NCBI GenBank assembly: GCA_018238625.1
Contig: JABCSY010000071.1
Location: forward strand, 1-20,595
Direction: 5' to 3'
Origin: Promethearchaeota archaeon
Lineage (GTDB): Archaea > Asgardarchaeota > Lokiarchaeia > Sigyniarchaeales > SOKP01
Length of the DNA stretch: 20,595 bases
Each line of letters begins with the position of its first letter. The stretch's first letter is position 1. Shown here in pieces: positions 1 through 20,595 of this stretch. The notes under the pieces were generated by a model. The model was not told where the DNA came from and searched no databases. It was given only the letters and a program-made list of their open reading frames with translations. A program made the translations under genes and the position numbers.

Positions 1-1
1 A

Positions 2-226
2 TCCGATGCAGATAAATTGGATGCGCTAGGAGCAATAGGTTTATACAGAACAATTATATATTCATTTAAATTGAAAAATGGTGGAATAGAGAAAGTAATT
101 GAACATTTAGAAAATAAAATTTTAAAATTGAAAGAAATGATATATTTAGATTATTCAAAACAAATTGCAGAGAAAAGACATAAAATAATTCTTGATTTCT
201 ACAACCAAATTAAAAAAGAAAAATGA
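2..226 (+). CDS. HD-domain phosphohydrolase, C-terminal part (5'-truncated by window edge)
   Basis: Frame is open from nt 2 and reads SDADKLDALGAIGLYRT...AEKRHKIILDFY. DADKLDALGAIG is the typical C-terminal motif of YedJ-like HD proteins. The track's TTG start at 17 is internal. Confidence 0.85.
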   Translation, partial: SDADKLDALGAIGLYRTIIYSFKLKNGGIEKVIEHLENKILKLKEMIYLDYSKQIAEKRHKIILDFYNQIKKEK

Positions 227-235
227 AATCTAAAA

Positions 236-1525
236 TTAGGATATCTTTAGAATCATATTCAATAAAATAGTAAATTTTTCTTCAGATCCCCAAACAATAT
301 AAATCTTGTTTTCAATTGGTACAGCTACTTGTTTCACAGCCATAACCCAATCTTCTCCAACATTATTAGCTGTTTTGGATCCTTTCTCAAATCGAATATA
401 TACTTCGGCACCATAATAATCCAAGATCTTCTTATCTATTATTTTGATATCCTCTAAATCAGGATTTTTGTATCCCCTCTTAATATCATCATCAATATCT
501 TCATAAACAAAAAGCTTAGCTCTTATTTTTTCAAATGATAATTGTAGAGCCGCTCTTATTACAATATGGTTATCAACCGGACTCTCATATTCAAAGATCA
601 ATAATCCACAGTCCTTTTCTACCCCTGTTACTCCAAGATTGTTAAAATCATATTCTTTGCTATACATATTTTGTAAGTCATGCTCCAATTCCGAAACATC
701 AATCCATCCATTCTCAAGTTTTTCCCCAAGAATAAACCGAAAGCTTTTTAGAATCGTGATTTCTGTCTCTCTTTGTTTAATAAAATCGTCAATTATATGA
801 TTCAAGGATATTGCTCTATATTTTTGAGGTTTTCGATCTGATTCAATTACATGTGAAACCCATCCATGTTTTTCTAACCGTTCTATTATCCGATAAATAT
901 GTGTTCTTTTTAAATCCAATAATTCCTTATTAACATTTCCAATAGTATCACCGTTTTCTCCCTTCTTAAGAAACGCTAGATATACTTCTGCTTCTTTCTC
1001 ATTTAACCCAAATCTTAATAAACCTAAATTTTGGAGATTAATAGTGTCATTTGGTAATACTTTTGGGGTAGTCCATTTTAATTCTTCAAGTTTTCCCAAA
1101 GTTGTATCTGAACCCATATATGGTTCCTTCGAACTAAGTTCTCTTAAGATATTAACAGTTTTAGGTACCGCATATAATAATAATTGACCCCCTAGGTTTT
1201 GGGGAATTTTGCATAACACACTTCTCTCGCTATCTTTAAATCCAACTATACTTTCTTGGCTAATTACTTTTTTTTTAGTTTTATTAAAGGAAACGGCAAT
1301 AAGTCTTTCTAAAGTGTTCTGTAATATTGTATATTTATTTCCTGAAAGATAGAGATACCTCGTTTCTTTCTTGCCCCAAATAGAATTAATATGTTCAATA
1401 TCATCACTTAAGTTCCAATTATCTGTAGAGTAAAGTATATCATTTTTTCCATCAATTATTACTGCTGCTATAATTTCAGGATCTTTTTTAATATCAAAAT
1501 CAATTTTAGCCAATATTTCTTCCAT
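236..1525 (-). CDS. Profilin-domain / TrmB-family winged-HTH fusion protein with an uncharacterised C-terminal domain
   Basis: Residues ~1-135 resemble Loki profilins (AAVIIDGKNDILYSTDNWNL; LYLSGNKYTILQNTLERLIA; SIVGFKDSERSVLCKI). Residues ~168-250 form a TrmB-type HTH (LRFGLNEKEAEVYLAFLKKG...KRTHIYRIIERLEKHGWV...KPQKYRA). A perfect GAGGTGA RBS lies at 1532-1538. Confidence 0.8.
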   Translation of the reverse strand: MEEILAKIDFDIKKDPEIIAAVIIDGKNDILYSTDNWNLSDDIEHINSIWGKKETRYLYLSGNKYTILQNTLERLIAVSFNKTKKKVISQESIVGFKDSERSVLCKIPQNLGGQLLLYAVPKTVNILRELSSKEPYMGSDTTLGKLEELKWTTPKVLPNDTINLQNLGLLRFGLNEKEAEVYLAFLKKGENGDTIGNVNKELLDLKRTHIYRIIERLEKHGWVSHVIESDRKPQKYRAISLNHIIDDFIKQRETEITILKSFRFILGEKLENGWIDVSELEHDLQNMYSKEYDFNNLGVTGVEKDCGLLIFEYESPVDNHIVIRAALQLSFEKIRAKLFVYEDIDDDIKRGYKNPDLEDIKIIDKKILDYYGAEVYIRFEKGSKTANNVGEDWVMAVKQVAVPIENKIYIVWGSEEKFTILLNMILKIS

Positions 1526-1546
1526 TCTTTTTCACCTCATTACTTT

Positions 1547-1559
1547 AAAAAAAAAAAAA
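1547..1559 (-). terminator. Oligo-T (T13) terminator-like tract after the actin gene
   Basis: A13 on the + strand begins 16 nt after the actin stop codon. Archaeal intrinsic terminators are U-tracts. Confidence 0.55.
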
Positions 1560-1574
1560 TATATTATAATTAAA

Positions 1575-2720
1575 TTAAAAACATCTATGTATTACTCCGG
1601 GACCCATTTCCTTATATTCTCGTCTCGTTATCCACATTCTATTAAAAGTTTTCAAAGAGCTCAATATTGAACCACCGATCCAAACCGAATACATTCTCTC
1701 TGGTGGTGCTATAATTTTTACATCAATTGATTCTGGAATTAACTCTTTTATCTCCTTTGTTAATCGCTCCTTAACTCCTGGAAACATTGTTGAGCCCCCT
1801 GAAAGAACTATGTTGCTATATAACTCTCTTCGGAGATCAACATCACATTCAGAAATAGCTCCAACAATTAGCTCATCTAAAGGCTCTAATTCTTTCCCTA
1901 TAACCGATGGATTAAAGAAACCTTCTGGAGCCAAAAATCTCTCTAAACCTATGTTAATAACTTCTCCGTCTGGCATCATATAACTTTTTTCCATTCCAGA
2001 TACTCTTTTCGAAAGTACTATTTCCTTCTCAGGATCTACAGCTACATAACACAATTTTTCCTTGATATCTCTCACAATCTCCTTTTCTGCTGAGCTTGTG
2101 AAATTATAACCTCTTTGTCTTAGCAACCTTTGTAAGTATGTTGTAATATCCCTGCCAGCGAGATCAACCCTTTGAATTGCATGACTAAGGGCAAATCCCT
2201 CGAAAATTGGAACTATATGCGATACTCCATCCCCAATATCAAGAACGCAACCCGTTGTTCTACCAGATGCATAGAGAGATAAAACTGCTTGTGTCGCAAT
2301 ATAAAGTGCTGGTACATTAAACGTTTCAAACATTATTTCTGCTAGTTTCTCTCTATTTAAACGAGGATTTAGAGGAGCCTCAGTTAAGAGAATTGGATGC
2401 TCTGATGGGTCCACCCTAAGGTCTGTAAAAAATGTATAATGCCAAATCCGTTCCATTGAAGGCCAATCATCAACCACTCCGTGTTCAATTGGAAAATGAA
2501 GGTTCATAAGACCCTTGAGTCCTACGGCTTCCTCTCCAATATACCATTCTCTTGAATATTCTTTCACATCAGGCATAATGTTTCCATATTTTGGTCTACC
2601 TATTACAGTTGGAAACACAGAACGTGGTTGATCTTCACCGGCATAACCATTTTTAGAAATTCCCGTCCCATTATCTAATACTAACGGTCTTCCACCTATA
2701 AAATCACCATTGACTGACAA
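1575..2720 (-). CDS. Asgard actin (Lokiactin-type), 381 aa
   Basis: Full set of actin motifs: [102 protein letters not shown] and C-terminal HRCF. TTG start is preceded by AAGGGG. Confidence 0.97.
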
Positions 2721-2785
2721 ATAAAACCCCTTTTATTGTTTTTATTTATATTTTCACTTATTTTTATGATAGAAAATTGATTTTT

Positions 2786-2864
2786 TATTTTCTACTTAGT
2801 AGTAAATAGAAATTCGAATATTTAAATGTTGTGACAAAGTGTCACGGTGGGATCACAATCCCAC
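2786..2864 (-). promoter_or_regulatory. Putative actin promoter: TATA box flanked by three palindromes
   Basis: TTTAAATA on the - strand at 2826-2819. GTGACA-N3-TGTCAC at 2831-2845. GTGGGAT-N4-ATCCCAC at 2847-2864. TATTT-t-CTACT-t-AGTAG-t-AAATA at 2786-2808, over the expected TSS. Confidence 0.6.
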
Positions 2865-2938
2865 AAATAAATATTTTTAACTTAGATAGTACTTCATACA
2901 ATATACGATTTTTTTTGAAAAATAAACATTATATATAG

Positions 2939-3103
2939 ATGAATGAAATGAAATGTAAATGCGTAGAATTTCCATTAAAAGAATCTAAAGCCGAACCTAG
3001 AATTAATGAGTGGTTAGAAAATAATAGCAACTTAAATATTAAATTTATTAATCAAGCAATTGTGAACGGAATAAGAAGAGTTTGCTATTATTATGAAGAT
3101 TAA
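2939..3103 (+). CDS. Small protein (54 aa), Cse60/DUF2758-like pattern; not in ORF track
   Basis: MNEMKCKCVEFPLKESKAEPRINEWLENNSNLNIKFINQAIVNGIRRVCYYYED*. The INEWL...I.I.F...YYE pattern fits a beta-alpha-beta-beta layout. A T9 tract follows at 3117-3125. Confidence 0.6.
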   Translation: MNEMKCKCVEFPLKESKAEPRINEWLENNSNLNIKFINQAIVNGIRRVCYYYED

Positions 3104-3129
3104 GATTAATCATTAATTTTTTTTTCCTA

Positions 3130-3558
3130 TTATTTTATATTCGGGTTAATTTTATTCCCACAATCATAACATTCCGCATCGTGAACGCAAATTTCACCCT
3201 TACAAATAGGGCATGTATAGAGCTCTTCTTGCTCCTTTAGCCATTTTTTAGCCCCTATTTCCTTAATTCTCTTCAGATTATTAATCATATTCACAAAATA
3301 TTTCTCTTTATAATGATTATCAATTTTTTTTAGCTTATCGCAAGGAAAAACTTCACATTCAAAACAAAATTCAATTTCCCCTTTCCTCAATAGAGAACAA
3401 TCTCTTCTTATAAACGCGCAATTTTTATTCCTAATACGGCAACCCTTACAGCCCACTTTATAGCCCCTCTCTTTAAGTAAATCCTTTTTCCAAAGAAGAT
3501 ATTGCCGGCAAGCACCACAATAAATTCCACATGGAGCTGCTAAATTATTTTCATACAT
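3130..3558 (-). CDS. DUF3795-family cysteine-rich protein with C-terminal zinc-ribbon-like motif
   Basis: APCGIYCGAC, CKGCR, CAFIRRDC, FCFECEVFPC, NLKRIKEIG, then CPIC...CYDCG. Confidence 0.85.
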   Translation of the reverse strand: MYENNLAAPCGIYCGACRQYLLWKKDLLKERGYKVGCKGCRIRNKNCAFIRRDCSLLRKGEIEFCFECEVFPCDKLKKIDNHYKEKYFVNMINNLKRIKEIGAKKWLKEQEELYTCPICKGEICVHDAECYDCGNKINPNIK

Positions 3559-3592
3559 TTCTTATTTCTCTTAAATTTTTTAGTTTATTTAA
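3559..3592. repeat. Imperfect 34-bp direct repeat, copy A (partner at 6281-6314)
   Basis: ttcttatttctcttaaattttttagtttatttaa versus ttcttatttcacctcaaatttttagcttatttaa: 29/34 identical, ungapped, counted by hand. Confidence 0.5.
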
Positions 3593-4605
3593 TTTATTAA
3601 ATTATAATATCTTTTTAACACTTTTAAAGCGTTCAATGTGATCCACTTGCTTTCTTTGCCTATCTGCTCGACTCTTACTTGCATTCGCCCATTAAATGAT
3701 TTTTCTAACTTCCATCGGCCATTTTTATCTTGTTTAGATATAACTAAATCGAAAGCGTCGCGCATACGATCGTCTTTATATCCTAACTTTGTTAATATAT
3801 CTAAAACTTCCAAGGCATCAATTTTCCACATTAATGGAAAACCAAATTGAGTCCACTCTTGCTTAGCTATAATGGTCTGATCGTGACTTTTTTTGTATAT
3901 GCGGTGATTGAGCAGATAATCTACAGCTCCACTAATTATCTCTTCAACTTTTTTTGATCTAGTATTAGGAGGAATTTCTGAAAGTGCTTTCAAATTTTTT
4001 ACAACTCCCATATGACACGTGTGTTTTCCCCAACATTGTTCCTTTTTCTCGTAAGGCCAACCACTTGGAGACTTGTTTATTCCATCATCATATCGTTGGT
4101 ATTTCAAAATACATTCAATTCCATTTTGAACCCTTGAATCCTCCAAATATCCAAACTTTATAAGAGCCCATATCATATTACCTGTTAAACATGGGATTAC
4201 TAGTTCAGGAGTGCCTCCCCTATCATCGCTACCACGAGCAGAAAACCCGCCACTTGCTCGATGTTGCGAATTGTTAAGAATAAATTCACAGGTCTTTTTG
4301 ATTCGCTCATCATTTCCATCCGCATTGAGTTCTGCTAAGAGTATGAAGCTCCACACAGTTCCTTTATATTTTGCTTTAACGTAAAAGTTATTACGGTTTA
4401 ACCAAAATTCACCATTTATTTGTTTGCTAAGAATTTTTGGGACAAGTCCAGATTTCATGATCTCTTCTTTTGCCAAAATTACCTCTGCATTATCTTCTGG
4501 TTTATTTAAAATTTCAGTTAAAGCAAAAAATCGAACTGAAGGATTATTTTCTTCTAAAAGCCAATTTATAGGGTCCTCATTCAACAAGGATTTCCAATCA
4601 TTCAT
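3589..4605 (-). CDS. Prenyltransferase/squalene-cyclase-repeat-like (alpha/alpha toroid) protein of unknown function
   Basis: WLLEENNPSVR, ILSKQINGEFW, PCLTGN, QRYDDG, CHMGVVKNLKAL, FGFPLMW, KQDKNGRW (QxxxGxW repeats), SKWITLNALKVL. ATG at 4605 is the likely start; the track starts at GTG 4617. Confidence 0.65.
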   Translation of the reverse strand: MNDWKSLLNEDPINWLLEENNPSVRFFALTEILNKPEDNAEVILAKEEIMKSGLVPKILSKQINGEFWLNRNNFYVKAKYKGTVWSFILLAELNADGNDERIKKTCEFILNNSQHRASGGFSARGSDDRGGTPELVIPCLTGNMIWALIKFGYLEDSRVQNGIECILKYQRYDDGINKSPSGWPYEKKEQCWGKHTCHMGVVKNLKALSEIPPNTRSKKVEEIISGAVDYLLNHRIYKKSHDQTIIAKQEWTQFGFPLMWKIDALEVLDILTKLGYKDDRMRDAFDLVISKQDKNGRWKLEKSFNGRMQVRVEQIGKESKWITLNALKVLKRYYNLIN

Positions 4606-4714
4606 TTTTTTTTTCACTTTTAATTAAAAATGGTTTAGACTTTTAGTTTTTTTTCATATATATTTAAAAATTATCCTGATTAATTTTAAATTCTGATAAA
4701 CACATATTAAAACC

Positions 4715-5452
4715 ATGTCAAATGAAACACCACAAAATAAAAATGATAAGAGTGATAAACCACTTCCTCTTTGGACAATAGTATTCATCCCAGTATACAT
4801 TTCGGTCTTATTTATAATCATATTTTTCCCCCTCGCTCAAAATTGGTCATGGATTGAAGCTTGGTTATTCATTATATCAGTTGTTATTAACCTGACAATC
4901 AGTTTCTTTCTCATAAACAAGAAGAATCCGCGAGTTCTTCGGAACCGGATGAAGGTGAAAAAGGTTGGTGTCACAGAGAAAACAAAAAGTTCCGCAGGAT
5001 CAGATAAATTTATACTACCGATTCTTGCTATCGGATTTATTGGTGCATTATTATTACCCGTATTCGATTACCGCAATCAATGGTCTACAATTCCTTTCAC
5101 GGTGGAGATCATAGGTCTTGTAGCTACGAATATTGGTCTAATAATCATGGATATCGCAATGGTACAAAATGCATACGCATCGAAACTACTGGATATAAAT
5201 AAAGATCAAAGACTCATCGATACAGGGTTATACAGTCACATTCGCCATCCACTCTACTCGGGAGCAGTTTTAATGATACTTGGTATGCCCATTGCATTAG
5301 GATCGTGGATATCATTAATTCCCGCTACAATCGAAGTATTAGCTTTAATAATCCGAATAAAATTCGAAGAGGAAATGCTCATTAAGGGAATGGACGGCTA
5401 TATTGAATATCGAACTCGAGTAAAATACAAAATAATACCAAAAATCTACTGA
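4715..5452 (+). CDS. Isoprenylcysteine carboxyl methyltransferase (ICMT/Ste14/PEMT) family membrane protein
   Basis: Multiple TM helices. Motifs DQRLIDTGLYSHIRHPLYSG and RIKFEEEML...GYIEYRTRVKYKIIPKIY. Confidence 0.88.
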   Translation: MSNETPQNKNDKSDKPLPLWTIVFIPVYISVLFIIIFFPLAQNWSWIEAWLFIISVVINLTISFFLINKKNPRVLRNRMKVKKVGVTEKTKSSAGSDKFILPILAIGFIGALLLPVFDYRNQWSTIPFTVEIIGLVATNIGLIIMDIAMVQNAYASKLLDINKDQRLIDTGLYSHIRHPLYSGAVLMILGMPIALGSWISLIPATIEVLALIIRIKFEEEMLIKGMDGYIEYRTRVKYKIIPKIY

Positions 5453-5680
5453 CATAACACTAAAATTTGATCCATTGTATGATCATCGATATTAACAGAA
5501 TTCTTTCTGTAATATTATCAAATCACACTTAATATTATGAATTTTAAATGATTAGTAACATTATTTCTCATTGCATTGCTATATAGATCCTTTACTTTGA
5601 CAATTTATCAGTTCAATAAATAAAGTTGATAAAAGAGATTTTGTTATTACATCCTAATTGATCATAAAAAGGTAGTTTTT

Positions 5681-6253
5681 ATTAAAGTAAATAACACTGA
5701 AATTCAAGTCATAGGAATTGTTGGATCCCCGCGTCTAGGTGGTAATACTGATATATTAGTAGATCAAGTATTAAGTGGAGCAGAAGAACTGGGAGCTTCA
5801 ACAGAAAAAGTAATATTAAATAAATTAAATATTAATCCTTGTCAAGCGTGTAATAGTTGCTATAAAACGGGTAAATGTATGTATAATGATGACATGGAAG
5901 AATTACTAGAGAAGATGGAGAAAAGTCATCTCTGGGTACTTGGCACCCCTGTATATTGGTGGGGTCCCACAGCGCAGTTTAAAACGTTTTTAGATAGATG
6001 GTACTGTCCTAAACATGAAGATTTTAAAGGTAAACATGCTATTCTAGTTATATCCCTTGGTGGTAGTTCTAGCTATGCACAATATACTATAGGTATACTA
6101 ACAGATGTGTGTAATTATTTAGGTATTGAGTTGTATGAAACAGTAGTAGCACCTGGAATGGATGATCGAGGGGCTGTACGTAAAAACACACACTTAATGG
6201 ATAAGGCTCATGATGCGGGTCAAAAAGCTATTAAAAAGTTAATTAATTCATAA
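5681..6253 (+). CDS. Flavodoxin-fold NADPH-dependent FMN reductase / iron-sulfur flavoprotein (Isf-like), probable non-canonical start
   Basis: Frame is open from 5633 and, upstream of the track's start at 5879, encodes IQVIGIVGSPRLGGNTDILV and CQACNSCYKTGKC. Downstream motifs are LGTPVYW and FKTFLDR. No in-frame ATG, GTG or TTG occurs before 5879. ATT at 5681 follows AAGGT at 5669-5673. The start position is inferred. Confidence 0.8.
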   Translation: MKVNNTEIQVIGIVGSPRLGGNTDILVDQVLSGAEELGASTEKVILNKLNINPCQACNSCYKTGKCMYNDDMEELLEKMEKSHLWVLGTPVYWWGPTAQFKTFLDRWYCPKHEDFKGKHAILVISLGGSSSYAQYTIGILTDVCNYLGIELYETVVAPGMDDRGAVRKNTHLMDKAHDAGQKAIKKLINS

Positions 6254-6257
6254 TTAT

Positions 6258-6282
6258 ATTACAAGGTAATTACAAGGTAATT
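6258..6282. repeat. Perfect 11-bp tandem duplication ATTACAAGGTA x2 (+ATT)
   Basis: Read directly from the sequence, just after the flavoprotein stop codon. Confidence 0.8.
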
Positions 6283-6314
6283 CTTATTTCACCTCAAATT
6301 TTTAGCTTATTTAA
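6281..6314. repeat. Imperfect 34-bp direct repeat, copy B, containing an orphan GAGGTGA RBS (- strand, 6289-6295)
   Basis: Matches 3559-3592. No ATG at the expected spacing and no substantial ORF follows the RBS. Confidence 0.5.
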
Positions 6315-6321
6315 ATAATTT

Positions 6322-6340
6322 AAAAAAAAATAAAAAAAAA
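6322..6340 (-). terminator. T9-A-T9 terminator-like tract after the C25 peptidase gene
   Basis: Two A9 runs on the + strand immediately downstream of the stop at 6351. Confidence 0.55.
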
Positions 6341-6350
6341 TGAGAAATTA

Positions 6351-8591
6351 TTATTTAAAAAGAAATCTAAATCTTTTTCTCCAAACCAGTGTAATTCCAA
6401 TCATTGTTAGCACAGAAATGGTTATAAACAGATCAGGATAACCAGGAATAGCAGGGGGTTCGACAGTAAATGTCATAATTATGGAATTAGATCGCCCTGA
6501 CCAATCATATACGGTAATATTTGCTGTATGCTGTCCTGGATTTAAGTTTGAAATGGTTGTAGACATCAATGGGGCATTCACTGTAGATTTAAGAATGTTG
6601 TCAATAAAGATTTCTGTGTATTTATAACCTGTTTCTCCTTCCATTACATTCCAATTGAACTGAACTACAGATTTAGTATTACTCTGGTTTAATGGTGACA
6701 AAAGGTTCAACATAGGATTAGTCAAATCGATGTGTACTAAGAATTGCAGCGAATTTATATTCATTACATAATCTAATACCGTAATGTTAATGACGTGAAT
6801 TCCTTCTGTTAAACTAGAAATGATAGTGTTCTGAAGCGTTCCTGAGTAAACATTATTACTTGGGGAATCTAACCATATTGCAGTCCCTCCATATCCACTT
6901 AATGAATCTGTAGCTGACCAGATCAGGGAAATGGAATTGATCGAACTATTATAATAAGGAACTGGAGATGTTAATGATAGAACTGGTCCTGTAGTATCTA
7001 TATTCACTTGATAATGATCAGCCGCATTGCCAATATTTCCAACATTGTCTTTAGCTACAACATGAACATACCAGGAACCATCAGATAGAGATGATGAAAC
7101 TAGAGCTCCAGTGTATTTAGTAAAGATACCAGTTGATGATGTTGGAATAGTAGTTGGATTTTGGTCAATAATATAATAATATCCCGCAATACCATTCACA
7201 TCACTTGGCTTAGTCCAATTAAACGAGGGTAGTGCATTAGCGCTCCATGAACTAGATGGATGAGTAAATGAAAAAATTTTAGGAGTCAAAACTGTACAAT
7301 CAAAATGAATTGTTGAAAATGGGTCTCCTAAGATACTCATTCCATAAAACCATTCAACATAATTACCCGAATAAGTAGTCATAGATTGATACCAATCATG
7401 GAGAGCTTTTCCGAATGTCATGTTATTTCCCAAACTATCATAAAAAGTTGTACCATCTGTCATGCCTCCTGTTTTAGTTGAACCAAGAACCGAAATAGAC
7501 CGTGAACCAGAATATAAGTATGTAGTTGCCAGACAATCCCATGTACTCCAATCAGCACCATGACAGCAAAATAAGTTATAAAAGTTAAATGCTGGAGCGT
7601 TTATTTTCGTGTGTATTTGAGATGAAGAGACTGTTCCTTCACCACTCCCTCTGGGACCAAAATAATGTTGACCCGGATTAACTCCACTATGAACGCATAG
7701 ATGAGCAAATTCATAATCTTGTAATAATCTAGTATTCAACCAATCATTAGCAGTTGTGGCAGTTGTAGGAGTATGTACGTCAGTTCGAGTTGAATAAGCA
7801 TTGTCTAACCATCCAGGCCAATTATCGTAAGTTCCATTCGCCCACGCTTGCCAATCATCGTCGATGTATGTAATCGCCCTATGAGTACGGGAAACGCCTC
7901 CTATCCTATATGAATGAATTCTATTCAATAGCGTTATTATATTTTGTGAATTAGTTTGACCTCCTAAACCCCTATTTGTAGCATCAATTCTCCCAACATA
8001 GATCTCAGGATAAATATCGGCTCCTGTAGAGGCATTATGCTTATCATAAACACCATCAGTATTAAGATCCCACCAATTACCATCCATATCCATGAGATAT
8101 AAATCACATGTAAATGTTTCAGCATTGAAAGTACCTAGTACCGCAGGATGATAATATTGAGCATACGGTAAATTACCAATAAGGACAGCTCCTATAGAAT
8201 TATTGTTGGTGTACCATGATTGGAGGAGACTTTTAAGATTTTGGACCGTTGAAATCGAATTAGTGTGTTTTATGGTTGTATAACCCGTATCCTTTAAATC
8301 TTGTTCATATTGATTCACAGCAGTTTGAACGGCACTAATCCCCCATAGGGAATTTTCTATTATTAACACAACTGTTTCATTTAGAGAATAATAAGGGGGA
8401 GTTGGATCATAAGCAGGGATTGGTTCAACCACACCTTTAATTTCAAAAGAATCATTTGAATTAATTGTTGGATGAAGAATAAGTGTATTTGAATTATTTT
8501 TAAATGAGTAAGATGTTGTACAAAGACTCAGTGCAAATAATGCAAATAAAATGCTTATAGAAAGATTTTTATTGTTTTTCAAAATTGTCAT
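6351..8591 (-). CDS. Secreted, C-terminally anchored peptidase C25 (gingipain-like) protein with Ig-like repeats and Loki-CTERM-like sorting signal
   Basis: Signal peptide (KNNKNLSISILFALFALSLC). C25-like motifs GAVLIGNLP, DLYLMDMDGNW, PEIYVGRI, CVHSG, LFCC and ILGDP. Beta-rich repeats (DTTGPVLSL, DLTNPMLNL). C-terminal IPGY + TM helix + WRKRFR. Start probably ATG 8591; the track starts at 8633. Confidence 0.75.
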   Translation of the reverse strand: MTILKNNKNLSISILFALFALSLCTTSYSFKNNSNTLILHPTINSNDSFEIKGVVEPIPAYDPTPPYYSLNETVVLIIENSLWGISAVQTAVNQYEQDLKDTGYTTIKHTNSISTVQNLKSLLQSWYTNNNSIGAVLIGNLPYAQYYHPAVLGTFNAETFTCDLYLMDMDGNWWDLNTDGVYDKHNASTGADIYPEIYVGRIDATNRGLGGQTNSQNIITLLNRIHSYRIGGVSRTHRAITYIDDDWQAWANGTYDNWPGWLDNAYSTRTDVHTPTTATTANDWLNTRLLQDYEFAHLCVHSGVNPGQHYFGPRGSGEGTVSSSQIHTKINAPAFNFYNLFCCHGADWSTWDCLATTYLYSGSRSISVLGSTKTGGMTDGTTFYDSLGNNMTFGKALHDWYQSMTTYSGNYVEWFYGMSILGDPFSTIHFDCTVLTPKIFSFTHPSSSWSANALPSFNWTKPSDVNGIAGYYYIIDQNPTTIPTSSTGIFTKYTGALVSSSLSDGSWYVHVVAKDNVGNIGNAADHYQVNIDTTGPVLSLTSPVPYYNSSINSISLIWSATDSLSGYGGTAIWLDSPSNNVYSGTLQNTIISSLTEGIHVINITVLDYVMNINSLQFLVHIDLTNPMLNLLSPLNQSNTKSVVQFNWNVMEGETGYKYTEIFIDNILKSTVNAPLMSTTISNLNPGQHTANITVYDWSGRSNSIIMTFTVEPPAIPGYPDLFITISVLTMIGITLVWRKRFRFLFK

Positions 8592-8827
8592 AAGAAATCC
8601 TCTAATTTTGTTAGATAACAAATTATATAACATTTTTTATTTATATATTTTGATGTAGATAAATTAAACTAAGAAATCACATTACTTTTATATTCAAACG
8701 ATTAGAGACTATCATCATGGAGGATTTTCAAAATCTTAAAATCTAGAAATTAATACAAATCATTGTTTAAGTTAAAAAAAAAAAATATTTTTTAGGATTT
8801 TCACTAATATAATTATTAATCGTATAA

Positions 8828-9223
8828 TTATTTATTAAAGCTATTTTCGTTGCGCCATGCTAATATTGAAAAGTAGATAATTAATAATCCTTGAATAACG
8901 GGAAAAATCGGGTACCACCAAATTCCATTTATATCGGGGTTAGCCCATATTACATGGTTAATAATCCATTGTACTATTGCCCAAATAGCAGGAATTATGC
9001 CGAGAATTACTCCCTCCTTCCTTTTAAACAATAGGAGCAGAATGCTAATTGCTATAATTACCGCAGTGATAATGGTAACAACGCCCCCAATAAATCCTTG
9101 CTGTCCTATTAAACTTATAGAACCGGGTATTTCACGTACAAATTTATGCACTAGATTGATTAATAATGCTGCTATAACGGCCTGAATATAAATAGATGGA
9201 TATTTCGAATCATTTTCTTTCAT
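8828..9223 (-). CDS. Hypothetical integral membrane protein (~4 TM)
   Basis: Four hydrophobic segments, an AGGTGA RBS just upstream, and a downstream T12 tract (A12 at 8774-8785). Confidence 0.8.
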   Translation of the reverse strand: MKENDSKYPSIYIQAVIAALLINLVHKFVREIPGSISLIGQQGFIGGVVTIITAVIIAISILLLLFKRKEGVILGIIPAIWAIVQWIINHVIWANPDINGIWWYPIFPVIQGLLIIYFSILAWRNENSFNK

Positions 9224-9274
9224 TTTTTCACCTTATAGTTGTAAAAAAAAATTAAAGTTGAGTTGAAAAATATA

Positions 9275-9430
9275 TCATTTTTCTTCTAGTTTGAAATCTA
9301 TATGCTTTACTAATTCTGAGAATGGCTGATCTCCATGACATTTTATGATTTGATTTAAAGTACAGCCTTTAGGATGTTCCTTTAATATCTCAGGATGATT
9401 ACAATCACATTCACTTTCTTTTATTTTCAT
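9275..9430 (-). CDS. Small Cys/His-rich putative metal-binding protein (51 aa); not in ORF track
   Basis: MKIKESECDCNHPEILKEHPKGCTLNQIIKCHGDQPFSELVKHIDFKLEEK*, with 4 Cys and 4 His. Co-oriented with the membrane-protein gene and divergent from the ArsR gene. Confidence 0.7.
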   Translation of the reverse strand: MKIKESECDCNHPEILKEHPKGCTLNQIIKCHGDQPFSELVKHIDFKLEEK

Positions 9431-9458
9431 TTTATCTCTATTATGTTTTTATTTTTAA

Positions 9459-9524
9459 TAGTTAAATGAATGATTTAACTAAATGAATTATTTAATTAAA
9501 TAATTTACTTAATATTTAAATATT
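9459..9524. promoter_or_regulatory. Divergent promoter with candidate ArsR operators
   Basis: TAGTTAAAT-N5-ATTTAACTA at 9459-9481. 17-bp tandem repeats at 9463-9479 and 9480-9496 (15/17). Perfect 20-bp palindrome at 9486-9505. AATATTTAAATATT at 9511-9524 gives TTTAAATA on both strands. The region is very AT-rich, so some symmetry may be chance. Confidence 0.45.
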
Positions 9525-9568
9525 TCTAAAATTTTAATAATATTAAAGAAGAACAAAAGAATATTAAA

Positions 9569-9916
9569 ATGACTAAAGAAATTGATATCAGAGATGTAGG
9601 TACATATTTAAAAGCGTTACATTGCTCCGTTAGATGGGATATTATTGAAATATTGAGAAATGGCCCCAAATCTTCTGAAGTGATATTTAATCTCTTAACG
9701 AAAGAAGTAAATACAACTAAAGAACAAAATGATCAAGAGTGTGAAGGTATCTGTTTACGGGGCAAAGGAAGAGATATCCAAAAACCAACATTATACTATC
9801 ACTTAAGGGAATTAGAGGCTGTAAAGATTATAGAATCCACCTTGAAAAAGAAAAAAGGTGCTCCTGAGAAAGTATGGAAATTAAATATCGAAAAATTAAC
9901 CATTAATTTGAAGTAG
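9569..9916 (+). CDS. ArsR/SmtB-family winged-HTH transcriptional regulator
   Basis: YLKALHCSVRWDIIEILRNGPKS...KPTLYYHLRELEAVKIIE...KVWKL, with an insertion carrying CEGIC. Confidence 0.85.
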   Translation: MTKEIDIRDVGTYLKALHCSVRWDIIEILRNGPKSSEVIFNLLTKEVNTTKEQNDQECEGICLRGKGRDIQKPTLYYHLRELEAVKIIESTLKKKKGAPEKVWKLNIEKLTINLK

Positions 9917-10206
9917 AAACTAAAAACTTAATAAATCTTTAAGAATCACAATCAATTTTTTAGCTAAGTCAAAGTTTAAAGCAATACCATTTATCGATCA
10001 TCTTAAAAGAAAAATTGTAATTGACTGCTAACAAATTCTTGGAATATGATCCAAAAAGTCAAGATTTTTAATTACAATAAAAGAAAACTTCTAAAATTAA
10101 CATTTTTGTCAAAACAGCTCTTTTTTAAATGATTTAATATGTTCTATCGTCATAGAAAAAAATCATTTTCAATAGTTTTTATATAGATAAAAAACAAACT
10201 ATTCTT

Positions 10207-10360
10207 AAGGATTCCAGATAATTTGAGCTAACATTGGATTTCAAGGCGATAAAACGCTTCGTACGCCTGATTAAGCCCTCTATTAAACTCAAACACGAGT
10301 TTAATTATCTCTTAACCTATATATTTCGGCTCAGATTAGAGGATCTTTGTTCTTTTTTTT
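10207..10360 (+). ncRNA. Candidate structured non-coding RNA (~140-150 nt), family not recognised
   Basis: TTTATATA at 10178-10185. Nested stems 10207-10214/10341-10348, 10219-10229/10328-10338, 10241-10248/10264-10270 and 10282-10290/10297-10305. T8 tract at 10353-10360. G-U pairs favour the + strand. Confidence 0.5.
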
Positions 10361-10590
10361 ATATTGAATAACTTATTAATACATAGATGAAATGTAATCC
10401 AAATTTACTCTAACATTTTTTTGTGGCAGTAGTCCTTAATCTTGGATTTTTTCCTTTTGAAATTGCTGTAATAATTTTAATTTTTTTGTACAAATATTTT
10501 TAAACAAATTAAAGGTAGTTTTATTGTTAGTTTTTGACTTAAGAGTAGATAATTATCAAATATTAATATAATTCTAAAAAGACGAATATT

Positions 10591-12060
10591 ATGGAAACAA
10601 ATGTAAGCTTCACATTTTTAGGGGGCGTGAATGAAGTTGGAGGTAATATTATTCTTTTAGAAGATTTTGCGTACGATGTGAAAGTCTTACTTGATTTTGG
10701 AATTAACATAAAAAATTTTAATGATCAATACGAAAGATATGAAGCGCCAAATTCAATCGAAGAATTAGTTAAGATAGGATTATTGCCTAAAGCGGAAATG
10801 TTTTCAATCGATAATTTATATACTGATTATAAGGCGAATAAAAACCAAGATTTTAATGATTTGGAAACGAATATCGATGGGATTATTATCAGTCATCCTC
10901 ATAAAGATCATTTTTTTGGGTTGTCATTTGTCAATAGAAACATACCAATTTATACTGGAGTTTTTACCAAAAAAATTATTTCTGCTTATTATAAATGCTC
11001 TAAAAATTCAATTGCTAATAATTATGGCGGATTAAACTGGAAACTGTTTCGTACGGGCGATATTCTTGATATAAAGGGATTAGAAATAATACCGGTGCAT
11101 GTAGATCATTCGATCCCAGCCGCCTATGGTTTCATTATTAAAACTTCTGGAGGTATAGTTGTTTATACTGGAGATTTTCGTATGCACGGTCCTTTAGCTT
11201 CTATGACTCAAGATTTTCTAGATGAGATAAAAAACGCTCTTAAAGTGCCACACCAACAAGAAAAAAATAAAGTAGAAATTCAAAAATCCCGTGAAGCTCA
11301 AATTAAACTCTTAATTTGTGAAGGTACACACATCCATAGGGGAGCAATTGAATCAGAAAATAATGTAGAACAAAATTTAGAACAGCTATTTGCTAAAATT
11401 CCTTTTGATTTTCTATTAGTGAAATTTGATCGTTTAGATTGGGACCGTTTTAGGACTTTTTCTTCAATTGCAAAAAAATTTGGATGGAAATTTATCATAA
11501 CTGAAAAAGACGCTTATTTTTATTACCTTTTGAACAAAGATGATATTTACGAAAGTATGAAAAATCCGAATATAACTGCGGACGATCACATTTTAATTTT
11601 AACTATAGGGGCTGTGAAGTATCGTTGGCAAGAAAAGATAAGACAAGCGATATACAATGAAGAAAAGGGATATCGTTTAATAAAATATAACGATTTAAAA
11701 GAGTTAGACAGTGGTTTTTTCTTTTATATTACTTCATTGCATAAAGATATTATAAAAAAGCTTAATCCACATTTCAGAGGTGCTTTTATTTCTTCTAGTA
11801 TTGATCCTTATACTGAAGAATTTATTGACAATAATAGGACTTTAAGTCGATTTTTTCGCAAAATTGGAATGCCCTCTTATAGAATACATGCTTCAGGCCA
11901 TGCGATGCCACACCATTTAATAAACTTTATAAAAACGGTAAATCCTGAACATTTAATCCCTATTCACACTGAACAACCACATTTTTTTGAAACATTTTTT
12001 AAAAATTCAGACATTAACATAATAATTCCTAAAAAAAATGAAACTATAAATTTACAGTAA
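10591..12060 (+). CDS. beta-CASP metallo-beta-lactamase ribonuclease (RNase J-like)
   Basis: GGVNEVGGN, LLDFG, SHPHKDH, VDHSIP, YTGDFRMHG, CEGT, HASGHA and PIHTE. Confidence 0.85.
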   Translation: METNVSFTFLGGVNEVGGNIILLEDFAYDVKVLLDFGINIKNFNDQYERYEAPNSIEELVKIGLLPKAEMFSIDNLYTDYKANKNQDFNDLETNIDGIIISHPHKDHFFGLSFVNRNIPIYTGVFTKKIISAYYKCSKNSIANNYGGLNWKLFRTGDILDIKGLEIIPVHVDHSIPAAYGFIIKTSGGIVVYTGDFRMHGPLASMTQDFLDEIKNALKVPHQQEKNKVEIQKSREAQIKLLICEGTHIHRGAIESENNVEQNLEQLFAKIPFDFLLVKFDRLDWDRFRTFSSIAKKFGWKFIITEKDAYFYYLLNKDDIYESMKNPNITADDHILILTIGAVKYRWQEKIRQAIYNEEKGYRLIKYNDLKELDSGFFFYITSLHKDIIKKLNPHFRGAFISSSIDPYTEEFIDNNRTLSRFFRKIGMPSYRIHASGHAMPHHLINFIKTVNPEHLIPIHTEQPHFFETFFKNSDINIIIPKKNETINLQ

Positions 12061-12125
12061 AATCTCTAAACTAAAACTAATTCCAAGGAATTTAAATTAA
12101 CACATCTTGGTGTAAAAAAGAATAT

Positions 12126-12269
12126 ATGAAGAAAAAGTGTTCAAAATGTGGAATGATCCGTTCGAATAAAGATCTTGTTAAGTTAGAAAATGCAAACATT
12201 ATTTGCTTTTCTTGTTGGAATCGAAATTTAAAAGAGAAGAATAAAACAAATAAATCGATTTCTAATTAA
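12126..12269 (+). CDS. Small basic zinc-finger protein (47 aa, CxxC-x18-CxxC); not in ORF track
   Basis: MKKKCSKCGMIRSNKDLVKLENANIICFSCWNRNLKEKNKTNKSISN*. TTTAAAT at 12091-12097 lies about 30 nt upstream. Confidence 0.7.
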   Translation: MKKKCSKCGMIRSNKDLVKLENANIICFSCWNRNLKEKNKTNKSISN

Positions 12270-12293
12270 AACGTTCACCTTTTAAAATTAAAA

Positions 12294-12503
12294 CTACTCG
12301 TAAGAAATCAAGTATGTATATTTTGTTAAGTTAAATTTTTTAATTTTAATATCCATCTGGCTATTCTTTTGAGGTAATAGTGGCATTTTAATTACGAACT
12401 TGCAATCCTCCAAGTAAATGTTGTTGTAAAACATGTTCTTGTACCGATCCCAATCTATATACATATTTATATTATCTTTTTTAAGAGACTGGACAACCGA
12501 CAT
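12294..12503 (-). CDS. Small hypothetical protein (69 aa)
   Basis: ATG at 12503 is preceded by a GAGGT RBS at 12509-12513. The track's TTG start at 12515 overlaps that RBS. Confidence 0.55.
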   Translation of the reverse strand: MSVVQSLKKDNINMYIDWDRYKNMFYNNIYLEDCKFVIKMPLLPQKNSQMDIKIKKFNLTKYTYLISYE

Positions 12504-12785
12504 AAAATACCTCAATTAAATTATTATAAATTGAATAACCTTTCGCAACAAAAGCTCTTTCGCTTAAATATTGTTCGATAAACCCTTAAACTGTTGAATA
12601 ACTTAAAGGTAAAACGTGTAACACGCAATATTGGACAATCTTAGCAACCAATATATTAATACAAAATTGACATATTTATATGTTTCGATGTTTTACTAAA
12701 AAGAATAATTAATCAAAATATTAATATGAGTTTCCTTCTATTTATTTAACCAAGGTATTATGGAAATGCAAATCTGGTTTATTTT

Positions 12786-14750
12786 ATGAGTAATGGTTTT
12801 TTTGGGAAAGTTTTATGGGTTGATCTAACAAAAAATAGTTTTGAGGAGGAAGTGCTTCCTGAAAACATGTATCATCAATTCATGGGTGGATATGGGCTAG
12901 GGTGTAGATTATTATATGAAAGAATGGATTCAAAAGTAAAACCATTAAGCCCCGAGTCAATAATAGGCTTTTTTCCTGGGCTATTAACGGGTACTGCAGC
13001 TCCCTTCTCAGGAAGATTTATGGTTGTAGGTAAGTCTCCGTTAACTGGAACTTGGGGTGATGCGAATAGTGGTGGAACTTTTGGACCTGCCATAAAAAAA
13101 TGTGGTTATGACGGAATTTTGGTTAAAGGTGCTGCTAAAAATCCAAAATACATATCTATTATTGATGGTAATATTGAGATTTTAGATGCTTCTGATATTT
13201 GGGGGAAAGATGTTATAGAATCTGAATTATTTCTAAAAAATAAACATGGAAAATTAATAAAAACAGCAGGAATAGGTCTTGCAGGGGAAAGATTATCTAA
13301 AATATCAGGAATTGCAAACGATAAAGGAAGAATCGCTGCGCGTTCTGGTTTAGGTGCCGTTATGGGTTCAAAAAAGCTAAAAACGATAGTTCTTAAAGGA
13401 AATAAGAAAGTTTTAATCAGTAACCGTGAGAACTTTTTGAGTTTAATAAAGGAATACCATAAAGCGACGAAAATTAAACCATTATCCCCTATGAAAAAGA
13501 ATATTTTAAGTAAGATATTCGGAATGGTAAAATCCATCCGTAGACTCAAAATTGGAATGGCTGCTTCACCAACTCTTATGAGAACAATTTATCGCTATTT
13601 TGGAACTACTATTGGAAATGTAATTAGTGCTGAAACGGGAGATTCTCCCATTAAAAATTGGTCTGGAATAGGAATGTACGATTTTCCTTACGAAAAATCA
13701 AAGCTATTGTCCTCCGTTAATATAAACAAATATAAAGTAAAAGAATACGGATGTTTTAGCTGTCCTGTTCAATGCGGAGCTATTTTAAAAGTCCCTGAAT
13801 TGGACATTAAAGAAATGCACAGTCCAGAATACGAAACTTGCTGCTCATTTGGTTCTCTTTTACTCAACAACGACTTGCTTTCTATATTAAAAATTAATGA
13901 CCTCTGTAATCGTGCGGCAATCGATACTATTTCCACTGGTGTAACAGTTGCTTTTGCAATCGAATGTTTTCAAAATAATCTTTTAAATTTAGACGATACA
14001 GGCGGTTTAGATTTAATGTGGGGTAATAGTAAATCTGTAGTAGAATTAGTCCGCAAAATAATATTGAGAGAAGGTATCGGCGATACATTAGCTGATGGAG
14101 CAAAAATCGCTTCTGAAAAAATAGGGAAAAATAGTAAACAATACGCCATAACTTCATTTGGCTCTGAAATTCCGATGCACGACCCTCGCTATTTTAAATC
14201 TTTAGCTTTTACATACGCGTTTGATCCGACCCCCGGAAGGCATACAGCGGCTAGTATCGATTTTTCTGAAATTGGACCATATGATAAATTTGAAAAAAGC
14301 TTAAATCTCCCCAAAAAATGGAAAAAAAACGAAGAAAAGAAGGCAGAGGCGCAAGCAATCAATACGGGCTTTCATCAAATCTTAAACTGTGCCGGTATGT
14401 GCATGTTCTCGCCTTCTTTTGGCCCTTATCCTTTTATTGATCTTTTGAATTCTTTAACCGGTTGGAATACTAACATTGATGATTATATCAAAACTGGAAT
14501 AAGAATCCAAACCTTACGCCAAGCGTTCACGATACGAGAAGGTATTATCATAGCGCAAAACGAATTGCCCGATAGAATAATCGGACTACCACCTGCTGAA
14601 AAAGGACCGCATAAAGGTAAGACAGTAGAGTATAAAGAATTTTATAAAGAATTTTGCAACAGATTGGGATGGAATCCTGAAAATGGCTATCCATTAAAAA
14701 AGACTTTAAAAGATTTAGACCTGGAATTCGTAATTAAAGATTTATATTAA
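12786..14750 (+). CDS. aor: Tungsten-dependent aldehyde:ferredoxin oxidoreductase family protein
   Basis: GKVLWVDL, KSPLTGTWGDANSGG, GRIAARSGLGAVMGSKKLK, CFSCPVQC, PEYET, DTIS and PMHDPR. Confidence 0.92.
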   Translation: MSNGFFGKVLWVDLTKNSFEEEVLPENMYHQFMGGYGLGCRLLYERMDSKVKPLSPESIIGFFPGLLTGTAAPFSGRFMVVGKSPLTGTWGDANSGGTFGPAIKKCGYDGILVKGAAKNPKYISIIDGNIEILDASDIWGKDVIESELFLKNKHGKLIKTAGIGLAGERLSKISGIANDKGRIAARSGLGAVMGSKKLKTIVLKGNKKVLISNRENFLSLIKEYHKATKIKPLSPMKKNILSKIFGMVKSIRRLKIGMAASPTLMRTIYRYFGTTIGNVISAETGDSPIKNWSGIGMYDFPYEKSKLLSSVNINKYKVKEYGCFSCPVQCGAILKVPELDIKEMHSPEYETCCSFGSLLLNNDLLSILKINDLCNRAAIDTISTGVTVAFAIECFQNNLLNLDDTGGLDLMWGNSKSVVELVRKIILREGIGDTLADGAKIASEKIGKNSKQYAITSFGSEIPMHDPRYFKSLAFTYAFDPTPGRHTAASIDFSEIGPYDKFEKSLNLPKKWKKNEEKKAEAQAINTGFHQILNCAGMCMFSPSFGPYPFIDLLNSLTGWNTNIDDYIKTGIRIQTLRQAFTIREGIIIAQNELPDRIIGLPPAEKGPHKGKTVEYKEFYKEFCNRLGWNPENGYPLKKTLKDLDLEFVIKDLY

Positions 14751-14803
14751 ATATACAACTTTAACTACCTATAAGGCTAATTAACTAGAATTAATTCATT
14801 CCA

Positions 14804-15289
14804 ATGACTTCTAAGAATGTTATTTCAAATGATGAAAAGAGTTTAAAATCTTATATTAAAAGGGAGCTATTAACCGGTGCAAAGCGGTTAAAAAATAAAT
14901 ATCCCCCGATTTCCGAAAACATTAAAGGAGTTCCTAAGTCTTTAAAAATCAAGAAGATTTACGAGTTAAAGGAAAATCATAAAAATTTTTATCTTATAAA
15001 TACAAAAAATTATTCTAAAAAACCAAGACATAGGTATTTTTTAGCGATTATGTTAGCTTCTCAAAGTTCCGATCTATTAGTTAGCCTAGCAAAAGGGTTC
15101 AGTAAAGAGCATAATTTAAAATTGATCCAATTCTCAATCTATCCTCAACACTTCAGAGTTAGTTTGTTCTCTTTAAAAGAATTAAGCAGTACAGATAACT
15201 TCCCAGAGTCAATCAATTTATTAATAGAATTCAGAAACAAGCATCGAAAAGAGTTAGAGAACCTTAAAAATTTAATTAAAAATGTATAA
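14804..15289 (+). CDS. Hypothetical basic protein (161 aa)
   Basis: Long ATG-initiated ORF filling the aor-pyk gap on the same strand. No recognisable motif. Confidence 0.7.
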   Translation: MTSKNVISNDEKSLKSYIKRELLTGAKRLKNKYPPISENIKGVPKSLKIKKIYELKENHKNFYLINTKNYSKKPRHRYFLAIMLASQSSDLLVSLAKGFSKEHNLKLIQFSIYPQHFRVSLFSLKELSSTDNFPESINLLIEFRNKHRKELENLKNLIKNV

Positions 15290-15366
15290 TTTTTAACAAA
15301 AGATACAATATTAATATTAATTATTCAATTATAGGTTTTAAAACAAAATTCTAATATTGATGTAAA

Positions 15367-16836
15367 ATGTCATTTAGAGAAAACACTGTTAAAATTGTAA
15401 GCACTCTTGGTCCCGCATCGAGTTCAAAACAGATGATCAAGCGTTTAGTTGATGCTGGCGTTGATATATTTAGGTTGAATTTTTCTCATGGAACACACGA
15501 AGAAAAGGGTGAACTAGTTGATAGAATTAGAAGCGTAGACGACTATGTAGGCATTATGGCGGATATTCAAGGACCTAAAATAAGGGTTGGTAAATTTAAG
15601 AATGACGAGGCATACATATTAAATGTTGGACAACAAGTAGATGTCTACGAAAGTGAAATCCCGGGAGGCGGAGACCAAACTCAATTTTCCATCCCCTTAG
15701 TAGGATTTTTGAAATCAATGAAAAAAGGAGATGTGTTCTATGTTAACGACGGGATTATTAAAATTCAAGTTAAAAGTAAAGAAAAGAATAATTTGATAGG
15801 AGAAGTAATTGCTGGTGGACTAATAAGCAATAATAAAGGAGTAAATATCCCCAGTGGAGAATTAAAACAATCAGTTCCCACAGAGAAAGATATTAAGGAC
15901 CTTGAATATATTGCTGATCTAAACCCCGAATTCGTAGCAATATCATTTGTATCTGGAGGAGACGATGTCCTTACAGTTAAAAAACTCCTTGAAAATTACG
16001 GAAACAATGAAATAAAATTAATTTCAAAAATCGAACGACCTATAGCATTAGATAATTTTGACCAAATTTTAGAAGTTTCCGATGGTATTATGATTGCGAG
16101 AGGTGATTTAGGTGTCGAAATTTCTCCAGATCAAGTACCAATTGTGCAAAAAGAATTAATTTACAAGTGCAATCGAGAAGGAAAACCTGTTATTGTAGCA
16201 ACCCAAATGCTGGAATCAATGATTAACACGCCAGTTCCAACTCGAGCAGAAGCAAACGATATATATAACGCAGTTATTGATGGTACTGACGCTGTAATGC
16301 TTTCTGCTGAAACAGCAGTAGGAAAATATCCCGTAAATTCTGTCGAATTTATGAACAAGATTGCATCAACTGCAAGTTTACACTCGCCATTGAGGTCTCC
16401 AGACGATTACGATTCCGATCGATTAACACACACACAAACTCTTGGACACGCAATACATGCTCTTGCGCAAGAAATGGAAGAATTAAATTTTAGAGGTAAA
16501 ATATTAGTTATTACGAGAGAAGGTTACGGGGCTAAAATGATTTCGAAATTTCGCCCACCCTTACCTATTATCGCAATGACTCCATTTAAAAAAACCGCAA
16601 AAGAATTAAACTTAATTTGGGGCGTACAACCCATCCATATAGAAAAAATTGATTTCTTTAAATTAGATGTTGAGAGTTTAATCGAAGAATCAGTAAAATA
16701 TGGCGTTAAAACAGGCCATATCGACGAAAATGAACACGTAATTATTTTATTAGTCTCGAGAAAGTTCCAAAGACGGGGAAACCTTGTCGGCCTTTACTAT
16801 GTTGGCGAGATTCTTGAACCAGATACCAATCAATAA
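15367..16836 (+). CDS. pyk: Pyruvate kinase (K+-independent-type signature)
   Basis: KIVSTLGPAS, FRLNFSHG, DIQGPKIR, SKIE, MIARGDLGVE, ATQMLESM, PTRAE and DAVMLSAETA. Confidence 0.97.
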   Translation: MSFRENTVKIVSTLGPASSSKQMIKRLVDAGVDIFRLNFSHGTHEEKGELVDRIRSVDDYVGIMADIQGPKIRVGKFKNDEAYILNVGQQVDVYESEIPGGGDQTQFSIPLVGFLKSMKKGDVFYVNDGIIKIQVKSKEKNNLIGEVIAGGLISNNKGVNIPSGELKQSVPTEKDIKDLEYIADLNPEFVAISFVSGGDDVLTVKKLLENYGNNEIKLISKIERPIALDNFDQILEVSDGIMIARGDLGVEISPDQVPIVQKELIYKCNREGKPVIVATQMLESMINTPVPTRAEANDIYNAVIDGTDAVMLSAETAVGKYPVNSVEFMNKIASTASLHSPLRSPDDYDSDRLTHTQTLGHAIHALAQEMEELNFRGKILVITREGYGAKMISKFRPPLPIIAMTPFKKTAKELNLIWGVQPIHIEKIDFFKLDVESLIEESVKYGVKTGHIDENEHVIILLVSRKFQRRGNLVGLYYVGEILEPDTNQ

Positions 16837-17039
16837 TATTAGCTTAAAAGGCATTTAATATTGATTTTTCATTTTTCCCAGTTTCTCTAAATTATGTAAT
16901 TCCTACATGCAAACTTATTAATTTATTATGATTAATTTTAAATTTGATGAATGTGAATAATATAGTAATTTTAGATTAATTTTCAATAAAACATACAAGA
17001 AATTTTAAAAATTTATATTAAGATTGAGGTAGAAAAAAT

Positions 17040-17489
17040 ATGGGAGAAAGTGAATGGCAACACGCCTCGTGGGTATCAACTTTAGGAAAATGGGCTTGGG
17101 TAATCGGCATTATAAACGGTCTCTTTGGAATATTATGGGCTATTTATCAATTTATCGTGTTAACAGCTTTTTGGGCATGGCTTCCAGGAGGATATGTACC
17201 TACAACAGAGATATGGAATATAATTGTAAGTATAATTGGAATAGTCATATCGTTTCTAGTTATAAAACCTAAATTCTCGAAACCATGTGGAGAAAAAGAT
17301 TGGGACGCATTGTACGGTTGGGTATTAAATTTAGGTGGTTTTAATATTCCATGGATGTTGATTTGGGGAATTCTTTTACTCTATTTTGGATGGTGGAGTT
17401 GGGGCGCATATGCAGTTTTAATTCCAGCTATCGTGCTATTATTTGCAGGTCCAAAGGAATTTAATTGGTCTTCGGAAGAAAAAAAGTAG
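17040..17489 (+). CDS. Hypothetical Trp/Gly-rich membrane protein (~4 TM)
   Basis: Hydrophobic segments, a GAGGT RBS at 17026-17030 and a T13 tract at 17512-17524. Confidence 0.8.
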   Translation: MGESEWQHASWVSTLGKWAWVIGIINGLFGILWAIYQFIVLTAFWAWLPGGYVPTTEIWNIIVSIIGIVISFLVIKPKFSKPCGEKDWDALYGWVLNLGGFNIPWMLIWGILLLYFGWWSWGAYAVLIPAIVLLFAGPKEFNWSSEEKK

Positions 17490-17502
17490 AAAAATAGAAT
17501 CC

Positions 17503-17524
17503 AAAAAATTCTTTTTTTTTTTTT
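17503..17524. terminator. A6/T13 tracts between convergent genes (possible bidirectional terminator)
   Basis: Located between stop codons at 17489 (+) and 17548 (-). Confidence 0.5.
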
Positions 17525-17547
17525 GTTATTTTATGCTTAGATAAAAA

Positions 17548-18435
17548 TTATGTATTAATGTTTAACTTTTTTGAGAGTTCTTTATATCTGGAGCGAAGTG
17601 TGACTTCAGTTACTCCTACTTGATCGGCAATTTCTTTCTGTGTTAATTCTAAACCCTTTATCTTACTTGCTAAGTATAATGCCCCAGCTACTATTCCTTT
17701 TGGGTCTTTTCCACTGGTGGAAAAATTGGAAGAAAAAGTATTTACAATTTTAATAGTAGTTCTCTCAATTTCTTGATTTAAATTTAATTTAGCCACATAT
17801 TTCGGAATTAACGTGCTAGGTTCAGTATTTGGTGCTTTTATATTTAATTCCTTGATTAAGACTCGATAACATCTTCTGATATCCTTCGCGTTTTCTGACG
17901 ATTCCTCTAAGATCTCTCGAAATGTTCGAGGTATTCTTTTTAATCTAATTGCAAGATAAATGCTTGCAGCTACCATTGAATTAATAGATCTTCCCCGAAG
18001 TAACTTCCTCTTAAACGCTTCTTTATACAAACGGATCGCTTCGACCTTCACGTGATTAGGAAGGTTTAAATTACTGCAAATTCTTTTTAATTCCGTCGTT
18101 GCGATAAGAATATTCCTTTTCTCCCATGTCATTCGCGTATTCCATTTTACAGCTCTTTTTAAGTCTGGGTCCTTGATGTTCTTTTTGTTAATTACAGTCG
18201 TCAAGCCGATGTCTGGAAGTAAATTAGATATAGGGGCGCCTGTATGCTCCCTTAATTGCTTTTCTTGGGAAGTATAGGCTCTTTTATCGCTATGGGATAA
18301 ATCGACGCTTCTTTCGGTTACTACTAGTCCACACTGAGAACAAACAGTTTCTCCTTTTTGATTAATTAAAACTATACTACCTCCACATTCAGGACATAAA
18401 TTTGAAATTAAATTTAGATTTGAAACAACATTCAT
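17548..18435 (-). CDS. tfb: Transcription initiation factor IIB (TFB)
   Basis: Zn ribbon CPECGG...VCSQCGLV, HTGAP, and two cyclin repeats (LLRGRSINSMVAASIY; GKDPKGIVAGALY; LTQKEIADQVGVTEVTLRSRYKEL). GGAGGT RBS lies within the clpB 3' end. Confidence 0.96.
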   Translation of the reverse strand: MNVVSNLNLISNLCPECGGSIVLINQKGETVCSQCGLVVTERSVDLSHSDKRAYTSQEKQLREHTGAPISNLLPDIGLTTVINKKNIKDPDLKRAVKWNTRMTWEKRNILIATTELKRICSNLNLPNHVKVEAIRLYKEAFKRKLLRGRSINSMVAASIYLAIRLKRIPRTFREILEESSENAKDIRRCYRVLIKELNIKAPNTEPSTLIPKYVAKLNLNQEIERTTIKIVNTFSSNFSTSGKDPKGIVAGALYLASKIKGLELTQKEIADQVGVTEVTLRSRYKELSKKLNINT

Positions 18436-18439
18436 TCTA

Positions 18440-20593
18440 TCAACCTCCTAAACTATTTATACTACCAATTTTTTTAAAAACAAGTTTATCCTGTTTATTT
18501 GTATCAACTTCAATCAGATCCTCATCAACGAATTCGTTTTCGAGGATTTTAAGTGATAATGGATTTTGTATAAAATTTTGAATTGCTCTTTTTAATGGTC
18601 TTGCTCCGTAGTCAGGATCAAATCCTTTTTTGGCGAGAAATTCTTTTGCTTCTTCCGTCAATTCTATTTTAATTTTACGTTCAGCGAGAATTTTATTTAA
18701 ATTTCTTATTTGAATTTCCACGATACCTTTTATTTGCTCTTCTTTTAAAAAATTAAATATAATTATCTCATCAACTCGATTAAGAAATTCTGGTCTGAAA
18801 TAATCTTTAAGAGTATTTAATATTAGTTCCCGAATCTTTTCCTGGTCTTCAGTTCTAGATTCCATTATATACTGACTTCCAATATTACTAGTCATTATTA
18901 TAATCGAATTTTTAAAATCTACAGTTCTTCCATGACCATCTGTTAAACGCCCGTCATCCATTATTTGTAAAAGAATATTAAAAACATCAGGATGGCCTTT
19001 CTCAATTTCATCGAATAATATTACCGAATAGGGTCTTCTTCTCACGGCTTCTGTTAAATACCCTCCTTCCTCATATCCTACATATCCAGGAGGCGCACCA
19101 ATTAATCTGGCTACACTATGCTTTTCCATGAACTCTGACATATCAATCCTTAATATAGCGTTTTCGTCATCAAAAAGAAATTCTGCTAAAGCTTTTGCAG
19201 TTTCGGTTTTTCCTACTCCAGTAGGTCCCATGAAGATAAATGAACCAATTGGCCTATTCGGGTCTTGAATTCCCGCTCTAGCTCTTCTAATCGCATTTGA
19301 AATCTCAACTAAAGCTTCATCTTGTCCTATAACTCTCTCTTTTAACCGAGCTTCCATTTTTAAAAGCTTCTCGCGTTCGCCTTCCATCATCCTAGAAACG
19401 GGAACACCAGTCCATTGAGAAACGATTTCAGCGATATCTTCTTTATCAACCTCTTGTTTTAGCATTGTTTTGTTTTTTTGAATGTCAGTTAATTCTAAAT
19501 CGTATTTTTCTAATTCCTTTCTTAGCTCGTTGAGAACACCATAAGTTAATTCTGCTGCTTTCCCTAAATCACCACGCTTTTCAGCTTTCTCAGACTCGTA
19601 TTTTGTATTTTCCATTCTCTTTTTAGTTTCATTAATCTTTGCAATTATTTCTTTTTCGTTATTCCACTGCATTTTCATTTGATTACTTTCTTCTCGTAAA
19701 TTGTGTAATTCTTCGTCAATCTTCTTCATTTTTTCTTTGCAAGATTTATCACTTTCTTTCTTTAATGCTTCTTTTTGAATTTCTAATTGTATCATTTTTC
19801 GTTCTATTTCATCTATCTCAGTTGGCATGCTGTCTATTTCTATTCGTAATTTTGAAGCAGCTTCATCCATCAGATCAATTGCTTTATCTGGTAGAAACCT
19901 ATCTGAAATATATCTATGAGATAATGTCACAGCTGCGATAATGGCAGAATCTGTGATCCTAACTCCGTGATGAATCTCATATTTTTCTTTTAACCCTCTT
20001 AAAATCGCAATAGAATCTTCAACACTTGGTTCAGCTACATATACAATCTGAAATCTACGAGTTAATGCCGCGTCTTTTTCAATGTATTTTCGATATTCAT
20101 CTAAAGTAGTCGCTCCAATAGATCTTAATTCTCCTCTTGCCAAAGCAGGTTTTAGCATATTAGATGCGTCTATAGATCCTTGAGCTGCTCCCGCACCAAC
20201 TAATGTGTGAAGCTCGTCTATGAATAAAATATATTTCCCAGCACCCCTTTCCACTTCTTTTAAAAATGCCTTTACCCTATCTTCAAATTCACCGCGATAT
20301 TTGGCTCCAGCAATGAGTGCGGCAAGATCTAAGGATATTATCTCTTTATTTTTTAAAGAACTTGGAACATCATTACTCGCAATGCGTTGTGCCAGCCCTT
20401 CTACTATAGCAGTCTTTCCAACTCCTGCTTCTCCAATTAAAACTGGATTATTTTTTGTTCTTCTTGAAAGGATATGCATTACTCTTCTAATTTCATCATC
20501 TCTTCCAATTACAGGATCGATTTTTCCCCTTCTTGCGAGTTCTGTTAGGTTTCTACTATATTTTTCGATTGCCTGATATTTACCTTCTGGATC
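18440..20593 (-). CDS. clpB: ClpB/Hsp104 AAA+ disaggregase (5'-truncated by window edge)
   Basis: Frame is open to the edge ([37 protein letters not shown]). Two Walker A motifs ([16 protein letters not shown]), a long coiled-coil M domain, [12 protein letters not shown] and GARPLKR. Confidence 0.96.
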
Positions 20594-20595
20594 TT

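Follow-up and report, generated by a model that had tools for sequence, protein, structure and literature searches.

In the window, by which we mean the whole stretch of 20,595 nucleotides analysed here, an actin gene is followed by the gene of a putative regulator that joins an N-terminal profilin domain to a TrmB-type winged helix and a conserved C-terminal domain. These features and the promoter elements ahead of the actin gene are listed in Table 1. The initial sequence-only reading had placed the regulator ORF 49 bp downstream of the actin ORF and in the same orientation, and the ORF coordinates confirmed this layout (gap 1526-1574). At least seven consecutive T residues follow the actin stop codon in 16 of 20 related loci with a short gap, and the T run of the spacer may represent a leaky terminator. 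The small ORF present in long-gap loci has no Pfam family, and no Rfam family was found at E≤1 over positions 1-3200 of the window. Two RNA-library runs, holding small shares (0.08 and 0.07), provided contigs of 90-99% likeness that cover the regulator at 340-844 and the actin at about 1800-2700; none of these contigs bridges the spacer, and they carry no start, strand or level information.

Table 1 Features of the actin-regulator locus, with positions in the window.
Feature	Position	Strand	Basis
Operator-like element	2831..2864	(-)	GTGGGAT/ATCCCAC palindrome plus everted repeat GTGACA-ctt-TGTCAC abutting the TATA box
TATA box TTTAAATA, linked actin promoter	2819..2826	(-)	Invariant in a 10-sequence promoter alignment
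Second palindrome CTACT-A-AGTAG	2792..2802	(-)	Near the predicted transcription start; block conserved in the window's clade
Linked (accessory) lokiactin paralogue	1575..2720	(-)	ORF, 381 aa, TTG start
Spacer, 49 bp	1526..1574	(-)	T13 run 1547-1559, then GAGGTGA ribosome-binding site 1532-1538
Profilin-TrmB regulator gene	236..1525	(-)	ORF, 429 aa, ATG start
N-terminal profilin domain, residues 1-135	1121..1525	(-)	Loki/Odin/Thor profilin PDB sequence matches; fold match Z 15.5 to 5yed_A
Linker, residues 136-170	1016..1120	(-)	pLDDT <50 at residues 134-171 (AF2)
TrmB-type winged helix-turn-helix, residues 171-241	803..1015	(-)	Pfam PF01978; TrmBL2 5bpd_A fold match Z 9.9
Conserved C-terminal alpha/beta domain, residues 262-429	239..742	(-)	AF2 pLDDT 71.8

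The regulator protein, which includes the strings STDNWNLSDD and SGNKYTILQNTLERLIAVS, had been read as beginning with a Loki-type profilin domain, and sequence as well as structure searches agreed with this assignment. In single-sequence phmmer searches, residues 14-81 matched LokiProfilin2 (5zzb_A, E 8.2e-6) and LokiProfilin1 (5yed_A, E 2.8e-5). A profile built from 37 family members matched the same two proteins with E-values of 9.6e-13 and 1.3e-13, respectively, as well as the profilins of Odin (5zza, positions 17-121, E 4.3e-10) and Thor (7pbh, E 1.7e-7). The Pfam family PF00235 gave no match to the window protein at E≤1; two relatives of the head matched it under the 25-bit cut-off (P0154, E 2.5e-4; P0174, E 7.5e-4). 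The AF2 model of the full protein had a mean pLDDT of 66.7, with 70-88 in the blocks of the N-terminal domain, for which a helix at residues 2-13, seven strands and a helix at residues 115-129 were predicted, the N- and C-terminal helices being packed on a central antiparallel sheet as in the profilin fold. When residues 1-135 were compared with solved structures, as had been proposed together with the assignment, the top five matches in Foldseek were Loki and Odin profilins, and the best structural match was LokiProfilin1 (5yed_A; VIA Z 15.5, rmsd 2.6 Å over 123 residues). Yeast profilin reached a VIA Z of 14.6, and Roadblock proteins scored lower (Z 10-12). The N-terminal domain is, as predicted from both sequence and model, a true Asgard-type profilin homologue. 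Within the genome, the closest paralogue of the head, at 42% identity and likewise with a G.KD.E motif, is a profilin of 200 aa that carries a helical tail. Profilin-like domains of this lineage are also fused to a Ras-like GTPase, Sir2, an LCM methyltransferase and a zinc ribbon.

The linker behind the profilin head bears the conserved motif SKEPYM...LGK..ELKW.TP. The adjoining winged helix-turn-helix had been described as TrmB-like and intact, which proved correct: residues 171-241 matched Pfam TrmB (PF01978) with an E-value of 7.1e-11 and 42.2 bits (cut-off 25.6), in line with the TrmBL2 fold match. In the recognition helix, KRTHIYRI, the residues K206, R207, I210 and Y211 are invariant among 37 sequences, and the helix remains invariant across the subfamilies with TGTCGC and with TGTCAC distal repeats. 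The C-terminal domain has the invariant motifs NGW, D305/G307 and W393/W412 and also occurs in TrmB proteins of about 290-310 aa that have no profilin head; its conservation and its presence in these headless proteins point to an ancestral partner of the winged helix. Folded alone, the domain gave no clear match in Foldseek (best E 0.012), and its best match in VIA-align over 48,161 chains was at background level (Z 6.0, Mog1/PsbP/SciW-like); the ESM Atlas yielded no usable match. The sugar-binding domain PF11495 was found in 0 of 37 C-domain sequences at E≤1, and we rejected the identification of the C-terminal domain as the TrmB sugar-binding domain. The regulator is thus a protein with a TrmB DNA-binding domain and no sugar sensor, as described for TrmBL2 (PMC4158304). 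The C-terminal domain could be the true sensor of the protein, or a second one.

Solved profilin-actin complexes exist, including those of Loki and Odin profilins with rabbit actin. The head modelled in complex with the neighbouring actin, as the sequence-only reading had suggested, gave an ipSAE of 0.81 (median of three runs) compared to 0.00 for the best control, a pass which, given the possible memory of such solved complexes, stands for likeness and not for binding. In calibration, 58 of 80 solved complexes attained the mark, as did 2 of 110 mismatched pairs. The runs agreed in at least 86% of the contacts, and the partner pLDDT was at least 82. In the model, the head sits on the linked actin at the canonical barbed-end face, i.e. 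the profilin site, with an interface formed by residues 173-180, 293-299 and 358-381 of the actin and by residues 66-74, 86-89, 96, 98 and 114-132 of the head, the near-invariant Q69 being central. Across the family, head identity tracks the identity of the linked actin (Spearman 0.77, compared to 0.04 for the winged helix), a co-variation that is confounded by the adjacency of the two coding regions and by related rows, some of them duplicates.

The linked ORF matched Pfam Actin with an E-value of 5.3e-129. It is 82% identical to the free lokiactin encoded on C138 of the same genome, and the identity of the linked actin to lokiactin is about 80-85%. In a quick tree, the linked actin lies outside the clade of the free lokiactins (clade support 100). 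Genomes bearing the cassette also retain a near-invariant free lokiactin, and cassette-free genomes have only the latter. The linked actin is an optional, faster-evolving second paralogue and not the main lokiactin of the cell.

Regulator homologues numbered 147 at E≤1e-3; among the 120 listed, nearly all cover 93-100% of the query and a few 68-86%, and PF01978 is present in all homologues among the matches listed. Of 69 sampled genomes of one Loki-type family, 23 encode the full-length regulator, which was found in 0 of 232 genomes of other families; five genomes of the same genus or the sister family (G065, G083, G204, G213 and G165) gave no match to residues 160-429 at E≤0.001. The survey of Asgard genomes that had been proposed at the outset located the fusion in one family and did not find it to be general to Asgard archaea. 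The expected synteny with actin was retained, as 42 of 46 related loci on genome contigs have an actin gene immediately ahead of the regulator gene and on its strand. Of the four remaining loci, two are gene remnants (L043 and L046) and L044 lies at the edge of a contig, which leaves L036, where the regulator is present without actin, as the one true exception. The assembly analysed here contains two cassettes (C16 and C47), which may stem from more than one organism. The cassette is repeatedly lost (L043, L046), and its flanks form a conserved chromosomal neighbourhood. A mobile-element origin was rejected, since relatives were found neither in IMG/VR viral contigs nor in the plasmids of PLSDB, which is probably without Asgard plasmids, and since Pfam named no integrase among the representatives of 13 flank gene families.

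These data bear on the question of whether the head senses actin at all. It is conceivable, although rather unlikely in our view, that the protein is a dedicated regulator of the spare actin which binds the operator but does not sense actin, in which case the C-terminal domain would read a small molecule or a partner protein, and the head would serve oligomerisation, localisation or another ligand, or be a decaying remnant. The strong conservation of the C-terminal domain, also in the headless TrmB proteins, fits this explanation, as do the fusion of profilin-like domains to many unrelated modules in the lineage and the finding that no part of the protein evolves faster than the head (28-45% identity beyond the window's clade), which could mean a relaxed or changed function. 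However, the head is full-length in all 37 aligned members, with W37 invariant and Q69, G95 and D98 near-invariant, the predicted actin interface uses conserved head positions and passes the controls, and the fusion occurs almost only beside an actin gene.

The presence of several palindromes in the actin promoter, another element of the sequence-only reading, was borne out, and the operator-like element was found to be conserved across the family. In the window, the arms of the outer palindrome are GTGGGAT (2858-2864) and ATCCCAC (2847-2853), and those of the everted repeat are GTGACA (2840-2845) and TGTCAC (2831-2836), followed by AACA and then by TTTAAATA. The family consensus at linked actin promoters is TGTCAC-N6-GTGACA-N3-TTTAAATA, of which the window operator is a rearranged variant, everted and with 3-nt spacing; L063 is arranged alike. 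The pattern TGTC[AG]C-N6-G[TC]GACA is present in 34 of 46 distinct linked-actin upstream regions, and a half-site is located 2-4 nt ahead of TTTAAATA in 41 of these 46 promoters, each of which has 2-3 half-sites only. All 46 upstream regions contain at least one GTGACA/TGTCAC hexamer, compared to 0 of 11 upstream regions of free lokiactins from genomes with or without the cassette. In the genome G313, the half-site next to the TATA box is also part of a multi-copy element, and its conservation may therefore in part be due to promoter strength.

In the 4.29-Mb genome, GTGACA-N3-TGTCAC occurs once, namely at the window promoter, which speaks for more than a chance occurrence. Allowing one mismatch and spacers of 5-7, we found two sites in this genome, one of them the C47 actin promoter (control 3), and neither the exact nor the one-mismatch scan of the genome revealed a further credible site of a wider regulon. 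The exact palindrome TGTCAC-N6-GTGACA was found in 22 of 101 family genomes, always as one site per genome (reversed control 0). Among the 69 genomes scanned for both elements, it was present in 14 of 23 with the regulator and in 1 of 46 without, and all 14 sites in the regulator-bearing genomes adjoin the regulator (14/14). In nine of the 23 genomes with the regulator, the exact palindrome is missing; a looser half-site-plus-TATA pattern identified cassette sites in six of these nine. According to PMC4158304, the motif TGM (TATCAC-N5-GTGATA) is bound by TrmBL1/Tgr, with an upstream position meaning activation. The TrmB site listed there, TACT-N3-AGTA, is like the CTACT-A-AGTAG of the window.

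On the basis of this co-occurrence and adjacency, the regulator is predicted to bind the palindrome. That the palindrome is instead bound by another factor, and that the regulator gene is carried along in the transcription unit of the actin while its product works at other places or chiefly as a profilin, appears improbable. Such an arrangement would be compatible with L036, where the regulator stands without actin, and with the absence of the exact palindrome from 9 of 23 regulator-bearing genomes, and binding by the regulator is itself a prediction; but palindrome and regulator co-occur and adjoin each other, TrmB-family proteins bind motifs of this type (PMC4158304), and the hexamer is missing from all 11 free lokiactin promoters, regardless of whether the genome carries the cassette.

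The gene order of cis site, actin and DNA-binding adaptor equals that of parC-parM-parR, and there is exactly one palindrome site per genome where the palindrome occurs. Both observations are in agreement with a DNA-positioning cassette like ParMRC, for which we see very little probability, in which the palindrome would be centromere-like, the regulator a ParR-like adaptor and promoter control a by-product, as with parC/ParR. A regulator dimer on the palindrome would then, improbable as this seems to us, use its two heads, in a ParR- or formin-like manner, to capture the barbed end of a linked-actin filament or to feed it, and it is hardly to be expected that a single chromosomal site is pushed or anchored in this way by an actin similar to that of eukaryotes. 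The optional, faster-evolving nature of the actin paralogue, the modelled position of the head on the barbed-end cleft and the co-variation of head and linked actin would suit such a role. Against it, in 41 of 46 promoters the distance between the site and the TATA box is constant at 2-4 nt, and the site consists of 2-3 half-sites and no array. In addition, the cassette sits in the chromosome within conserved surroundings, where Pfam named no integrase among 13 flank families, has repeatedly been lost (L043, L046) and has no relative found in viral contigs or plasmids. Finally, plasmid actins are highly divergent, whereas the linked actin is about 80-85% identical to lokiactin.

We tentatively favour, at somewhat less than an even chance, a two-gene cassette in which an actin-sensing regulator controls the linked actin. 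The regulator would dimerise via the helix behind the winged helix, and the dimer would bind the inverted repeat overlapping the BRE position and set the transcription of the linked actin, while the mRNA of the regulator itself would arise by read-through past the T13 run. The profilin head would bind monomeric actin at its barbed-end face, and with an actin of 42 kDa bound some 35 residues away from each winged helix, operator occupancy might change, such that the expression of the spare actin would follow the free-actin pool. As TrmBL1/Tgr sites upstream of BRE/TATA are activating, we favour an MRTF-like logic in which the free regulator would activate and the actin-bound regulator would be inactive. 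Of the actin-sensing circuit originally put forward, the architecture, the linkage and the operator, which is both conserved and unique, stand as observed, but the predicted target is by its paralogue status an accessory actin and not the main lokiactin. The conserved operator at the actin promoter suggests that this extra actin may be tuned by sensing actin itself. The profilin-TrmB protein is a real, undescribed architecture and plausibly an actin-gated regulator: in agreement with the initial statement that no description of it was known, full-text searches of the literature, as far as the retrievable texts extend, returned no paper describing a profilin-TrmB fusion, and in a term search in the accessible parts of PMC13716822 and PMC9834061, neither a fusion of profilin and HTH nor a regulator linked to actin was mentioned.

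If the regulator is wired to the actin promoter, it would be the first candidate outside eukaryotes for connecting the state of the cytoskeleton with gene expression and, if true, an analogue of MRTF-SRF made from archaeal parts. Some Loki-type archaea have two actin isoforms, one presumably constitutive and one under putative separate control. If the ParR- or formin-like reading were true, the cassette would represent an early form, in a prokaryote, of genome positioning driven by the cytoskeleton. The system, which comprises a single protein, a 35-bp operator and an actin, is small and therefore directly testable in vitro with recombinant proteins.

Among known systems, the stand-alone Asgard profilins (5YED/5YEE, 5ZZB, 5ZZA, 7PBH) are homologous to the head (profile E 1.3e-13 to 1.7e-7) and have the same fold (Z 15.5 and 14.3), the NW..S.D and ILQ..ER motifs in common with it and the same actin face as modelled for the head; unlike them, the profilin of the window heads a 429-aa protein with a predicted DNA-binding domain. 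With TrmB, TrmBL1/Tgr and TrmBL2 of Thermococcales, the regulator has the PF01978 winged helix in common, TrmBL2 being the fold match, and the TGM of TrmBL1/Tgr, TATCAC-N5-GTGATA (PMC4158304), resembles TGTCAC-N6-GTGACA here, which lies upstream of the TATA box like the sites of activated TrmBL1/Tgr promoters. Unlike TrmB and TrmBL1, the window protein has another C-terminal domain in place of PF11495 and an added N-terminal profilin, and unlike the regulators of the TrmB family, its apparent regulon is a single promoter. In type II ParMRC systems, a cis site that overlaps the promoter is followed by an actin-like gene and the gene of a DNA-binding adaptor. The window cassette has the same order, with the site likewise at the promoter, but it is chromosomal with a conserved neighbourhood, has a single palindrome instead of a repeat array, and consists of a close lokiactin paralogue and an adaptor unrelated to ParR. 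The eukaryotic G-actin/MRTF-SRF system is alike in the proposed logic alone, i.e. a regulator with an actin-monomer module and an actin gene as target. The two are not homologous: the candidate sensor here is a profilin and not RPEL motifs, with no RPEL family among nine Pfam hits at E≤1, and the DNA-binding domain is a TrmB winged helix, by which the regulator would contact DNA directly and not through SRF.

The ORF listing bears out what the sequence-only reading had placed behind actin, a co-oriented ORF starting 49 bp after the actin stop (see table), and the other genes of the window have no relation to the cytoskeleton. The 429-aa product consists of three folded parts, a profilin head (residues 1-135), a winged helix (171-241) and a C-domain (262-429). 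In a single-sequence phmmer search against PDB chains, head residues 14-81 matched LokiProfilin2 (E 8.2e-6) and LokiProfilin1 (E 2.8e-5), and a profile built from 37 family members reached 5yed (E 1.3e-13), 5zzb (E 9.6e-13), Odin 5zza (E 4.3e-10, nearly full length) and Thor 7pbh (E 1.7e-7). The AF2 model of the regulator (mean pLDDT 66.7; head 70-88) gives the head the topology helix, seven strands, helix. The previously proposed Foldseek comparison against the PDB returned Loki and Odin profilins as the top five, followed by eukaryotic profilins, and VIA-align ranked LokiProfilin1 first among 48,161 chains (Z 15.5, rmsd 2.6 Å, 123 residues), above Roadblock proteins (Z 10-12). Based on these sequence, fold and ranking results, the head is a true profilin homologue, beyond mere fold likeness, and its earlier assignment as a Loki-type profilin stands, as does that of the TrmB-type winged helix (PF01978, 42.2 bits versus a cut-off of 25.6), in whose recognition helix K206, R207, I210 and Y211 are invariant among the 37 members.

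Features of the cassette, its relatives and the window
Feature	Position	Strand	Remarks
Linked actin	1575-2720	minus	381 aa, TTG start; Pfam Actin E 5.3e-129
Profilin-TrmB regulator	236-1525	minus	429-aa ORF, ATG start, co-oriented with actin
T run in actin-regulator spacer	1547-1559	minus	13 T; read from sequence
Ribosome-binding site GAGGTGA	1532-1538	minus	followed by regulator ATG; read from sequence
Second palindrome CTACT-A-AGTAG	2792-2802	minus	near predicted start, in clade-conserved block
Other window genes			DUF3795, squalene-cyclase-like protein, ICMT-like methyltransferase, aldehyde ferredoxin oxidoreductase, pyruvate kinase, TFB, ClpB-like ATPase
Decay traces	L046:5001-5249; L043:5001-5327		regulator C-terminus (88 aa; 109 aa), actin absent
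Small gap ORF, examples	L004:4741-4950; L009:4753-4950; L024:3120-3326		
Profilin-free winged helix + C-domain paralogues	G255:C26:74535-75455; G279:C34:305642-306544; G210:C6:642331-643140; G174:C116:4554-4886		
Long-leader loci	L002, L011, L014-L019, L022, L023, L026-L028, L030, L035, L038, L045		

The C-domain is a well-conserved alpha/beta domain (mean pLDDT 71.8 when modelled by itself), which has no clear match among known folds (best Foldseek E 0.012, best VIA Z 6.0). That this domain, rather than the head, is the sensor is one of the main rival explanations. It is shared, together with the winged helix, by profilin-free proteins of about 290-310 aa. The sugar-binding domain of TrmB (PF11495) was matched by none of the 37 family members. 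In many cases a short profilin-free paralogue (about 280-305 aa) is encoded 1-7 kb downstream of the cassette, and in L003, L020, L025, L030 and L034 the regulator cluster has it as a second member.

The closest relative of the head (42% identity, common G.KD.E motif) is a helically tailed profilin paralogue of about 200 aa, which the profile scan detected in almost every genome of the window's family; in the window's genome it is encoded on C22, and a 210-aa relative on C119. Other relatives of the head are fused to a Ras-family GTPase (P0169, P0174), Sir2 (P0164), a leucine carboxyl methyltransferase (P0203) or a zinc ribbon (P0195); in the window's lineage, profilin seems to behave as a mobile module.

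The head was modelled together with the neighbouring actin, as had been suggested from the sequence, using a 28-row linked-actin alignment and head residues 1-135 of the 37-member alignment. The complex passed its controls with an ipSAE of 0.81 (median of three runs) compared to 0.00 for the best control, on a scale whose mark, in calibration, was reached by 58 of 80 solved complexes and 2 of 110 mismatched pairs; at least 86% of the contacts were common to the runs, and the partner pLDDT was at least 82. The predicted interface comprises actin residues 173-180, 293-299 and 358-381, which we take to be the barbed-end face between subdomains 1 and 3 used by profilins, and, on the head, strands 66-89, residues 96 and 98 and the C-terminal helix 114-132, with the near-invariant Q69 among the lowest-error contacts. 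Profilin-actin complexes have already been solved, among them rabbit actin bound to Loki or Odin profilin, and the model may therefore owe its pass to these known structures. The prediction still shows that the head looks like an actin-binding profilin, a likeness short of binding. Per-domain identity to the window protein, calculated over related rows with some duplicates, tracked linked-actin identity for the head (Spearman 0.77) versus 0.04 for the winged helix and a weak 0.40 for the C-domain; at L003, L005 and L007, actins are 90-96% and heads 67-87% identical, but winged helix and C-domain only 39-52%. This pattern fits co-evolution of head and actin, but recombination with a breakpoint in the linker would explain it just as well, since the head-coding stretch adjoins the actin gene.

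A word-indexed search gave 147 regulator homologues at E<=1e-3; among the 120 listed, nearly all match 93-100% of the query and a few 68-86%, with identities of 44 to 100% and names no more specific than 'helix-turn-helix domain-containing' or 'predicted transcriptional regulator'. With one genome per species, 46 loci carry a relative, and in 42 of these tblastn with the window's actin located a co-oriented actin gene immediately upstream, so that the linkage on which the sequence-only reading had staked its proposal is present in relatives. Upstream actin is missing from L044, whose contig begins within the regulator, from L043 and L046, which hold regulator remnants alone (109 and 88 residues), and from L036, a complete regulator. 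The L046 remnant sits between the glyoxalase and HD genes that usually flank the cassette, and in L012 (3217-3777) the C-terminal half of actin alone survives before an intact regulator; L046, L043 and L012 look like traces of cassette decay. When 301 genomes of the phylum were scanned with a profile, the full-length regulator turned up in 23 of the 69 genomes of the window's family, the window's own included, and in none of 232 genomes from 29 other families, three of these genomes giving partial matches; a survey of Asgard genomes, as proposed earlier, thus recovers the full-length fusion within this family only. Presence is patchy even within the window's genus, where three genomes of 98-100% completeness gave no match to regulator residues 160-429. 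This patchiness and the gene remnants point to repeated loss of an old cassette.

The second main rival explanation is that the cassette is a ParMRC-like DNA-positioning device, which would likewise pair an actin with a DNA-binding protein. The cassette neighbourhood is conserved and chromosomal, with a squalene-cyclase-like gene, DUF3795, an ABC ATPase and glyoxalase upstream and HD, an AMP-binding enzyme and a HEAT-repeat gene downstream; Pfam named no integrase among representatives of 13 flank gene families, and no regulator relatives were found in viral contigs or plasmids. Actin-regulator gaps of 225-600 bp contain a conserved ORF of 47-83 aa that is absent from the window, is clear in 21 of 23 long-gap loci, follows the pattern M.(K/R)IK.IDGIPCI.LD.G ... 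IQESKE..Y..VL.ELKKKFGEK and matches no Pfam family; half of the cassettes are thus three-gene units. T runs of at least 7 in 16 of 20 short-gap loci are comparable to the T13 run of the window, which suggests that the regulator may be made via limited read-through.

The window's assembly holds three close lokiactin genes, on C16 (the window), on C47, where a regulator 53% identical to the window's follows, and on C138, where the gene stands alone. Five regulator-free genomes have one lokiactin each, 80-83% identical to the window's actin, and five cassette genomes each keep this same free lokiactin in addition to the linked one. In a quick IQ-TREE of 72 rows, leaving out three duplicates, two distant Arp-like rows and the interrupted L042, the 11 free lokiactins formed one clade (support 100) with almost zero internal divergence, and all 53 linked actins fell outside it on longer branches. 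On this tree position and the retention of a separate free gene, the linked actin, labelled earlier as an Asgard actin, is an accessory isoform and not the main cytoskeletal gene. The C47 cassette (14263-16932) encodes an actin 85% identical to the window's and is followed, like the window's, by an HD-domain gene (84-85% identical as protein). This genome, the only one with two cassettes among the 23 regulator-bearing ones, has a contamination of 7.6%, and the two cassettes may come from two organisms binned together. Linked actins mostly have weak start codons (window 2718-2720; homologous codon in L002-L045): of 50 rows, 5 of them duplicates, 22 start with ATT, lacking a canonical start nearby and preceded 7-8 nt upstream by a GAGGTGG ribosome site (in L008, L011 and L048 a TAA stop immediately precedes ATT), 9 with TTG as in the window, and 19 with ATG. 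The start codon is ATG in each of the 11 free lokiactins, whose N-terminus is acidic (MAEEESF). Translation of the spare actin may be throttled by the weak starts.

The arrangement TTGTCAC-N6-GTGACAA, 2-4 nt, TTTAAATA precedes the linked actin in almost all loci. Among 46 distinct upstream regions, counted without same-place duplicates, regions with <260 nt available, actin matches of <340 residues and L042, the palindrome is present in 34, an everted form in 3, a half-site adjoining the TATA box in 41, and at least one GTGACA/TGTCAC hexamer in all 46, compared to none of 11 free-lokiactin upstream regions. The actin-regulator gap contained no palindrome within the 46 loci. The exact palindrome occurs in 22 of 101 family genomes, at one site each (reversed control zero). 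Among the 69 genomes scanned for both, it was found in 14 of 23 regulator-bearing and 1 of 46 regulator-free ones, counts that are descriptive and carry no test because the genomes are kin; all 14 lie on the regulator's contig, 1-3 kb away, and a looser half-site-plus-TATA pattern recovered cassette sites in 6 of the 9 regulator-bearing genomes without the exact palindrome. That another factor binds the palindrome is the third main rival explanation, with the 9 regulator-bearing genomes that lack the exact palindrome on its side and the same-contig placement on the other.

In the window's genome, TGTCAC-N6-GTGACA occurs once, before the C47 actin, and GTGACA-N3-TGTCAC once, before the window's actin. 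A single further site appears when one mismatch is allowed (control pattern, 3). The window promoter reads TGTGAT-N6-GTGACA-ctt-TGTCAC-AACA-TTTAAATA and by its sequence is a rearranged member of the operator family. Its upstream part doubles as the palindrome GTGGGAT/ATCCCAC; with GTGACA-ctt-TGTCAC and CTACT-A-AGTAG, the several palindromes reported earlier are real. L063, of the same clade, has TGTCAC-N6-GTGACA-gat-TGTCAC-AAT-ATTTAAATA, and other clade members have three half-sites in differing orientations; in our reading a single central change could flip a half-site, as TGT[C/G]ACA is nearly self-complementary. Past the TATA box (2760-2815, minus strand), the clade keeps a block TTTCTATTTACTACTAAGTAGAAAATA and, about 30 nt on, a second TTATTTTCTA; the block lies at the predicted transcription start and could fold into a short hairpin or serve as a TACT..AGTA palindrome. 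The distance from operator and TATA to the actin start is 170-225 nt in many loci, compared to about 70-90 nt in others and about 115-130 nt in the window's clade, so some linked actins have long leaders; Rfam found no RNA family in the window's leader. Genome G313 of the family has 28 copies of a repeat, most at contig ends, whose end carries a GC-rich hairpin and then GGTGACAAGATTTAAATA (e.g. L094-L098). This matches the half-site and TATA of the linked-actin promoter but lacks the second half-site, and the repeat is probably a mobile element whose promoter is similar.

In the Asgard literature, judged from search listings, we found no account of an actin-linked regulator or of a fusion between profilin and a DNA-binding domain, in line with the sequence-only reading, which knew of no description. 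Term searches within the Nature Lokiactin papers, which count three profilins in L. ossiferum and report actin co-IP (PMC13716822, PMC9834061), likewise found neither.

We consider the architecture, the actin linkage, the dedicated operator and the status of the linked actin as a paralogue solid, and the actin-sensing circuit plausible and unproven, though cheap to test. The evidence best supports a regulator dedicated to one promoter, that of the spare actin: presumably expressed through limited read-through past the T run, it would bind the TATA-adjacent palindrome of the linked-actin promoter, and its profilin head would read the pool of monomeric actin. The overlap of the operator with the BRE position would also allow repression by the free regulator; its upstream position, by analogy with TrmBL1 and Tgr, would favour activation. 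The cassette palindrome resembles the Thermococcales glycolytic motif TATCAC-N5-GTGATA, which is bound by these two TrmB-family proteins and mediates activation from sites upstream of BRE/TATA and repression from sites downstream (review PMC4158304).
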